Translations under genes and position numbers: made by a program | Part shown: positions 1 to 64,000 of the stretch, piece after piece | How the letters are laid out: each line of letters opens with the position of its first letter | Position numbering within the stretch: position 1 is the first letter of the stretch | NCBI GenBank assembly: GCA_050012255.1 | Contig: JBEKHN010000002.1 | Span: forward strand, 96,001-160,000 | Reading direction: 5' to 3' | From: Candidatus Bathyarchaeia archaeon | GTDB lineage: Archaea > Thermoproteota > Bathyarchaeia > Bathyarchaeales > Bathycorpusculaceae | DNA length: 64,000 nt | Notes under the pieces: generated by a model | Seen by the model: the letters and a program-made list of their open reading frames with translations, nothing else | The model's database searches: none | Told to the model about the DNA's origin: nothing

Positions 1-819
1 ATAACGCTGGTTGTAGTACAGCACATAATTTCCACCTCTTCGTTATCGCAACAATTGCAGCCCTTCTATTTCAGTTTGAACTTTTTCGACATTTTTCATG
101 TTTACTATGGAAATATAGGCATCTGGTTGTTCATATTTGCAAGTGGTTGCTCTTTGGCTCTCAACTACCCAAACGTTGACACGATTGAAGCCTTGAAGAA
201 CTTTTTCGCAAAAAGAGCGCTACGCATTTACCCCGCCTACTGGGCAGCAATACTTTTCAACATCACAATATTCAACGCGGTCATTCCGTCTCTTTCGCTC
301 ATAGATATCGCAAAACTGGTTTCGGGGTTCCAAGCCTTCTTCGCGTCGACACTTGAGGACTTCTACGGAAAAGTCAACGGGACCTTTTGGTTCATAGGAG
401 TAATAATTTCACTGTATTTGTTATATCCGATTGTTCTTAAGATGATTAGAAAACGTCCAAATGTGTCACTCTTCATATTGCTGATTATTGAGATCAGTAC
501 TCGAATAATCTTCAGCCACATTCCCGGAATCGTCAGAGGATATGATTGGTTTCCTTTGTGTAGAATTTTCGATTTCGGCCTAGGAATATACGTTGTCCAA
601 AGAAACCTCTTTTGGAAAGCTTCCAATCTTTCTGAACCTGTAACGTTTTTGGCAAATATTAGTTTCCCGATATATCTAGTACATATCCCACTGCTGGTTC
701 TAGTTAACTATAACATCGCCCTTTTCTTGTTAGCACTTGTCGTAATCTCAGCAATGCTGTACACCTTTGACGTTGCGCTAAGACAACGAATTAAGAAAGC
801 GTACCCTCAGATAGCATGA
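1..819 (+). CDS. Acyltransferase family 3 (OafA/YrhL-like) membrane protein, 5'-truncated by window edge
   Basis: Frame is open from base 1 (ITLVVVQH...). Motifs LFIFASG, FFAKRALRIYPAYW, FWFIGVIISLYLLYP and ISFPIYLVH are typical of Acyl_transf_3. Confidence 0.85.
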   Translation: MTLVVVQHIISTSSLSQQLQPFYFSLNFFDIFHVYYGNIGIWLFIFASGCSLALNYPNVDTIEALKNFFAKRALRIYPAYWAAILFNITIFNAVIPSLSLIDIAKLVSGFQAFFASTLEDFYGKVNGTFWFIGVIISLYLLYPIVLKMIRKRPNVSLFILLIIEISTRIIFSHIPGIVRGYDWFPLCRIFDFGLGIYVVQRNLFWKASNLSEPVTFLANISFPIYLVHIPLLVLVNYNIALFLLALVVISAMLYTFDVALRQRIKKAYPQIA

Positions 820-1162
820 TTCAAAATGCTCATTTCGGTTTTGCGTGGTGCCTTCTGTTGCAGTGCTTTCGTCCCACAGATAGACTTTTGAAAGGTTTGA
901 GTGTTGAGCAAAAGGCAACGCTTTTACAAAACTTAAACGCGGGCTCTGCGGTGTCATGAATGCAACTGTGACACAGGGATTACAGAAATCTTCAGATCCT
1001 ATTTTTGGATCTTCAATGCAATTAGCGCACGCGCTCACTGTTCCCTTTTCTGTTGCATTGGCGTATTAAACGTGGATCAGTGTTTGAGTTCTACACTTGT
1101 TGGGGAAGGTTTATTAAGTCGCAAGATACACGTCACGAGCAAGGTTTAACGGTGAAACAAGA

Positions 1163-1597
1163 ATGAAAAAAACCATGCCTCCAAGAAACAAGAACAAGCC
1201 AAAAAGCAGGAACACACAGAATCCATGGGTTCACACAGAAGCTGTAAAAGTTCTGAGAACGGTAGGAGACCAAGAAGCTTTCTATTTCTACGAAGCTGTT
1301 GGAAAACCAACTGGCGAAGTTGCAAGAAACCTCTCTGATTTTCTCGATAGGGTCAAGTCTATCAAGTCAGAGAGCCTGATGTTCCATCTTCAGAGAAGAG
1401 ACTTTCAAAACTGGGTCGAGAAAATTCTCGGTGACTCCAAACTTTCGGAAGAACTAGACAGGCTTTCTCCTTTAAACAGCAATGACATCCGAGCGAAGAT
1501 TCACGAAACCGTCGAGAATCACGTGAGAGAACTAAGAGAATCATCTGCACAGATCTCGGTTGCCGAGAACGCCGTCGTCCTCCTGCCTTACCCTTAG
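1163..1597 (+). CDS. DUF5752-like protein
   Basis: AFYFY...ARNLSDF...SLMFHLQRRDFQNWVEKILGD..L pattern. Confidence 0.7.
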   Translation: MKKTMPPRNKNKPKSRNTQNPWVHTEAVKVLRTVGDQEAFYFYEAVGKPTGEVARNLSDFLDRVKSIKSESLMFHLQRRDFQNWVEKILGDSKLSEELDRLSPLNSNDIRAKIHETVENHVRELRESSAQISVAENAVVLLPYP

Positions 1598-1617
1598 AAT
1601 TTGCCACTTTCTATATC

Positions 1618-1642
1618 GAGCCCATGCACAGGGCTCTTTTTT
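1618..1642 (+). terminator. Hairpin plus T-run, probable terminator
   Basis: GAGCCC-atgcaca-GGGCTC-TTTTTT starting 21 bp after the stop at 1597. Confidence 0.5.
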
Positions 1643-1791
1643 GTTGCATTAGTGTCTAGATTTCAGTTACTTCGCCGCCATTTCCCAAAAAATAGCGTTC
1701 CACAACTACTTTCGGGTCAGGATTCCTGCCCCGGTGATTTATCCTTCACCCAAAATGTCGCGGCGGTCTCTAGACGGATAAGCTGCACCTG

Positions 1792-3915
1792 TTATCGCCC
1801 ATTCAATAGTTCCAGCATAGTGAGAAAATCTGTTGTTGGCCGGTTGCAGACGTGGCTTCGGCACACAAACGCCGTTACCTTATCTCCCTCACCGTGCAGG
1901 CTCTCTGTGAATTTGGCAATGTCAGTTATTTCTTGAGACTTCTCGGCTGAGGAGCGGAGTATCACGACTTTTCTGGGAAGAAACTTGCTCCAAAGAGTTT
2001 GCAGCATCCTGGCCGTGTCTTCTTTCTGCGGGTCTCCCACAACTACTACTTCACTTGAGGGCCCCAGTGCGAAATCAAGGACGCTCATTAATTGGGTATG
2101 GGCAGAAGGATCCTTTATCACTTCAGTTGAGAAGGCACGCATCAACTGTGCTGCTTTCTCTTCAAACCGTGTTTCGCCCGTCATTCGCGCCAGGTAGATC
2201 AAATCCAAGACTGCAGCAGAATTGCCTGATGGATAGGCACAATCACAGATCTCTTTGCTTCTCACGATGGCTGTCTCCGAATAGTCGGCAGTCTGATAGA
2301 AGCCTCCAAGGTCTTTGTCCCAGAAGTGTGCAAGCATCCTGTCTGCTAGGTCGATGGCGTACCGGAGGTATTTCGTTTCAAAGACCGCTTCGTAGAGTTC
2401 TATGAGACCCCAAGTGAAGAAAGCGTAATCGTCCAAGAAACCGTCTATACTTGCTTCTCCTTCTCGGTAACGGTGAAGGAGCTTTCCTTCTGCGTCGCAT
2501 AAGTTTCCGATTATGAAGTCAGCGGCCTTTCTCGCTGCTGCCGAGTACTCAGGCCCATCGAAAACCTGGCTAGCCTTTGCCAATGCCACGATCATTAAGC
2601 CGTTCCAGTCAGTGAGAATCTTGTCATCTTTGCTTGGGTGAACGCGTTTCTGGCGAACGGCAAGAAGCTTTTGACGGGCTTCTTCGATTAGTTTCTGAAG
2701 TTTTTCTGGCGAAAAGTGCAAGTCCACTGCTAGTTCAGCGGGCGGTTTTCTCAGGTAGAGAACATTCTTTCCAGTCTCCTTGTCAGTTGTTGCTTCCACA
2801 AAGTTGCCTTCTTCTTCAGTGCCGAAGACCTTTTTAACGAGTTCCGCTTCGTCTTCAGGCAACGCTTGCCTGATTTCTCGTTCAGTCCAAAGGTAGAATT
2901 TTCCCTCCTCACCTTCGGTGTCAGCATCTTCAGCCGAATAGAAGCCGCCTGTTGGGTCGGTCATGTTGCGCAGGACGTATGCGATTACTTCGCGAGCTGT
3001 CTGCTTGTAATCTTCTTTTCCTGTCACCTGATAAGCCTCGGTGTAAGCTGTGACGAGCATTGCTTGGTCGTAGAGCATTTTCTCAAAGTGGGGGACACGC
3101 CATTTCGTATCTGTGGAATAGCGGTGAAAGCCGAAGCCTAAGTGGTCGTAGATGCCTCCCAGCCGCATGGCGTCGAGGGTTTTTTCAACTATTTGCAGGG
3201 CTTTGTCGTGTCGAGTTCGCTTCCAGTATCTTAGAAGGAAGCTCAGGTTGTGAGGTGAGGGAAATTTCGGTGCGTTCCCGAAGCCGCCGTTGCCTTCGTC
3301 AAAGTTCTCTGCAAGGGGCAAGTATGCTTCGTCCAAGGTAGATTCAGCAAGTTCTTCAGTTGGCTGCAGGCTTCTTGATTCATTTTCTCTCCCTTTGAGA
3401 AGCGCTGTGATCTTCTCTGCAGAGTCGATGAGCTCGTTTCTTTTCGACGCCCAGAGTTGCTTGATTTGCGGTACAAGTTGTTTCATTCCCAACTGCTCGA
3501 ACCTGTTTTCTCTAGGGATGTAGGTTGCAGCGAAGAACGGCTTCTTGTCAGCAGTCATGATTATGTGCAGAGGCCATCCGCCTGTTCCCGTGATCGCTTG
3601 GCAAACTTTCATGTAGGCAGCGTCCAAATCTGGCCTTTCTTCGCGGTCCACTTTTATGCATACAAAAGTGTCATTGAGCATTCTGGCGACTTCTGGGTCT
3701 TCAAACGATTCTCTCTCCATCACATGGCACCAGTGGCATGCTGAGTAGCCGATGGACAGGAAGACAGGTTTGTCTTCCGCGCCGGCCTTTCGAAAGGCTT
3801 CAGCACCCCAAGGATACCAATCCACCGGATTGTGGGCATGCTGCAAAAGGTAAGGGCTCTTCTCACAGATCAGCCTGTTAGACGTTGAATCCTTTCCAGA
3901 GGTCATCGTCAACAT
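1792..3915 (-). CDS. Thioredoxin-domain / six-hairpin glycosidase-like protein (YyaL/SPATA20 family)
   Basis: [53 protein letters not shown]. Start uncertain (3915 or 3906). Confidence 0.92.
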
Positions 3916-3951
3916 TACCCCTGTGTACTCAGAGCAGGAGTACAAAATAAC

Positions 3952-4950
3952 TTATCCAGTAGGCGCGGTTTTGAGTAGTCTGTATGCTTGTTCCTCAATC
4001 TCGGCTATTTCCACCAAGCTGTTCGATGCTTCCTGCCTGTTCTGCTTCAGAGCTGCCTCACAAAGTTTCTTAATCTTCTCTCCGGATCGTCTGAAAAGAG
4101 CCGATGCCTCAGTCCAAACGTCTACGCCGTACTTGGCTCCTAAAACGTTGAGCACATCTGCTTGCCAGAACCGCATTCCATGACTGTTTTCGAAAGTCTT
4201 AGGTAGCAGCGGAGGGGTTGTCGCATAAGTGACCATATGTTCAAAGCACTTCTTGTTATCCCATTCAAGAATCTCATCGGCAAGCCTGCGCATCGCAGGG
4301 ATGCCAAACAGCTTCACAGGCGGGTTCAAGAACCGTTCAGCCTTGTAGCAGAAACCCTTCTCGGCAACTTCGAACTCAGACGGCAATCTTTCAGGAAAGT
4401 TAAACTTCCTTATCGTGTTTCTCTTACTCATCCCTAGTACGTTGACGTCCAAAGATTTCTCAAACTCATCGTATGGTACCCGCTGGACACCTTCACGGCT
4501 ACAATCATGCACGAAGACAAAGCGTTCCTCATCATCGTATCCAATGACGAGAACATAATGAATGGGAACGTGGAGTTTCTTGTAGAGATCTGGGTAGTAT
4601 CGCAGATAGTACATGTCAAGAGCTCCGGCCACAACGGGATGTCCATCGTCAATGAACTCTTTCAGCTTCGGAAACGTGTTCTTGAACGTCTTCCCCTCGA
4701 TCACAGTCTCTTCGAAACCAATTATTCTGGCGAGATCCTTCATCAGGTACTTGGGATTGGCACCCCAAAACACCATGCAGGGCGGGTCTGCCCTCTTGAA
4801 GCGAAGATAAGTAAAACCCGCCATACCACCAACAACAGAAAGCAAGAAATCAGTATAGCGCGCTCCCCTCCACGAAACGAGATCTTCCAGTCCGTTGACA
4901 TAGCATGTGGATTCACACACTCTATGTGGTAATGTGTGCAGCTTTTTCAC
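3952..4950 (-). CDS. BtrH N-terminal domain / C39-like papain-fold protein
   Basis: Candidate catalytic Cys (STCY), His (IHYVLVIGYD) and Asp (VHDC); LDMYYLRYY. GTG start at 4950 follows a GGTGG RBS-like site. Confidence 0.7.
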   Translation of the reverse strand: MKKLHTLPHRVCESTCYVNGLEDLVSWRGARYTDFLLSVVGGMAGFTYLRFKRADPPCMVFWGANPKYLMKDLARIIGFEETVIEGKTFKNTFPKLKEFIDDGHPVVAGALDMYYLRYYPDLYKKLHVPIHYVLVIGYDDEERFVFVHDCSREGVQRVPYDEFEKSLDVNVLGMSKRNTIRKFNFPERLPSEFEVAEKGFCYKAERFLNPPVKLFGIPAMRRLADEILEWDNKKCFEHMVTYATTPPLLPKTFENSHGMRFWQADVLNVLGAKYGVDVWTEASALFRRSGEKIKKLCEAALKQNRQEASNSLVEIAEIEEQAYRLLKTAPTG

Positions 4951-5263
4951 ACGACCCACCCAGTTCCATTGAGCAGAGGCTGAATAAGCCCAGGCCCAAA
5001 ATAAATAGCTACTGTGACAATCCTCAGCTACATAGTCATCCAAAAACACCAGCCTGTTCCATTTCGTACGTCAGGTCAGAGTGCTGCTCGCCCAACCTTG
5101 TGTTGAAACAGGAAAATAGGGGAATTGCGGGAGCAAACGGTCATTAAACGACTGATATCTGAATTGAAGTTTCTTCCACAAGCCACAAAAAAGCCGCAAA
5201 GCAAAACTATGAAGTATGTGAGGTATTTGTCTGGGTAAGGAAGCGGGTCGTATAAAGATCACG

Positions 5264-5542
5264 GTGCTCAAACGGTTTGACACTAAAGAGGTATTCAAAG
5301 ATCCTCCAGTCAAGGCAAAGTATAGTGGTCCATGCTCCATCTTCAAGGAAGGACAGGTGTTCTATGTTGATGACAGCATGCCAAGCGGGTTTTGCCCTTA
5401 TGCTTGGGGCGCAATCTTCTTGGCAGTTATAACGCTCAAGTCAAATGGCAACTTCAGCGAGTGGTATGATGAACGTGGAGTTGCAGTAGGGTGCTGCACA
5501 GACGGATTAAGACCAGTGGTCTTCAAGCTAGAGCGAAAATAG
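5264..5542 (+). CDS. TIGR04076-family small Cys-rich protein
   Basis: PCSIFKEGQVF...PSGFCPYAW...CCTDGLRPVVFKLER. Confidence 0.8.
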   Translation: MLKRFDTKEVFKDPPVKAKYSGPCSIFKEGQVFYVDDSMPSGFCPYAWGAIFLAVITLKSNGNFSEWYDERGVAVGCCTDGLRPVVFKLERK

Positions 5543-5733
5543 CGCGCGCTTTCCAACTCCTCTCACTCATAGTCTCTCTTACAGACGCACAGATACACGC
5601 ATAGCGCGCGATTTCTGAAATAATGCAGAATTGGATGCAAGTTGAATTGATATGCACGATCAAATGCCAAAGAAGACTTGTCAACAAACTATATATGCCG
5701 ATTTCACCATCACAGGTCAGGGGAAAAGGAGAT

Positions 5734-5820
5734 TGTTAAGGAAAGCATTTTTCTGCAGTCATGTTCATCATGCTTCTGATGAGTGTGTTGACTGTGGCAT
5801 TCGACATCCAACCGTGCGCG
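5734..5820 (+). pseudogene. Frameshifted relic of a signal-peptide-coding 5' end paralogous to the downstream gene
   Basis: GGAGA RBS plus TTG. Removing one T from a T5 run gives LLRKAFSAVMFIMLLMSVLTVAFDIQP, resembling MKRKMVSTIALTLLLTSLLTLAFNIQP of the next gene. Confidence 0.5.
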
Positions 5821-5843
5821 TTAGTTGAATTGGAGAAGGGAGA

Positions 5844-8312
5844 ATGCTGTTTATGAAGAGAAAGATGGTTTCAACAATAGCGCTCACACTGCTGTTAACC
5901 AGCCTGTTGACATTGGCATTTAACATTCAACCGACTAAAGCAGAACCGCGAACATGGACTGTGGATGATGATGGACCAGCAGATTTTCACACAATACAAG
6001 AGGCCATGGACGCGTCAAGCGACGGAGACACGGTATTCGTGTACAACGGGACTTACTATGAAAATGTCGTTGTCAGGAGTAATGTTTCGCTTGTCGGAGA
6101 AAACCGTATCGGTACGATCATTGACGGAAATGCAAGCGCACACGATCTGTGGGCTCAGTCTGCGGTACGACTATGGACCAGTTCTAATGTGACTGGATTC
6201 ACAATACGAAATGGAGGCTTTGGTGTTGAAGATCAACGGGTTGTGGGTTTCTTTCCTGTATTTACTGGCAATAGAATAGAAGACAATCTGATCGTAAACA
6301 ATGTTGTCGGAGCTATTTTTCTGAGGGGCTGTGCAAACGATACCGTATCCAACAATGTCATAGCAAACAATGCGCTGTTCGGCATTCATCTGTGGAACGC
6401 CGGCAACAACACAATAACGAACAATACCGTGGTAGAAAATGGGTATGGCATTGACCTCTATGGCAACTGTTACGACAACACCCTAAGAAACAACAACATG
6501 ACCGATAACGATTACAATTTTGGGCTGATCCTGCTCGAACAGACATGGAACTGGATTTTTGGTTTGGGAGAGAAGCCTGGGCTCTACAACGACGTGGATG
6601 CCTCGAACACCGTCAACGGAAAGCCCATATACTACTGGGTAAACCGGAGAAATGAGCAGGTTCCATCAGACGCCGGATACGTTTGGTTGAACAATTGTAC
6701 AGGCATCACAATCGACGGGGTCAATCTGTCAGGCAATCTCCAAGGCATACTACTTCATTCTACAAACAACACATCAGTCAGAAATTGTACTATTGACAAT
6801 AATGTATGCGGCATATATCTATTGATAGGCAACAACAACACACTTGTTGGAAACACACTCAACGACAATTTGGAAGGCATTTACCCTGGTGATTTTTCAA
6901 TGTTCACAACCATGAGAAACAACAGTATTAGCGGTGGCCAAATGAACTTTGGCCTACCCCCGAAAACAATAAGTCGCTCGCCCAACATGGATCCGCTAGC
7001 TGAATTCCTGAATGACATCGACATGTCTAACACTGTTGATGGCAAGCCAATAATCTATTGGATAAATCAGCACGACCAAAAGGTTCCAACGGACGCTGGA
7101 TGCGTGATACTGATAAACTGCACAAACATATCGGTTGAGGATTTGAACCTGACGAAAAACGTTCAAGGCGTTCTTGCGGTAGCTTCAAACAACACGATCA
7201 TAGCAAACAACTCGATAAGTGACACCGTTTATGCTATTGATGCCAAAGGCTATCGCTACTTGTCGCGCGCGGACGATGAGTGGCTGTTCGTCGATTATAC
7301 TTCTTTCAACACCACGGTCAAGAGAAACATGATAGTTGATAACGGAGTGGGAATGCGGATCTCGAGCAACAGTAGCATCATAACAAACAATACGGTTTTG
7401 AGAGATCCACTTGGAATCTACCTCCCCGATGCATTCGGTAGCATCATCTCAGGGAATTTGGTGAATGGGAGCGACATCTGGTCTCTCATAGAAATGCATC
7501 GCTTTCCTGAATTGGCCCCCTTTTTCCCCGAGGAGGCTTGGGTGGAACTTTCACCCGAACTGAGAATGTTGGAAGTTGGAGCGATGATTTTGGGGGGCAG
7601 CTATAATCTTGTTCAAGACAACACCTTTGCTGACAGCTTTATCGGCATATCAACAGGCGCGATCTATGAATACGGCAGCGGTAACCTCATTTTCCACAAC
7701 AACTTGATCAATGATACGTCTCCCGCCGCGCAAGCGCCAGGGATCAACTTCTGGAACACCGCTTATCCTTCTGGCGGCAACTACTGGAGTAAGTACAACG
7801 GCACTGACTTCTACAGCGGTCCTTATCAGAACGAAACTGGAAGCGACGGCGTAGGCGACACTTCCTTCAGCGTTTTTGTAGGTAATATAGATCTTTATCC
7901 GCTTATGGCTCCATGTGGCACGTTTGATGCTGGAAGTTGGAATGAAACGGCCTGCAACGTTTACGTGGTGAGCAACTCTTCTGTTTCAGGCTTTCAGGCT
8001 GACATCACCCAGAAAACGCTGAGTTTCAACGTTACCGGCTCCGAGTCTACAGCCGGCTTCTCCAGAGTAGCCATCCCCAACATTATCGTTCAAGACTTGT
8101 GGCAGGGCAACTACACCGTTCTTCTGAACGGAGAGCCATGCCCATTCAGAAACTGGACAGACACCACGAACACATACATATACGTAAACTACACCCACTC
8201 ACAACACCAAATAACAATAGTACCAGAGTTTCCATCATTACTCATTCTACCACTATTTATGATAGTAACACTGCTTGCAGTCATAGCCTACAAAAGGAAA
8301 AAAAGCAAATAG
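5844..8312 (+). CDS. Secreted right-handed beta-helix (NosD/CASH) surface protein with PEF-CTERM-like sorting signal
   Basis: Signal peptide; DFHTIQEA; Asn-rich beta-helix repeats; two internal copies of D.D.SNTV.GKPI.YW.N; GGNYWS; C-terminal VPEF + TM helix + KRKKSK. Confidence 0.85.
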   Translation: MLFMKRKMVSTIALTLLLTSLLTLAFNIQPTKAEPRTWTVDDDGPADFHTIQEAMDASSDGDTVFVYNGTYYENVVVRSNVSLVGENRIGTIIDGNASAHDLWAQSAVRLWTSSNVTGFTIRNGGFGVEDQRVVGFFPVFTGNRIEDNLIVNNVVGAIFLRGCANDTVSNNVIANNALFGIHLWNAGNNTITNNTVVENGYGIDLYGNCYDNTLRNNNMTDNDYNFGLILLEQTWNWIFGLGEKPGLYNDVDASNTVNGKPIYYWVNRRNEQVPSDAGYVWLNNCTGITIDGVNLSGNLQGILLHSTNNTSVRNCTIDNNVCGIYLLIGNNNTLVGNTLNDNLEGIYPGDFSMFTTMRNNSISGGQMNFGLPPKTISRSPNMDPLAEFLNDIDMSNTVDGKPIIYWINQHDQKVPTDAGCVILINCTNISVEDLNLTKNVQGVLAVASNNTIIANNSISDTVYAIDAKGYRYLSRADDEWLFVDYTSFNTTVKRNMIVDNGVGMRISSNSSIITNNTVLRDPLGIYLPDAFGSIISGNLVNGSDIWSLIEMHRFPELAPFFPEEAWVELSPELRMLEVGAMILGGSYNLVQDNTFADSFIGISTGAIYEYGSGNLIFHNNLINDTSPAAQAPGINFWNTAYPSGGNYWSKYNGTDFYSGPYQNETGSDGVGDTSFSVFVGNIDLYPLMAPCGTFDAGSWNETACNVYVVSNSSVSGFQADITQKTLSFNVTGSESTAGFSRVAIPNIIVQDLWQGNYTVLLNGEPCPFRNWTDTTNTYIYVNYTHSQHQITIVPEFPSLLILPLFMIVTLLAVIAYKRKKSK

Positions 8313-8588
8313 AGGATAGTTCCATAACAGTTTGTTAGACTTCAGCAAACATCAATAATGTTGGAAGTCACTCCTTAGATAGGGCTACTTCGGGAGAAGT
8401 GTCCACTTACGAACGCACAATTCGCTCTAGGTTGCCGTTAGAAGCTGAGAAAGAGAGAGTGGCAAAGCGCTAGTGTCTTCCGACCTTTTTCTCTGAAAAA
8501 CGCGCGGGCTATTGTTGTGAATTCTCCGTTGTATTGAAGTGCCTGCACCTAATTGGGGGCGGTGTTCTCACTGCTCGATTATGGATAT

Positions 8589-9986
8589 CTATTTGCCCGC
8601 TATTTGGACACCTTCAAATCTGATGTGAGGTGTTATGCATCTGCCCGAGATTTGGGCTTTCTGGGAGATGCCAGAGATTTGATTGAGCAGACCGCTTGTT
8701 TTGTGACCTTTCGTATCTTGGCTATCGAGCAGGAATCCGTTGATCTGGCCGCCTTTCAGCGGTGTTGAGAGTTCTCCTTTCTTGATGAGGTACGCGTTTC
8801 TAATCTCCGAACCGAAAGAGGTGGTAACAGAATCGGAACCACCACTAGACAGTTGTTCCAGGTAAATCCCTTCCTTCGTCGTTTCGATCATCTCGTCTAA
8901 ACTCATGTCTCCCGGTTCAACGATGATATTCGTTGGCTGCACAGAAGGCAACATCGCGTACTTGAGGTCAACTCTGGTGAATGCCAATGAAAACGCTGGG
9001 AGCTTTTGGCCGTTCCCAGTTGAGTCAACGTTAAACACGGCCGCATACATTGCGTCGTAGAGAAAACTCTTGTGTATTCCCTTTTCGATGAGGGTCGTTC
9101 TTGATTGGGGTGTTCCCTCGTCGTCGAAGCTCGACGACCCAAGGGCGTAATCGAAGACTCCATCATCGTGGACAGTGAGTTCCCTAGAGCCTACTTGTTC
9201 TCCTTTTTTGAACCTGGAGATTCCTCTGAAAACAGAGGATCCAAGACAGTGAAAGCCCACGGTGCTAGGAAGTATGCTTCCCAGGATTTGAGGAGGAAAA
9301 ATAACTGCTGTCTTCATGGTTTTCGGAACCTTCGCCTTCAAGGCGTCCTCAGCCAGCTTCACCCATTTTGGAATCTCCTCGCTCAGGTGCAAGTCATCTG
9401 CTCTTCTGACAATATGCATTGGCCAATACTCTGCAAGCTTTCCTTCCTGTTCCGCTTTCAACGCTAGCTCAATGTAGAAGAAGGTTTCTTTTTTCTCTGC
9501 GTGCAATCCCTCGCTGTTGCGGATCACAGTTGACACGTTGTATGTTCGAACCTTCCCGAACGTTGGCAGAACCGTTTTTGACTTTCTTAGGAGTGAAATC
9601 AGTTCCTCAGTCTTGTCTTTGACGACTGTCTCGGCGTCTGAAGTGATCTTGGCGTCCGCGACTTTCACTGTCGGATACTTTGCGGGTTTTGGCAGTGTGT
9701 AACCCGGGTATTCAGTGATTCTGGCTCCGATGGAAGCAGTCTCTAGACATCTCTTTATGTGCGCGGGTCGCAGGGAATTTCCACTTCCGATGCCGATGCC
9801 GACTTTCTTGTTCTTTGGTTTTATTACTCTGACAGCGTACCCTGAGTTTGTTATCGGACCCCTTACAGTTTCGACGTCGAAGTTGCGGAGCTGAACATCG
9901 TATTCTTCAGCGGTTTCAACGTAGATGTCCCATTGGCCGATGCGTTCTTCTCTCAGAATTTTCTGGATCGAGTTGATTTCGCTCAT
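8589..9986 (-). CDS. TldE/PmbA family protein
   Basis: SFDDEG.P...LIEKG, STGNG; lacks HExxxH; overlaps the upstream TldD gene by 4 nt. Confidence 0.85.
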   Translation of the reverse strand: MSEINSIQKILREERIGQWDIYVETAEEYDVQLRNFDVETVRGPITNSGYAVRVIKPKNKKVGIGIGSGNSLRPAHIKRCLETASIGARITEYPGYTLPKPAKYPTVKVADAKITSDAETVVKDKTEELISLLRKSKTVLPTFGKVRTYNVSTVIRNSEGLHAEKKETFFYIELALKAEQEGKLAEYWPMHIVRRADDLHLSEEIPKWVKLAEDALKAKVPKTMKTAVIFPPQILGSILPSTVGFHCLGSSVFRGISRFKKGEQVGSRELTVHDDGVFDYALGSSSFDDEGTPQSRTTLIEKGIHKSFLYDAMYAAVFNVDSTGNGQKLPAFSLAFTRVDLKYAMLPSVQPTNIIVEPGDMSLDEMIETTKEGIYLEQLSSGGSDSVTTSFGSEIRNAYLIKKGELSTPLKGGQINGFLLDSQDTKGHKTSGLLNQISGISQKAQISGRCITPHIRFEGVQIAGK

Positions 9987-11383
9987 CCTTGACCCACCAC
10001 TGCTTCAGCTCGGATGTAAACGCCACCGTCTCCGACCGGTACCATATCTTCGTAACCTTTGCCGCAGGTTCCCTGCTCCATGTGAAACTGGTCCTTCTTT
10101 CCTACGGCGTCTATTGACGCGATGAAATCAGGAACGTTTTCAGTCAGCGTAAGCATCGAAAGAACGTTGCCCACTCTTCCTTTTTCTATCACGTAACCCT
10201 TTTTGGACTTCAGCTCCATTCCGCCTGCAAGCGGGTCCTCCATTCCTGAAAAAGAGTGCGCGAACATAACGCCGTAGTCGATCTCTTCTACCAATTCGTC
10301 AAAGCTGTAGTCGCCTGGCTCAACGTACGTGTTAGTCATGCGAACAAAGAGCTTGCGGAGAAAGTTTTCTCTTCTTCCGTTCCCCGTTGGCTCAGCGTTC
10401 ATCAACGATGCTGAGTATCTCTCGTGCAGAAAACCCTTGAGAATGCCGCTCTTCAAGATGTAGTTCTTATTGCTTCTTACTCCTTCATCGTCAAAAAGGA
10501 AGGAACCATTTCCGCCCGGAAGCGTTCCATCGTCACAGATGTTGAGTTTCTCGAATCCGATGCGCTTGCCAAAATACGGCACGAGATACGACCTTTTCCT
10601 CACTATTTGATCAGCTTCACAACCATGCCCAAAGGATTCGTGCGCAAACGTCCCCGTCATCCCTGGGTCAAGAATCACCTTGAAATGTCCTGAGGGCGGA
10701 GCAGACGCTTTCAAGAGGCTGATTGAACTGTCCACAGTTTCCTTCACAGACTTTTCTTCCAAGTCCTTCACAATTTCAAACCCTGCAGTCCCTCCACAGG
10801 ACAGATAATCATAATCCATCTTGCCCGATTCTCTGACGATCGGTACGATTTGAAGAGATATCCGCGGAACTACCTGCCGCAGCACACTGCCCTCAGTGTT
10901 TGCAAAAACCCTTTCCAACACGGTGTCCGAGTAGAAGACTCTTGCATTGACGACCCTCTTGTCGTGGCTCACGACTTCATTGTGAAGCCTTCGAACGTGC
11001 TTGAGCTTCTCTTCAACATCCACTTCAGAAGGGCTGATCTTTACGTTCAACTCTTCATCCAGTTCCCAAGGCTTGAGTTCCTGCAGTTTGACAGAATTCC
11101 TAGACAGTGGTTCAAACCGGGCAAGTTTCCTCGCCATTTCCACCACTCGTGCAGCTGAAAGATCATAAGTGCTTGTCTCTCTCCATTGTCCCAGTTTGTA
11201 AGCTCTGAGGACAATGCCCTGAAAAGCTGCAGGCGTCGAAACGCGTTCCTCAGCATTATCTTTAGCTACTGAGACACCTCCAGCTCTTTCGCAGAGTACA
11301 TCCGCGTATTCAACACCTTTTTCCATTGCTTCAACTGCTTTGATTGACAGTTCCTTTGCCTGGTCAGCAGAGATCTCATCCAC
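9983..11383 (-). CDS. tldD: TldD family metalloprotease
   Basis: HESFGHGCEAD zinc motif, FDDEG, TGNGRR, RMTNTY, CGKG. Confidence 0.9.
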   Translation of the reverse strand: MDEISADQAKELSIKAVEAMEKGVEYADVLCERAGGVSVAKDNAEERVSTPAAFQGIVLRAYKLGQWRETSTYDLSAARVVEMARKLARFEPLSRNSVKLQELKPWELDEELNVKISPSEVDVEEKLKHVRRLHNEVVSHDKRVVNARVFYSDTVLERVFANTEGSVLRQVVPRISLQIVPIVRESGKMDYDYLSCGGTAGFEIVKDLEEKSVKETVDSSISLLKASAPPSGHFKVILDPGMTGTFAHESFGHGCEADQIVRKRSYLVPYFGKRIGFEKLNICDDGTLPGGNGSFLFDDEGVRSNKNYILKSGILKGFLHERYSASLMNAEPTGNGRRENFLRKLFVRMTNTYVEPGDYSFDELVEEIDYGVMFAHSFSGMEDPLAGGMELKSKKGYVIEKGRVGNVLSMLTLTENVPDFIASIDAVGKKDQFHMEQGTCGKGYEDMVPVGDGGVYIRAEAVVGQG

Positions 11384-11550
11384 GGTAAAGCCTCCTCGAA
11401 ACTATGCACAGTCGTGAATTTAAAGAAATACGCGGTATCACAAGGATGTCCTGAGGCACTCTAACCTCTCCTCCCTTCTCGCCCCACGTTATTAGCTGCT
11501 GATACAAAATGTTCAGCTATTAAACTTTAATTACCTCTGACACGGCTATA

Positions 11551-12477
11551 TTGACCTCTCTTGGAAGCCTCAGGCGTATGAGCGCTCTTATCAGCAGATA
11601 CTTGACGCCGTTAACCATAGTTCTAAGCATAGCACTGGGCTTCTCTCTTCCTCAGGTCGGAGTGATTTGGAAACCGTACCTGTCTCTTTTGCTGATGCTC
11701 TTGATGTTCTTCGTCGCGTTAAGCATAGAACCGAACGAAATCGCACGAGCAACGAGGAATTATCCAGTCATAATCATGGGCTTGTTCACAGCGTTTGTCC
11801 TGGTGCCTGCGCTGGCGCTTTCCGCAAAACCCTTTTTCTCATCCATCGTTTACGCTGGGATCATCCTCGCACTCTGCTGCCCATCTGCGATCGTCTCTGC
11901 TTTCTGGGCCAAGGCTTTCAAAGGAGACGTCGCCACCGCCCTAGTCATGAGCATAACCACAAACCTGCTTTCCATAATCACAGTACCTGCAACAATGCTG
12001 ATTGCTATCGGCACAGTCCTCAATGTTGACATTGCAAGCATGATGTTGAATCTGGCAGAGATAATCTTGGTTCCGTTGGCCGCCTCCTTCTTAGTGAGGA
12101 GATTTGTCCACCTTGACTGGAACAGAGCCAGCCTTTTCAGTTCTAAAGCTGAACTGTGCATACTCGCCCTTTTGGTTTGGGGGTCCATCGCGCCAGGAGT
12201 TGAATACGTCAGAAACGACATTGCAGAATTTGTATTACTGAACGCTTTCATACTTGGAATACTCGCATTTGCGTTCACGTTAACCCATTTTCTTACTAGG
12301 GGATTCGGACACAGAAAAGCAGTATCACTTGAGATTGCGACAACAGTGAAAAACGCAGCCCTCTCCCTGGTTGTAGGCCTCGCGGCATTTGGCCCGCAGG
12401 TACTCCCACCACTAATTGCAAACCTTATCGCACAAAACCTGCTTCTCATCCCAGCAAAGGCATTGACAAAAGAATGA
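11551..12477 (+). CDS. Bile acid:sodium symporter (BASS) family transporter
   Basis: About 9 TM helices; CPSAIVS..W....KGD; EIATTVKNAAL. Confidence 0.8.
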   Translation: MTSLGSLRRMSALISRYLTPLTIVLSIALGFSLPQVGVIWKPYLSLLLMLLMFFVALSIEPNEIARATRNYPVIIMGLFTAFVLVPALALSAKPFFSSIVYAGIILALCCPSAIVSAFWAKAFKGDVATALVMSITTNLLSIITVPATMLIAIGTVLNVDIASMMLNLAEIILVPLAASFLVRRFVHLDWNRASLFSSKAELCILALLVWGSIAPGVEYVRNDIAEFVLLNAFILGILAFAFTLTHFLTRGFGHRKAVSLEIATTVKNAALSLVVGLAAFGPQVLPPLIANLIAQNLLLIPAKALTKE

Positions 12478-12850
12478 CCAAGAACGCGCCACGCTGACTC
12501 CTGCACTGGCCAGAGACGAAAAGGAGATTGCGGGAGCAGTATCCCGATTGAGCGCGCGCGCAGGGTTTTTCATTTGGAAATCACGGTTTGGAGGCTGTCT
12601 ACTCTTTTTTGATACAACTTCATACCTCATACTGGCAATAATAGTTTTCAACGTGTCGACCTTGATATTTTTCTTTGGCAGACCTGGAAAGGCTTCTAGC
12701 TGGGTTGGCGCGCGCTTGCAGTCGGTCATGTGATGACTGATTTCCGACTTCCAGAGCGCGCGCGTTTATCCTTGTGTCTCTTGAAGCGCGCGTCGAGTAC
12801 CACAAGGTATAAATCAACCGGTCGCTCGTTCGGTTGGAAGATGATCAAGT

Positions 12851-13120
12851 TTGCCAAGACTTCTCGCCTTCATAGACATCTTCGTAGAATCAGCAGAAAT
12901 GGACAATGTAGTGGCAGCTCTTTCCAAGCTTGAAAATCTCGAAGAACTTTTCGAAGTAACGGGCGAGTTTGACATTGTGACCCTGTTTTCAGCGTCTGAC
13001 ATTGAGGAGTTCAGGGACATTCTCAAGAACAGGGTGATGAAGATCAAGGGTGTTAAGAGCACGGTGAGCTCCATCATTCTTAAGACACACAAAGGACCTC
13101 GCGCCCGCTCACGCCAGTAG
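12851..13120 (+). CDS. Stand-alone Lrp/AsnC ligand-binding (RAM) domain protein, copy 1
   Basis: AFIDI.V...EVTGEFDIV...IKGVKSTVSSI; no HTH domain. Confidence 0.85.
   Translation: MPRLLAFIDIFVESAEMDNVVAALSKLENLEELFEVTGEFDIVTLFSASDIEEFRDILKNRVMKIKGVKSTVSSIILKTHKGPRARSRQ
12875..13062 (+). repeat. 188-bp perfect direct repeat, copy 1 (copy 2 at 17665-17852)
   Basis: Base-by-base identity from GACATCTTCGTAG to GTTAAGAGCAC; offset 4790 bp. Confidence 0.92.
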
Positions 13121-13175
13121 GCAGGACTGGGGCTAAAGTATTTGGTGGAGGGGCAAGCCATAACCGAAAGAGGTT

Positions 13176-14840
13176 TTGAAAAAGTTGATCGATGCCATTC
13201 AAGTCCTGTGCGTTGTTCTCGTTCTCGGTGTCACAATAGTCATAGCGCGGCTCCTCGCTTCGTACATTACCAGAGTCTTCACTCGTAGACCAACTCGCCT
13301 CGATAAGATTCTGAATCCGATCGAAAACTGGATCTTCAGAATAGGAGGTGTGGACCCCAACCATTCGATGGGCTGGAAGGAATATTTCGTTGCTGCGCTC
13401 CTGCTCAACGTCGCCCAGATGATCTTGGCGTTTCTGATATTGATATTCCAAGGCAAGTTACCTCTGAATCCGCAGGGATTCCCAGGCATGTCATTGGATC
13501 TTGCCTTCCAAACCGTGGTATCTTTCGGAACAAACACCAACCTGCAGCACTACAGCGGGGAACAAACACTTTCGATTCTCAGCCAGATGACGGCAATCCA
13601 GTTTCTCCAGTTTACGTCCGCTGCCACAGGAGTCTGCGTCGCGATAGCCATGGTACGCGGTTTCACAGATAGCTCAAAAGACCTGGGGAACTTCTACGTT
13701 GATTTTGTGAAAGCACTGACAAGGTTGCTCCTACCTCTGTGCTTGATAGCTTCAATAGCACTGGTCGCGCTTGGCGTGCCCCAGACCCTTACTGGATACA
13801 CAACGGTGCAGACCGTTGAAGGAGCGACACAATCGATCCTTATCGGACCCGTGGCCTCACTCGCATCAATAATGCAGATCGGAACAAACGGTGGAGGATA
13901 CTACGGAGCCAATTCCGCCTATCCCTTCCAAAACCCCAGCCCCTTCTCGAATATCTTCGAGATGTTCCTGATGCTGCTTCTCCCGACAGCCTTGATCTTC
14001 GTCTTCGGCCAGTTACTGGGAAAGCGCAGGGAGGCGAGACCCATACTCATCGGGGCGTACGCGTTGTTCGCGATAGACCTCCTAATCGCATTTATTCCAA
14101 CAACGCCTCTGGGGCCCGGCATCGAAGTTAGAATCGGAGGTTTCTTCTCAAGCTTCTGGACCGTCGTCACGACCGCTGTGACCACTGGCTCACTGAACGC
14201 TTCACTCTCCGCCATGCATCCGCTAACCATAACCTCCGGTTTCATGGGGATGCTGATTCAATCGACCCCAGGAGGAAAGGGTGTAGGTTTGATGTACATG
14301 ATCATGTACATCGTGATCACCGTTTTCATAGTTGGACTCATGTCCGGAAGGACTCCTGAATATCTGGGAATAAAGATAACCGCAAGGGACGTGAAGCTTG
14401 TCATGGTCGCGTTTCTAGTTCATCCCATAACAATACTGATTCCCACTGTACTCGCATATGCAACGGGGGCAGCTGGTGCAATCGGTGTCAGCGGCAACTC
14501 GATTGGCTTCACCAAGATACTGTGGGAATTCACAAGCAGCGCCGCGAACAACGGGGCAGACTTTCTCGGCGCATCCGCCAACACACCCTTCTTTAACATC
14601 GCGACGGCCATCGTGATGTTCGTTGGACGGTACGCTCCAATAGCGCTTCTACTGGCTCTAGCGGGGTCTATGATTGGAAGGAGACGCGGCGGTGAAGTGG
14701 GCCTCAAGACGGACAGCATCACGTTCTCCATCGTGCTTGTCGCAAGCATTCTGCTGCTTGTCGTGCTCACATTCCTTCCGTTCCTTGCATTAGGCCCAAT
14801 ACTATCGTACTTCAAAGGACTCGTGAATGGATTTGGCTAG
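13176..14840 (+). CDS. kdpA: Potassium-transporting ATPase subunit A
   Basis: FGTNTNLQHYSGE, IGTNGGGYYGANSAYPFQNP, GRTPEYLG, SAANNG, LTFLPFLALGPI. Confidence 0.95.
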   Translation: MKKLIDAIQVLCVVLVLGVTIVIARLLASYITRVFTRRPTRLDKILNPIENWIFRIGGVDPNHSMGWKEYFVAALLLNVAQMILAFLILIFQGKLPLNPQGFPGMSLDLAFQTVVSFGTNTNLQHYSGEQTLSILSQMTAIQFLQFTSAATGVCVAIAMVRGFTDSSKDLGNFYVDFVKALTRLLLPLCLIASIALVALGVPQTLTGYTTVQTVEGATQSILIGPVASLASIMQIGTNGGGYYGANSAYPFQNPSPFSNIFEMFLMLLLPTALIFVFGQLLGKRREARPILIGAYALFAIDLLIAFIPTTPLGPGIEVRIGGFFSSFWTVVTTAVTTGSLNASLSAMHPLTITSGFMGMLIQSTPGGKGVGLMYMIMYIVITVFIVGLMSGRTPEYLGIKITARDVKLVMVAFLVHPITILIPTVLAYATGAAGAIGVSGNSIGFTKILWEFTSSAANNGADFLGASANTPFFNIATAIVMFVGRYAPIALLLALAGSMIGRRRGGEVGLKTDSITFSIVLVASILLLVVLTFLPFLALGPILSYFKGLVNGFG

Positions 14841-17007
14841 AGAAACTGATCGACTGACCGCTAAAGTGCCTATTGTTGAGCGACGAGCATCTCTCTTTTC
14901 TGGAAAGGTGCTCTTAGACTCCGTTGTGAGACTTAACCCGCAGTCACTTCTTTCAAACCCAGTCATGTTTCTCGTAGAGGTAACCTTCTTCATCGTTGCG
15001 GCGATGGCAGTATACCCGCAAGGTTTCGTGCCAGTAGCAAGCCCAAGCGAGAGAATTTTCTACGTCCAAGTCTCGATTATCCTCATCGTCACGGTTTGGT
15101 TCAGCACTCTGTCTGATGCACTTGCTGAGAGGCAGGCGAAGAACACGGCGAGCAGCCTGCGAAAGCTCGAGACGGAGGCTCCGAGCAAGAAGATCGTGAC
15201 CGAAGGATGGACTAGGAAAGTCGTCCCCACCTCATCAAAGGAGCTGCGCAGGGGCGACCTGCTTTCTCTGGAGAAGAATGACATTATCCCCACAGATGCT
15301 GAAGTGCTTGAAGGCATCGCCATGGTCGATGAATCTCTCCTCACGGGAGAATCCACGCCCGTTCGCAAGGCACCGGGTGACGCGCTGATAGGAGGTTCAA
15401 GGGTCATCAGCGACAACCTGACCGCAAAAGTCACCGTAAACCCTGAGGAGAGCTACATCAACCAGATGATAATGATGGTGGAGTCATCCAAGAGACCGAA
15501 GACGGCAAACGAGCAAGCAGTAACCATGGTCCTCATCGGACTCACGGCCATATTCAGCATAATCATTCTATCACTTCTCGGACTTTCCGTAACTCTCAGT
15601 CTCGGAGGCGACCTTTCCGTGCTCATCGCACTCTACGTCTGTCTTCTTCCAACCACTATAGGGGCCCTTCTGCCCGCGATCGGACTCTCAGGAATATCCA
15701 GGTTGTACGGAAGAAAGATCGTTGCAAAGTCCGGCAAAGCGGTAGAAACGGCGGGGGACGTAGACGTGATTATCATGGACAAAACGGGCACGATCACGGT
15801 TGGTAACAGGCAGGCGATACAGATCATACCCCTTGAAGGGCACACGGAGAGAGAAGTAGGCGAGGCCGCATTTCTCTCCTCTTGGCACGATGACACTCCC
15901 GAGGGCCGCAGCATAATCAGGCTAGCCCACGAAAAGGGTTTCATACCGGGAGAGCTTAACGCTCTTGCCCTCTCGGAAGTGTACGAGTTCTCCGCCAGCA
16001 CCCGCACCAGCGGTGTGAAGATAACGCAGAACGTGCGCTTCATACTGCCAAAAGGCGGCAAGTCAGGCCGGTTGCGGGGAAGGTTCAGGCGGAAATCTGC
16101 CGAGGAAGTCTTGGCAGAGGGGACCCATCTGACGTCGGAGTCTGAGATTGTGGTGATGAAGGGTGCTCCCAACTCTATCTTGAAGATGATTCAATCAATT
16201 CCCCCCGGCTTCGAAAGCACCGTGGAGAGCATCTCGTCGGCAGGTGACACTCCGATCGCTATGGAACGGAACGGAGAGGCGATCGGGATGATCAGGTTGA
16301 AAGACGTTCTGAAGCCCGACATCAAAGAGAAGGTACATTCCATCAAGCTGATGGGGATAAGACCTGTAATGATAACCGGAGACCAGCCCTTGACTGCGAA
16401 AAGCATCGCCGCCGAAGTGGGCATCGAAGAGTACGTGCCCCAAGCCAAACCTGAAGACAAGTACGACATTGTCCTGAGAGAGCAGGCTCATACAAGAACC
16501 GTCGCGATGATAGGGGACGGCACAAACGATGCCCCAGCACTGGCAAAGGCGGACGTTGGACTCGCAATGAACTCGGGCACTCAGCCTGCGAAGGAGGCGG
16601 CAAACATGATTGACCTTGAGTCGAATCCCGCGAAGATAATCGATGTCGTCATGCTCGGCAAGCAGCTTCTCATGACTCGCGGAGCCGTGACGGCGTTCAG
16701 CATAGCAAACGACGTGTCCAAGTACTTCGCGATAGTGCCCGTCATGTTCGCGACGATTGAGGCGCTGAAGAACCTGAACGTGCTTCAACTTTCAACAGTA
16801 CACAGCGCGGTTCTTTCAGCGCTGATATTCAACGCCATTATCATTCCACTCCTGATTCCTCTGGCGATGAGAGGAGTGGCGTTCAAGCCCTCAAGCACTA
16901 TGACGCTCTTCTTGAAGAACACGTTGATTTACGGAGTGGGAGGCGTCATAGTCCCGTTCGTGGGAATCAAGCTGATAGACATCTTGCTTTCAGTCTTTCA
17001 CGTATAG
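14827..17007 (+). CDS. kdpB: Potassium-transporting ATPase subunit B
   Basis: NPVMF, TGES, CLLPTTIG, DKTGTIT, KGA, GDGTNDAPAL, FSIANDV.KYF. Confidence 0.96.
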   Translation: MDLARETDRLTAKVPIVERRASLFSGKVLLDSVVRLNPQSLLSNPVMFLVEVTFFIVAAMAVYPQGFVPVASPSERIFYVQVSIILIVTVWFSTLSDALAERQAKNTASSLRKLETEAPSKKIVTEGWTRKVVPTSSKELRRGDLLSLEKNDIIPTDAEVLEGIAMVDESLLTGESTPVRKAPGDALIGGSRVISDNLTAKVTVNPEESYINQMIMMVESSKRPKTANEQAVTMVLIGLTAIFSIIILSLLGLSVTLSLGGDLSVLIALYVCLLPTTIGALLPAIGLSGISRLYGRKIVAKSGKAVETAGDVDVIIMDKTGTITVGNRQAIQIIPLEGHTEREVGEAAFLSSWHDDTPEGRSIIRLAHEKGFIPGELNALALSEVYEFSASTRTSGVKITQNVRFILPKGGKSGRLRGRFRRKSAEEVLAEGTHLTSESEIVVMKGAPNSILKMIQSIPPGFESTVESISSAGDTPIAMERNGEAIGMIRLKDVLKPDIKEKVHSIKLMGIRPVMITGDQPLTAKSIAAEVGIEEYVPQAKPEDKYDIVLREQAHTRTVAMIGDGTNDAPALAKADVGLAMNSGTQPAKEAANMIDLESNPAKIIDVVMLGKQLLMTRGAVTAFSIANDVSKYFAIVPVMFATIEALKNLNVLQLSTVHSAVLSALIFNAIIIPLLIPLAMRGVAFKPSSTMTLFLKNTLIYGVGGVIVPFVGIKLIDILLSVFHV

Positions 17008-17008
17008 G

Positions 17009-17485
17009 ATGGAGACGATCTTGACAACAAAGACTAAGGAAAAATGGAGCTACAGACCGTTAGTGACACTAGCACTACTCTCATTCCTAATTTGCGGACT
17101 GTTCTTCCCGCTTCTCATCACCGGGCTGGCTCAGCTACTCTTTCCGTACCAGGCAAATGGCGAGATCATCAAACTCAACGGCCAGAATATTGGTTCGAAC
17201 CTGATCGCCCAGAATTTCACCAAACCTATCTATTTCCATCCTAGGGACACGCCTACGCCTGTCTCAGCTTCAGGCGTCGACCCAGACATCACGCTTGACG
17301 ACGCGTACTCTCAGATACCTAGAATACACAACGCCACGGGTATTCCGACGGATTCTCTGAGAAGCATCGTGAACCAGAACGAGGAGGGCACACTATGGAT
17401 CTTCGGCAACCCCTACGTGAACGTGCTACAAATCAATCTGGCGCTGATAAGGACATATCCTTCTATTTACAACAGCTTCCCGTGA
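17009..17485 (+). CDS. kdpC: Potassium-transporting ATPase subunit C (short form)
   Basis: FPYQANG, GSNLIAQNF...YFHPR, SASGVDPDI, VNVLQINLAL. Confidence 0.92.
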   Translation: METILTTKTKEKWSYRPLVTLALLSFLICGLFFPLLITGLAQLLFPYQANGEIIKLNGQNIGSNLIAQNFTKPIYFHPRDTPTPVSASGVDPDITLDDAYSQIPRIHNATGIPTDSLRSIVNQNEEGTLWIFGNPYVNVLQINLALIRTYPSIYNSFP

Positions 17486-17640
17486 ACTAGAAACCCACAT
17501 CCAAGCAATAGAGCTCTTTGGCAACATCTTTTTCCAACAGACGGATTTCATCTCCACCGCGCCCGTGCGTGCTACCAGTCCTGTTTACCGAAACGTTTAA
17601 AGGGACACGGCGCGTGTCCCTGTGAGAAAGATGACTATAC

Positions 17641-17904
17641 ATGTCCCGCCTACTCGCATTCGTCGACATCTTCGTAGAATCAGCAGAAATGGACAATGTA
17701 GTGGCAGCTCTTTCCAAGCTTGAAAATCTCGAAGAACTTTTCGAAGTAACGGGCGAGTTTGACATTGTGACCCTGTTTTCAGCGTCTGACATTGAGGAGT
17801 TCAGGGACATTCTCAAGAACAGGGTGATGAAGATCAAGGGTGTTAAGAGCACCGTAAGCTCCATCGTTGCCCGCGCTGGTCAAAGACGAAAAGTCTCCAC
17901 TTGA
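17641..17904 (+). CDS. Stand-alone Lrp/AsnC ligand-binding domain protein, copy 2
   Basis: Nearly identical to 12851-13120 except at the termini. Confidence 0.85.
   Translation: MSRLLAFVDIFVESAEMDNVVAALSKLENLEELFEVTGEFDIVTLFSASDIEEFRDILKNRVMKIKGVKSTVSSIVARAGQRRKVST
17665..17852 (+). repeat. 188-bp perfect direct repeat, copy 2
   Basis: Identical to 12875-13062. Confidence 0.92.
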
Positions 17905-18327
17905 GAAATCCCCTTTGATACACAACCAATTCTGACAGGACCTTAGTCGTAAGTGAAGGGGTCTGGAACGAAAAAGAAGGAACGACGTCACTATCTAGCA
18001 GCGCGCGCATCATTTCAAGAGGGACAGAATTTGGCCTCATTCGGCTGTGCCTTCTATCCTGTTTTCGCGCGCTGGTCTTTCAAAACCGCACAGAGAACAT
18101 CCTAGAAATAGCTTCCTTTTGCGTGAGACGTGGCGTAGCGTTCTAAAATGAGAAAGACCCCTGCTTGAAAACATGGCAGATTTGTAGTTAGCACGCGGTT
18201 ACATTCTGAAATGCGCGCGCCCCTTAGTTCTGGCTGTTCGGGAGATGTCCATTGGTTGTGAAAATCGTAGACCGGGCTTCTAAGATAATGATATATGAAA
18301 GCTCTGCCACACGAATAGACGATCCAT

Positions 18328-18705
18328 ATGAAGTCAAAATTCACGTATGCTGGAATAAGAGTCACAAATCTGCAAAGATCCATTGATTTTTACACGAAAG
18401 TGCTTGGCATGAAGGTCAAAGGTCGGGGCAAGATTGACCAAACCAAAGGCGAAACTGTCGGCCTCGAAAGCGAGAAGGATGGTTTCACTTTGGAACTCAA
18501 CTATTACGAAAAAGACAGCCCGTTTAACACGAAATACTTTGTGGGAGAAGGGTTAGACCATCTTGCCTTCAACGTAGACAATCTAGGGAAGGCCTTGGAG
18601 GAAGCGAAAAAAGCAGGGTACAAAACCATCCTGGAAATGAAAGCAGACGGCGGTCGATGGGCCTACATAGAAGACCCAGACGGGATCTGGATCGAACTCT
18701 TCTAG
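18328..18705 (+). CDS. VOC / glyoxalase family protein
   Basis: IRVTNLQRSIDFY..VLGM, LELNY, HLAFNV, YIEDPDGIWIELF. Confidence 0.9.
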   Translation: MKSKFTYAGIRVTNLQRSIDFYTKVLGMKVKGRGKIDQTKGETVGLESEKDGFTLELNYYEKDSPFNTKYFVGEGLDHLAFNVDNLGKALEEAKKAGYKTILEMKADGGRWAYIEDPDGIWIELF

Positions 18706-18962
18706 ACCTTTGATGCATACGAAAATCCTGACCAAAAATTCACAAGTCAAAGGGCATATGCTACACAGCTTGGAACAGGTCTATCTCCTCGTCTCACTCG
18801 GACAAGGCAACTCTTTATTTCGTTAAAGCTTTATACTCAGAGAAGCTGTCACCGAAACAGGCGGTTGGAAAGGCCAATGCCGAAGCGGGCGAAGACTCAG
18901 ATTAGTGTTCCATTCTGAAATACTGCACCCCTAGCCGTGAGGCTAGACTATGGAGATGGGTT

Positions 18963-20849
18963 TCACACAAGTTGCGACATTGCAAAGGCGCATCTGAGAG
19001 CATAGTTCAAGCTCACCAACAACGCGGACAATATTATTAGAGTGCCGATCGACGATGATTTATCCGGGTGAGAATACCTTCGAACTACGCTGCTTGCGGC
19101 GATAAGGCCGAATGATTCGAAAACCGGCAGAGGGATGTTGAACAAGATGCTGCTCTGTATCACTGAAGCGGAGCCTAAGACAAAGAAGATGGATGAGCAA
19201 ACCAGCCAAGACATAAGATACCGATTCAGAGGTCTATCACTGTGAACTGCGACAAACCCGCCCAAGACCGCTAACGATAAAGCCATCGGGTTCACAAAAA
19301 AGCCATACATTGCCTGGAAAAACGTGTAGAGCGTGTTCGTCCAAAAAGACGTTAATGAGCCAATTGAAACTGTGCTCTGGGCAACTTGTAAGGTTTCAAA
19401 ATTTCCGACCGACCATCCTAAGGCGATATTTCTCAGCGCACCTACTATGATGTTAACCAAGATTATCACGAGTAAACCTTGAATTTCAAACCGTGAATCG
19501 CCTCCGAATCTTGCTCTGAAAAGTGTGAGGAGCAAGTACACGAACAGTATGCCCAGAGTCATCCCCCAAGTCAACGAATGTGTGAAAAGCAGAGAAATCG
19601 ACAGCAGAAGTGCGGTCAGCATTCTCGGATGCGATTTTTTCCTGAGAGAGCCGAAAAAGAAGCCCATAAACAGGTACGATTCGATGATTGCCATCCAATT
19701 CGACAGAGAGCCTGCGTACATTCCAACTGAAACGTTGAAAGAAGAAACCGACAGGAAGGCTGCTAAAGAAGCGACGAGATCGGAACCCAGTGCTTCTCGA
19801 GTGAAAAAATATGCTGCCAGAACCAACAGCGGCGCCAAAACCACTGGAAAGAACTCAGCGACCGTCAAGGCTGAGAGACCGCTAACATATTTTGCAAGAT
19901 ACATGGTAAATAGGCTTAGCGGTCGGTCCGGATTTTGGAAAAAGGAGTTCTTGAGAGCATTGAGCAGTCCTTCGTTCCCAAGGTTCAGCAGCCAAGTTCT
20001 ATAAGCATGTACGTCAACCCCGATTGGATGCATGTCCCCGTTTAATTCTGGCAGGTATGGGTAAACAGTCACTAGAAAAGAGAGGACAAAAGAGCACACG
20101 AGCAGAAGATACACGAGACGCTTGAGGTTGCGAACATTGGTCGGCCGGTCAATGTTTGGAGTAACCGGATCAAAAGAAAATCGCTTTGAGAACTTGTAAT
20201 GAAAGAAGGGCTTGGCGACCCATGAGAACAGGAATAGCACGGCTAATAACGGGGCCAGAGAACCGGTTAAGAGGAACATTTTGGTTTCCAAGTCTACTAC
20301 ATATCTGTAGCTTCCACCTTGGCTTAATTGCGGAAAAACTGGAAAAATAAGCCAGCAGATCAGGGATAAGAGTTCTATGACGATTATGATCAGAATCAAA
20401 TAGAAAACGATCATAGAGAGCGCTCTTCTGCGACTTGTTGACACAAATGGTTTAGGGCTGGTCAACCACCATGTTAACGCAAAAAAGCTGCCCAATACTA
20501 CCAGCAAATCCACCACTTGCATGAACGTGAAATACCCGGCAAAAAGTGCAAGAAGCGAAAGAAGAGAAATCGACTTGCGGGGCAACCGAATTGTTACGTA
20601 GACAATTGCTATGAAGTTGAGCGCATAAACCATCACACGATCATAGGTGCCGTTTATGAATTCAAAGTAGAGTCCGATGTCGGGACCGACAGTTAAGCTG
20701 ATGAGAATGTTGGCCACATGCGCCGCCCCGAAAAAGAAAAACAAGGCGACTAAGAACAAGTAAAGATCGGGTTTCCACGCTTTGCACGAGGCTAAAAACC
20801 CTCTACTCTGCATTTCTAACCCTGCGCCCCATGCTGGATATGCATCCAC
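18963..20849 (-). CDS. Polytopic membrane protein, possibly GT-C-fold glycosyltransferase-like
   Basis: More than 12 hydrophobic segments; luminal PIGVDVHAY and DRPLS motifs; LFTH..TW. Function inferred only. Confidence 0.55.
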   Translation of the reverse strand: MDAYPAWGAGLEMQSRGFLASCKAWKPDLYLFLVALFFFFGAAHVANILISLTVGPDIGLYFEFINGTYDRVMVYALNFIAIVYVTIRLPRKSISLLSLLALFAGYFTFMQVVDLLVVLGSFFALTWWLTSPKPFVSTSRRRALSMIVFYLILIIIVIELLSLICWLIFPVFPQLSQGGSYRYVVDLETKMFLLTGSLAPLLAVLFLFSWVAKPFFHYKFSKRFSFDPVTPNIDRPTNVRNLKRLVYLLLVCSFVLSFLVTVYPYLPELNGDMHPIGVDVHAYRTWLLNLGNEGLLNALKNSFFQNPDRPLSLFTMYLAKYVSGLSALTVAEFFPVVLAPLLVLAAYFFTREALGSDLVASLAAFLSVSSFNVSVGMYAGSLSNWMAIIESYLFMGFFFGSLRKKSHPRMLTALLLSISLLFTHSLTWGMTLGILFVYLLLTLFRARFGGDSRFEIQGLLVIILVNIIVGALRNIALGWSVGNFETLQVAQSTVSIGSLTSFWTNTLYTFFQAMYGFFVNPMALSLAVLGGFVAVHSDRPLNRYLMSWLVCSSIFFVLGSASVIQSSILFNIPLPVFESFGLIAASSVVRRYSHPDKSSSIGTLIILSALLVSLNYALRCAFAMSQLV

Positions 20850-21019
20850 CGCGCTACGTTAAGAGGCTTTCTAACATTTGAAAAGAGCATGGTGGCAAGA
20901 ACTAAAAGCCCTCTCTTTCCTTTCGGCTGAATTTTTGCAATCAACAGAAGACTTGATCGAACCAGAAATGGCAATACTTAAATACAATAAAGGTTGATAA
21001 CAGCACCCTGTGAGGAATC

Positions 21020-21256
21020 ATGCGAAGAAAACTGATACTCCTTGCAGTTGCGGCTGCTTTGTTTATGCTCTCAATCATAGCAAGCGTGCACGCCGCGGGA
21101 AGACAAGAGGATCATGAAATCGTAGTTTCTCCGACGGTTGGGGGAGAAGTCAGTCCAGCGAGCAGCGTAATGACGCTTACACTGGCGGCAGTCTTGGGCA
21201 TCGCTAGTGTCACATTTATGGTTGTGACTGCACTGATCCGCATTAAGAAAACTTAG
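21020..21256 (+). CDS. Small exported/membrane protein
   Basis: GAGG RBS, signal-peptide-like N-terminus, VGGE motif, C-terminal TM + basic tail. Confidence 0.6.
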   Translation: MRRKLILLAVAAALFMLSIIASVHAAGRQEDHEIVVSPTVGGEVSPASSVMTLTLAAVLGIASVTFMVVTALIRIKKT

Positions 21257-21631
21257 TCATCACACTCTAGTCTCAAGCGTTGCAAGATAGGCGCGCGCGA
21301 GTCCTCAACGGGCTCTGACTACGTAATTCTTTGCCAAACTCAACTCGCATGTCAGCTCAAGATGTAAATCGGGTAAATCCCATGGTCGTCTTGAGGCGCC
21401 TTGTGTTGGTAAAGTAACTCGCGCTGTGAACTCCATGTTGGAAACGGTGCTCCAGCTAACAAAAAACCACATGAGTATCCATTAAAGACAGCGTCAACGG
21501 TACTTGCTGCAGAAAAACCCTATTGGGTAGGCGTGTTAGACTGGTGAAAACGCGGAACAGGGAACTAACGTGCAGCCTGACTGTGCGCAGCTATATATGT
21601 CAGAGTCTAAGAATCCTAGTGAGGTTCAACT

Positions 21632-22402
21632 TTGCCCCTTCCACTGGTTGAGCGATCTAAAGAAGAGATAGCTAAAGCTATTCGAAAGAAAGTTGAAGCC
21701 ATAAACCGGGTCAGAGGGATTCGCCACCTCGATGTTCGAATAAGTGGGAAAAGACTTGACGTGGATATTCACGCGTTCTTGGACAATGCCCTCACAAGCG
21801 AGGACATGCACGGGGTTGCTCTTGACATTGAGAGAGTCGTGAGAAACGAGTATCCCAATGCGCGGGTTTCAGTCGACACGGAACCTCTTGGACCAGGCCA
21901 AAATGGTGTCTGGAAGGCCGTGAAGGATGCAGCGGAAGAAACAGCGGGTTCAAGGGGGGTTCACAACATTCACATTCAAAGAATTGACGGAAAACTGTAC
22001 GTCGATCTTCATCTGGAGGTAAGCGCGAACATGACGGTGAAAGAAGCGCACGATGTTGCTGAACAGGTCGAGGGCAAGATAAGGATAACTAAGCCAGAAA
22101 TATCAGAAGTAACTGTTCACATCGAATCAGCATCAGACCGCATCTCAAGAGAGTTGGCAGGGGTCGAAACCGAGCTGGAATCATCCATTAAGCATGTCGC
22201 GAAGCAATTTCCCGAAATCCAGAGTGTCTCAGGAATCAGGATTCGCAAAGCTGGCGAGGGCATACACTTGACTCTTCACTGTCGTTTCGAGCCTGAACTT
22301 GGCATAAAAAAAGCGCATGAAATCTCCAGCAAGCTTGAGAAAGCACTCAGAACTGCTTACCCAAAGATAACTAGAATAGATGTCCATGAAGAGCCGGCTT
22401 AG
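21632..22402 (+). CDS. Stand-alone protein of three tandem cation-efflux (CDF) C-terminal dimerisation (ZT_dimer) domains
   Basis: Three repeats ending VSVDTEP, VTVHIES and IDVHEEP with AHD/AHE helices; no TM segments; GAGG RBS before TTG. Confidence 0.75.
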   Translation: MPLPLVERSKEEIAKAIRKKVEAINRVRGIRHLDVRISGKRLDVDIHAFLDNALTSEDMHGVALDIERVVRNEYPNARVSVDTEPLGPGQNGVWKAVKDAAEETAGSRGVHNIHIQRIDGKLYVDLHLEVSANMTVKEAHDVAEQVEGKIRITKPEISEVTVHIESASDRISRELAGVETELESSIKHVAKQFPEIQSVSGIRIRKAGEGIHLTLHCRFEPELGIKKAHEISSKLEKALRTAYPKITRIDVHEEPA

Positions 22403-22447
22403 ATCACACCGATTTTTCTTCAATGCTCCGCATCGTTGCGGGTTGCG

Positions 22448-22472
22448 GATACTGTTAACTTAAAGGACATGA
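22448..22472 (+). repeat. Left terminal inverted repeat GATACTGTTAACTTAAAGGACATGA
   Basis: Matches the reverse complement of 29284-29308 at 22/25 positions. Confidence 0.92.
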
Positions 22473-22484
22473 GTTCATAAGTGC

Positions 22485-25025
22485 TTAGCTTAGAAATTTC
22501 TGCATGGAACTTTGATCCTGAAGTTTGAAGTCACTCAGTCGAACTAGTCTATTACTTAATGCTTGAACAGTTTGTTTAGAAGGTTTCTCGTTCAGAAAAT
22601 CGCTTAGTTCATCATACGTTATCATGTACCAATTGTATTTTTCTATCTCTTCTTTGAGGATGGGTTCATGTATTCTAGCTCTCAAAAAGCGTTTTCGCTC
22701 ATCAGGTATAACAATCACACGCAACAAATTTTGACTAAGGATATTGCTACCTCTGATTATTGCTTCTGATATTCCCGTTGTGTTTTCGACCTCGAATATG
22801 GCATTTGCATTGTTCTTTGAATAGTAAATCACATCAATTTTCTTAAGTCGATTCTGATTGACTGCTTGAAAGGGAAAAGAAGCTTGTCTGTAGCCATCAA
22901 TATCCGCATGTACTTCATACCCTAGATGTTTGCCAAGTTCTGCAAGATTCTTTACTATTACATCGTGTTCTTTGACTCTCATTTTATACTTTGGCTTGAG
23001 CATCCATTTCTTATCAGGCGTTTTAGTCGCATATTCTTCTAAAACCTCTCTAACACTCTGCGTATTTGGTGTAAGTGCGTTTGGAAATCTGATGAAGATT
23101 TCTTGGAGTACATCATCAAAAGTGACTTTAACTTTGTCATTTAGGATGTTTATAACAAGCTTTTCTACTCGTTCACGAAGGGGAGTGCTTTCCAAGTACG
23201 GTATTGTGCTAGGGTCTTTAAACCACCATCCGACACCTACTGGCTTTCCTTTCTTGTCGGGAATTGGTTTAAGCACAAAATCGATGTTAAGTCTATTCTT
23301 GAGGACTTCCTCTATGCCTTTCGACCCTCTTTTGTCCACAAAAAAGACACCTTGTTTATCCAATTCAGGTATTATACCATTGAGAATAAACGTGAATGGT
23401 GTAGGTTCTCCACGCTCAGCTATTATTTTCTTGGTTGTTTCGATGACTACTCGAAAGTATTTCTCTTTGCTAGTTTGTTCCTCAGTTACTTCTTTCTTGC
23501 GTTCGGGCTTCCTAAATCGAATGTAGTAGTCCCCGACTGCGCTTCCATATGGCTGCAATGATGCCTTTGCTGACCTCACTGCGGGAGGTTGATATATGAT
23601 CTTCTCCAACTCGAAACCAGCCATTTTGATAGCTGAGATGATTGAGTTCCATACATCAATATCCGTGCTGTGAAATGTAACCGTCAAGAAGTGATTGGGT
23701 TTCAAGACTTTGTAGATTTGACCGAAAGACGTTGAGAGCATTCTGTGGTAGTATTCAAAGTCCTTGTTCTGACCCCGATTGATTGTTACTTCTTCTTTCC
23801 ACCATTGGTCTACTATATCGCTGTACTGTTTTCCTAATATCCAAGCGACACGGATTAAATCGAGTTCGAAATACTGAATTGCTCCGCCATATGGAGGGTC
23901 AGTGAAAACATAATCAACCGAGTTCGGTGGAACCCTCTGAGTCAACTCAATCGAATTTACGCGCTCAATGTAGTAGTGATCTTGGTTATTCAGCAATTGC
24001 TCGAATGATTTAGCGCAAATCAGGTTTGAAGGTATACGCTCGTTTCTATTCTCAACTCCCCTCTTCATTGAGTGAAATCGGTTTTCAAATCTTGACCAGA
24101 CATCGAATTCACAGTGAACTGGGAGAATTAGATATTCAGGGACCGTCCAAGCAGGTCCTCCTGTAACGAAACCTCCCCTCCAAGGCACGAGACGACTTGC
24201 TTGCGGAACCATTGACGAGAACACATATAGCATTGCTTGTTTGGAGATTTTGTCCTCAATCCTAGAAATCTCATCATAAAGAAGTGCCAAGGCGTAGAGA
24301 TTTCGGGCAGTGTAAAGTTCCTCAATGTCTCCTGCTCTCCTTTTTGTTCCGAAAGGTCTATCACCATTGTAGAAGAAACGAATTTTTGGATACCACACTG
24401 TGTCGAGTTGTACTCTAACGGGCTTCAACTTGGGATTGCTTACTTTGGAGGTTCGTTGACAGTGAAGACATGAGACTTGGAGAAAAATCGGTTCCTCTCC
24501 TACAATCGGGACGTTCGCATAACTGAAATCTTGTTTACAGTGCGGGCATTTGTATATGTTCTGCTGTTTGCCCTTTGGTCTCCTTGCCTCAGCCATGAGT
24601 ATGCGCTCTCTGCAAGTAGGGCAGTTGACTACGTAGGACCATACGACATAACGTGTTATGCCTTGCTTGTGGCATATTGGGCATTCAAAGTTGTAGAGTT
24701 TCTCAATCGTCTCTCTAACATCTGCTTTTATTGCCTCGAACGCGTGGTCAAGTGCCGTAGTGTCCGTTGTCTGGATGGTGGCTTTCATAGTTAAGATTGA
24801 GAGTGGGTCTAGGTCAAAGCCAACTGCTCGACGACCAAGACGCACAGCTTCAAAAAGGGTTACTCCACTTCCTGCGAAACCGTCGAGAACGATTTCTCCC
24901 TCTTTTGAGTAGTGTTCGATATAATCCGCGACAACATTATGCGGCTTTCTAGCCCAATACTTGTGGGTCAGGTACATGGGAGGATGAGTCCTAGGAACCA
25001 ACGCGTGATTGATGTGAGTGACCAA
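22485..25025 (-). CDS. Amino-DNA methyltransferase with Zn-ribbon insert and C-terminal PD-(D/E)XK-like nuclease domain (putative R-M fusion)
   Basis: HKYWARKP; motif I VLDGFAGSG; several CxxC pairs; motif IV FTDPPYG; C-terminal KIDVIYY...IFEVEN. Confidence 0.8.
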   Translation of the reverse strand: MVTHINHALVPRTHPPMYLTHKYWARKPHNVVADYIEHYSKEGEIVLDGFAGSGVTLFEAVRLGRRAVGFDLDPLSILTMKATIQTTDTTALDHAFEAIKADVRETIEKLYNFECPICHKQGITRYVVWSYVVNCPTCRERILMAEARRPKGKQQNIYKCPHCKQDFSYANVPIVGEEPIFLQVSCLHCQRTSKVSNPKLKPVRVQLDTVWYPKIRFFYNGDRPFGTKRRAGDIEELYTARNLYALALLYDEISRIEDKISKQAMLYVFSSMVPQASRLVPWRGGFVTGGPAWTVPEYLILPVHCEFDVWSRFENRFHSMKRGVENRNERIPSNLICAKSFEQLLNNQDHYYIERVNSIELTQRVPPNSVDYVFTDPPYGGAIQYFELDLIRVAWILGKQYSDIVDQWWKEEVTINRGQNKDFEYYHRMLSTSFGQIYKVLKPNHFLTVTFHSTDIDVWNSIISAIKMAGFELEKIIYQPPAVRSAKASLQPYGSAVGDYYIRFRKPERKKEVTEEQTSKEKYFRVVIETTKKIIAERGEPTPFTFILNGIIPELDKQGVFFVDKRGSKGIEEVLKNRLNIDFVLKPIPDKKGKPVGVGWWFKDPSTIPYLESTPLRERVEKLVINILNDKVKVTFDDVLQEIFIRFPNALTPNTQSVREVLEEYATKTPDKKWMLKPKYKMRVKEHDVIVKNLAELGKHLGYEVHADIDGYRQASFPFQAVNQNRLKKIDVIYYSKNNANAIFEVENTTGISEAIIRGSNILSQNLLRVIVIPDERKRFLRARIHEPILKEEIEKYNWYMITYDELSDFLNEKPSKQTVQALSNRLVRLSDFKLQDQSSMQKFLS

Positions 25026-25109
25026 ACTTTCCCCCTTGCTGATAATTGTATTGACAGCATAAACCTTTTATACTTGATATATCGTATCTGATATATAGGC
25101 GATACCTAT

Positions 25110-25994
25110 ATGATATGCAAATACTGTCAGTCTGAAAATGTCGTGAAGCATGGCAAGGCAAACGGCAAGCAGAGGTTTCTCTGTAAGAACTGTTGCCACA
25201 AGTTCTTCGAAGGTTCAGACTTTCCGAGAATGAGAAATAAATCACACATTATCTCTTCAAGTATTGACATGTACTTTGAAGGCTTGAGCGTCAGGAAAAT
25301 CCGAACTCAAGTTGAAAAATTATTTGGTGTGTCCGTTAGCCAAGTCGCAATTTGGAAATGGATAACTAAGTATTCGAGATTTGTCACTCGCTACGTTGAA
25401 ACGCTGAACCCTCAGCTTCAAGGTATCTATCATGTCGATGAAACCGCAATCAAATGCTCTGGGGTTCAAAAATGGTTTTGGGAAATCATAGACGAACAAA
25501 CAAAGTTTCTTGTAGCTGGTCATCTTTCAGCCTCTAGAACCACCGAGGACGCCGTGCAGTTATTTGAGAAGAGCATCAAGGTAGCTAAGAGGAAGCCAAT
25601 TTCGATTTACTGTGACGGATTGCCAGCTTACGTTGATGGCTACAACAAGGTTTTCTACACGATGAAGAAAGAAGGCAGACCCGAACTAATCAGAAGAGTA
25701 GGCATAAGAAACATACACAACCAAAACGCAGTAGAACGATTACACGGCACTCTCAAGGACAGAATCAAACCCGCTAGAGGGTTGAAAGGTGAAGAGACAG
25801 TTAGAACTCTTTTGGAAGGTTGGATTATCCATTATAATTACGTCCGCAAACATCAGACTTTGAAAATGACTCCAGCACAAGCTTGTGGCCTAAACATAAA
25901 GAACGATTGGCACTTGCTAGTGAAAGAAGCAACAAAGTATGATGCAACACACAAGGAATCAAATAGAAAACCAATAGAGGTAATGGCTACATGA
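25110..25994 (+). CDS. DDE transposase, IS6-like catalytic core with IS1-type N-terminal zinc ribbon
   Basis: CKYC...VVKHG....KQRFLCKNC; GLSVRKI HTH; HVDET (D), YCDGLPAY (D), QNAVERLHGTLKDR (E); HYNYVRKH. Confidence 0.9.
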   Translation: MICKYCQSENVVKHGKANGKQRFLCKNCCHKFFEGSDFPRMRNKSHIISSSIDMYFEGLSVRKIRTQVEKLFGVSVSQVAIWKWITKYSRFVTRYVETLNPQLQGIYHVDETAIKCSGVQKWFWEIIDEQTKFLVAGHLSASRTTEDAVQLFEKSIKVAKRKPISIYCDGLPAYVDGYNKVFYTMKKEGRPELIRRVGIRNIHNQNAVERLHGTLKDRIKPARGLKGEETVRTLLEGWIIHYNYVRKHQTLKMTPAQACGLNIKNDWHLLVKEATKYDATHKESNRKPIEVMAT

Positions 25995-26194
25995 AGAGAA
26001 TCTTGGTCAGTTTTCCAGAAGGAGTATTTGATATGGTTCATGGCTTGAAGGGCGAACTAGGCGAGAGCGATAGCGAAGTTGTACGAAACATAGTCGTAGC
26101 TTACCTTTCTGAACAAGGATTTTTTAGCAAAATCAGCATAAGAGGTGAAGGTAGCCAGTACAGGAGGAAAACAAATGAAGAAAAACAAAAGTGA
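25991..26194 (+). CDS. Ribbon-helix-helix (CopG-like) small protein
   Basis: MKRILVSFP beta-strand, then helices and SDSEVVRNIV; ATGA overlap with the transposase stop. Confidence 0.7.
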   Translation: MKRILVSFPEGVFDMVHGLKGELGESDSEVVRNIVVAYLSEQGFFSKISIRGEGSQYRRKTNEEKQK

Positions 26195-26360
26195 AATCAG
26201 AGAGGCAGAAGATGAGATTGACTTACTAGACGACATGTTAACTTCATTGGTAGAACTGTTAGAAGAGAAAGGCATCCTAACTCAAGCGGAATGGGAAAGG
26301 AAAATCAAGGAAAGAATCAAGGGAAAACCCTCAACAAGCATCAGGGACCTCAAGGAATGA
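26175..26360 (+). CDS. Small helical hypothetical protein
   Basis: GGAGGA RBS before ATG 26175; LTSLVELLEEKGILTQAEWE. Confidence 0.6.
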   Translation: MKKNKSEIREAEDEIDLLDDMLTSLVELLEEKGILTQAEWERKIKERIKGKPSTSIRDLKE

Positions 26361-26966
26361 TTCGTTCTGTTTTTCTTCTATCGGACAATTTGTGGAACAC
26401 AGACCGCCACAGGTCACTATTTCCTGCAAGACATCTCGTGTAAGCTTACAATCGTTTCTCGCGCAAACATGCTGGGCCAGACGATATTTTCTTACAGGTA
26501 TCATATGTCGGTCATCTGTTCCAAAAAAACGAGACAGACATTTTTTCTTCAAAGTTGCTACCGAGTAGAATCTTGGTTTGGTCGTAAATTTCTTAGCTTT
26601 TTTCAAGATAGTGACCGTCTGTTCTTCAACTTTGATTAATCCTACTTTACTAATCTCGAATTTTGGAGCATGCTTATCCGTTGCAACATATGCATAATCA
26701 ATGTAATCCATTATTCGATCTATTTGTTGTTCTGCTCTTGCAAGATTATCTCTTGATGATTTGACCTCAACATAGGTAAGTAATTGGTTCTTCAACAACA
26801 TCAAGTCAACATCAGACAAAACGCTTCCCCATGCAATGTTTAAGCTAGAGTGAGGGATCACTTCATAACCCCTCACTGAGAAGTATTCGGTCAGCGTCTT
26901 GATAATTTTTTCTTCATACTTACCCAGACGCTTGGTTGATTTGTGTATATTGCGAGCCAAGATCAT
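26331..26966 (-). CDS. PD-(D/E)XK nuclease-like protein (sce7726/MmcB-like)
   Basis: YEE helix, DVDLMLL, YVEVKSSRDNLARA..Q...Y.DYAYV; C-terminal C-x3-C-x3-C cluster; starts 2 nt after the S8 stop. Confidence 0.7.
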   Translation of the reverse strand: MILARNIHKSTKRLGKYEEKIIKTLTEYFSVRGYEVIPHSSLNIAWGSVLSDVDLMLLKNQLLTYVEVKSSRDNLARAEQQIDRIMDYIDYAYVATDKHAPKFEISKVGLIKVEEQTVTILKKAKKFTTKPRFYSVATLKKKCLSRFFGTDDRHMIPVRKYRLAQHVCARNDCKLTRDVLQEIVTCGGLCSTNCPIEEKQNESFLEVPDAC

Positions 26967-26968
26967 GA

Positions 26969-29209
26969 TTAACGGATAACCCCTAGTTGCTTGTTCAGAT
27001 CGTACACCTGTTGAGTGAGCGGTACATCACGTGCGAGAGTCTTCGAATTTATCAAAATTGCGCAACCATACCGTATTGTCGTTGCTTGTTGGTGTTCTGC
27101 TAGCATGTCTGCCGTAAGCCTAGGAGTTATGTAAAAATCCCAAGTGGCTTCCATGCTTTGTGATTCGTAAGCCCATTTGAAAATCTTCATGTTTGATTTT
27201 CTGTAAAGTTCTTTCTTGTTACTAGGGTCTGGACCACCATAGTCTCTGGCAGTCTTTCTCGCCCTAACTAAGAGGTAAGTATTGAGATGCGGCTTCGCCT
27301 CTCTAAAGTGGTTATCTGAGTGAACGAGAAACATCTTTATACAATTGACTAACTTAGGAACTGAAACTGAAATCTTGGCGGTAAAGTCAATGTTAAATTT
27401 GCTATCACTTAGCGTATCACGAAGGGGGATCGTTCCCTCAGCACAAACAAGTGCTTGAAGGTCATAGTTGAAATCATTAAGGGATTTTAGTTCGCCAAAT
27501 CCTCGGCATCCTTGTACTTCTCCGCTGGACAATGCCATAGCTATTGCTTTCAGAGTCTCGGCGTTCTCAAATCTGTGACCATACCGTGCATATATCTCTG
27601 CCAGATGATACACAAACAATGGTGCAGAAAAACTCGTCCCTAAGAAGCCATCAAAGCTTTGCCCATTTCTGTCAATGGATGCCACGCCCAACACCGTGCC
27701 GTCTTTACAATAATTCCCTCCATGTTCGATAAACTCAGGTTTTTGACAATCATATAGAAAACCATTATTGATCCCGCATCTCGTAAAAGGTGCCAATTCG
27801 TTCATTCGTGAGATTGAATTAGGTGCTTCTTTTTTGGCAATTGCCCCTATTGCTAAAGCGTTAACTGCTTGAGCAGGGTCTTTGACTGGATGGTGCAAAA
27901 TGTAAGATGCGCATGGGACTCCTTTGTATGCATAATCATTCACTACATCGGACTCAATGTTTCCTGTGGAAAATGCCGCACAAATGTTATTCTTTTGTAT
28001 CCATTTATCAATCGAAGCGGTAATCGCATCATTGTATCTTTCAAAGACTATCGACGAAACAAAGATGTGCGAACGCTTAGGGTTTGCCTCACTTGAATAT
28101 TTTGAAATCGCTAACTGATACCCCTCAGGATAAAGTCTCCTATCTGTGTCAGAGTAGATTTTATATGAAATTACCCTTGCTTTTGGAATAGACGAGTTTT
28201 CTCCGAATGCCGTCAAATACGCGATCGGCGTACCATGTCCTCGTTCTCCGAAATCATCGTTGAAATCTGGAAATCGCCTAAATCTGTCCCTTCCGATTAA
28301 CAATCCAGTAAGTTGCGGTATCTCGTTTACGCCAGAGTCGAGTACACATACTATCGGAAGATTATCATACGCGGTTCTATCAGAACCCACCGAAGATGCC
28401 CTGCCCCTAATACTCTGATTTGAGCGAGATCGTTTATTCTTTCTAGAAAGAGACATTTTCCCCAGCAAACCTTTGGGGATTTCGCTTACCCTAAACACAT
28501 AATTGGATACTTTCAACAACTGTTCGGTCGATTCTTGATTAAGAGAGGTCAATACGAAATCATTGTCACAACAACTTTGAGCATTGACATCCGAAAGTTT
28601 AAGGTTCTCCATTAGTTTGCTTGCGTATTCTTGTTTTTTCTCAGGCGAAAGGTTGGGAATCAACTCAATGATAACATCCTTTGGTTCTTTTGACCATTGA
28701 GAATCTCTCAGGTTTTCGGATACTTGTTCCTCCAAGAATAAAGGACTAACTCTTTTTATTGTTTTGAAGTAGACCCTAGAATAGTTTTTTCTCGCCACAA
28801 GACTCATCAACTTGGACAAAGGACAAGAGATAAGCAACTTAGTGTGTTCTAGATTCAAGTAGCAAAGTATTTCAGCAGAAAGATGCTCTAGAACAGTTAA
28901 CGTATTATCGTAAAAAACTTGTTTCCAGATTTCGGAAGGGTCATCTTTACGAACGAAATGACTCTCTACACCCAAAACGACATAAGCTGTATATTTATCT
29001 CGCAACTGTTTTGCTTCAATGGCTGAGACAGTATTCAAGATTTGTTCTCTCATTTCCTTATTGACCCATTCTTTCTCTTCATCCCTGACAGCTTCGTATT
29101 CAGCTTCAACAGGTCCTTTAATCCAAGCAGGTCTTTTCGGACTTTTTTCATCGTTTGTGGTTGCTTTCACAAAAATAAAGCTGTCAGAGTGAGAGGCACT
29201 ATCTACCAA
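26969..29209 (-). CDS. S8 family (subtilase) serine peptidase, cytoplasmic, IetS/Y4bN-like
   Basis: Triad VCVLDSG, GHGTPIA, GTSFSAP; STGN oxyanion; PAQAVNALAIGA; KPEFIEHGGN; long N-terminal region; no signal peptide. Confidence 0.85.
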   Translation of the reverse strand: MVDSASHSDSFIFVKATTNDEKSPKRPAWIKGPVEAEYEAVRDEEKEWVNKEMREQILNTVSAIEAKQLRDKYTAYVVLGVESHFVRKDDPSEIWKQVFYDNTLTVLEHLSAEILCYLNLEHTKLLISCPLSKLMSLVARKNYSRVYFKTIKRVSPLFLEEQVSENLRDSQWSKEPKDVIIELIPNLSPEKKQEYASKLMENLKLSDVNAQSCCDNDFVLTSLNQESTEQLLKVSNYVFRVSEIPKGLLGKMSLSRKNKRSRSNQSIRGRASSVGSDRTAYDNLPIVCVLDSGVNEIPQLTGLLIGRDRFRRFPDFNDDFGERGHGTPIAYLTAFGENSSIPKARVISYKIYSDTDRRLYPEGYQLAISKYSSEANPKRSHIFVSSIVFERYNDAITASIDKWIQKNNICAAFSTGNIESDVVNDYAYKGVPCASYILHHPVKDPAQAVNALAIGAIAKKEAPNSISRMNELAPFTRCGINNGFLYDCQKPEFIEHGGNYCKDGTVLGVASIDRNGQSFDGFLGTSFSAPLFVYHLAEIYARYGHRFENAETLKAIAMALSSGEVQGCRGFGELKSLNDFNYDLQALVCAEGTIPLRDTLSDSKFNIDFTAKISVSVPKLVNCIKMFLVHSDNHFREAKPHLNTYLLVRARKTARDYGGPDPSNKKELYRKSNMKIFKWAYESQSMEATWDFYITPRLTADMLAEHQQATTIRYGCAILINSKTLARDVPLTQQVYDLNKQLGVIR

Positions 29210-29283
29210 GCGGTCTCCCTACTACATGTTAACCGATTGCTTTTAAAACTTATCACAGCAGTAGTAGCTGTGGTTTTCATTTT

Positions 29284-29308
29284 TCATGTCCCTTTAGTTA
29301 ACAGTGTC
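29284..29308 (-). repeat. Right terminal inverted repeat (reverse complement GACACTGTTAACTAAAGGGACATGA)
   Basis: Followed immediately by the target duplication CGGGTTGCG. Confidence 0.92.
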
Positions 29309-29452
29309 CGGGTTGCGAAATGCCTATATCTGTCTCTAGCCGTTAATGGAAGCTACAAACCCCATTATGCGCGATAAGGTGGTCCTGATCGAGGCGGATT
29401 CAATAATACGGCAAATGAGAAAACAATCGACGCACGTAAAGACTGCTGGTCT

Positions 29453-31993
29453 ATGTCCCCTGCGGATGCCTACCATTCCGTTGAAACCAATGAGAACGGT
29501 CTGTCTGAACAAGAAGCTCAACAACGCCTAAAGACATACGGATACAATGAGTTGGAAAGACCGAAATTCGGCTGGGCTCCGATTCTTATTAGACAATTCA
29601 AGAATCCGATATTTGTGATTCTAATCGCATGTGCCATCGTATCAGCGCTCTTCGCCACGCTTGAGCAGGCAATATCCATACTTTTGATGATTGCGATAGC
29701 CGTGGTCTTGGGCTTCGTTAACGAGTACAGAGCTGAGAAGACCGTTCACGACCTTCAAAAGCGCGTATCTATCAGGGCTGTCGTTATAAGAGACAGTAAG
29801 CCCTCCGAAATTGAATCGAGGCTTCTTGTCCCAGGCGACCTTGTCTCCTTCTACGTGGGAGACATCGTCCCAGCCGACATGAGAATAGTACAATCCATCG
29901 ACCTTCACGTTAATGAGGCAGCACTTACCGGAGAATCTTTTCCTGTTGAAAAGACGTCTGAAAGCCTCGATGTTCAACACCCCACGCCGCAGCAGTTGAC
30001 AAACTACATGTTCATGGGCAGCGTGGTGGCAAACGGGAGCGGTCGAGGCATCGTCGTGTCGACAGGAAAAAACTCGGAGTTCGGATCGATATCCAAGAGC
30101 CTAATCCGATCTCACCCTGAAACCCCCTTTCAAAAGGGTGTCAGGAGTTACGGAAACATGCTTCTCACACTGACACTGGCGCTAGTATTGGGAATATTCT
30201 CAATCAACGCCGCCATGGGTCATAACCCGGTCGATTCTCTGCTTTTCTCTCTCGCAGTTGCCGTCGGGCTCGTGCCCGAGCTGATGCCCGCCATCGTAAC
30301 GATCAGCCTCTCTCAAGGGGCGAGGAAAATGTCGAGGCTGAAGGTCATCGTGAAACGCCTAGTTTCGATAGAGGACTTCGGCAACATGGATGTCCTGTGC
30401 ACTGACAAAACAGGGACGCTCACAGAGGGCAAGATCTCCCTAAAGGACTACTGTTCGCCTGGCGCAGACAAAGATCCGAGAGTCATCCCCTATTCGCTGC
30501 TCTGCAACACCGCGATCCAAGGGGAGAAGATCACTGGCAACCCAATGGATGTGGCGATCTGGGAGTATGCTATCAAGAATGGCGCACAAGAAGGTGTGAC
30601 ATCCTACGGTAGGACGAGCGAGATTCCATTTGACTACCAGCGGAGAATGATGTCGGTGGTAGTTAGAAAGGATAGCGATTTCTTCCTCATCACTAAGGGT
30701 GCTCCAGAATCAGTTCTCTCCAGATGTGACTACTCTGAGACTCTGGGTAAGAAGGAACCAATAGGCGACGTTCTGAAGTCAATTCGTGCCAAGTTTTCCG
30801 ATCTCTCAATGCAGGGATACCGTGTTTTAGCAATCGCAAGTCGAAGCATAGACCAGAAGAAAGCGTACACGGTTGAAGACGAGGCGAACCTAACGTTTCT
30901 AGGCCTCCTAATATTCACTGACCCCTGTAAAGAGGATGCCCATCAAGCGATCATAAAGCTGAAGGAGATGGGGGTTGACGTCAAGATACTCACAGGCGAC
31001 AACGAGCTCGTAGCGAGAAAAATATGTGAGGAAGTAGATGTTCCCGTTAGAAAAATAGTATCTGGTTCAGAATTAACTCAGATGAGCTCGACCGAAATTA
31101 AGAAGGCAGCAGAAGAGGCCACAATTTTCGCTAGGATCACCCCAGAACAGAAGCTAGACATTATCAAAGCCCTAAAGGAGAACAAGCATGTGGTGGGCTT
31201 CATGGGTGACGGAGTGAATGATGCTCCAGCCCTCTACGAGGCAGACGTGGGCATATCGGTCGACACAGCGGTTGATGTTTCTAAAGACGCAGCGGACATT
31301 GTGCTTCTGGAAAAAGATCTGCCGGTGCTAGTAGACGGTATTAATGAGGGCAGAAAGATCTTCGGCAACACCATAAAGTATGTTCTAATGGGAACGAGTT
31401 CGAACTTTGGAAACATGTTCAGCGCCGCAGCAGCCTCTATCTTCCTTCCATTTCTCCCGATGTTGCCGATTCAGATACTCTTCATGAACCTGCTGTACGA
31501 CATGTCTAACATGACGATACCAACCGACAACGTTGATGAAGAGTACACCAAGACGCCAAGAAAATGGGACATGAGCTTCGTGCGAAAGTACACGCTGTTC
31601 TTCGGCCCATTCAGTTCCGTCTATGACTTTCTAACCTACGGCATCATGCTTTTCGTCTTCGGATGTTGGGCAGGAACAAATGGTAGCTACCTAGCAGCAC
31701 TGTTCCAAAGTGCATGGTTCGTAGAATCATTCTGGACAGAGGTCTTAATCATGTTCGTCATCAGGACTAGGCGCATCCCCTTCTTCACAAGCCGTCCAGG
31801 GAAGTGGCTAGCAGGATTCTTAATAGGGTTCGTCGCGTTCGGAACCATATTGCCATTCACACCTTTCGGCGGCTTCTTGGGAATGGTGCCGCTTCCAGCC
31901 GAATTCTGGGTTCTGGTCGCGCTTATGACAGTTACCTATCTGTTTCTTGTGGATGCAGGCAAAGTGTTCTTCTACAAGATATGCAAGTTTTAA
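29453..31993 (+). CDS. mgtA: Magnesium-translocating P-type ATPase
   Basis: TGESFPVEK, AVGLVPELMP, DVLCTDKTGTLT, PFDYQRRMMSV, SSNFGNMFS, NLLYD, P.DNVD. Confidence 0.92.
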   Translation: MSPADAYHSVETNENGLSEQEAQQRLKTYGYNELERPKFGWAPILIRQFKNPIFVILIACAIVSALFATLEQAISILLMIAIAVVLGFVNEYRAEKTVHDLQKRVSIRAVVIRDSKPSEIESRLLVPGDLVSFYVGDIVPADMRIVQSIDLHVNEAALTGESFPVEKTSESLDVQHPTPQQLTNYMFMGSVVANGSGRGIVVSTGKNSEFGSISKSLIRSHPETPFQKGVRSYGNMLLTLTLALVLGIFSINAAMGHNPVDSLLFSLAVAVGLVPELMPAIVTISLSQGARKMSRLKVIVKRLVSIEDFGNMDVLCTDKTGTLTEGKISLKDYCSPGADKDPRVIPYSLLCNTAIQGEKITGNPMDVAIWEYAIKNGAQEGVTSYGRTSEIPFDYQRRMMSVVVRKDSDFFLITKGAPESVLSRCDYSETLGKKEPIGDVLKSIRAKFSDLSMQGYRVLAIASRSIDQKKAYTVEDEANLTFLGLLIFTDPCKEDAHQAIIKLKEMGVDVKILTGDNELVARKICEEVDVPVRKIVSGSELTQMSSTEIKKAAEEATIFARITPEQKLDIIKALKENKHVVGFMGDGVNDAPALYEADVGISVDTAVDVSKDAADIVLLEKDLPVLVDGINEGRKIFGNTIKYVLMGTSSNFGNMFSAAAASIFLPFLPMLPIQILFMNLLYDMSNMTIPTDNVDEEYTKTPRKWDMSFVRKYTLFFGPFSSVYDFLTYGIMLFVFGCWAGTNGSYLAALFQSAWFVESFWTEVLIMFVIRTRRIPFFTSRPGKWLAGFLIGFVAFGTILPFTPFGGFLGMVPLPAEFWVLVALMTVTYLFLVDAGKVFFYKICKF

Positions 31994-32002
31994 AGGAGGA
32001 AA

Positions 32003-32452
32003 TTGGTGTTGACTATTGACCTATTCACTTGGTGGGCTATCAGCATTTCCTGGAGCATCGCTTTTCTAATAGTAGCCGGCTTTTACCTCTATGCAAGCAG
32101 CAGACCTAAGCGCAAAGAAGATACACGGGAAGAAAGCAAACGAAAGACGAATGATGAGCATTCAGTTAAAGCGCGCACGTACAAAACTCAACTGAAAGCA
32201 ACGGCAGGAAGCATAGCCAAAAACTTCATTTTCGTTTGGATCCTGCTGGGTCTTCTTGTCTTCTACATCTTCTCAGTCCAGCTGGGCACAGGCACGCTGC
32301 CAGAGGCGGTTTTCGCGGCGGGCAACATCGTTGTCGAAGCCCTTTTAGTCTTTTATTTGCTTAAGAACAGGGATAAAATCCCCACTGAAGAACAGACGGA
32401 AAAGGCAGGACGAGAATTGCATGCTGAAGCGCGCGCTCCAACAGAGAATTGA
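32003..32452 (+). CDS. Hypothetical membrane protein (3 TM)
   Basis: GGAGG RBS, 9 bp after the mgtA stop; three hydrophobic segments. Confidence 0.6.
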   Translation: MVLTIDLFTWWAISISWSIAFLIVAGFYLYASSRPKRKEDTREESKRKTNDEHSVKARTYKTQLKATAGSIAKNFIFVWILLGLLVFYIFSVQLGTGTLPEAVFAAGNIVVEALLVFYLLKNRDKIPTEEQTEKAGRELHAEARAPTEN

Positions 32453-32525
32453 AACATGAAAAAGCAAACCGCAGCGCTCATAGTTACTTACTTGCGGGAA
32501 GACCCGATGCACTTTGGAGCATTAT

Positions 32526-33425
32526 CTAGACAGTGGGTGGTGGCGGCGGAGGAAGCGGCTGAGCTGGTTCTTCAGGACTCTTTTCTTTCCCGATCCGGGC
32601 TAGGACGATGGCGGCGACGATGAGCAGGAGAACCACAACTATGATTGGCAAGTATTGCTTGTAGTCTTCCCACAGACTGGTTGCTGTGGGAGCAACGGTC
32701 GGAAGGGGAACGGTGCCTTCGGTCAACATCACGTAAGGCACGTCGAACGGTAGCTGAACGCTCTGGCTGAAGACTCCTCTGTAGAGCTCCGTGAGTGCGT
32801 AAACGTCAAGTGTTGAAGGATAAACAACCTCGTTCTTTGACGAGGTGTAGTACATGAGCTCCGGCCCGTTCAACGTGCTGGGTGAAGAGGCATGTCCCAG
32901 ACCAAGCGCATGTCCAAACTCATGCATTGCAACGTCTTTCACGAACAGGCTGCTCGCGGTTGCGGAGCTGGTTGTTACGGTAATAGTTATTGGGGGAATC
33001 GGCTCTTGCGTTGCTGGCTGAAAATCATAGGTCGTCAGGCCGACGATGCTGGAACCCGGCGGCATCCTGTTTGGAGTAAAGGTCACGAGCACGTCGTAAT
33101 CCTGCGTTGCGTTGATGCTGCTAACGTAGAAAACATAGCTCATTGCTGGCAGCGAAGTGTCGTTGAAGGTTTGAGTGTAGTTCCAGATGCTTTTCATCCA
33201 ATCGTCCAAAGCTTCGCGGACGGCAAGAGCGTAGTCTGGCACGCTCCACTGGTTCATGTCAACAAGAACCCTCAGAGGAAATCTGGTCCACCTAAACTCT
33301 TCAAGCTTAATAGAATAGGAAGACTGAATCAGCGCCGACTTCCCAGCTGACGAGGCACAACCAACAAGCAGTGCTGCTACTAGCAAAGAGCACAAGATCG
33401 ACTTCGCTTTGATGAAGATGACCAT
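32526..33425 (-). CDS. Matrixin-like (metzincin) metalloprotease, membrane anchored
   Basis: HEFGHALGLGH + ELMY Met-turn; lipobox-like LVGC; C-terminal TM and poly-Pro tail. Confidence 0.85.
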   Translation of the reverse strand: MVIFIKAKSILCSLLVAALLVGCASSAGKSALIQSSYSIKLEEFRWTRFPLRVLVDMNQWSVPDYALAVREALDDWMKSIWNYTQTFNDTSLPAMSYVFYVSSINATQDYDVLVTFTPNRMPPGSSIVGLTTYDFQPATQEPIPPITITVTTSSATASSLFVKDVAMHEFGHALGLGHASSPSTLNGPELMYYTSSKNEVVYPSTLDVYALTELYRGVFSQSVQLPFDVPYVMLTEGTVPLPTVAPTATSLWEDYKQYLPIIVVVLLLIVAAIVLARIGKEKSPEEPAQPLPPPPPPTV

Positions 33426-33684
33426 TCTGCGTGCCCTCTTTCAGGTCAAAGGTCCTGCGCAGAGATCCTGTTTCCAGTCGGATTCTTAAACGTGTTTTCC
33501 CTGAAAACCTCAAGACGCACGTTTCAGAACTTGATATCCGGTTCACACAGTTACATCAATCTCAGGAAAGTCTCAGTTCAGTACCTGAAGTGAGAACTGA
33601 CACTCTAAGCGGAAGCACCACACGTGGGCAAGCTCTGAGCAACGCGGATAAAATCAGGAGACGCAGTGATGGTGTAGTGCATTG

Positions 33685-33854
33685 AAAAGTCAGTACCCTT
33701 GCCAGCCTCTCTGCGAAGCCCTCGGCACGCGCTCAGCCTCAAGCCCGTACAAATCCGCTAGGGCCTTCTCCAGCGCCTGCGTGCAGTACTAGTACCCTAG
33801 GGGGGAGGGGGAGGGTGGAATAGACGGGTGAAAACGCGAATACAGGGATGTAGC
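33685..33854 (+). repeat. About 170-bp dispersed intergenic repeat, copy A
   Basis: Aligns over its length with the reverse complement of 41725-41897; 29-nt identical core CGTGCAGTACTAGTACCCTAGGGGGGAGG. Confidence 0.85.
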
Positions 33855-33889
33855 GGATGTAACGGAGAACAGTCCTCCTGGTCTGCGAC

Positions 33890-34708
33890 TCAACTTTTTC
33901 TTTCCAAATGGCTTATGAGGCTTTCAAACACCAGTTTTCCGTCTCCGTACTCGGACATCCGTTTCTGTCTCGTCCAGTCTGGCTGCTGCCACCAGTAGAA
34001 GGCTCTTTCCGGATGCGGCATCAAGCCGAACACGGTTCCCTCAGGGTTGCACACACCCACTATGTCATGAAACGAGCCGTTCGGGTTTGTCGGATAAGCG
34101 CCCTCTGCGTACTCGCCGCCGCTGTTGCAGTAGCGGAAGACAAGCTGATCATTCTCGTAAAGCCTCTCCAAGCACTGCCTCTCTTTTTCTTTTGCAAACA
34201 TGAACCTGCCCTCACTGTGCGCGACTGGCACACGAAGTACCTTTCCCCCAGGAATCTTCGACGTGAATACGCACTTTCCCCTGTTTTCATGCTTAACGCT
34301 AACCCATCTGCAATTGTACCCTGGCGGAAAATTAGTGGCCAAGGCTGCCTCAGGATAAAGACTAATTCCTTCAAAAGCCGGAAGCAACCCTGCCTCAACG
34401 AGCACCTGAAACCCATTGCAGATGCCGAGGATCGGACGGTTTTCGTCCACAAAAACTCTCAACTCTCTGCCCAACTTGGACATTAACCATTTCGCCCATA
34501 TGGCTCCAGCTCTAACGTAATCTCCGTAAGCGAAACCGCCTGGAAAGACCAACGCGTCATAGTCTAACATGCTTCGCCGCTTCACCATCTCGTTCGCATG
34601 CACAACTTCGGCTTGAACGCCCAGCGCTTCGAACGCCCGTCTCGTCTCAGCATCACAGTTCGTTCCGCCTACCCGCGAAACACAAACCCTGATCTCTTCC
34701 CGCTTCAC
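33890..34708 (-). CDS. purQ: FGAM synthase glutaminase subunit
   Basis: GTNCD, PGGFAYGDY, GICNGFQVL, AHSEG, NPNGS, GLMPHPER. Confidence 0.96.
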   Translation of the reverse strand: MKREEIRVCVSRVGGTNCDAETRRAFEALGVQAEVVHANEMVKRRSMLDYDALVFPGGFAYGDYVRAGAIWAKWLMSKLGRELRVFVDENRPILGICNGFQVLVEAGLLPAFEGISLYPEAALATNFPPGYNCRWVSVKHENRGKCVFTSKIPGGKVLRVPVAHSEGRFMFAKEKERQCLERLYENDQLVFRYCNSGGEYAEGAYPTNPNGSFHDIVGVCNPEGTVFGLMPHPERAFYWWQQPDWTRQKRMSEYGDGKLVFESLISHLERKS

Positions 34709-34711
34709 AGC

Positions 34712-37093
34712 CTAAGCCCTCCTGCTAAACGTTCGCTTCCAACTCGCCACCAGATCATTAAGCGAAACGTCAACGACAACCTCGCCCGCCAACCCTGTGA
34801 CACACAGTCTAGGAGACTTTGTAACCCTGCCAATCTCTGCAAAAACCCTGCCTTCCATTACCTCCTCAAAACGTTCCTTCGCCTCTCCAGAAACTTCTAC
34901 GAGGAAACGACTGTTCGACTCCGAGAACAGCAGAAAATCGTCACGGTTCAACTTCTGCGAAGAAACCTTCCTCAGATCCAGCGCGATCCCGTACCCACCT
35001 GCAAAAGCCATCTCCGCTGCGCTGACGGCCAAACCTCCTTCAGAAAGGTCGTGACATGCTCTGACCAGTCCAGAATCAATCGCCCTGGTCACTGCGCCAA
35101 AGGTCTTCTCAGCCTGGTTCCTCCGCACTTTAGGCACGGTTCTTCCGAGAACTCCATTCATTCTATAGTATTCCGAACCGCCGAGCTCTTTGAAAGTTCC
35201 TCCAACGAGATAGATCAAATCATTCGCGGCCTTGACATCCACAGACACTGCGGAGCGCACATCAGGAACTATGCCTAGAGCTGTTATCAACAGCGTCGGA
35301 GTCACCGGGCCCAGAGGTGACTCGTTGTAGAGGCTGTCCTTCCCCGAGATGAACGGTGTGCCGTATCCAATCGCGAAGTCATAACATGCCTCGCACGCCC
35401 TAACCAAGCTCCCAAGCCTCTCTGGCCGTTCAGGATTGCCCCACGTAAAGTTGTCAAGAAGAGCTATTCGTCTTCCGCCCACAGCCACGTTGTTTCGCAC
35501 CGCTTCATCTATGACAGAAGCAGCCATCCAGTAAGTGTCTATTTTTCCGTAGTTCGGGTTCATGCCGCACGAGATTGCCACACCCTTCCAACTATCATCC
35601 AAAGGTTTCAACACGGCAGCGTCGTTGGGACCGCCGTTCTTGCCCTGCAATGGCTTCAGCACCGTGTTCCCTTTCACTTCATGATCGTACGTTCGCACGA
35701 CGCTCTCTTTGCTCGCAATGTTAGGCGAAGAAAGAAGCCGCAAGACCGTTTCTGCGAGGTCTTCCTGTGTGGGAACTTCAGGCTCCTCCAAGTTTGCTAC
35801 TTTGTATTTCGCCATTTTCGTCATTCTAGGCGGCTCAAACAAGAATGAGATGTCCATTTCTGCAACTGTTAGGCCGTGAAAGCTCAGTCTTAGTGTTCTG
35901 TTTGAGGTCAGCTTTCCGATGGCCGCGGCTTCAACGTCTTCATCTTCAAAAACAGCTAACAAATGTTCGAGGTTTTCAGGCGGCGCTGTTAGGAGCATTC
36001 TCTCTTGAGATTCTGAAACGTAGATTTCCCATGGGGCTAGGTCCGCATGTTTCAAGGGAACTCTTTCAAGCTCCACCGTAGCGCCGCAGTCAAACTTTTT
36101 CGCGGTTTCGCCCACGGCAGAGGACAGACCACCACCGCCTAAGTCTGTGATTGCAGATGCCAGCCCGAGGTCTCGGATTTTGATTATTGCCCTCTTGAGC
36201 TTTTCCTCCTCGATCGGGTTGGCTATCTGAACTGCGGGGCGAGAAACCTCCTCTGATTTTTCCGTCAGTTCTGCAGAAGCGAAGGTCACGCCGTGTATGC
36301 CGTCCCGGCCAGTTTTCCCACCGGCCAAAACGATGACCTCATTCGATTTCGCGTCTTTCCTAAACTTCTTGAGTGGAAGAAGCCCAACACATCCGCAGTA
36401 GACCACGACATTCCCAACGTAGCTTTCATCGAAGTATATGGCACCGTTTACCGTTGGAATGCCCATGTTATTACCGTAGCTTCCTATGCCAGCAACGACG
36501 CCCATGTAAACGTATTTTGGATGCTTAACCCCAGCTGGAAGTTTCTCATAATCAAAATCCAGCGGTCCGAATCCCAAGACATCGGTGCACGCGATCGGGT
36601 CCGCCCAAACGCCTAAGATGTCCCGGATGACACCGCCTGTTCCAGTTGCCGCACCTCCGAAGGGCTCGACTGCAGATGGGTGATTGTGCGTTTCAACTTT
36701 GATTGCTACTCCGTAACCCTTGTCAAAATCGACTATACCAGCATTATCTTCAAAAACAGAGAAGCACCAGGACGGGTTGATTTCCTCCACAACTTTCCTG
36801 ATGTACTTTTTGAACAGGTTGTCGATTTCCTTCCCGCCGAATCTTATCTTGCCCTTGAAAGTTTTGTGGAAACAGTGCTCTGACCACGTCTGTCCTATCG
36901 TTTGAAGCTCCACATCAGTGGGATTCCGTCTTTTTTTTGCGAAATACTGTTTGGCCAGATTCATTTCTTCCAGGTTCAGGCCGATGCCGAGTTCACGGCT
37001 TATCTCAACAAGCTGCTCGTTTGTTGCATTGTTAACATTAACTTCAAAGACGGGAAAAGGGGTTTCTCTTCGGATGTAAAAGCTTGCAGTCAT
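34712..37093 (-). CDS. purL: FGAM synthase subunit
   Basis: WSEHCFHK, KVETHNHPS, GRDGIHG, SESQERM, HDLSEGG. Confidence 0.97.
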   Translation of the reverse strand: MTASFYIRRETPFPVFEVNVNNATNEQLVEISRELGIGLNLEEMNLAKQYFAKKRRNPTDVELQTIGQTWSEHCFHKTFKGKIRFGGKEIDNLFKKYIRKVVEEINPSWCFSVFEDNAGIVDFDKGYGVAIKVETHNHPSAVEPFGGAATGTGGVIRDILGVWADPIACTDVLGFGPLDFDYEKLPAGVKHPKYVYMGVVAGIGSYGNNMGIPTVNGAIYFDESYVGNVVVYCGCVGLLPLKKFRKDAKSNEVIVLAGGKTGRDGIHGVTFASAELTEKSEEVSRPAVQIANPIEEEKLKRAIIKIRDLGLASAITDLGGGGLSSAVGETAKKFDCGATVELERVPLKHADLAPWEIYVSESQERMLLTAPPENLEHLLAVFEDEDVEAAAIGKLTSNRTLRLSFHGLTVAEMDISFLFEPPRMTKMAKYKVANLEEPEVPTQEDLAETVLRLLSSPNIASKESVVRTYDHEVKGNTVLKPLQGKNGGPNDAAVLKPLDDSWKGVAISCGMNPNYGKIDTYWMAASVIDEAVRNNVAVGGRRIALLDNFTWGNPERPERLGSLVRACEACYDFAIGYGTPFISGKDSLYNESPLGPVTPTLLITALGIVPDVRSAVSVDVKAANDLIYLVGGTFKELGGSEYYRMNGVLGRTVPKVRRNQAEKTFGAVTRAIDSGLVRACHDLSEGGLAVSAAEMAFAGGYGIALDLRKVSSQKLNRDDFLLFSESNSRFLVEVSGEAKERFEEVMEGRVFAEIGRVTKSPRLCVTGLAGEVVVDVSLNDLVASWKRTFSRRA

Positions 37094-37341
37094 CGCTTTT
37101 CCTCAATGTTGACCGAGTAATTGTCCTTTGTTGGATTTGCCAGAAGCCTTTTGCACATCTCTTCAGCTTTCATCACAGCCTCCTTCTTTGACCGAGCTTC
37201 AAGAGTGACGGTGTAGACTTTGCTGACATTAGCAGTTTCAATTTCATAGCCAAGCTCTTTCAATAGCTGTGCGGTCGTCTCGCCTTCAGGGTCGCTGTGC
37301 CCGGGCTTCAGGCTTACCTCGATTCTCAGGCGGTATTTCAT
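37090..37341 (-). CDS. purS: FGAM synthase subunit PurS
   Basis: LKPG..DPEG, LLANP; overlaps the purL start. Confidence 0.95.
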   Translation of the reverse strand: MKYRLRIEVSLKPGHSDPEGETTAQLLKELGYEIETANVSKVYTVTLEARSKKEAVMKAEEMCKRLLANPTKDNYSVNIEEKR

Positions 37342-37398
37342 AGGCTAAGCTTGGACCGAAATGGATTTAAACGCTTTTGCCACCATCAGAACAAACTG

Positions 37399-38475
37399 CT
37401 AATCCAAAATGATTTTCTTACCCTTGTGTAGGACCCTGATTCCCCCAAGGCCTGTTACGTGACCTATCTGTTCTGATTCTACTCCTGCTTTGTTCAAAAC
37501 GTCTAAGGCTTTGTCTGTGTCGGCTTTTTCCACTATGGCTGCGAATCCCCACCCCATGTTAAATGTTCTGAACATCTCCACGTCAGTTATTGGGGTGTTT
37601 AGCTCGCTTGCGGTTTTTTGGATTAAGTCGAAGATTGGCTGTGGTTTGAAGTTGTTGAATTCAAAACCTATGTCTTGTGAAAACGTGGCCAGACGGCCAA
37701 ACTTGAGGTATGCGTCGCCAGTGATGTGCACGGCGGCCTTCACCTCCAGCTTCTCTGTCAGTCTGAGAAAAGGCTTGACGTATATTCTGGTCGGTTCCAA
37801 GACTTCATGAACCAGTTCTCGTTCTAACCCGTCAGGAACAGCGTCAGCCTTATACTTCCCGCCCCATTGCTTGAAGAGAACTCTTCTGGCGAGAGATATG
37901 CCATTGCTGTGAAGCCCTGAACTCTTCAAGCCTATTATTGGGTCCCCTGGGCCCATGTTTCTTCCTGAAATCACATCTTCTTTAGCGACTTCACCTACTG
38001 CCGCGAAAATCATGTCGAACCCCTTGCCTGCACGCAGACCCTTTATCAGATCGGCTACATCGCCAATCTCGCCGCTGGGAACTATGCATTCTGACTCGGC
38101 TGCCCCTCTTGAAATGCCTCTCATCCATTCTCTGACAAGAGAGGGATCGGAAACCTGTGCGTGGATGTTATCCGCAATTGCGATTGGTCTCGCGCCGGAA
38201 CGTATGACATCATTGACTGCCATTGCCACGCCGTCAATACCAATAGTATCATATTCGCCTGCTAGCTGAGCAATGAGCACTTTTGTGCCAACTCCTTCAA
38301 TAGCTAGGTCCAGATAGCCGTCGTGAAATGGAAATATGTTCCCGTACGGAAGCTCGACAACTTTGCCGTATCGACTGTGTTTATAGGTCTGCTTCAATAC
38401 TTGCAACGCTTTTTTTGACTCAGCTCTTAGGTCTCTGTCAACTCCAGAGTCGGAGTAAGTGAGTTTTCGGGTCAC
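37399..38475 (-). CDS. purM: Phosphoribosylformylglycinamidine cyclo-ligase (AIR synthase)
   Basis: TYSDSGVD, EGVGTK, VAMAVND, SSGLHSNG, HITG, TFNMG. Confidence 0.95.
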   Translation of the reverse strand: MTRKLTYSDSGVDRDLRAESKKALQVLKQTYKHSRYGKVVELPYGNIFPFHDGYLDLAIEGVGTKVLIAQLAGEYDTIGIDGVAMAVNDVIRSGARPIAIADNIHAQVSDPSLVREWMRGISRGAAESECIVPSGEIGDVADLIKGLRAGKGFDMIFAAVGEVAKEDVISGRNMGPGDPIIGLKSSGLHSNGISLARRVLFKQWGGKYKADAVPDGLERELVHEVLEPTRIYVKPFLRLTEKLEVKAAVHITGDAYLKFGRLATFSQDIGFEFNNFKPQPIFDLIQKTASELNTPITDVEMFRTFNMGWGFAAIVEKADTDKALDVLNKAGVESEQIGHVTGLGGIRVLHKGKKIILD

Positions 38476-38660
38476 TGCTAAGCCTTCCTGTCTAAAGTCT
38501 ATCTGGTTCTCGATTTATAAAACATCATTCCTTCTCTTCAAAAACCACTGACCCAATGAACTGCTCGAGATACAGTGAATCAGAACTAAGATTAGCATTC
38601 GAATTGGGAAAAGATGATTCTGTTTCGAGTCCGGCAGGACATTAGCGCTTTCTCAGAGCT

Positions 38661-38993
38661 CTATCTCTGCCTTAGTTGCGGTTCATACAAGATCGTCGGC
38701 CTTCTAATTCCATTCTCAGCAGCCAAAAGCATGCTCAGGAGCACGTAATACTGCCTTAAAAAGTCAAGCCCTCTATCACTTGCTCTGTACACGACCTTGC
38801 CCTCTTTTAGGCCTTCTTGGATAAAGCCCATCTCAACGAGAGAACCAAGAAATCGTTTGAGTTGACCGCAATTGATGCTCGCGTGCTTCATTATAGAAAA
38901 TCTGGCCTGTCCCGCATCCTTAACCGCCTCAACCATCAAAGCTATGATTTCAAAGTGGCTTCTATATTTCTTGCCCAGAGGGAAGCCGCACAT
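38661..38993 (-). CDS. Winged-helix DNA-binding protein
   Basis: YRSHFEIIA..., IMKHASIN, L..LVEMGFI, YRASDRG.DFL. Start uncertain. Confidence 0.8.
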   Translation of the reverse strand: MCGFPLGKKYRSHFEIIALMVEAVKDAGQARFSIMKHASINCGQLKRFLGSLVEMGFIQEGLKEGKVVYRASDRGLDFLRQYYVLLSMLLAAENGIRRPTILYEPQLRQR

Positions 38994-39240
38994 ACGGTAT
39001 TTCTTCTGCAAAGGTAAGCAAGACAAATCATGATCGATGGCATAATTCTCCATGATGGAACACTTCAATCAATTAAAGGCCGTTTAAGCGTTTAAGGGAT
39101 TTTTCTGTAGACCTAGTTGAAAAATGAGAAAATCGAGCTGAAGAGTTGACATCTGAGTTGAAAGAATTGAATTTGAACGTCTTCTGAGACGAAGCATTAT
39201 TATATTGGTCAATTGACACTATTGAATAAGGGAAAATGGC

Positions 39241-39840
39241 TTGTCTCAACGTCGATTGCCGCCAGCCGAAATGAAAATTCTCGAAGAAGTGGCGAGGACG
39301 GAGCCTGTTGTCGGTAATATACGCTTACGAGAGGGAGAGTATCAATACAGCCTTGTCAAAGCAATCGCATCCTTCGAGTTAGAGTTGATGTTTCCAGATG
39401 TCAAAGACCTCATAAGAAGACTTTTTGGAGAAGAAAAATCGTCCGACCTCCAGTTTGTGCGGAAGATTCAGACCATCCTCAAGAAGATGGAGAAGAGCAA
39501 CATTGTCAGGATCTTGCCGAAGAAAAACCCTTGGCAACTCCAGAGATACGCGCTTTCAAGCTTCAAGTTTCGAGACAGCGACAAGAACCTTGTGGTTCTT
39601 GCAACGGACCAGCAAGTAAAACAGATGCAAGATCTGCTTCATTCTGCTTTGACCCAACAAGAAAAAGGAAGAAGAGACTACTTCAAGGTTCTTCCATTGA
39701 TGTTGGTTGTAATTGCATCGTATTTCGCGGTTGTATGGGCCCTCACACAGCCAGTCATCAACGCGGTCATTTTCATTTCTGGACTGTTTGTTTCTGTCAC
39801 GTGTTCCGTAATACTAGGAGAAATACTCAGTACAAAATGA
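39241..39840 (+). CDS. Hypothetical protein with wHTH-like N-terminal region and two C-terminal TM helices
   Basis: KIQTILKKMEKSNIV...QRYAL wing-like pattern; two hydrophobic helices at the C-terminus. Confidence 0.55.
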   Translation: MSQRRLPPAEMKILEEVARTEPVVGNIRLREGEYQYSLVKAIASFELELMFPDVKDLIRRLFGEEKSSDLQFVRKIQTILKKMEKSNIVRILPKKNPWQLQRYALSSFKFRDSDKNLVVLATDQQVKQMQDLLHSALTQQEKGRRDYFKVLPLMLVVIASYFAVVWALTQPVINAVIFISGLFVSVTCSVILGEILSTK

Positions 39841-39892
39841 CTTTGAATATCGCGTCAACGTTTAATAATTCTGTATACCAAGAGAAGAAAAC

Positions 39893-41461
39893 GTGATTGA
39901 TTTGAGAAGAAGTATTTCGATCTTGTTGATTGGCTTGTCTTTAGCATTCATGTTTTCCTTTGCTAGATGCAAGGTGTCCGTGAAGGCAAGTTCGGAGGTA
40001 ATCAACGTTCCGGAAGACTTTAAAAAAATCCAAGATGCCATAAACAATGCAAGTTCAGGGGCGACGATCCTCATAGGCAACGGCACCTACTATGAATCTC
40101 TGACTATAAACAAAACCTTGACACTTCTTGGACAAGGCAGAGATGTGACAACCATTGATGGCAACGGTGCTAATTACGCAGTTTCAGTAACGGCTGACAA
40201 TGTGACCATTGAACATTTGACCGTCACGAACACAGGTGCAGGACCCTATGTCAACGGTGTTCACGCGGATCGGTGCAAAGGAGTTATCATTAACAATACT
40301 AAGATAGCGAAAACCTACACTGGACTTACTGTTTCCTTTTTAGGTAACAGTGTTTTTTCGGCCAACATCATCGCGAATAATACTAACGGGGTCTTGCTAC
40401 TCTACTCCAACAATAACGTGTTTTCAAACAACATTGTTCAAAGCAATTCTGAGGGAATCAGCCTTTATTATTCGAACAGCAACGTGTTTTCTGCCAGCAC
40501 GGTTTCAAACAATGTCGAAGGAGTTTTTCTCTCTTCGCCGAGTAATAGGAACTACTTTTATCATAACAACTTTCAGGATCCGGTTCAGGTGACGGAGGGG
40601 TCACCGAACATTTGGAGCTACAACGGAGAAGGTAACTACTGGAGTAGCTATAACTTCACTGGTCGAGACCCGGACGCTGATGGAATCGGCGATGAGCCTT
40701 ACTACATAGATGATACCAACAGGGACGACTATCCTTTGATGGGAACCTTTTCTGAGTTCAGCATCGTGATGAAACAGGAAGAGCGCTATGTCACAGTCGT
40801 TAGCAACTCCACAATTTCTGATTTCGGGTTCGAAATTGGAAAGGAAACTGGCAACAAGATACTCAGCTTCAAAGCGGCTGGTGAGAGTGGCACCACCAGC
40901 TTCTGCAGACTGATGATCCCAACGTCACTAATGGAATATCCTTTTACTGTCCTTGACAATGAAGGAGAACTCACTACTTCTGTGTTAAACGCGTCAGACG
41001 CGACGAGCACCTATCTGTATTTCACGTATGTCCAAAACGATCAGAATGTTGCAGTAATTTCTTCAATAGCGTTGCAGCAGTATAACCAATTGCTTGACAA
41101 GTACACGAGGCTTCAAACGGACCTTGACAACCTGAACTCCACGTATCAAGCTCTTCTGACTTACTACGACGTGAAGCTGCAAGCGGAGATCGACAGTTTG
41201 AACGCCACGTATCAAGCCGCGCTGAATGGCCTCAGCATGTTGTTGCAAAACTTGAGTCAACTCCAAACTAGCTATCTGGCATTGAGCTCCTCTCTTCAGA
41301 AGAACATGCTGGATCAATCTGATAATTTGCAAAACATTCATAATCTGACATACATCTTTGCCGCTTCAACAGCAGCCTTCTTGATAACTACCGTGTACCT
41401 GTCAACCCGTGCAAAAGCGACCAACAAGCCGAAGCCCTATTTTGGTGAAGAAAAGGAATAG
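39893..41461 (+). CDS. Secreted NosD/CASH beta-helix protein with coiled-coil stalk and C-terminal TM anchor
   Basis: VPEDFKKIQDAIN, Asn-rich repeats, GNYWS, DGIGD.PY, heptad region, TM helix. Confidence 0.85.
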   Translation: MIDLRRSISILLIGLSLAFMFSFARCKVSVKASSEVINVPEDFKKIQDAINNASSGATILIGNGTYYESLTINKTLTLLGQGRDVTTIDGNGANYAVSVTADNVTIEHLTVTNTGAGPYVNGVHADRCKGVIINNTKIAKTYTGLTVSFLGNSVFSANIIANNTNGVLLLYSNNNVFSNNIVQSNSEGISLYYSNSNVFSASTVSNNVEGVFLSSPSNRNYFYHNNFQDPVQVTEGSPNIWSYNGEGNYWSSYNFTGRDPDADGIGDEPYYIDDTNRDDYPLMGTFSEFSIVMKQEERYVTVVSNSTISDFGFEIGKETGNKILSFKAAGESGTTSFCRLMIPTSLMEYPFTVLDNEGELTTSVLNASDATSTYLYFTYVQNDQNVAVISSIALQQYNQLLDKYTRLQTDLDNLNSTYQALLTYYDVKLQAEIDSLNATYQAALNGLSMLLQNLSQLQTSYLALSSSLQKNMLDQSDNLQNIHNLTYIFAASTAAFLITTVYLSTRAKATNKPKPYFGEEKE

Positions 41462-41546
41462 ACGGCCTCTCAGCATTTTAACGCCATGGAGCAACGGATA
41501 AAAGCTCAACACGTTATCTCTTTTCTGCGAAGTCTTTGCAAACACT

Positions 41547-41620
41547 GCGGTCGTAGTCTAGCTTGGCCAGGACATCGGCCTCCCACGCCGACGACCCGGG
41601 TTCAAATCCCGGCGACCGCA
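41547..41620 (+). tRNA. tRNA-Gly(CCC)
   Basis: Acceptor GCGGTCG/CGACCGC; anticodon arm TCGGC-CTCCCAC-GCCGA; T arm CCGGG-TTCAAAT-CCCGG. Confidence 0.95.
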
Positions 41621-41724
41621 TCAGCAGCTCTTGATTGAAGACTCACGCGCAGATCGGTGACGTGACAAAAAGAATCCAGTTAGTTTTGTTTGCTGTTCGT
41701 CCCGGAATCGGGTCTTGACAGGGA

Positions 41725-41897
41725 GCTAACATCCTCTGTTTCGGGTTTTCACCCGGTCTATTTCGCCCTCCTCCTCCCCCCTAGGGTACTAGTACTGCAC
41801 GTGGTCGTTGGGCAAGGCCCTTCTGACTTGATGCGGGCTTCGGGCCGAGCGCGTGTCGAGGGCTTCGCAGATAGCCACGGCAAGGATAGTGACTTTT
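41725..41897 (-). repeat. About 170-bp dispersed intergenic repeat, copy B (inverted relative to copy A)
   Basis: See copy A; lies about 100 bp downstream of tRNA-Gly. Confidence 0.85.
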
Positions 41898-42071
41898 TAA
41901 CGCCTTTCATGTATTGTGCGATCACCCCATCCTCTGGTTTCATCCACTAGACTCAGAGCTTGCCCACACACCTGTCCCTTGCTCTTAGGGTGTCTGTCCT
42001 TCACCCAGTCTGAACAAGCCATTTCTGGGGTTGATAGATTGGCAATCTTGGTAAATGGGCTTGCGTTGATT

Positions 42072-42995
42072 TCAACTCGTGCCAAGAAATTTTTTCAAGT
42101 CGTCAAGTGTTGGCAGGCCACTTCTCGCGCCCATAGTGGTGATAGACCTTGAGGCGACGAAATTGCCTATTTTTCCGGCTTCATTAATGTTCTTGCCGGA
42201 GAGTAGCCCGAATATGAAGCCAGCGTCGAAAGCGTCGCCAGCCCCGGTGGTGTCCACAACCTTAACTTTGAAAGGTTCCACCAGGTGGCTTTCACCTCTG
42301 TCTATAACGTAGCATCCTTTACTTCCCAGCTTTACAGCTAGGACTTCAACACCTTCATCAATTAGCAATCGTGCGCCGGCCTTATAGTCAGTCTTGCCTG
42401 TTAGCAATGCGATTTCACCTGCGTTTGGCATCATTACAGAGGTCTTGTCTATGATGGGCTTTAGTTTCGTCAATCCGATTCTCGCGTAAAGTGCTCCCGG
42501 GTCGAAACTCACCTTGACCTTTTCCGGCAGCCTGTCAACAAGTCTTTTCTGTGTTTCGAACGACTGTTTTCCAGCGAAGGATGATAAATGCAAGAATTTG
42601 GTGCTTGACGCATAGGCGCTATCTGTTTCGTCGATTTTTATCGTGTCGTTCACGCCAGGGTCGATGTACAATGCCCGTTCTCCCTCTTTGCCCACGAAAC
42701 CCATCACTTTGCCGCTTCTTCCTACCTTAGCAACCGTTACGCCTCTGGTGTCAACACCCTCTTTTCGAAGATCTTGAAGCAGCATTCTTCCTTCAGGGTC
42801 GCTGGCAACCTTGCCGATGAAGCCTACCTTGCAGCCAAGTCTTGCCATGGCCACCATGGTGTTTGCCGCTGAGCCGCCGCAAGCCTCTGAGTGATCGACG
42901 ACAAAACTTTCTTCCTCGGCAGCGGCTATTCTGTTCACTTTAAATAGCTTGTCAACGTTGAGGGCGCCGAACCCAATGGCATCGAGTTCGCTCAT
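42072..42995 (-). CDS. PfkB/ribokinase-family kinase (EhaT-like)
   Basis: [27 protein letters not shown]; ATGA overlap with the ftr-like gene. Confidence 0.92.
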
Positions 42996-43906
42996 CGAAA
43001 CAGCTCTTTCAAATTTATCTTGTAATCGCCTAGCTTTCCACCGTAGTTTCCTGCAGAAATCCTCACCACGCCATCAACGCTCAACGCCGCTTCTATGCCG
43101 GCCTTCATTGCTTTTCTAACAGCGTCCATTGAGATGCCGTTGATCACTATTTCTGGGATATAGTTGACGCCTTCTGGCACTTTGGACTCGTCTTTTAGCT
43201 TCCTTTTCAGGGAGGGGCAGTAGGGATGATTTGTGGTAGGTCCTATAAGGGGAAAGCGTGTTTCAGTCTTCGACCCGGCTGAGCAGACGTCGAATGGGGT
43301 TGTCACGCCCTCAACCTGATGTATGGCTTCCAGCGCTTTCTTTCCGGCATCGACTACTTGTTTTTTCGCTTTGCACATGTACCAGAAGTTGCCACCAGCG
43401 ATTCCTCTCGCATAGCCGATGAAACGCTCTATGAGAAAATCGGGCACCATGATTGGAACGACGAGCACTTTTTTTCCGTATAGTTGCTCTTCCCACTCAT
43501 GCCCGTCTCCGCAGTGTCCAACCCTTTCCATCATGTCTATTTTCCCCTCAGGCTTCACGGACAAAGCGTCGAACACCGCTGTGAAAGGCTTTACCAAGAT
43601 GTCTTGACGAATTCGGTAGGAAAGCTCCTTTTCAAAACGGCCAAGCATGTTTTCTAAAGGTTTCCCTCTATCTAGGCCCTTCCAGAACTGCAAGATTGCT
43701 CCTTTTCGGTCGTCGGGCGTTTCATTCTTCCCGAGCAGTCTTTCGACTCCGCTGTCAAGTCTGCCTATAACGCCCGACGGCGTTGCGGTCGCATCGTCAG
43801 CAGCCTTCTTAACTGTCTCTTCGTCGTCGGCGGTCACTATCACGCGACAGTATAATCCTGAAAAGGCTTCGGCATACGTGTCTTCAATCAAGTTTTTCTT
43901 AATCAA
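42992..43906 (-). CDS. Formylmethanofuran:H4MPT formyltransferase (Ftr)-like paralog (EhaS-like)
   Basis: [51 protein letters not shown]. Confidence 0.9.
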
Positions 43907-43908
43907 AC

Positions 43909-44991
43909 CTATCCTAACCTGCCGATAGCTTCTCCTCTGACCTTCTTTCTAAACTCGCTGCTCTCCTTCGCTAGGTCTTTCATGTTTTCTCTCGTTATTA
44001 TTTTGGCTTTGGGCAGTTCTCGAGGATGCAGTTTGAGAAAACGTTCTCGCAAGTCCACGTTCACTAAACTATTCTCTAGTGTTCTGCGATTCCATTTCGC
44101 CACTAGTTTTAGCGTTTCCGTTTTTCCGAACCTGACGAAAACGTCGGCGATCAGCGCTGTCGTCAAACTGTCCGCGGAAAGCAGTGCGATTTCAGCGTTT
44201 CTGACAGCGTATTGGTTCCCGTTGAACGAAACAGCCAGACCGCCGTTTTCCTTCACAAGCTTGAAGGCTTCCTCGTCAGTTATGCTGTCACCCACATACA
44301 TCGTGTCCGTTAAAGCCACGCCATCCTTGCCTGCGATGTCCTTTATTGCTTCAGCTTTTTCTCTGCCGCCAACAGGGTTGACTTCAGAATAGATTTTTCC
44401 GATTGGCATTTTGGCAATGGTTTTCCAGAAAATCTCGTCCAGCCTTCGAATTGTTGTCCGGGTCTCTTCTGGAAGGTCTTTTAGGCTCTTCGCTTCTGCT
44501 GGACTCTCGAACACGGGTAACTGCACGATTTCACGGCCGGCCTTTTTCAAGCAGTCTTTCTCCTCTGAGGTTATGGCGTATACATCCAAGCTGAGCTTAG
44601 TGCAGTAGGTTTTCTCAAACGGAAACTCAAGAGCCTTGCACAAGGCCCTGATGTAGTGTTCGTAGCTTGTGCTGACGATGTATGCCGGCGCAATGCTTCT
44701 CACGTGTCGAAGCGAGTCCCCTGCGTGTGCGATCAGGACGAGGTTTCTGGCAGAAAACTGTCTGATCTCCTCGTCTGTGACGTCGTAAGCCTTGAGGAAG
44801 GGTAGCACAAGCTTCAACGTGTCGCCTGCCTCGTAACCAGGTCTTCTCAACACGTCTGAAAGGACATCATCATACCTGCTTACGACGGTGAAGAGTCTGT
44901 CGCCCTGTGGGACAAAATGTGACAGCGTTTCGAGAGCGTTGTCGTTCTTCGAAATGGGTCCTTCACAGTCTGTGATGAAAAGCCTCTTCAC
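43909..44991 (-). CDS. HAD-superfamily hydrolase-like protein (EhaR-like)
   Basis: Motif I variant FITDCEGP, motif II IVSTS, motif III K (GGREKA), motif [10 protein letters not shown]; GTGA overlap with the purD stop. Confidence 0.8.
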
Positions 44992-46397
44992 GACTTGCGC
45001 CTCAACTTCTCCATGTGTCTTACGCTCTTCTCTATGTGGCTTTCTGAGGCTACGTCGGTTCGATTCCAGAGGGCTCCACCCCGTATTGCCTTCAAGCCTT
45101 CAAGGGAGATCTGCCGAGCTTTTTCTATGCTTTCGCTGATCCCCACGGCGCACACAGCTCTGGATTTGAGGGCGAAGGTCCTGCCGTCGCGTTTTTCCAT
45201 TGATGCCGGGTAGATTCGAATGTCGTCACCGTATTTCATGCTCAGTTCATAAGCTCTGGTCAAATCGACTGGTCTGTCAATGCTGTCTGCTTTGACAAGG
45301 CTTGGGAAGGTTTCTGCGTATCCACCGTAGGAAGGTGGAGCCTTGTAGGTTACTACCGTCGCGGCTTTTTCTAATTGGAGCCTTGTCAAGTTACCTTCCA
45401 ACATTTTGAAGCAGACATCAAGGAAATCATCCTTCAAAACGGGCATTATGTTGATTATCTCGGGGTCTCCTGGTCGACTGTTGTTCTCAAGAATCTTCAG
45501 TTTTCTGCGTGTGTGCATGAAAGCAACGTAGAAAGGAACGCCTCGAAGGGCTGAGCTGTCTTCTCCTTTCCATTCTTGAAAGATCGTGTTGACAACGTTC
45601 AGCTCCTTGGCGCGATCAGCATCGGTCAGAAAAGGCAACACGTCTCCGACGCCCTTGTAAGACCCCATTCCTCCAGTGTTCGCTCCCTTATCGTCGTCGA
45701 ACGCCCGTTTGTAGTCTCTTGTATCCGGCAGGGGTACGAGGTGTTTTCCGTCGCAGAACGCCTGAAAGCTTGATTCCTCTCCTTCGATTTTTTCTTCTAT
45801 TATCACTGAACCGTGCTGGTAGTTTGAGAGGAAGTGATCGAACAGTTGTTCTCGGTTCGTAAAGTCGTCACCCCAGACACCGACCCCCTTTCCAGCCGCT
45901 GGCTTGTCGGGTTTAACTACAGCTTGGTCAGCCAGTTTGTCGAGCCAATCGTAAACATCCTTCTTGACTTCTGCAAGGGTTTTGTACTCTTTTGGGTTGA
46001 ATATCTTAAAGCGCGGGTTTACTTCGGGGGTGACTCTTTTGAAAAGGAGTCGTTGTTGAACTTTGCTTCCTTCCAGGGCACATCGCTTTGTTGGACAGAT
46101 CAGGGGTATTCCTGTTCGTTTCTCTAAGAGATCTCGTATTCCCTCGATTATCGGTTTTTCAGGGCCGACAATGCCGAAGTCAATTCTATGTTTGTTCATG
46201 TCTGCGAATTTGCAGATTTCTTCAACATTCAGATCAGGTATTACAACGTGTTTTGCTGCCCTTTTCGCGTTGAAGGGGTTGCGTTGCTTATCGGCAACGT
46301 AGATCTCCACTTTGTATCTTTGGCTGCGGGCGAAAGCGTCAATCATGGCTGCTTCTCTTGACCCATAAGAAACAACGAGTACGCCTACTTTTTCCAT
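44988..46397 (-). CDS. purD: Phosphoribosylamine--glycine ligase
   Basis: GSREAA, VGPE.P, LEGSK, AGKGV, DYKRAFDDDKGANTGGMGS, N.RPGDPE. Confidence 0.92.
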   Translation of the reverse strand: MEKVGVLVVSYGSREAAMIDAFARSQRYKVEIYVADKQRNPFNAKRAAKHVVIPDLNVEEICKFADMNKHRIDFGIVGPEKPIIEGIRDLLEKRTGIPLICPTKRCALEGSKVQQRLLFKRVTPEVNPRFKIFNPKEYKTLAEVKKDVYDWLDKLADQAVVKPDKPAAGKGVGVWGDDFTNREQLFDHFLSNYQHGSVIIEEKIEGEESSFQAFCDGKHLVPLPDTRDYKRAFDDDKGANTGGMGSYKGVGDVLPFLTDADRAKELNVVNTIFQEWKGEDSSALRGVPFYVAFMHTRRKLKILENNSRPGDPEIINIMPVLKDDFLDVCFKMLEGNLTRLQLEKAATVVTYKAPPSYGGYAETFPSLVKADSIDRPVDLTRAYELSMKYGDDIRIYPASMEKRDGRTFALKSRAVCAVGISESIEKARQISLEGLKAIRGGALWNRTDVASESHIEKSVRHMEKLRRKS

Positions 46398-46444
46398 GAG
46401 TAACCCGCCTGCCATCGGATTGACCGTGAAGACCAGTTCTTGTG

Positions 46445-47950
46445 CTAGGCTCTAGGAACAGCTTCTTCCATTTCGTACAGTCTTTCTGTCTCTTCAAAAC
46501 CCTGCGAGAACCGTTTCTTCATCTCATCGGCTATTGCTTGAGCTAGCGGTGTTGGATATTTGCCTGTTATGCATCCCGTGCACAACTCGTCCTGCTTAAA
46601 CCCCGTTGCTTGTACCAAGCCTTCGAGTGACTGGTAGCACACGGCGTCTGCTCCTATGATCTTTGAGATTTCTTCCGTGCTGTGTTTTGAGCCTATGAGT
46701 TGGCCATATGTTGCCATGTCTATTCCGTACAGACATGGTCCGATTATCCGTGGAAAAGTAACGAAAACATACACTTTCTCGGCGCCCATCCTGCGCAATT
46801 TGTCAACTATGACCTTTGTCGTGTCCCCTCTGACGATGCTGTCTTCGGTTACTATGATGCGTTTTCCATCGATTTTGGGCCCAAGGATGTTGATTTTCCT
46901 CTCTATCGTTGGGCTTCGGTCCTTGCTAAGCAGGATGAAGGCTCTCTCGGTTACGTAGCGGTGTCTTCGTGAAGCCCTTTCCCACCTCAACCCAGAAGCT
47001 TCGTGAACGCCGAGGGCCGAGTCGTCGCCTGTTTCAGGCACGGAAAGAATTATATCCGCGTCCTTGACCACCGTCGGATTCTCTCTCACCAGGTTTCTTC
47101 CAAATTCTTCACGAATTTCATAGACGTACTTGCTGTCAAACCGTGAGTCTGGCCTTGCAAAGTATGCGAATTCAAAGGCGCAGAAAGCCTTTCCTTTCCC
47201 GTTTACGAGCTTCTGTCTTTCAAACCCTTTGTTTGAAACCGTGACGAGCTCTCCTGGCTGGAGCTCGAAATCTCTTACGAAACCGTTTATGTCTAAACTG
47301 GCGGTTTCAGACGAGAATGCATACGTTGAGTGGTCTTCGCTGTGGCCTGCGCACAACGGCCTTATTCCATGCGGGTCCTTGAAGGCGACGAGATTGCCGT
47401 TTTGGTCCATGCACGCCACAGAAAAGGCTCCGTCGATTTCTTCCATACATGTCCCAACGGCGGACGTTAGATCCTTTCCTTTCAAGAGTTCGATTAGCAG
47501 TTTGTAACAGATCAAATCTGCGTCACATTCATAGGCAAACTGTGGAAACTCCTTGCGTATCTCTTTCCGAAGCTCGAACGTGTTGACCACGTTGCCGTTG
47601 TATGAAACGGCGAGCCCATGACCTTGTCTTGAAGCCGTCACTGGTTGCGTTCCTTCCACGAGCGATTTCTCGTCGCATTTTCCAGACGTTGTGTACCTTA
47701 CGTTTCCAATGCCGACATTTCCAGGCAACCGGCCAAACCATTCTTGAATTGCGCTCGTTCTAATCTTCGGCACGAGGTCGAGGCTTCTGTGAACGTGGAA
47801 CTTCCCATCAAGATACGTGAGGAAACCGTGAGACTGATGTCCCCTGTGGTTTTCAGCCCGCAAACCCCAATAAATGTATTGAAACACTGGCCGCTTATCG
47901 TAGTTTACTGCTGCAAACACTCCACATGCGATCTTCGGCTGGTCTCCCAT
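46445..47950 (-). CDS. purF: Amidophosphoribosyltransferase
   Basis: Propeptide + CGVF, HRG, RYTTSG, DPHGIRPLC, EDSIVRGDT, YGIDM, CTGCITGKYP. Confidence 0.96.
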   Translation of the reverse strand: MGDQPKIACGVFAAVNYDKRPVFQYIYWGLRAENHRGHQSHGFLTYLDGKFHVHRSLDLVPKIRTSAIQEWFGRLPGNVGIGNVRYTTSGKCDEKSLVEGTQPVTASRQGHGLAVSYNGNVVNTFELRKEIRKEFPQFAYECDADLICYKLLIELLKGKDLTSAVGTCMEEIDGAFSVACMDQNGNLVAFKDPHGIRPLCAGHSEDHSTYAFSSETASLDINGFVRDFELQPGELVTVSNKGFERQKLVNGKGKAFCAFEFAYFARPDSRFDSKYVYEIREEFGRNLVRENPTVVKDADIILSVPETGDDSALGVHEASGLRWERASRRHRYVTERAFILLSKDRSPTIERKINILGPKIDGKRIIVTEDSIVRGDTTKVIVDKLRRMGAEKVYVFVTFPRIIGPCLYGIDMATYGQLIGSKHSTEEISKIIGADAVCYQSLEGLVQATGFKQDELCTGCITGKYPTPLAQAIADEMKKRFSQGFEETERLYEMEEAVPRA

Positions 47951-48045
47951 GACTGGGCAGTAAGGGAACCGCTATTTATCAGTTTTGAGCACATTTTTAA
48001 CTAAAAACCATGTCGCCTTTTACAAAAACAATGCCAAAGGAAGTC

Positions 48046-49365
48046 TCATGGGGTCAGTCTGAACTTGTCTCGAGGATAAAGTGTGGCTTCTCTGATGTTC
48101 TTCTTACCTGTTAACATCATCGTCAGCCTTTCCAGACCTATTGCCCAACCTGCATGCGGCGGCATTCCATAATCAAAAGCTTGCAGGTGGTGCTTGAAGG
48201 CTCCTGGGCTCAGACCCTTCTCTCTAAGCCGTTTCATGAGCAGGTCTTTTGAGGCTATTCTCGCACCGCCTGAAACGAGCTCCAACCAGCGCCACATCAG
48301 GTCGAAGCCTTCAGAGATTTCGGGGTTGTCGTCACGCGGCTTCGTGTAGAAGGCTCTTGTCCCTGTTGGCCAGTCAACTATGAAGTAGAAGTACGGATGA
48401 AGCTTGCCCAGCTTCCTATAGGCCGGTGTCGGTATGTCCTCTCCCCATGGAATCTCCATGCCTTCTCGTTTCAGTTCTTCGAGAACTTCAGAGTATCTTA
48501 ATCGTTTGAAAGGAACGTCCGGCACCTTCAAGCTGTGTTTCATCGTATGCAATTCCCTCTGACATTTTTCAGCGACGGTCCTGCAAACGTGCCGCATGAG
48601 TTGCTCAAGTATCTGCATTACATCTTCAGCTGTTGCGAAAGCCTGTTCGATGTCTATCGACACAAACTCGCTCAGGTGGCTCCGAGTATGCGACTCTTCA
48701 GCTCTGAAAAAGGGTCCGATCTCGAAGACTTTTTCCAAGCTCATGACAAGCTCTTCTTTGTACAACTGCGGGCTTTGAGCGAGGTACGCTTTTCTGTCAA
48801 AGTAGTCAAGCTGAAAGAGTGCAGAGCCTCCTTCTGTCGATGAGGCAATTATGCGAGGCGTGTGCACCTCTATGAAACCTCTTTCGAACAGGAAGCCTCT
48901 GATTGCTTCTACCGCGGTGTGTTGAACCTTGAAGGCTGCAATGTTTTTTTCTCGGCACAGGTCCAGTGCTCGTGCTTCCAAGCAAGTTTCGATATTTGCT
49001 GGGGTCTTGCCACAAATGTCTATTGGCAACTCTCGCGTGGCCGTGCCCAGAATCTTGATGTCCTTCGGTAGGACTTCGACGCCTCTTTGCGTCATGTTAG
49101 TCTTCTTCACTGTTCCTTTCACGGCTACGCTGTAGCGCCTCTGCAGTCCGTCGGACTTCGATATGACTTCGCTGGGGGCCTTCTTCCGAAGGATGGTGAC
49201 TTGAATCGTGCCTTCCCTGTCCTGCAATATTATGAAGCGAATTCCGCCCAAGTCTCTTATTTCCTGGACCCAACCGAAGAGGGTAACCTCTTGGCCATCG
49301 AGGTCAGGTTTAACGTCAGCAGAATAGTGTGTTCTGCGCCAATCATCAATGGAATCTAGTTTCAT
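48046..49365 (-). CDS. aspS: Aspartyl-tRNA synthetase (archaeal type)
   Basis: OB fold GWV.EIRDLG, LAQSPQLYK, FRAEESHT..HL.EF, GMPPHAG..IGLERL, PRD..RL.P. Confidence 0.95.
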   Translation of the reverse strand: MKLDSIDDWRRTHYSADVKPDLDGQEVTLFGWVQEIRDLGGIRFIILQDREGTIQVTILRKKAPSEVISKSDGLQRRYSVAVKGTVKKTNMTQRGVEVLPKDIKILGTATRELPIDICGKTPANIETCLEARALDLCREKNIAAFKVQHTAVEAIRGFLFERGFIEVHTPRIIASSTEGGSALFQLDYFDRKAYLAQSPQLYKEELVMSLEKVFEIGPFFRAEESHTRSHLSEFVSIDIEQAFATAEDVMQILEQLMRHVCRTVAEKCQRELHTMKHSLKVPDVPFKRLRYSEVLEELKREGMEIPWGEDIPTPAYRKLGKLHPYFYFIVDWPTGTRAFYTKPRDDNPEISEGFDLMWRWLELVSGGARIASKDLLMKRLREKGLSPGAFKHHLQAFDYGMPPHAGWAIGLERLTMMLTGKKNIREATLYPRDKFRLTP

Positions 49366-49386
49366 GAGAGCCCTTCACCGTGCTGC

Positions 49387-49896
49387 CTAGTCCGCAAACT
49401 CTACTCGCAACGTTATGTTGCGAACTCTACTGGCGATCTCCTTTAAAGCCTTTACATCAAAAGACGGGTGTGTCACACGTCTTCTTCGCAGAATAACTCG
49501 AGTTTCCATGCTTCCGTCTGGCAACCATATCGTGTTAATCGTCATTATGCTGATGGGGGCAAAAAGGTCTTCCAGAAATTTTCTGTCATCGACGCCGTAC
49601 TCTAAAACACGAATGTTCTTGCCTGTCTCGTCGCCTATTGCTCTGACGATCTTCCCTCCGTAACCCAAGAGGCGTGGGACATCTCCGGGGCCAACGACTA
49701 TGGCCAAGGTGCCGTCGGCATCGATTGCCTTGTGAAAGTATAAGTTTTGAAGAGAGGGGTACTTTTCCTCTAACGACATCAGTATACGGGCGATTTTCAG
49801 GTCAAGCTCGCTTATTTCTCCAGACTTTACTTTAGCTAAACACTTTTGGCACAGCATACCACTCTTTAGACAGAAGCTGCAAAGCCCCATCTTCAA
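49387..49896 (-). CDS. NusA-like KH-domain protein with N-terminal Cys cluster
   Basis: C..C.....LC..C; LLGYGGKIVRAI KH motif. Confidence 0.7.
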   Translation of the reverse strand: MKMGLCSFCLKSGMLCQKCLAKVKSGEISELDLKIARILMSLEEKYPSLQNLYFHKAIDADGTLAIVVGPGDVPRLLGYGGKIVRAIGDETGKNIRVLEYGVDDRKFLEDLFAPISIMTINTIWLPDGSMETRVILRRRRVTHPSFDVKALKEIASRVRNITLRVEFAD

Positions 49897-49962
49897 CTAC
49901 AAAATCGCCCTCCGCGAACAAAGGAGGGGCGGCGGAGCATTGAGACTAGCGAGAAACGATTC

Positions 49963-50241
49963 TTAGCGTTCAAGCGAGATCTCGATTGTGCTCACGTTTG
50001 AAGGCGAGCCACCCTCTTCTCTGGGTGCCATCTGCTGTGTTCCAATGCCAACATTTTTGACTTTTACGTCTGGCAGGAATCTGTGTCTGACGACTTCGAC
50101 GACGTCGACTGCTCGACTTATTGATCTCCCTCGTGCCTTGACGTTCACTTCCTTCGCTCCGCCGTGAAAGAGGGTTATGCATGCCAGTACATAGTTCATT
50201 ACTGGCTTGTTTCCGATCAGCACTGCGTTGCTTTCAGACAT
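49963..50241 (-). CDS. albA: DNA/RNA-binding protein Alba
   Basis: [34 protein letters not shown]. Confidence 0.96.
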
Positions 50242-50454
50242 TTTGTACCGCCCTACTCCTAGTTTTCATTTTTTCTGTAGGCTCGATAACCTTCCTTCTC
50301 GGCAGATAAATACATTACGGTTTCAATTCGCAGTTGACAAAACGTCAAATCCCATCGCATTTGATCCAATTTGCCTCTGTCTTGCTAAAAACTTAAAAGA
50401 GAGCTACTATTGTAAAACTCTAACTTAACAAACTACAACGATGAGGAACAGTGT

Positions 50455-50913
50455 TTGGAAGCGCTGACAAGACGGTCAATGCAGCTACTTCGAATGCTCT
50501 ACGAAAGAGGCGAGTCCACAAGCACCTATACGCTTCGCTTGAAGCAAGATGAACTGGCAAAACAGCTCGGCATAAGCAGGCAGGCCTTGAACGTTCATCT
50601 GAGAAAACTCAGGGATCTACGCTACATACGTACGGGCAGAGGCTTCATAGACGTGACAGACCGGGGATTAAGCGCGCTTGGAATATCCTCAACGCCCGCC
50701 TTCATACTGATCAAGGTTTCACCGCTCAAAAGGAGTTACGTGTACGAGAAAGTCAAGGAACTTGCCGTTCAAAGAGCGTTTAGAATCGCAGGAGACGTTG
50801 ACGCACTTGCCGTGGTTGACAGGGAGAAGCTTGATGAAGTATTGAAAAAGCTGTCTTCTGTTGACGGTGTACAGGACACAAAGTCCTACGTCACGATAGA
50901 AGCCATAAGATGA
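50455..50913 (+). CDS. Lrp/AsnC-type transcriptional regulator
   Basis: QDELAKQLGISRQALNVHLRKL HTH + RIAGDVD...VDGVQDTKS RAM domain. Confidence 0.8.
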   Translation: MEALTRRSMQLLRMLYERGESTSTYTLRLKQDELAKQLGISRQALNVHLRKLRDLRYIRTGRGFIDVTDRGLSALGISSTPAFILIKVSPLKRSYVYEKVKELAVQRAFRIAGDVDALAVVDREKLDEVLKKLSSVDGVQDTKSYVTIEAIR

Positions 50914-50925
50914 GGGGGGCGAGGG

Positions 50926-52062
50926 TTGAAGCTTTATGAGTATGAAGCAAAAACCATTCTTGGGAAACACGGCATCACAACGCCTCAGGGCGGATTGGCG
51001 ACGAGTGCGGACCAGGCTCGCGAAGTCGCCGCTAAGCTCAGGCTGCCAGTCGTGGTTAAGGCTCAAGTGTTAGTCGCTGGAAGAGGAAAGGCAGGCGGCA
51101 TACTTTTTGTCCAGTCGGTTGAGGAGGCTGAAAGAGCAGCAGAAAAGCTGCTGAGCATGAAGATAAAGGAGATACCTGTCAAAAGCGTCTGGGTCGAGGA
51201 GAAAATTCAGGTTAAGAAAGAGCTTTACTTTGGCATAACAACTGACAGACTTAACCGATGCTACGTTGCTGTGGCTTCTTCACTGGGCGGCGTGGACATC
51301 GAGGAAGTAGCTTCGAAAACCCCTGAAAAAGTGGTGAAAACCTCCATAAACCCCCAGCTCGGTCTCCGCTCCTTTCAAACCAAAGAAATTGCAACGAAGA
51401 TGGGTTACAGGGGCAACCAGATATCTGACTTGGGAAAAACCCTCGAAAGACTTTACGCTGCTGGGTTGGAAAATGACGCTGAATTGATTGAGATGAACCC
51501 CTTGACGGAGACTGCGGAAGGGAATTTTGTGGCGGCGGACGCAAGGATCATCGTCGATGACAACGCATTGTTCAGGCATCAAGATTACAAGAAGAGGCTT
51601 CTGGAAGGCGAAAGCGACCTTAGTCCACAGGAGACGGAAGCCATGAACAACGATCTGGCGTACGTTAGACTGGAAGGCAACATAGGCGTGATCGGCAACG
51701 GAGCAGGCCTCGTGATGGCGACACTGGACACGATCCAGTACTACGGGGGAAAACCAGCCAACTTCTTAGATGTCGGAGGCGGAGCGCCATCAGAAAAAAC
51801 GGCCCTGGCGCTGAAAATAGTGTTGTCTGATCCGCGGGTTAAGACACTCTTCATAAACATCCTAGGCGGGATCACGCGCTGTGACGAAGTTGCACGAGGC
51901 ATACTTGAGGCGAAAGAGAAGGTCGGAGTAACCACGCCCATGGTGATCAGACTCGTAGGCACAAACGACGCGGAGGGCAAGCGAATACTGAAAGAGGCCG
52001 GGATCCACGTGCTAGAAAGCATGGAAGAGGCCGCTCGGCGAGTCGTTGAAATGTCCAAGTAG
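50926..52062 (+). CDS. sucC: Succinyl-CoA ligase beta subunit
   Basis: [43 protein letters not shown]. Confidence 0.96.
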
Positions 52063-52076
52063 GGAGGCAACTGGCT

Positions 52077-52958
52077 TTGGCAATCATAATTGGCAAGAAC
52101 ACACGGGCAATCGTTCAAGGCATAACCGGATCTCAAGGAAGTTTCCACACTAAGCTCATGATCGACTGTGGAACAAGAATAGTTGCTGGCACCTCGCCTG
52201 GGAAGGGAGGATTGGAAGTGCACGGCGTTCCAGTCTACGATACCGTTGAGGAAGCCCAGGAAAAACGTCGTGCCAATGCTTCGATAATTTTTGTGCCGGC
52301 GCCGTTTGCAGCAGACGCAGCGCTTGAAGCGCTTGACAACGGTTTAAGAACGGTCGTGATAATTACCGAACACATCCCGATAAGAGACGCTATCGAAGTC
52401 ATGGCCTATGCGAGTCAGAAGAAGGCTAGGATAATTGGTCCAAACACTCCTGGCATAATAACGCCTGGAGCCTGCAAGCTCGGCATCATGCCTTCACACA
52501 TCTTCACGTCTGGCGGCGTGGGCATGGTTTCTAGGAGCGGCACCCTCACTTATGAGATAGCTGCCGGTTTGACGAGGAAAGGCTTAGGTCAGTCGACGTG
52601 TCTCGGTGTTGGGGGAGACTCGATAACAGGGCTAAATTTCACAGACGCCCTGAAGATGTTCGGGAAGGACCCTGAAACAAGAGCTGTGGTTTTGATAGGT
52701 GAGATCGGCGGCAACCTTGAAGAGCTGGCGGCAAGTTACATTGCGACGGAGAAATACCCGAAACCCGTTGTAGCATTCGTTGCTGGTCGTTCGGCTCCGC
52801 CGGGAAAACGCATGGGCCATGCAGGTGCGATAGTTATGGGCAGAGCAGGAACAGCTGAAAGCAAGATTGAAGCTTTCAAGGAAGCCGGCGTTGCAGTCGC
52901 TGAGAAACCAGGTGACGTACCTGAACTGTTGGCAAAAAAGGTTGACATCAAAGAGTAG
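52077..52958 (+). CDS. sucD: Succinyl-CoA ligase alpha subunit
   Basis: [31 protein letters not shown]. Confidence 0.96.
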
Positions 52959-53038
52959 CCAATGTTGCCGCGGAGAACAAAAAGTATATTTGACACTGAA
53001 CCGTGTGAGTGTTAACCTCCGAAAAGTGGGACAAGAAA

Positions 53039-53200
53039 ATGCCAATATTGGATCCGCTGAAGAAGGCACTGGCTCAGAAGCACAGGCTGTACATGAAAAT
53101 ATGCCGCGAATGCGGTGCAAGGAACGCTGCGACCGCGACAAAGTGTAGAAAGTGTCATGCAAAGAACCTGCGGTGGAAGAAAAGAGAAATCGTGAAGTAG
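53039..53200 (+). CDS. rpl40e: 50S ribosomal protein L40e
   Basis: KICRECGARN...ATKCRKC....LRWKK. Confidence 0.93.
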   Translation: MPILDPLKKALAQKHRLYMKICRECGARNAATATKCRKCHAKNLRWKKREIVK

Positions 53201-53222
53201 TCTTCGCCTGTATTCTGTTTTC

Positions 53223-53837
53223 TTACAGAACGTTGAACAGTGTTTCAATGTTAAAAACCGTGTTGGCGCATCCATTTTTTATCAGTGGAACGTGCTGGCC
53301 AACGACGTTCATGGCTTTCAACATGTCTCCTCCGAGTCTCACTTCTTCGCCGCAGGCGACTCCGACGACGCCTTCATACCGCTTGGCCTTTAGAATCTTT
53401 GGGATGCAAGAACCGCCTGGCAGGATGTAAACGTCATAGCCTTTCTTCTGGCCGAAGAGCACCGCTCTTCCTATGGGGCAGTCTGGTGAGCAGTGGGCGC
53501 ATACGTAAGATGGGATGCTCGGGTCGAAGGACGCCCTGCATCTGTTGTCCATGAACTTCCTGGAGCAGTGAGGCAGGAACAAGGCTCTCCTTTTTGTTTG
53601 GACGAATTTTTCTCTTTCAATGAGGTTTCTTGCTTGTGTATCCATCAGGTCTTCTAGAAGGGTTACAGCGTCGTACAAGTTGAGGCCTGTTGCCTCTTCT
53701 ATCTTGAATTTTCTTATGATCTCTTGTGCCGTTTTGCTAACCTGTTTATGCATGCCCTTTTGATAGCTGGCCTTAGCTATCTCAGTGAAGAAGAAGCGCG
53801 GGATTTTTGAGAGATCAAACGTGAACTTGTATGGCAT
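53223..53837 (-). CDS. DUF116 domain protein
   Basis: LFLPHC, C..C...C.IG, YILPGGS, VGVAC, GCANT. Confidence 0.8.
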   Translation of the reverse strand: MPYKFTFDLSKIPRFFFTEIAKASYQKGMHKQVSKTAQEIIRKFKIEEATGLNLYDAVTLLEDLMDTQARNLIEREKFVQTKRRALFLPHCSRKFMDNRCRASFDPSIPSYVCAHCSPDCPIGRAVLFGQKKGYDVYILPGGSCIPKILKAKRYEGVVGVACGEEVRLGGDMLKAMNVVGQHVPLIKNGCANTVFNIETLFNVL

Positions 53838-53920
53838 ACCCTAGCTTGTGGACAGACAAACCTTTAAGATTAACTATTGTATACTAGTCCAAAATTGAAG
53901 ATATTCAAAGCTGCGGAGGT

Positions 53921-54319
53921 TTGGCGTTGCAAAGGTTAAGAAGAAGAAGAGAAGAAAAGAAATCGGATGTTGAACGTGAGGGGGAGGTTTCGGAACTTGA
54001 ACAGCTTGCTGGGAACGACAGGGAAACCTACGAAGCATTGTGTGCAACGATGTTTCTCGACCCTAGGAAGATCGAGACTTCTTTGAAGCAGGCTGCTGAC
54101 AACGCTAAGAAGAGTGAAAAAGACGGGGATATGGCAAGGGCTGGGATGTGGTATGAGGTCGCTGGGGGGCTAGCGATCTACGAGGGAAACGTGAAGAAAG
54201 TCATCGAGCATTACGCTGATGCAGGAAGAGTCACAGGTCGACAATACGTGATATTGAAAAACCCTGAAAAAGCGGTGGCCGTTGCGCAAGAATATTACAA
54301 GAAGGTCCTGTTGGCTTAG
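53921..54319 (+). CDS. Hypothetical helical protein
   Basis: GGAGG RBS before TTG; coding-like composition; no family recognised. Confidence 0.6.
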   Translation: MALQRLRRRREEKKSDVEREGEVSELEQLAGNDRETYEALCATMFLDPRKIETSLKQAADNAKKSEKDGDMARAGMWYEVAGGLAIYEGNVKKVIEHYADAGRVTGRQYVILKNPEKAVAVAQEYYKKVLLA

Positions 54320-54368
54320 CCGCAGAAATATCTGGTCTTCAAGTCAAAAACCGTGAGTAGCGGTTTTT

Positions 54369-54794
54369 CTATTTTTCTTCTTCAGTATATCCCAAAAGGT
54401 CTCTAAGAGATCTCACTTCTTCTCTGAGCACACTCACTTCGCTTTCAAGGGCGTCCGCTCTAGACTCTGCAACTTTTCTCAAGTTTTCGATCTCGACCAT
54501 GAGGTTTGCCCGTTCTGTTTCCAGAGTTTTTATCTTCTCGCGGAGATTCGTGAGCGTCTGCATGAGTTCTTCCTTGATGCCCTTAATTCTTCCTACCATA
54601 TTTTTAATACTTGCTGTCTGTTGAATTTTCGTTTCATGTTCAACGGCCGATCTGAACCTAGCCTTGCAACTGGGACATTCGAATATGGCAGCAAGCTTGA
54701 CTTCTTCACCTTTTTTCAAGGGCTTACGAGAGGGAATCGGCCAAGTCTTGACAGGCGCGGCCACTTCGCAGCCGCATTTTGGACAGTTGACCAA
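54369..54794 (-). CDS. Cren7-like / zinc-ribbon N-terminal domain fused to a coiled coil
   Basis: CPKC...PVKTW...IFECPSC.ARFR followed by about 80 aa of heptad repeats. Confidence 0.55.
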   Translation of the reverse strand: MVNCPKCGCEVAAPVKTWPIPSRKPLKKGEEVKLAAIFECPSCKARFRSAVEHETKIQQTASIKNMVGRIKGIKEELMQTLTNLREKIKTLETERANLMVEIENLRKVAESRADALESEVSVLREEVRSLRDLLGYTEEEK

Positions 54795-54895
54795 GCAGAT
54801 TCCTCGTGTGATTTATGGCGTGCTGCGTCTAAAATCTGTTTTGCAGAAAAGCATGGAACGCGCTGTTGACGTTAAGAAAAAAGGGAGGGAGTGTG

Positions 54896-55870
54896 TTAGA
54901 TGGTCATGTGGAACATTAGCCTTTCAACAAGCTCTTTGTACCTGTTTCGAATGGTGACCTCGGTTACCTGCGCTATCTCGGCTATTTCTCTCTGTGTTTT
55001 TCTTTCGCCGGTCAGTACAGAGGCAATGTAACTTGCTGCTGCTGCGATGCCCGTGGGGCCTCGGCCTGAGGTCAGTTTGAGTTCTTTTGCTGCTCCTAGG
55101 ATTTTGTGGGCGATCTCTTCGACCTTTCCTTGCATCGTTAGTTGATTTGAGAACTTTGTGATGTACTGGCTTGGTCTCACGGGCGGTATCGAATAGTTCA
55201 GTTCCTTGATTAGAAAGCGGTAGCTCCGTCCGACTTCCTTCTTGTTCACACTCGAAGCTTGTGCTATCTCCTCCAATGTTCTAGCCAGTGCACACTGTCT
55301 GCAGGCCAGATAGATTGCTGCTGCTGTTACGCCTTGAATGGACCTTCCTCTTATGAGCCTCTCTTTGACGGCCTTTCTGTAGATGACCGAAGCTGTTTCA
55401 AGAATGCTCTTGGGAAGGTTCAGGTTGTTGGCAATCTTTGTGATTTCGGACAATGCGAAAGCAAGGTTGCGTTCCGTCGCGTCTGAAACCCTTATGCGAC
55501 GCTGCCATTTTCTGAGCCTGTAAACCTGTGCCTTCTGTCCTGGCGATAGGCTTTTCCCATAAACGTCTCTGTCGTGCCAATCAATCATCGTTGACAAGCC
55601 TTTGTCGTGAATAGTGTAGGTCAACGGTGCGCCTACCCTCGTTCTCTTGGCTCTTTGTTCATCGTCGAAAGCTCTCCACTCTGGTCCTCTGTCAGTTATC
55701 TTCGCAGCCAGGACGAAACCGCAGTTCATACAAACGATTTCTGCACATTCATAATCGCGCATGAGCCTTGCGCTGTGGCATTCCGGACAGGTCTGGATCT
55801 TTACGTGCTCAGGGTTCTGCGGCGATGCGGATGAATCTGGGTTTGCCTGAGCTTCGTCGCTTTCATCCAT
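54896..55870 (-). CDS. tfb: Transcription initiation factor IIB
   Basis: CPEC zinc ribbon, [15 protein letters not shown], two cyclin folds, [13 protein letters not shown]. Confidence 0.98.
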
Positions 55871-56120
55871 ACTTGTTTTTCTCCTTTCTCCTCCTTGAGG
55901 GGATTACGTAGACTGGTTTGTTGACTAATCTTTCAAGACCATGCATGGTGGGTCTTATTGCCACGTAAGGCGAGGACACTGGACCAAGTATGTCAAAAAC
56001 CTTTCCGACGGGTTTTAGGTTTTCATCGACGACTGTTTCGCCAATCCTCGGAATGTTTTCAACCTTCGTTATCATGTTCCGACTTGGGCTTATGTGAAGG
56101 ATTAGGCCTAGTCTCTGCAA
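55863..56120 (-). CDS. gar1: H/ACA RNP protein Gar1/Naf1
   Basis: [29 protein letters not shown]; adjacent to tfb. Confidence 0.88.
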
Positions 56121-56511
56121 ATTTTAGTTTCCCCTCACGAAAAGCAAAATGCTTCAGCCAAGCAGCCTATTTAAACTTTTCTACGTTTAAATTTTAGGAA
56201 CGCGGTCATTTTCTAAAAACTGGCCTGCAACAGCCGATTTTAACCTTGATTATGATCGAGATCTGGCAGAAATTTGACTTGCGCGTTCTAAATGTCAGCT
56301 TTTCATTGTCCAAGCGCGTGATTTGCGTGAAAACTTCTGAAGGGAAAGACTTGTTCGTCTATTGGTACGGCAAAACACTTTTTCTCGGCGCAAGGTGCCG
56401 GACTGGGTCGAGGCTTATCATGAAAACACGTAGCAAAAGGTTACTTTGAGAGGTCGAAACCTTCATAAATAAGGACTGTTGATTAGACTGTGCATTTGAA
56501 GGGTGAGGCTT

Positions 56512-56892
56512 ATGTCCAAACCGTTTTATGTGAAGTTCGAGGTTTCGAAGGAACTTGCAGATGCGGCCTATGAAGCCCTGCAAATAGCCGCAAAAACAGG
56601 CGCTGTGAGGAAAGGCACGAACGAAACGACGAAGGCTATTGAAAGAGCTCAGGCCAAGCTTGTGGTTGTGGCAGAGGATGTACAGCCGCCAGAGGTTGTC
56701 GCGCACTTGCCTCTTCTGTGCGAGGAAAGGAAGATTCCTTACATCTTCGTCCCGAGCAAGGAGAAGATAGGCAGCGCGATAGGCATTGATGTTCCTGCTG
56801 GGGCCGCAAGCATCGTCAAAGAAGGAGACGCCACGGGACTGGTCAAGGAGATAGTTGAAAGAATCGAGCAGGCCAAAAGAGGAGCAAAGTGA
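56512..56892 (+). CDS. rpl7ae: 50S ribosomal protein L7Ae
   Basis: [37 protein letters not shown]. Confidence 0.97.
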
Positions 56893-57122
56893 TGAGCAGA
56901 GAGGCAAGAGAGACTGAGCATATACAGCTTACCCCGGCCGAGGTAATTCAAGTCATCGGGCGCACAGGTGTGACGGGTGAAATCGCTCAGGTCAGAATAC
57001 GAATTCTCGAAGGAAAAGACAAAGGGCGCATCATAACGCGCAACGTTAAAGGACCAGTTCGGGTTCAAGACGTTCTCATGCTCAGAGAAACTGAGAGGGA
57101 AGCAAAGAAGATCAGTAGATAA
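56889..57122 (+). CDS. rps28e: 30S ribosomal protein S28e
   Basis: [35 protein letters not shown]. Confidence 0.96.
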
Positions 57123-57144
57123 ATTCGAATCAGAATCGCAGGGG

Positions 57145-57351
57145 ATGCCCATCATGCCGAGACCTAGGAAATGCTCATTCTGCGGTAACGATTTCCCAGC
57201 GGGCACGGGCATGATGTACGTCAAGAACGACGGGTCAGTCTTGTGGTTCTGCTCAAGCAAATGCAGAAAGAGCTCCTTGATGTTTGGAAGAGACGCGCGA
57301 AAGCTCAAATGGACAGCATACTTCGGGAAGGAAGAAAAAGGAAAAGCCTAG
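57145..57351 (+). CDS. rpl24e: 50S ribosomal protein L24e
   Basis: CSFCG....[11 protein letters not shown]....FCSSKC...R..RKLKWT. Confidence 0.96.
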
Positions 57352-57430
57352 AATTCCATTCGTAAAGAAGACGCACTAACCTTTCAGCTTCAACTGTCTT
57401 TTTCGGACGAGAATCCTGAACTGGCTTGTT

Positions 57431-57555
57431 TGGTAGCGGGGGGTTGATTTGAACAACCGCTAGAGGCAGCTTGATCTAGCTGCTATCTCTGGGTCCCTCA
57501 GAGCATTCGAGCTCTTATGAGCCCAGCGGGTTAATCCTGGCTACCCCACCCCGCT
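57431..57555 (-). tRNA. Initiator tRNA-Met(CAT) with two BHB introns (57495-57515 at 37/38; 57460-57484 at 47/48) and encoded CCA
   Basis: AGCGGGG/CCCCGCT acceptor (A1-U72); GGG/CCC anticodon-stem pairs; CAT anticodon; GGTTG-TTCAAAT-CAACC T arm; both inserts form bulge-helix-bulge motifs. Confidence 0.92.
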
Positions 57556-57685
57556 GCTTCTTTTATGCTGACGGGTTGCTCTCTTAAATCTTTTACCAAA
57601 AAGATTTGGCCTACAAGCAGAGTTTTCCGCCCTCCTTGAAGTCGCCTGGAAGACGGAAACGTTTTAGACTCGCAATGCTCACCTA

Positions 57686-58351
57686 TTGAGTTTGGTGCAT
57701 CGAGGCTTGAACAAACCCTATCTCAGACAGACATCAAGTCCAACCCTTAAGAATCCGATTTTTGTGCAAGGTCTTCCCGGGTTCGGGAACGTTGGCAAGA
57801 TTGCAGCTTACCTGTTGATGAAGTTTTCTGGAGCGAAGCTTTTTGCCGAGCTGTATTCACCCTCCTTCCCAGACTATGTTTCAATCAATTCCAAGGGGAT
57901 CTGTCATCTGCCGCGGTACGAGTTCTACGCCGCACCTACAGAAAAAAATGATTTCATCATAATGACAGGTGACACGCAGCCCTCTTTCGACGATGTGGTC
58001 GCGCATTACGCGCTCTGCAGTGAAACGCTGGATTTCATCGAAAAGAGAGGTTGCAGCTTCCTTGTAACGCTGGGCGGAGCACCCGTTAAAGATGAGAAGG
58101 CACAGGTGTACGTGGCGGCAACTTCACCAAGAATTGCGTTGGAATTTATGGAGAAAGGCGCCGTGATTTACAGCAAGGGCAGGGTCGTCGGGGCTACAGG
58201 TCTCACGTTGGGGCTGGCAAAGGAGCGCGGCTTAGAAGGTGTGTGCTTGCTGGGGACAACGACGGGCTTCAGAGCAGACCGAGGCGCAGGTTTTGCCGTG
58301 TTCAAGTTTCTGATGAAGGCTCTGGGCAACGAGGTAAAGGAAGGGTTATAA
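57686..58351 (+). CDS. PAC2 family (proteasome assembly chaperone-like) protein
   Basis: GLPGFGNVGKIAA, YSPSFP, TGDTQP, VTLGG, VGATGL, CLLG.T. Confidence 0.85.
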   Translation: MSLVHRGLNKPYLRQTSSPTLKNPIFVQGLPGFGNVGKIAAYLLMKFSGAKLFAELYSPSFPDYVSINSKGICHLPRYEFYAAPTEKNDFIIMTGDTQPSFDDVVAHYALCSETLDFIEKRGCSFLVTLGGAPVKDEKAQVYVAATSPRIALEFMEKGAVIYSKGRVVGATGLTLGLAKERGLEGVCLLGTTTGFRADRGAGFAVFKFLMKALGNEVKEGL

Positions 58352-58360
58352 GAGAAAACA

Positions 58361-58612
58361 TTGATTTTAAGTTTTCATCGAGGCGAGCGAAGGTTGACGG
58401 AACAAAAGCAGAAGGCAAAAGCTGGCTTCTTTAAGTCCAAGTACTGGAGAATGCTTCTCGTGCTTGTGATGGGTATCTTGCTGTTTGGAGCACCATACGC
58501 AACGTACATTTTGCACACTCACTACACCATTTCAACGATCGCCGGGTTCGGAGCCGTCTTCCTAGGTTTGTTGCTGATGTGGTACCTGATTAGAACCAAA
58601 GTCATTTCCTGA
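58361..58612 (+). CDS. Small 2-TM membrane protein
   Basis: Basic N-terminus and two hydrophobic helices; start may be TTG near 58394. Confidence 0.5.
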   Translation: MILSFHRGERRLTEQKQKAKAGFFKSKYWRMLLVLVMGILLFGAPYATYILHTHYTISTIAGFGAVFLGLLLMWYLIRTKVIS

Positions 58613-58806
58613 GTACAAGCTGTTTCTGCCTCAGATACCCTAGAGTACATCACCTTTTCAGACATTATGATTCGTCATCGGCAGGTCTAAACGTGCGTGA
58701 GCCCTGTTAAAAATTGTTCGGTTGAAAGAGGTTAGCAAAACATATAGTCTAGCCAACGGCAATTACCTGTGTTGGACATTATTCTTTGAGCAAAGAGTGT
58801 GCAAAG

Positions 58807-59151
58807 ATGAGCCAAGATGAGAAGAGCGCTTTGAAAACTGGGTTAACGCAGCCCGCAAAATTGGCTGATCTGGTCGCCTACCAGGAAGGTTCTGTCGTGA
58901 GTAGAACAATTGTCGAAAAGAAGTCGGGAACCGTTACGTTTTTCGCTTTTGATAAGGGAGAGGGACTGAGTGAGCATAAGGCACCATTTGATGCTTTGGT
59001 TTACGTTGTCGATGGAGAAGCAGAGGTCACGATTGCCGGCAAATCTTTTGTGCTGAAAGAGGGAGAGATGATCGTGATGCCGGCCAACAACACGCACGCC
59101 TTGAGGGCGACTCGAAGGTTTAAGATGCTCTTGGTGATGATCCGGACCTGA
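58807..59151 (+). CDS. Cupin domain protein
   Basis: VVSRTI, FAFDKGEGLSEHKAPFDA, MPANNTHAL.A, FKMLL. Confidence 0.9.
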   Translation: MSQDEKSALKTGLTQPAKLADLVAYQEGSVVSRTIVEKKSGTVTFFAFDKGEGLSEHKAPFDALVYVVDGEAEVTIAGKSFVLKEGEMIVMPANNTHALRATRRFKMLLVMIRT

Positions 59152-59195
59152 GTATGCTTCAATATGCTCCTGCAGAGACACAAATTATATAAAAT

Positions 59196-59801
59196 ATGCT
59201 GAGAGATATACCAGTTATGGAGAACGACAAAGAGAAAAAACTTGAAGAAATGGTTAAGAAAGGCAGAAGTTCAGCCAAGAGAACAACAATAATCCTTGAG
59301 AAAGATGAAAGAGAGTTCATCGACTCCTTGATCCGTGAGGGAAAGGAACCTGGTATCAAACCTCTCATCTCCAAGATGCTAGATGTCTACAGAAGCATGA
59401 TGGTTTACGATTGGCGTTTTCCCGGCGAGTACTACTGCGGCATCAGCCGCATAGCCTTCGTGAATGTCGAACTGCTCAACATCCTGATCCAAAACACTCC
59501 GCGGGAGAAATGGCGCGAAATCGGCAGAACAATGGGTGAAGCTACAAGGGTGTCGATTGAAACCACTCTGGGAATACGAACACAGGACCGCGAGAAATGG
59601 TCAGATGTTTTCAAGCGGTTGCGAGTGCAGGGCTTTGGTGATTTCTATCTGAAGGACAAGTACCTTCTTATAAAAACGCCTTTCATTGGCGAATCTGAGA
59701 TCTGGGCTGGCCTACTGGAGGGCTTGTTTGATATAGATTTGGACGTGAAAACCACTTCTTCTCCGTTGGTTTTCGAAATGATAGAAAAAGACACAAAATG
59801 A
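59196..59801 (+). CDS. Hypothetical protein, RHH-like N-terminus plus V4R-like domain
   Basis: KRTTIIL strand-helix; WREIGRTMG, QGFGDF, GLLEGLF patterns. Confidence 0.5.
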   Translation: MLRDIPVMENDKEKKLEEMVKKGRSSAKRTTIILEKDEREFIDSLIREGKEPGIKPLISKMLDVYRSMMVYDWRFPGEYYCGISRIAFVNVELLNILIQNTPREKWREIGRTMGEATRVSIETTLGIRTQDREKWSDVFKRLRVQGFGDFYLKDKYLLIKTPFIGESEIWAGLLEGLFDIDLDVKTTSSPLVFEMIEKDTK

Positions 59802-59861
59802 ACGAATAGATCTTATACTTCATAAGCCAAGATTTGAAGGAAGGCTTGAGAGGAGAGTTAA

Positions 59862-60917
59862 ATGTCACTTCACGAAGCGATGCTTTACCAGAAGTTGGAG
59901 GACAAGAAAGTCAACTGCTACCTCTGTGCGAGAAGATGCCATATAAACGACGGAGGGACAGGCTTCTGTCTGGTAAGAAAGAACAATGGTGGCACTCTTT
60001 TTTCGCTCAACTATGCTAAAGCAATATCTGCTGGCGTGGATCCTGTGGAGAAGAAGCCGTTGGCACACTTCAACCCAGGAGCCTTGGTCATGTCCATCGC
60101 TACAGTGGGCTGCAACTTCCGCTGTCAGTTCTGCGACAACTGGATGATCAGCCAAGAGAAGGAGATAGCAGGCAACCCCCTTCCCCCTGAAGAGGTCGTC
60201 AAGGCTGCCAGAGACAACGACTGTCAGGGAATAAGTTACACTTACACAGAGCCCACGATATTCTTCGAGTATGCTTACGACACGTCCAGGCTAGCACATG
60301 AAGTCGGGTTCTTCAACACGTTTGTGACAAACGGTTACATGACACCAGAGGCTGTAAAGACTATAGCACCATATTTAGATGCTGCAACCGTAGACTTCAA
60401 GGGCGGCGGAGACCCAGAATTCTACAAGACTTTTTCAGCTGTTCCTTCGGTTGCCCCCATTTTCGAGGCTCTGAAAGAGATGAGAAGGAACAACGTCCAC
60501 GTTGAAATCACGAACCTAATCGTGCCGAAATCAGGAGATTCTCTAGAGAGAATAAAAGAGCTCGCAATTTGGATTAGAGACGGCATCGGCAAGGACACAC
60601 CGTTCCACCTACTGCGTTTTCATCCTGACTATCAGTTAACCTCAATCCCCGCAACACCGATCGAAACATTGGAGAAGGCCTACATGACCGCGAAAGAAGC
60701 TGGACTAAACTACGTTTACATTGGAAACGTGCCAGGGCATCCAAGCGAGAACACCTATTGTCCAAACTGCAACGAAATGCTGATCAAGCGGTACAGCTTC
60801 GCGGTCACGCGGTGGAATCTGACCAAGGACATGCGCTGTCCCGTCTGCGGACAAAGTGTCCCGATCAAGGGCACACTGCACCCAAGCGGGCACTCGCTTC
60901 CCTACGCCCTCTTCTGA
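59862..60917 (+). CDS. amrS: AmmeMemoRadiSam system radical SAM enzyme
   Basis: C.LC.R.C.I...G.C.VR; DPVEKKPL.HF; GCNFRCQFCDN; YTYTEP; YVYIGNV; CP.C. Confidence 0.9.
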   Translation: MSLHEAMLYQKLEDKKVNCYLCARRCHINDGGTGFCLVRKNNGGTLFSLNYAKAISAGVDPVEKKPLAHFNPGALVMSIATVGCNFRCQFCDNWMISQEKEIAGNPLPPEEVVKAARDNDCQGISYTYTEPTIFFEYAYDTSRLAHEVGFFNTFVTNGYMTPEAVKTIAPYLDAATVDFKGGGDPEFYKTFSAVPSVAPIFEALKEMRRNNVHVEITNLIVPKSGDSLERIKELAIWIRDGIGKDTPFHLLRFHPDYQLTSIPATPIETLEKAYMTAKEAGLNYVYIGNVPGHPSENTYCPNCNEMLIKRYSFAVTRWNLTKDMRCPVCGQSVPIKGTLHPSGHSLPYALF

Positions 60918-60950
60918 CAAGTCCAAAGCGTTGAGTAAGACTGATTAGAA

Positions 60951-62042
60951 ATGTGGAGACTCCATCGCCCAGATGCCCTTGCCGTTCTCCGAGATGAATC
61001 AGCAAAGAAAAGTCTGGCCAGATACTTCGCCGTCATGCAGGATGAGAAGCCCGCAAAATTCATTATCGCCAAGAAGCTTTCGGCCGAATTCAGTGAAAAA
61101 GATTCAGCTAATACGCTCTGGCAAAAACACGCAAGCCTTACTCAGAAGTTTTGCGAAATCGAAAGAGAAATTGACCATGGCCACAAAAACGTGGCGAAGA
61201 TGCCGACTCCAAGCAAATCTTACCTTGACCTGAAAATTGAAATCGCAAACAGAATTCTGCTTTCCTGCCACTTTTGCACACGCAAGTGTCAGGTCAACAG
61301 GCTGAATGGGCAACTAGGCTATTGCCGATGCGGTTCAAAGATTACGGTTTCAAGCATTTTTGAGCACACGGGCGAAGAGCCTGAACTTGTGCCTTCGGGA
61401 ACCGTTTTTACGATGGGCTGCACGATGCGCTGCAAGCACTGCCAAAACTGGACGATCTCTCAATGGGAGGAAACAGGCGAAGTCTACGAGCTGAACGCAT
61501 TAGCCGAAGAGGTGAAGCAACTGCGCCTAAACGGTTGCAGGAACATCAATCTCGTAGGCGGAGAACCGACGCCTTGGCTTCAACAATGGCTCAGCACGTT
61601 CAAGCGTGTTGACATCAACGTCCCGGTTGTCTGGAACTCAAACACGTACTACAGCCCAGAGACAGCCAATTTATTAGCAGGCTTTGCCGACGTTTACCTG
61701 TTAGATTTCAAATACGGACCGGGAGATTGTGCAGAAAAGATCTCTGCCGCTCAGAGCTACTGGGAAGTTTGCACTTGCAATCACTTGGAGGGTAACAGAT
61801 TCGGAGAACTCATAGCGCGCATCCTTGTCCTACCAAATCATCTGGAGTGCTGTGCAAAGCCGATCATCAATTGGATAGCCGAGAATCTGGGCGCTGACAC
61901 GAGGGTCAACGTCATGTTCCAGTACAGACCGGAGTGGCGTGCGTGCGAGGTTCCAGACTTGCGTAGGAGGCTAACAAGCGCTGAGATGGACAGGGCTATT
62001 CAACTGGCCAGAGAGGCAAATCTGACAAACTTCATAACGTGA
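60951..62042 (+). CDS. Radical SAM protein, PflX-like
   Basis: CHFC.RKC.VNR..G.LGYC; H.GEEP.LVPSGT; CTMRCKHCQN..ISQ; R.LVLP.H..CC; QYRP. Confidence 0.85.
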   Translation: MWRLHRPDALAVLRDESAKKSLARYFAVMQDEKPAKFIIAKKLSAEFSEKDSANTLWQKHASLTQKFCEIEREIDHGHKNVAKMPTPSKSYLDLKIEIANRILLSCHFCTRKCQVNRLNGQLGYCRCGSKITVSSIFEHTGEEPELVPSGTVFTMGCTMRCKHCQNWTISQWEETGEVYELNALAEEVKQLRLNGCRNINLVGGEPTPWLQQWLSTFKRVDINVPVVWNSNTYYSPETANLLAGFADVYLLDFKYGPGDCAEKISAAQSYWEVCTCNHLEGNRFGELIARILVLPNHLECCAKPIINWIAENLGADTRVNVMFQYRPEWRACEVPDLRRRLTSAEMDRAIQLAREANLTNFIT

Positions 62043-62115
62043 AGTCCCTTCTTCGAGAGCGAAACGTATTTCTCAAGCTGCCCTCACTTCTAGACGCAGA
62101 AACGAGTGAACAAGA

Positions 62116-62322
62116 ATGCCATATTGTCCCGAATGTGGCGGCGAAATGCAGTACATGATAGCCACCAAGCACTACGTGTGCAAGAGCTGCGGGCTCTCTG
62201 TGACGCAGCAGGAACTGATGGAACTGAGAGAAAAACTCAGACCCAACATGGAGTCTGAGGAAGAAGAGCGTCAGAAGCAGAAGAAAGAATACCTGAAATG
62301 GTACTTGAGCAAGAAGAAATAG
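62116..62322 (+). CDS. Small zinc-ribbon protein
   Basis: CPECGG...YVCKSCG, C-terminal EYLKWYL. Confidence 0.75.
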   Translation: MPYCPECGGEMQYMIATKHYVCKSCGLSVTQQELMELREKLRPNMESEEEERQKQKKEYLKWYLSKKK

Positions 62323-62416
62323 GACTAGCCCTCAGCTTTTCAAGACGAAAGCCAGCAAACAGCATAAAAGAATGAACGGCTTTTCAATGATCGCTCAAGC
62401 AGCGGAGAAGTCTTAA

Positions 62417-63250
62417 ATGAGCGTTAAGATGGAAATAATCTGCGTTGGCAACGAATTGTTGATCGGCAAAACCCTGAACACGAACGCTCAATGGCTAGCA
62501 AAGCGTGCCACCACTCTGGGAGTATTTGTGCACAGAATAACGGTCGTAGGCGACGACGTTAATGAAATTGCCAGCGCAATGCGCGAGTCTCTTAGACGCA
62601 AGCCACGTTTCATAATAACAACGGGTGGACTCGGCCCGACTTTTGACGACAAAACGCTCGGAGGAATTGCCAAGGGCTTAAGGCAGAAGCTTGAAGTCAA
62701 CGATGAAGCCCTGCAGATGGTCAGAGGGAAATATGAAGCCCTTCTGAGGGAAGGCAGAATAGAGAAGGTTGAGCTGACCCCTGCAAGAGTTAAAATGGCA
62801 ACGTTTCCAGAGAGTACAAAACCGCTGCACAATTCTGTTGGCACCGCCCCAGGGATGATAGCGAGTGCTGATGGGACGTTCTTGATAGCCTTGCCCGGCG
62901 TTCCCCCGGAAATGGAGGCTATTTTTGAGGAGTCGGTAGTGCCCATGCTCAAGAGAGACGCGGGGAAATCTGCCTTTTTTGAGGCAAGCATCTATGTCAA
63001 TGGCGTAATGGAGTCGAGCTTGGCGCCGCTGATCGATAAGGTTATGCATGAAAATCCTGATGTTTACATAAAATCGCATGTTTACACAAAGTCGCATCCA
63101 CAGGTTGAAGGAAGAAGATCCCATATAGAGCTTCACTTCTCCACAACGGCAGAGGACTCCAAGATCGCTAGGATCCGGTTGGGAAAGGCGATGACTCAGT
63201 TGTCAGAACTGATGCTGGAGAACGGCGGAAGAGTCAGCAAGGCGGCATAG
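62417..63250 (+). CDS. CinA-like molybdopterin-binding (COG1058) domain protein
   Basis: IICVGNELLIG..LNTN, TTGGLGPTFDD.T, GTAPG, LPGVP.EM, ES.LAP. Confidence 0.9.
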   Translation: MSVKMEIICVGNELLIGKTLNTNAQWLAKRATTLGVFVHRITVVGDDVNEIASAMRESLRRKPRFIITTGGLGPTFDDKTLGGIAKGLRQKLEVNDEALQMVRGKYEALLREGRIEKVELTPARVKMATFPESTKPLHNSVGTAPGMIASADGTFLIALPGVPPEMEAIFEESVVPMLKRDAGKSAFFEASIYVNGVMESSLAPLIDKVMHENPDVYIKSHVYTKSHPQVEGRRSHIELHFSTTAEDSKIARIRLGKAMTQLSELMLENGGRVSKAA

Positions 63251-63257
63251 AGAGCGG

Positions 63258-64000
63258 GTGAACACAACGGTCGCAGATTATCACGTTCACACGAAGGCTT
63301 CGCCAGACGCTGAGGGAAGCATGAAAGAATACTTGAAAAAGGCTGAACAGAAGAAGATTGAAGAAGTAGGATTCTCAGATCACATTTTTCTGCAGCATCT
63401 TGACGGTTATTCAGATTTTCTCGTCAATGCAATGCCTGCTTACGTTCAAGACTTCTTGGCTTTCAAAAAGAAAGCAGAAATACCGGTCAAACTAGGCGTC
63501 GAAGTGGATTTCTTTCCCGACATAATTGAGAAAATGGGAGCCTTCATTCGCAAGTACCCTTTTGACTACGTGATAGGGTCTGTTCATGTGATTGGTGAAT
63601 GGATAATTGACGAGCCTTCAACAAAAGATGAGTACTCAAGGAGAGACCCTTTCCAAACCTACGAGGAGTATTTCAGACTTGTCAGAGAAATGTGCGCATG
63701 CAGGCTGTTCGACGTTCTGGGCCATCCTGACCTGATCAAGATCTTTGGCACTAGGCCAGAGGAAGACCTGACCCAGATCTACGAGGACACTGCAGAGACG
63801 ATTGCAGGGTCCGAGATGTGTGCGGAGATTAATGCAAAGGGGTTGAATAGACCTTGTCGTGAGATCTATCCGGGTGAACAATTCTTGAAAATACTCCACG
63901 ATCACGATGTTCCCATAGTCTTTGGTTCAGACGCCCATGAGCTGAACGACTTGGGGAAGAATCTTGAAGAGGCCGTGAGACTTGCCAAGAAGGTCGGCTA
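63258..64000 (+). CDS. PHP-family histidinol-phosphatase (HisJ-like), 3'-truncated by window edge
   Basis: Not in the ORF track. GTG 63258 opens MNTTVADYHVHT...GFSDH...GVEVD...DYVIGSVH...GHPDLIK...EIN...GSDAH, running off the end. Confidence 0.88.
   Translation, partial: MNTTVADYHVHTKASPDAEGSMKEYLKKAEQKKIEEVGFSDHIFLQHLDGYSDFLVNAMPAYVQDFLAFKKKAEIPVKLGVEVDFFPDIIEKMGAFIRKYPFDYVIGSVHVIGEWIIDEPSTKDEYSRRDPFQTYEEYFRLVREMCACRLFDVLGHPDLIKIFGTRPEEDLTQIYEDTAETIAGSEMCAEINAKGLNRPCREIYPGEQFLKILHDHDVPIVFGSDAHELNDLGKNLEEAVRLAKKVG

Follow-up and report, generated by a model that had tools for sequence, protein, structure and literature searches.

Positions 22448–29308 of the window, the 64,000-nucleotide stretch of a Candidatus Bathyarchaeia archaeon analysed here, are very probably a unit transposon ("transporter IS"), intact and autonomous, from an IS6-like group found in archaea. 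The unit is 6,861 bp long and has the features by which such elements are recognised: one transposase, one pair of terminal inverted repeats (TIRs), a target site duplication (TSD) and passenger genes inside. We consider it confirmed that this 6.9-kb Bathyarchaeia element is a real, recently inserted transposon carrying a methylase and a protease-nuclease pair. It is part of a widespread set of archaeal transposons with cargo, of which the papers searched contain no description. Its features are listed in Table 1.

Table 1. Features of the element, in window coordinates.
Feature	Positions	Strand	Basis
Left TSD copy, 9 bp, CGGGTTGCG	22439..22447		Read from sequence; single copy in the G001 empty site
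Left TIR, GATACTGTTAACTTAAAGGACATGA	22448..22472	+	Best pair of the inverted-repeat scan; kin to the C21 TIRs and to those of 50+ short-clade elements
DNA methyltransferase, 846 aa, left-arm cargo	22485..25025	-	Pfam, PADLOC, PDB
Transposase (tnpA), 294 aa; N-terminal CxxC..CxxC zinc ribbon and IS6-like DDE domain (D110, D169, E209, K216)	25110..25994	+	Pfam, NCBIfam, alignment
orfA, 67 aa, conserved; ATG overlaps the transposase stop codon	25991..26194	+	Alignment, tblastn
orfB, 61 aa from ATG (open from GTG 26145), conserved helical hairpin	26175..26360	+	Alignment, tblastn, AF2
sce7726-family/YraN-like (nuclease-like) protein, 211 aa, right-arm cargo	26331..26966	-	NCBIfam
IetS-like S8 (subtilase) peptidase, 746 aa, right-arm cargo	26969..29209	-	Pfam, PADLOC, NCBIfam
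Right TIR, reverse complement GACACTGTTAACTAAAGGGACATGA	29284..29308	-	Sequence and inverted-repeat scan
Right TSD copy, 9 bp, CGGGTTGCG	29309..29317		Sequence and G001 empty site

Ends and layout of the element

The two 25-bp TIR arms are identical at 22 positions, with mismatches at positions 3, 14 and 17, and they are the longest and best of the 25 inverted-repeat pairs found when positions 21000–31000 were scanned. Among the ORFs scanned, a single one matched a transposase; its distances to the left and right ends are 2,662 bp and 3,314 bp. The first-pass annotation had described a distant TIR pair and TSD around one mid-element transposase; its coordinates, the identity of the arms and the flanking 9-mer were all borne out. 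The element contains eight ORFs, and those at the edges approach the TIRs closely. The methylase ORF ends 12 bp from the left TIR, as had been noted from the sequence, and the protease ORF starts 75 bp from the right one. Differences between the arms at 3 of 25 positions are a point against the explanation preferred here.

A fixed 23-nt TIR pattern had no match in the window, because a run of A/G is offset between the two arms; a looser pattern did match across the whole genome. No internal TIR-like copies were found inside the element by the inverted-repeat scan and the pattern search of the window, and a genome search found one copy of the whole element in the host. The G+C content is 41.1% in the element, compared with 48.2% in its contig (C2), which marks its composition as foreign. 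The region 20000–31000 has no tRNA or Rfam family, and tRNA-targeted integration was therefore rejected.

Empty site and recent movement

On the Bathyarchaeia chromosome the element is flanked by a gene encoding a ZT_dimer domain (zinc-transporter family) on one side and by one for a P-type ATPase on the other. In a complete genome of the same genus (G001) this site is uninterrupted, with flanks 95% and 92% identical to those in the window. The left-flank match ends at position 1587756 of contig C1 of that genome and the right-flank match begins at 1587748; this overlap of 9 bp means that the site holds one copy of CGGGTTGCG. The earlier proposal of a recently inserted unit transposon is thereby supported, and of the two TSD lengths that it had left open, 9 bp and 7 bp, the overlap fixes the former. 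Contigs of four metagenome runs from three studies (X1, X2, X3 and X4) likewise join across the element, with joints that skip 6,870–6,871 bp, so that the empty site suggested as a check is found in both sources.

The filled site is also represented: an X1 contig of 7,134 bp covers both junctions with 0 differences. Copies of positions 25078–29308 that are about 97% identical occur in X3 and X4, with the same TIR tip adjoining other flanks, and contigs of these runs have loose ends at the right TIR, at 29305 and 29308. The left arm of this variant departs from that of the window element at 25078. The methylase arm (22676–25027) is almost uncovered in X2–X4, although these are contig data, which say nothing on absence. 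The assemblies and contigs showed neither an intermediate of transposition nor an excised form nor another identical copy, so the transposase at 25110–25994 is presumed rather than seen to be active.

Related elements in the host genome and in other archaea

The host genome contains three further elements of the same kind. Two of them (C21:713–3576 and C16:52865–53802) have related TIR copies and different cargo, and the third (C1:265763–272332) belongs to a sister clade; a search for such copies had been proposed in the first-pass annotation. The C21 element is 2,864 bp long, with perfect 26-bp TIRs, a 9-bp TSD and a transposase 73% identical to that of the window, and its TIRs match the right TIR of the window at 18 of 25 positions. 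The C16 element is 938 bp long and has hybrid TIRs and a 9-bp TSD without a transposase, trans-mobilisation therefore occurs. A loose 16-nt TIR regular expression run over the genome returned mostly noise, yet it revealed the GGTTCTGTTAAC end family.

Distant TIR/TSD pairs around homologous transposases had also been predicted, and they are present at 15 of 20 loci in relatives and more widely in public genomes. The public-genome scan was seeded with an alignment of nine short-clade sequences, the long clade is therefore under-sampled. A homologue was scored as enclosed if the TIRs on its two sides agreed at 16 or more of 22 positions and were flanked by an exact 8- or 9-bp TSD. This holds for 55 of the 84 transposase homologues from other archaea, compared with 1 of 84 loci when the downstream flank was reversed as a control, which excludes chance. 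The remaining 29 have no detectable pair, including 11 with at least 5 kb on both sides. The enclosed elements are 1.9–8.0 kb long (median 4.0 kb), and the smallest relatives (1,870–2,044 bp) have the three-gene core.

The delimited set comprises 71 elements, the window element and 70 relatives. TSD length follows the transposase clade, being 9 bp in the short clade and 8 bp in the SWIM-finger clade. Among 53 short-clade elements, 46 have a TSD of 9 bp and five one of 8 bp, with one 8/9 match and one element with none; among 16 from the long SWIM clade, 14 have 8 bp, with one 8/9 match over 9 bp and one with none. One locus (L050) has a long-clade transposase within short-clade-type TIRs and a 9-bp TSD (8/9), so either elements are mobilised in trans or the rule does not always hold. 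At other sites, related elements were found in tandem arrays.

Transposase and core genes

The transposase is IS6-like by both Pfam and NCBIfam, which provides the family classification that had been called for. It matches DDE_Tnp_IS240 (5.6e-20, 72.3 bits; cut-off 27) and transpos_IS6 (124.0 bits, just below the cut-off of 125), and its N-terminus has an NCBIfam match to the IS1/IS1595 Zn domain. D110, D169 and E209 are invariant in an alignment of 19 transposases. In a plasmid collection its closest annotated relatives are the clostridial ISCpe7-type "IS6 family" transposases, to which it is 26–31% identical over 76–90% of the query. No relative in the PDB was found by sequence search. A homologue that is 75% identical is labelled "IS6 family transposase" by NCBI and nothing more, in keeping with the expectation that ordinary annotation sees a lone IS gene.

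The conserved core of the element is tnpA-orfA-orfB. By tblastn, orfA is present in 41 of the 71 elements and orfB in 52, that is in 51 of the 53 short-clade elements and in the transposase-less C16 element. Neither matches a Pfam family. The sequence pattern of orfA resembles a small ribbon-helix-helix DNA-binding protein, and it is probably a small DNA-binding regulator translationally coupled to tnpA; a weak AF2 model with two helices (pLDDT 63) neither shows nor excludes the ribbon-helix-helix fold. The model of orfB has a pLDDT of 88, with helices at residues 2–31 and 37–48.

Cargo

The left-arm methyltransferase matches Pfam N6_N4_Mtase (1.3e-20), the PADLOC models MTase_II PDLC03367 (1.7e-66, residues 10–515) and PglX-like (1.8e-53), and, weakly, beta-class N4/N6 methylases in the PDB. 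About 330 residues past residue 515 fall outside the best methylase match. No restriction nuclease was recognised beside the methylase, nor a nuclease domain in its C-terminal part.

The 211-aa protein of the right arm matches NCBIfam NF033832 sce7726_fam (1.1e-11, 45 bits; cut-off 70) and YraN (9e-05), and has no Pfam or PADLOC match. Its neighbour matches Pfam Peptidase_S8 (1.1e-17), PADLOC IetS (1.9e-28) and NCBIfam IteS_antiphage, the last at 76.9 bits, far under the cut-off of 900. The peptidase thus resembles IetS of the IetAS anti-phage system, as defined by the PADLOC and NCBIfam models. Unlike that system, the element is without the IetA ATPase and the partner of the peptidase is the sce7726/YraN-like protein; among five element proteins searched with PADLOC there was no IetA match, only IetS-like hits.

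Judged by these family matches, the cargo most likely consists of restriction-modification (RM) or defence-type modules. The first-pass annotation had called it antiviral. That word is an inference from family names; the IetS-like protease is without an IetA partner, and no restriction nuclease was recognised next to the methylase. Across the 71 delimited elements, DNA methylase and/or restriction domains occur in 21, and other cargo includes PIN, NYN, HicAB, Panacea, GmrSD and ABC-3C parts. Complete RM pairs do occur in relatives, as in L093, which has a D12 MTase with a SacI-type REase.

Comparison with known systems

Members of the IS6/IS26 family such as IS26, IS257 and IS6100 have TIRs of about 14 bp, starting GG and with G at position 7, and are single-gene ISs 0.7–1.76 kb long (PMC7986276, PMC6807381); the family TSD is 8 bp (PMC7986276). 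In the sections of these reviews used here, ISDsp3 is the sole family member listed with a passenger gene (PMC7986276, PMC6807381). The window element shares with them an IS240/IS6-type DDE domain, in which K/R follows the E by seven residues, and TIRs with G at positions 1 and 7 and an ACTGTT stretch, the one that the first-pass annotation had quoted for IS26. It differs in its 25-bp TIR starting GA (the TIRs of related elements begin GG), its 9-bp TSD (the SWIM sister clade gives 8 bp, in 14 of 16), the N-terminal zinc ribbon of its transposase, its core of three genes and its size, 6.9 kb with 5 kb of cargo in a single unit. The TSD, the three-gene core and the NCBIfam IS6 score below the cut-off set it apart from canonical IS6/IS26 members.

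In the long clostridial IS6-like elements of the ISCpe7 group, the IS6-like DDE transposase likewise carries a zinc-finger extension at its N-terminus. These elements form clade VII (PMC6807381) or clade h (PMC7986276), and Harmer and Hall hold that ISCpe7-type and archaeal ISs are to be split from IS6/IS26. Unlike the window element, they are bacterial, 1.2–1.3 kb long, cargo-free and have one gene.

In transporter ISs and unit transposons of the Tn3 family, as here, a single transposition module and its passengers lie between one TIR pair and move together. Tn7-like transposons reportedly carry defence cargo, and the window element resembles them in being rich in defence and RM genes. It differs from all of these in its transposase family, its archaeal host and the placing of cargo on either side of a central core, and no resolvase or targeting proteins were recognised in it. 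An identity with aloposons, known archaeal cargo transposons, was rejected; aloposons use tRNA genes as integration sites and contain giant genes (PMC8813620). The portions consulted of a 2026 archaeal IS survey make no mention of passenger genes or Bathyarchaeia (PMC13343696).

Alternative explanations

The element might be non-autonomous, its outer TIRs served in trans by the transposase of another element and its internal gene a passenger or inactive. The C21 transposase, with its similar TIRs, is at hand in the same genome, and the transposase-less C16 element and the mixed pairing at L050 point the same way. However, the internal ORF is complete and has every invariant residue, the length of the TSD varies with the clade of the resident transposase in 60 of 69 transposase-bearing elements (46 short-clade with 9 bp, 14 long-clade with 8 bp), and the tnpA-orfA-orfB core is kept in 51 of 53 short-clade elements. 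We regard this explanation as improbable.

There is no space at the ends of the element for decayed IS copies, given the 12 bp and 75 bp between cargo ORFs and TIRs. It is thus very improbable that the unit is what remains of a composite or pseudo-compound transposon whose two flanking IS copies decayed to leave the outer ends, even though IS6/IS26 elements usually mobilise cargo in this way (PMC7986276, PMC6807381) and related elements do occur in tandem elsewhere. The sole transposase is central, TIR-like copies were not found internally, and the same unit architecture recurs in 55 independent elements. Low G+C and defence-like genes would be typical of any genomic island, but an island acquired otherwise, for example by a site-specific recombinase, that happens to enclose an unrelated IS and has repeats arising by chance, is extremely unlikely: the element has no other recombinase, what is missing from the empty site is precisely the stretch from TIR to TIR and one 9-mer, the reversed-flank control gave 1 of 84, and the TIR sequences are common to elements with homologous transposases.

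Mechanism and significance

On insertion into the Bathyarchaeia chromosome the element duplicated 9 bp of target. The zinc-ribbon DDE transposase would bind both 25-bp TIRs and cut at their tips, the ends would be joined to a target opened by staggered cuts 9 bp apart, and repair would then yield the duplication. The reaction may be replicative, as in IS6/IS26 elements, and pass through a cointegrate that is later resolved by recombination. The cargo on both sides of the tnpA-orfA-orfB core, out to the TIRs, would travel with the core.

A wider reading is possible but, taken as one joint claim, somewhat doubtful. The elements may form a distinct archaeal unit-transposon family, whose marks are TIRs of 25 bp, a TSD of 9 bp and the tnpA-orfA-orfB core, while a SWIM finger and a TSD of 8 bp mark a sister clade. 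The family would be a main vehicle for RM, toxin-antitoxin and other defence genes in Bathyarchaeia, methanogens, Nitrososphaeria and Archaeoglobi, would gain or swap cargo by insertion beside the ends of a resident element followed by fusion, and would choose targets by a TAAA motif 6–9 bp from the duplicated 9-mer. The cargo swap is suggested by tandem arrays with one common TSD, by hybrid TIRs and by an exchange of arms whose breakpoint is constant, 32 bp upstream of tnpA. The papers searched contain no description of such a family.

To our knowledge, few cargo-carrying DNA transposons have been described in archaea. In the window element and its 70 relatives an IS6-like transposase routinely carries 1–6 kb of cargo, often methylases, restriction or toxin genes, and the hosts include uncultured Bathyarchaeia and also cultured methanogens such as Methanolobus vulcani B1d (L122). 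This gives a concrete path for the flow of defence genes among archaea. In MAGs such islands can be delimited by a simple rule, the presence of a TIR pair and a TSD of 8 or 9 bp, and the compact transposase-plus-TIR system is a candidate genetic tool.

Boundaries of the element and its empty site

Window positions 20900-31000 were used as the query in a DNA search of 20 relatives and the window's own genome. In G001, a complete genome of the same genus, the left flank is matched at 95% identity up to C1:1587756 and the right flank at 92% from 1587748. The two matches overlap by 9 bp, a single CGGGTTGCG, and the alignment shows G001 to be uninterrupted there. The element therefore occupies 22448-29308 (6,861 bp), and its target-site duplication (TSD) is 9 bp. 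The first-pass annotation had read from the sequence both terminal inverted repeats (TIRs), their identity at 22 of 25 positions and the CGGGTTGCG that borders the element on each side, and all of this is borne out exactly in the window; of the two TSD lengths that it offered, 9 bp stands and 7 bp does not. It had also proposed a search for the empty site, which is found in G001.

Contigs from four public metagenome runs (X1-X4, three studies), compared with window 21500-30300, also bridge the gap; X1 possibly represents the sample of origin. Joints of 22438-22441 to 29309-29312, with 6,870-6,871 bp skipped, occur in all four runs, and one element-skipping contig in X4 is 3,207 bp long. A contig of 7,134 bp in X1 spans both element junctions with 0 differences.

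The TIR pair ranks first among 25 inverted-repeat pairs in a repeat search of window 21000-31000. The coding content reaches close to both ends, with 12 bp between the left TIR and the methylase stop and 75 bp between the protease start and the right TIR. The element has a G+C content of 41.1% versus 48.2% for its contig, and is present as one copy in its genome.

Features of the window element and its neighbours
Feature	Position	Strand	Annotation
ZT_dimer-domain protein gene	21632-22402		left neighbour
Left TIR	22448-22472		GATACTGTTAACTTAAAGGACATGA
846-aa DNA methyltransferase	22485-25025	-	Pfam N6_N4_Mtase 1.3e-20; PADLOC MTase_II 1.7e-66
294-aa transposase (tnpA)	25110-25994	+	Pfam DDE_Tnp_IS240 5.6e-20; NCBIfam transpos_IS6 124.0 bits vs cut-off 125; N-terminal IS1/IS1595-type zinc-binding domain
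orfA	25991-26194		ATG overlaps tnpA stop; consensus MKKxLVSLPxG...SDTxRTIIxxWLSEKGYL
orfB	26175-26360		consensus ...DxLDxMLTSLVELLEEKGILTQEEWE
211-aa sce7726/YraN-like protein	26331-26966	-	
746-aa S8 peptidase	26969-29209	-	PADLOC IetS 1.9e-28; NCBIfam IteS 76.9 bits vs cut-off 900
Right TIR	29284-29308		reverse complement of GACACTGTTAACTAAAGGGACATGA
P-type ATPase gene	29453-31993		right neighbour

Outside the element, upstream of the ZT_dimer gene, a sequence of about 80 nt (window 21485-21565) has 13 further copies, 75-93% identical, in the genome and relatives. It has no tRNA or Rfam match and may be a small repeat or an RNA.

Related elements in the same genome

The genome contains two further transposase homologues. 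One, on contig C21, is 73% identical to the window transposase and sits in a 2,864-bp element (C21:713-3576) with perfect 26-bp TIRs, GGTACTGGTGCGTTAAGGGACATGAA, which share 18 of 25 positions with the right TIR of the window element, and a 9-bp TSD, CTTTCAACA. The other, on contig C1, is 41% identical and has 390 aa, with an additional SWIM-like N-terminus and a zinc ribbon. Its element is 6,570 bp long (C1:265763-272332, locus L065:763-7332), has TIRs beginning GGTTCTGTTAAC and an 8-bp TSD, CTTTATCA, and encodes an Eco57I/N6_Mtase protein of 1,038 aa along with two unknown ORFs. On this comparison the TIRs of the window element belong to its transposase.

A 938-bp element on contig C16 (C16:52865-53802, locus L066:865-1802) has a 9-bp TSD, TCTCGTCGG, and no transposase. 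Its two TIRs are of different subtypes and a remnant of orfB is kept. This element adjoins the tip of another end beginning GGTTCTGG. It resembles a chimeric derivative that was mobilised in trans.

Recurrence of the architecture and TSD length

Transposase homologues (E <= 1e-20) are found in 17 of 61 genomes searched, the window's own included. The first-pass annotation had suggested looking for TIR/TSD pairs around such homologues, and these recur: a TIR pair surrounds the transposase in 15 of 20 loci fetched from those genomes. A pattern scan based on the short-clade alignment (transposases like the window's 294-aa enzyme), with one genome per species, gave 79 loci, mostly from Bathyarchaeia MAGs; other labels are Woesearchaeota, Methanobacterium, Methanolobus vulcani B1d, Methanoperedens, Archaeoglobus sp., Nitrososphaeria and Thermoplasmata. 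The criteria of an automatic scan were a terminal base pair, a TIR match of at least 16/22 and an exact TSD of 8 or 9 bp. Of 84 transposase hits, 55 lie within such a pair (TIR match at least 20/22 in 48 of the 55), against 1/84 in a control with the downstream flank reversed. At least 5 kb is present on both sides in 11 of the 29 hits missed. The scanned elements are 1,870-7,988 bp long (median 4,003), and three of at most 2,044 bp are essentially core-only. After six already in the first set were dropped, 71 distinct elements were available in total.

TSD length covaries with transposase clade. Among 53 short-clade elements the TSD is 9 bp in 46, 8 bp in five, 9 bp with one mismatch in one and absent in one. 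The long clade, whose transposases have a SWIM finger (n=16), has no exact 9-bp TSD; 14 are 8 bp, one is 9 bp with one mismatch and one element has none. The locus L050:5018-12134 (genome G042) is an exception to this link, with a long-clade SWIM transposase within short-clade-type TIRs (GATACTGTTAACTTATTTGTCATG) and a 9-bp TSD matching at 8/9.

The conserved core

Two small genes, below ordinary ORF cut-offs, lie directly 3' of tnpA. Of the 71 elements, 41 have a tblastn match to orfA and 52 have one to orfB; these matches cover 51/53 elements of the short clade, the C16 remnant and 0/16 long-clade elements. A Pfam search gave no family for either protein. OrfB is predicted with confidence (pLDDT 88) to form a helical hairpin, and the prediction for orfA is weak, with two helices (pLDDT 63). 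From the pattern of its sequence orfA may be read as a ribbon-helix-helix regulator; the roles of both proteins are presumptive. In an alignment of 19 sequences the transposases share a CxxC...CxxC ribbon, D110, D169 and E209 are invariant, and in the window enzyme K216 is seven residues after E209. The transposition chemistry of the window element is likewise putative.

Cargo

Cargo ORFs of at least 70 aa (first set) or 100 aa (second set) were scanned against Pfam. DNA methyltransferase and/or restriction domains are present in 9/22 first-set and 12/49 second-set elements, figures that are plain counts and do not by themselves show enrichment. They include Eco57I-type and N6_N4_Mtase-Mrr fusions, M plus S subunits, GmrSD, and a D12 methylase with a SacI-type endonuclease. 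Other cargo comprises HicAB, PIN, NYN, SocA/Panacea, ParB_N-DUF488, AAA_14-DUF4143 and HNH/DUF2326/ABC-3C parts, and many ORFs have no Pfam family.

The methylase gene named in the first-pass annotation is present in the window element, where a defence role of the cargo is suggested by family names only. IetA is absent from the element, and nothing recognised as a nuclease adjoins the methylase; an antiviral function of the cargo is conjectural.

The largest element found, L093:142-8129 (7,988 bp), nearly fills its contig; its cargo includes a ParA-like ATPase and both halves of a complete type II system, a D12 methylase and a SacI-type endonuclease. Proteasome-subunit-like ORFs adjoin long-clade transposases at L054:10988-11872, L140:8603-9445 and L141:8467-9465.

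Possible modularity and target sites

X3 and X4 contain contigs with about 97% identity to 25078-29308 (depths 113 and 5.5); two examples cover 25899-28430 (78 differences) and 25992-29308 (101 differences). These relatives stop at the TIR tip, with two different foreign flanks beyond. Their homology begins at 25078, 32 bp ahead of the tnpA ATG; further upstream at least two other sequences take the place of the methylase arm. Such variant forms exist, their frequency not being implied, and 25078 may be a recurrent breakpoint for left-arm exchange.

In genome G007 (L057:3180-3590) about 370 bp ending in a C21-type TIR tip lie immediately before CGCGGTTGCG, at the same intergenic spot as window 22402-22447, and the left flank lacks about 45 bp. 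This variant also appears in X2, as a loose end. This spot appears to have served as a target on two occasions.

Two different elements lie in tandem at L037:6179-15689 with one copy of their common TSD between them. Exactly one TSD copy (CTTTTGAAG or CTTTATCA) separates the elements of this array and of L047:7805-19129 and L048:7023-12363, which suggests insertion beside resident element ends. The CTTTATCA site is filled in three genomes (the window's, G001 and G007); on its left lies ..CAGAACC, which is similar to a TIR tip.

Of 47 nine-bp sites, 14 have TAAA at -9..-6 and eight have its mirror image, TTTA, at +14..+17, on a background of about 1% per position. The motif lies 6-9 bp outside the TSD and is never on both sides of one site; the window's own site (22429-22447, 29309-29327) is without it. 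This one-sided motif could reflect a TATA-box-like or TIR-like target preference.

Relationship to IS6/IS26 elements

In the parts of two published accounts drawn on here (PMC7986276, PMC6807381), IS6/IS26 elements are 0.7-1.76 kb long, with TIRs of about 14 bp that start with GG and have G at position 7. They make 8-bp duplications, move as cointegrates and carry cargo in pseudo-compound structures; ISDsp3 is the only member given there with a passenger gene, and zinc-finger extensions characterise the long clostridial clade. In the plasmid collection searched, ISCpe7-type transposases of that clade are the nearest annotated relatives of the window transposase, at 26-31% identity. NCBI annotation gives the name 'IS6 family transposase' to a homologue with 75% identity.

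The literature searched, with subscription journals, ISfinder, TnCentral and supplementary files outside its scope, describes no archaeal IS6-like unit transposons with cargo. The earlier proposal of a 6.9-kb unit transposon is supported by the empty site, the 9-bp TSD and the recurrence across the family. The window element is an intact, presumably autonomous unit transposon from an IS6-like group of archaeal elements, one undescribed in the literature searched.

What the first reader, a model, noticed from the sequence alone, without database searches (positions are those of the whole stretch)
42072..47950. purF-purD operon continues into HAD-like + Ftr-like + PfkB kinase genes: candidate undescribed GAR formylation route
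Seen: five co-oriented genes, purF > purD > HAD-like > Ftr-like > PfkB, with a 4-nt overlap, a 2-nt gap and a 4-nt overlap among the last four. purM-S-L-Q lies 3.6 kb downstream on the same strand. Steps 1, 2, 4 and 5 of de novo purine synthesis are in the window, but no PurN or PurT (step 3, GAR to FGAR). Known: Ftr moves a formyl group between formylmethanofuran and H4MPT, and both methanofuran and GAR present a primary aminomethyl group. From memory, unverified: a similar trio (EhaR, Ftr-like EhaS, ribokinase-like EhaT) of unknown function ends the Methanothermobacter eha operon, and some H4MPT-using archaea lack a recognisable PurN/PurT. This copy departs from canonical Ftr as I recall it ([29 protein letters not shown]) but keeps GSK and EIVING, suggesting a new acceptor. 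Inference: the paralog formylates GAR, or its riboside, from formyl-H4MPT or formyl-methanofuran. The HAD and kinase might remove and restore the 5'-phosphate, or salvage side products.
Basis: partly seen in the sequence, partly recalled or inferred. Interest (0 to 1): 0.9.

Follow-up and report, generated by a model that had tools for sequence, protein, structure and literature searches.

The report
Candidate missing archaeal purine formylation module
Three tightly packed genes behind purF-purD in this Bathyarchaeia genome (a phosphatase-like protein, a second type of the methanogen formyltransferase Ftr, and a ribokinase-like kinase) are the best candidate for purine step 3, whose enzyme has been unassigned in several archaeal groups since 2011.

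Summary
Five co-oriented minus-strand genes, purF, purD, an EhaR-type HAD protein, an Ftr paralog (Ftr2/EhaS type) and a PfkB kinase (EhaT type), lie at the stated coordinates with 4-nt, 2-nt and 4-nt junctions. The genome (98.5% complete) has genes for steps 1, 2 and 4 to 9 but no PurN or PurT.

Ftr2 is a separate clan from canonical Ftr and always sits beside an Ftr1 copy. In samples of three phyla, Ftr2 carriers almost never have PurN or PurT:
- Halobacteriota: 4 of 64 carriers have one, against 83 of 87 non-carriers.
- Methanobacteriota: 0 of 121.
- Bathyarchaeia: 0 of 16.

Bathyarchaeia without Ftr2 carry a PurN-like gene directly after purD, or a PurT-like gene, or lack PurD. EhaR and EhaT sit between purD and purE in an Odinarchaeota pur operon. 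They also flank a PurN-like formyltransferase on many metagenome contigs, and EhaT occurs fused to PurD.

Best reading (about 0.55): the module supplies GAR formylation. No biochemistry exists, and donor, acceptor and the roles of EhaR and EhaT are inferred.

This scan had already found the same module on other genomes at least eight times. An earlier check priced the bold reading at 40/100.

The parts
46445..47950 (-). purF, amidophosphoribosyltransferase (step 1). It has a short propeptide before the Cys. It is the only full-length copy in the genome.
   Evidence: (TIGR01134, 315 bits, under the cut-off of 350)
44988..46415 (-). purD, GAR synthetase (step 2), of a divergent type. It is the only copy in the genome.
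   Evidence: (TIGR00877, 248 bits, under the cut-off of 288)
43909..44991 (-). EhaR-type HAD-fold protein of the AF1437 family. Motif I reads D-x-E-G-P, and motifs II to IV are kept. The C-terminal tail is conserved. Its start overlaps the purD stop by 4 nt.
   Evidence: PDB 1Y8A, E 2.9e-30; JGI name EhaR
42992..43906 (-). Ftr2 (EhaS type), a paralog of formylmethanofuran:H4MPT formyltransferase and the candidate formyltransferase for step 3.
42072..42995 (-). EhaT-type PfkB kinase, ribokinase-like. Its start overlaps the Ftr2 stop by 4 nt.
   Evidence: (ribokinase model, 171 bits, under the cut-off of 299.65)
37399..38475 (-). purM (step 5). Context: this is the downstream pur block.
37090..37341 (-). 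purS (step 4, small subunit). I name this 83-aa ORF purS from its position between purM and purL and its size; no family search was run on it.
34712..37093 (-). purL (step 4).
33890..34708 (-). purQ (step 4, glutaminase subunit).

Best explanation
The three genes after purD form one module that supplies the GAR-to-FGAR step (step 3) of de novo purine synthesis in archaea that use H4MPT and methanofuran and have neither PurN nor PurT.

Ftr2 is the formyl-transferring enzyme. It keeps the Ftr fold and the catalytic glutamate but carries a set of clan-specific residues. Most likely it passes the formyl group of N5-formyl-H4MPT (or formyl-methanofuran) to the primary aminomethyl group of GAR or a close derivative. 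EhaR (a HAD phosphoryl-transfer fold) and EhaT (a ribokinase-like kinase) work on the acceptor side.

Shown:
- the gene order and its conservation;
- the gap at step 3;
- the paralog status of Ftr2;
- the inverse distribution against PurN/PurT;
- displacement by a PurN-like gene in the same place;
- the EhaR/EhaT links to pur genes.

Inferred: the reaction itself, the donor, the acceptor, and what EhaR and EhaT do.
For: (1) The gap. The own genome, 98.5% complete, has PurF, PurD, PurS/L/Q and PurM, PurE and PurC, PurB and PurP. It has no PurN, Formyl_trans_N or PurT and no PurH.

(2) Ftr2 is a paralog, not the working Ftr.
- The genome holds two copies.
- The Ftr1 clan of 40 rows is split off with 100% SH-aLRT support (99%).
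- Profile A2 scores are bimodal: Ftr2 scores at least 334 bits and Ftr1 at most 276.
- All 5 tested Asgard, Hadarchaeota and Hydrothermarchaeota genomes have both types.

(3) Inverse distribution.
- Halobacteriota sample of 151 genomes: 4 of 64 Ftr2 carriers have PurN or PurT, against 83 of 87 non-carriers.
- Methanobacteriota: Ftr2 in 120 of 121, PurN in 0 of 121, PurT in 0 of 121.
- Thermoproteota sample: 0 of 16 Ftr2 carriers have either.
- Of 21 Ftr1-only genomes in that sample, 9 have PurN, 8 a PurT-like gene and 2 a weak PurN-like gene. The 2 with none lack PurD.
- PurT-only genomes, which do not depend on folate, also lack Ftr2: 10 of 10 in Halobacteriota.
- PurD is present in 45 of 45 tested Halobacteriota carriers and in 28 of 29 named carriers.

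(4) Displacement in the same place. Two Bathyarchaeia genomes without Ftr2 (G343, G311) read purF-purD-[Formyl_trans_N protein]. Metagenome contig L107 reads the same.

(5) Links between the module and pur genes.
- purD plus the trio in 42 of 46 Bathyarchaeia loci.
- An Odinarchaeota operon reads purC-S-Q-L-F-D-ehaR-ehaT-purE-B-M-P. It holds every step from 1 to 9 except step 3, and the genome has no PurN or PurT.
- A PurN-like formyltransferase, whose best NCBIfam match is PurN at 63-77 bits, has EhaR directly downstream in 33 of 61 contigs with enough flank.
- EhaT-PurD fusion proteins exist in 5 clusters.

(6) The catalytic Glu (E252) is kept in 46 of 46 Ftr2 rows.

(7) The gap is in print and unassigned. 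I read passages of PMC3261824 and PMC9012536.
Against: - No enzyme assay, mutant or labelling result exists for any member.
- Kin are not independent. The counts carry no phylogenetic correction, and the handles of two samples carry no taxonomy.
- Ftr2 itself is next to pur genes only in Bathyarchaeia. Among 18 loci with other labels and enough flank, 0 show purD plus the trio and 3 show the trio alone. Lone Ftr2 genes sit among unrelated housekeeping genes.
- Some genomes carry both Ftr2 and PurN: 4 of 64 in Halobacteriota and 3 of 29 named carriers, two of them Promethearchaeia.
- Four Halobacteriota genomes have PurD but none of Ftr2, PurN or PurT.
- In the Thermoproteota sample, 60 of 151 genomes lack PurN and PurT-like genes and only 16 of those carry Ftr2. 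Of the other 44, only 2 were tested for PurD.
- An earlier check of this scan (e1-2408049, seen) counted Ftr2 in only 602 of 2,411 archaea that lack both enzymes. In Bathyarchaeia it found PurN/PurT rare both with Ftr2 (0 of 267) and without it (18 of 209).
- EhaR and an EhaT-like gene persist in G343, which has no Ftr2. EhaR was not found in the Methanocellales carrier G001 with this query.
- EhaR-like proteins occur in bacteria, whose PurN/PurT status I could not test.
- Brown et al. (PMC3261824, passage) held methanopterin-bound formyl to be an unlikely donor.
Confidence: 0.55

Rival explanations
1. The module belongs to purine or ribose-phosphate metabolism but does not carry out step 3. 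It might prepare, salvage or repair a phosphoribosyl intermediate around PurD, while an unidentified enzyme formylates GAR.
For: - EhaR and an EhaT-like gene persist without Ftr2 in G343.
- EhaT is fused to PurD rather than to a formyltransferase.
- In the Odinarchaeota genome, ehaR-ehaT lie in the pur operon while Ftr2 lies on another contig.
- Four PurD-positive Halobacteriota genomes have none of the three candidates, so further solutions for step 3 may exist.
Against: - Two unrelated formyltransferase folds (Ftr2 and a PurN-like protein) alternate beside EhaR/EhaT. That points to a formyl transfer as the core of the module.
- The inverse distribution against PurN/PurT has no reason under this reading.
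Confidence: 0.2
2. Ftr2 is an ordinary second isoenzyme of formylmethanofuran:H4MPT formyltransferase. It would serve anabolism, the reverse direction, or the release of formate for PurP. Its place beside pur genes in Bathyarchaeia would be incidental.
For: - It matches the Ftr subfamily model above its cut-off (NF002554, 348 bits against 297).
- The catalytic Glu and many core residues are shared.
- Outside Bathyarchaeia it is not next to pur genes.
- The genome does use formate-dependent PurP.
Against: - It is a clan apart, with about 16 residues fixed in Ftr2 and different in Ftr1.
- It always occurs beside an Ftr1 copy.
- Genomes with PurT plus Ftr1, which also need formate, lack it.
- It is absent from Ftr1-only lineages that have PurN.
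- It is swapped for a PurN-like protein in the same module.
Confidence: 0.1
3. The module formylates an amine that is not a purine intermediate, such as an amino sugar or a cofactor precursor. The kinase and the HAD protein would handle its phosphate.
For: - Bacterial contigs carry PurN-like-EhaR-EhaT among housekeeping genes with no pur gene nearby.
- In Methanobacteria the trio closes the eha hydrogenase operon.
- From memory, not from any call: the Formyl_trans_N family also holds sugar N-formyltransferases.
Against: - A cofactor role does not fit the distribution. Ftr1-only lineages with PurN or PurT use the same C1 carriers and lack the module.
- There are direct pur links in Bathyarchaeia, in Odinarchaeota, on contigs L107 and L152, and in the EhaT-PurD fusions.
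- The best family match of the PurN-like partner is PurN itself.
Confidence: 0.1

Closest known systems
Formylmethanofuran:tetrahydromethanopterin N-formyltransferase (Ftr1; PDB 1FTR/2FHJ/2FHK, 1M5H, 1M5S) and bacterial FhcD (6S6Y)
   Same: - Both Pfam lobes match (FTR and FTR_C).
- phmmer E-values of 1e-56 to 5e-27 to the solved chains over the full length.
- The catalytic Glu is kept, together with the GSK, EIVING and [10 protein letters not shown] blocks. PMC6926001 names this residue Glu252 in FhcD (passage).
   Different: - It forms a separate clan.
- About 16 positions are fixed in Ftr2 and different in Ftr1: P43, V46, G48, W75, R100, G130, C132, W175, C178, C208, E215, P219, G222, P223, P251.
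- It is always a second copy.
- It sits in a pur operon rather than being part of the C1 pathway.
EhaR, EhaS and EhaT, the last three genes of the ehaA-T operon of Methanothermobacter (PMC3087415)
   Same: - The same three families in the same order.
- The Bathyarchaeia Ftr2 groups with the Methanobacteria copies at 96% support.
- The function is unknown in print (passages).
   Different: Here the trio follows purF-purD and no hydrogenase gene is near. In Methanobacteriaceae locus L060 it is flanked by polyferredoxin genes.
PurN (10-formyl-tetrahydrofolate GAR transformylase) and PurT (formate- and ATP-dependent GAR transformylase)
   Same: The proposed net reaction and the place in the pathway are the same. 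The distribution is close to mutually exclusive, and a PurN-like gene stands in the same operon slot in relatives.
   Different: There is no sequence or fold relation. The proposed donor is bound to H4MPT or methanofuran. There are two conserved partner enzymes (EhaR, EhaT), which PurN and PurT do not need.
AF1437 (PDB 1Y8A), a HAD-fold protein of unknown function, and phosphoserine phosphatase SerB
   Same: EhaR matches 1Y8A by sequence (E 2.9e-30) and by fold (TM 0.78/0.90). The next folds are SerB-type HAD-IB phosphatases.
   Different: The match to SerB is weak (TM about 0.46). Motif I has Glu where HAD phosphatases have the second Asp. EhaR has an extra C-terminal domain and a conserved tail.

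Membership tests
Ftr family (PF01913 + PF02741) | Both lobes of the Ftr fold are present over the full length. | tested here: met
   FTR 143 bits, FTR_C 197 bits; full-length match to 1M5S, 1M5H, 1FTR
Ftr family (PF01913 + PF02741) | The catalytic glutamate of the EIVING block is present. | tested here: met
   (E252, in 46 of 46 Ftr2 rows). The residue's role is taken from PMC6926001.
Canonical Ftr (EC 2.3.1.101, formyl-MFR:H4MPT) | The protein groups with the biochemically characterised Ftr/FhcD clan. | tested here: not met
   the Ftr1 clan of 40 rows, which holds this genome's own C13 copy, excludes the window protein (99-100% support). The characterised enzymes themselves were not in the tree. 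They score like Ftr1 against the window protein (172-196 bits).
Canonical Ftr (EC 2.3.1.101, formyl-MFR:H4MPT) | Activity with formyl-methanofuran and H4MPT. | not testable with these tools
   This needs an enzyme assay.
EhaR-EhaS-EhaT trio | HAD (EhaR), Ftr-like (EhaS) and PfkB (EhaT) genes are adjacent in this order. | tested here: met
   (the same order in L060, L064, L066, L068)
EhaR-EhaS-EhaT trio | The trio lies at the end of the eha energy-converting hydrogenase operon. | tested here: not met
   the upstream genes are purF-purD and aspS, and no hydrogenase gene is present.
PurN / PurT (known GAR transformylases) | A Formyl_trans_N domain (PurN), or an ATP-grasp with the PurT C-terminal domain (PurT). 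| tested here: not met
   for the three module proteins; for the whole genome
GAR transformylase by function | The enzyme forms FGAR from GAR. | not testable with these tools
   Only indirect evidence exists: the gap, the distribution, the operon slot and the displacement.
HAD superfamily phosphatase (EhaR) | Motifs I to IV: DxDx(T/V), S/T, K, GDxxxD. | tested here: inconclusive
   the nucleophile Asp, motif II (STSY), the Lys (GGxxK) and GDSITD are kept, but the second acidic residue of motif I is Glu. The fold is confirmed.
Ribokinase (PfkB family, EhaT) | The PfkB fold with the GG and DTxGAGD motifs, and a score above the ribokinase equivalog cut-off. | tested here: inconclusive
   The fold and motifs are met. 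The ribokinase model scores 171.5 bits, under its cut-off of 299.65. It is a family member but not a ribokinase equivalog.

The most novel reading that the evidence does not exclude
Anaerobic archaea and some bacteria formylate GAR by a three-enzyme, ATP-coupled route.
1. EhaR removes the 5'-phosphate of GAR.
2. A formyltransferase formylates glycinamide riboside. This is Ftr2 with formyl-H4MPT or formyl-methanofuran as donor, or a PurN-like enzyme with a folate donor.
3. EhaT restores the phosphate, giving FGAR.

In Methanobacteria the trio closes the eha operon. On this reading, each formyl group withdrawn for purines must be refilled by the ferredoxin that Eha supplies.
Probability: 0.2. 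Interest if true: 0.9.

Novelty: new variant of a known kind. Interest (0 to 1): 0.8.

Why it matters
GAR formylation is the one step of de novo purine synthesis with no assigned gene in Methanobacteriales, Methanopyrus, Archaeoglobi and ANME-1. Passages in PMC3261824 (2011) and PMC9012536 (2022) say so.

If the module fills the gap, four things would follow:
- It would be a third, unrelated solution for this step, and it would draw on the methanogenic C1 carriers.
- It would give a function to EhaR, EhaS and EhaT, which have had none since the eha operon was described.
- It would correct the routine annotation of Ftr2 as a Wood-Ljungdahl or methanogenesis marker in Bathyarchaeia, Asgard and other metagenome-assembled genomes.
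- It would give a target specific to rumen and gut methanogens.

The claim is directly testable with proteins and cofactors from Methanothermobacter.

Tried and rejected
- **Binding test.** Complex prediction with Ftr2, EhaT and EhaR as the partner gave no verdict (score 0.02 against a mark of 0.32). I do not count it either way.
- **Expression.** No RNA holder was listed by the look-up of sequencing runs.
- **Promoter and terminator scan**. The counts were no higher than in shuffles, and the patterns are bacterial, so this says nothing.
I scanned ORFs of fetched loci with Pfam instead.
- **Ligand contacts of Ftr.** I looked for the residues that touch methanofuran and H4MPT, to place the Ftr2-specific residues. 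No open text gave them, and the tools return no coordinates. Which pocket is changed therefore stays open.
- **Fold search of EhaR** and the Atlas gave no characterised close relative.
- **Cofactor-biosynthesis reading, rejected.** Lineages that use the same cofactors but have PurN or PurT lack the module.
- **Step 9 (AICAR) reading, rejected.** PurP is present.
- **Formate supply for PurP, rejected as the main role.** Genomes with PurT, which also need formate, lack Ftr2.
- **Not in print, as far as searched.** Searches found no paper that joins Ftr2/EhaS to GAR formylation. Subscription journals and supplements were not visible. Additional File 1 of PMC3261824 and the S2 Data of PMC9012536 could bear on the per-genome counts.
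- **Limits of my counts.**
  - PurD was tested in only 2 of the 44 Thermoproteota genomes that lack all three candidates.
  - The list held 80 of the 99 handles I wanted.
  - IMP cyclohydrolase (step 10) was not searched.
  - In one search, locus L055 (labelled Nitrososphaerota) was counted with the Bathyarchaeia loci and L030 (labelled Methanomicrobia) with the others.
  - Seven long-branch rows were dropped before the residue comparison (P0323, P0363, P0301, P0357, P0374, P0378, P0384).

Full report
**What is there.** The window lies in a Bathyarchaeia-type genome; one search shows the names that sources give to near-identical proteins. Five ORFs run head to tail on the minus strand. They are purF (46445-47950), purD (44988-46415), a 360-aa HAD-like gene (43909-44991), a 304-aa Ftr homolog (42992-43906) and a 307-aa PfkB kinase (42072-42995). 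The junctions are a 29-nt gap, a 4-nt overlap, a 2-nt gap and a 4-nt overlap.

Pfam and NCBIfam confirm the families. PurF and PurD score under their equivalog cut-offs but are the only copies in the genome. purM, purS, purL and purQ follow on the same strand 3.6 kb away.

**The gap is real.** The assembly is 98.5% complete. Searches of the whole assembly found:
- no PurN model hit and no Formyl_trans_N domain;
- only 14-bit noise for PurT;
- no PurH AICARFT domain.

PurP, PurC and PurE lie at the start of contig C1 and PurB on C3. tblastn with the PurN-like, PurT-like and FolD proteins of relatives found nothing. Steps 1, 2 and 4 to 9 are therefore encoded and step 3 is not. Step 10 was not searched.

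**The three extra genes are the EhaR/EhaS/EhaT trio.**
- JGI names relatives of the HAD protein 'energy-converting hydrogenase A subunit R'.
- Its only solved relative is AF1437 of Archaeoglobus, of unknown function.
- Passages of PMC3087415 state that EhaS was annotated as an Ftr and EhaT as a ribokinase, that both are co-transcribed with ehaA-R, and that those annotated functions are unlikely.
- Methanobacteria loci fetched here show the same order, flanked by polyferredoxin genes.

**Ftr2 is a distinct clan.** I built trees of representatives at 50% identity together with named loci. In these trees the clan that holds this genome's other Ftr copy (40 rows) is separated with 99-100% SH-aLRT support.

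A profile of Ftr2 sequences (A2) gives bimodal scores in every sample: at least 334 bits for Ftr2 and at most 276 for Ftr1. All five tested Asgard, Hadarchaeota and Hydrothermarchaeota genomes carry one of each type.

The catalytic Glu is kept in 46 of 46 Ftr2 rows. About 16 positions are fixed in Ftr2 and different in Ftr1, among them P43, G48, W75, R100, C132, C178, C208, G222 and P223. I could not map these onto the two cofactor pockets.

**Distribution against PurN and PurT.**

| Sample | Ftr2 carriers with PurN or PurT | Non-carriers with PurN or PurT |
|---|---|---|
| Halobacteriota, 151 genomes | 4 of 64 (all four PurN) | 83 of 87 |
| Methanobacteriota, 121 genomes | 0 of 121 genomes (Ftr2 in 120 of the 121) | not applicable |
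| Thermoproteota, 151 genomes | 0 of 16 (15 full, 1 partial; all in the window's class) | see below |
| Named carriers from other lineages, 29 genomes | 3 of 29 (PurN); PurT in 0 of 29 | not applicable |

The ten Halobacteriota genomes with PurT alone all lack Ftr2.

In the Thermoproteota sample, 21 genomes have only Ftr1. Of these, 9 have PurN, 8 have a PurT-like gene of 232-329 bits, and 2 have a weak PurN-like gene. The 2 with none lack PurD.

The 29 named carriers include Methanocellales, Alkanophaga, Methanophagales, Archaeoglobaceae, Hadarchaeota, Hydrothermarchaeota, Odinarchaeota and Promethearchaeota.

PurD is present in 77 of the 80 genomes tested. That includes 45 of 45 Halobacteriota carriers.

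**Counts against the reading.** None of these counts is corrected for kinship.
- In the Thermoproteota sample, 60 genomes lack PurN and PurT-like genes, and only 16 of them carry Ftr2. The other 44 were mostly not tested for PurD.
- Four Halobacteriota genomes have PurD and none of the three candidates.
- An earlier check in this scan (e1-2408049) reported Ftr2 in 602 of 2,411 archaea that lack both enzymes. It also reported that in Bathyarchaeia PurN/PurT are rare both with Ftr2 (0 of 267) and without it (18 of 209).

My small sample suggests why the last figure is low. The alternatives in Bathyarchaeia score under the curated cut-offs, and some genomes have no purine pathway at all. I could not repeat that count.

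**Displacement in the same slot.** Two Bathyarchaeia genomes without Ftr2 (G343, G311) read purF-purD and then a 278-299-aa Formyl_trans_N protein on the same strand. This is exactly where the trio stands in the window. Two others (G277, G389) have an ATP-grasp protein with the PurT C-terminal domain.

**EhaR and EhaT are purine genes in their own right.** In an Odinarchaeota genome the operon reads purC-purS-purQ-purL-purF-purD-ehaR-ehaT-purE-purB-purM-purP. Every step from 1 to 9 except step 3 is there. PurN and PurT are absent, and Ftr2 lies on another contig. EhaR and EhaT are also adjacent in Archaeoglobaceae and Hadarchaeota.

A scan of metagenome contigs with the PurN-like protein of G343 gave 80 loci.
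- EhaR lies directly downstream in 33 of the 61 loci with at least 600 nt of flank.
- Of the 32 loci with long flanks on both sides, 15 have both EhaR and EhaT and 15 have neither.
- One such contig is plainly bacterial: it carries dprA, topA, efp, tig and clpP.

The best family match of these formyltransferases is PurN, at 63-77 bits and under the cut-off. PurU and Fmt score lower.

Among longer relatives of EhaT, five clusters are fusions of an N-terminal EhaT-like kinase to a complete PurD. One is a HAD-PfkB fusion.

**Reading.** Two unrelated formyltransferase folds alternate beside the same two partners. The partners are tied to PurD by operon and by fusion. The whole module is found where PurN and PurT are not. 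The simplest account is that the module carries out GAR formylation, with Ftr2 as the transferase that uses an H4MPT- or methanofuran-bound formyl group.

The chemistry is plausible. Methanofuran and GAR both offer a primary aminomethyl group. The Ftr reaction is close to equilibrium, at 4.4 kJ/mol (passage of PMC6926001). The next purine step uses ATP.

Because EhaR and EhaT stay when the donor type changes, they probably act on the acceptor. Removing the phosphate before the transfer and restoring it afterwards is the simplest scheme, and I rate it at about 0.2. From memory, not from any call, one PfkB enzyme of Salmonella phosphorylates aminoimidazole riboside, which would be a precedent. 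1TYY appears among the matches.

In Methanobacteria, placing the trio at the end of eha would couple the withdrawal of formyl groups to the hydrogenase. From recall, that hydrogenase refills the cycle.

**Limits.** There is no biochemistry. Ftr2 itself is linked to pur genes only in Bathyarchaeia (42 of 46 loci, against 0 of 18 elsewhere). The Bathyarchaeia Ftr2 groups with the Methanobacteria copies (96% support), so the trio may have moved as a unit and counts as few events. Some genomes carry both Ftr2 and PurN.

**Standing in the scan and in print.** The same module was reported by this scan on at least eight other genomes. In print I found the gap (PMC3261824) and, separately, the uncharacterised Ftr2 clade and the lack of PurN/PurT in ANME-1, Archaeoglobales and Methanobacteriales (PMC9012536). 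No paper among those searched joins the two (searches listed under Tried and rejected).

Noticed in passing
P0397-P0401: These are fusion proteins of 714-737 aa. An EhaT-like PfkB kinase at the N-terminus is joined to a complete PurD (GARS_N, GARS_A, GARS_C). P0403 joins a HAD domain to a PfkB domain.
   Followed up: partly
L108-L186 (metagenome contigs): A PurN-like formyltransferase of about 280 aa, under the PurN cut-off, stands beside EhaR and EhaT in the orders T-N-R or N-R-T. At least one such contig is bacterial (L112). Whether those organisms have PurN or PurT could not be tested.
   Followed up: partly
L104 (G343:C1:414000-430000), 4384-6292: In a Bathyarchaeia genome without Ftr2, an EhaT-like kinase gene overlaps a folD gene. 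EhaR lies 3 kb away. This hints at a folate-type C1 branch there.
   Followed up: partly
window 44988-47950: PurD comes in two score classes: about 225-267 bits and about 325-561 bits against TIGR00877. The low class, to which the window's PurD belongs, is seen in Bathyarchaeia, Alkanophaga, Methanophagales, Hydrothermarchaeota and others. PurF of the window is also under its cut-off.
   Followed up: no
alignment A3, window 43909-43960: EhaR proteins end in a conserved tail, F-R-x-x-V-R-G-x-x-x-G-x-L-G, with an invariant last Gly. The second acidic residue of HAD motif I is Glu in nearly all rows.
   Followed up: no
window 42992-43906: Three cysteines are fixed in the Ftr2 clan (C132, C178, C208) but not in Ftr1. 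Whether they form a metal site, a disulfide or neither is unknown.
   Followed up: no
tree: The Bathyarchaeia Ftr2 groups with the Methanobacteria EhaS copies (96% SH-aLRT). These are the two lineages that keep the three genes adjacent, so the trio may have been transferred as a unit.
   Followed up: no
G075, G083, G119, G142: Four Halobacteriota genomes have PurD but no Ftr2, PurN or PurT at my thresholds. Either the assemblies are incomplete or there is a further solution for step 3.
   Followed up: partly
(G277, G389, G347, G355, G371, G362, G392, G419, G425, G280 and others): A PurT-like family of about 460 aa scores only 206-329 bits against the PurT model (cut-off 502). The two members I scanned with Pfam, G277 and G389, carry the PurT C-terminal domain. 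Strict thresholds would count these genomes as lacking PurT.
   Followed up: partly
L068, L076, L055, L030: The record labels look wrong for the gene content. A 'Bacteroidaceae' record carries a Methanobrevibacter-like eha tail, a 'Nitrosotalea' record carries an Ftr2, and a 'Nitrososphaerota' and a 'Methanomicrobia' record carry Bathyarchaeia-like Ftr2. The bins are probably mislabelled or mixed.
   Followed up: no
L073 9250-9981 and L088 8971-9894: In a Promethearchaeota locus, a different 243-aa HAD hydrolase lies 20 nt upstream of Ftr2. In a Hydrothermarchaeota locus, a distant PfkB gene lies divergently upstream.
   Followed up: no
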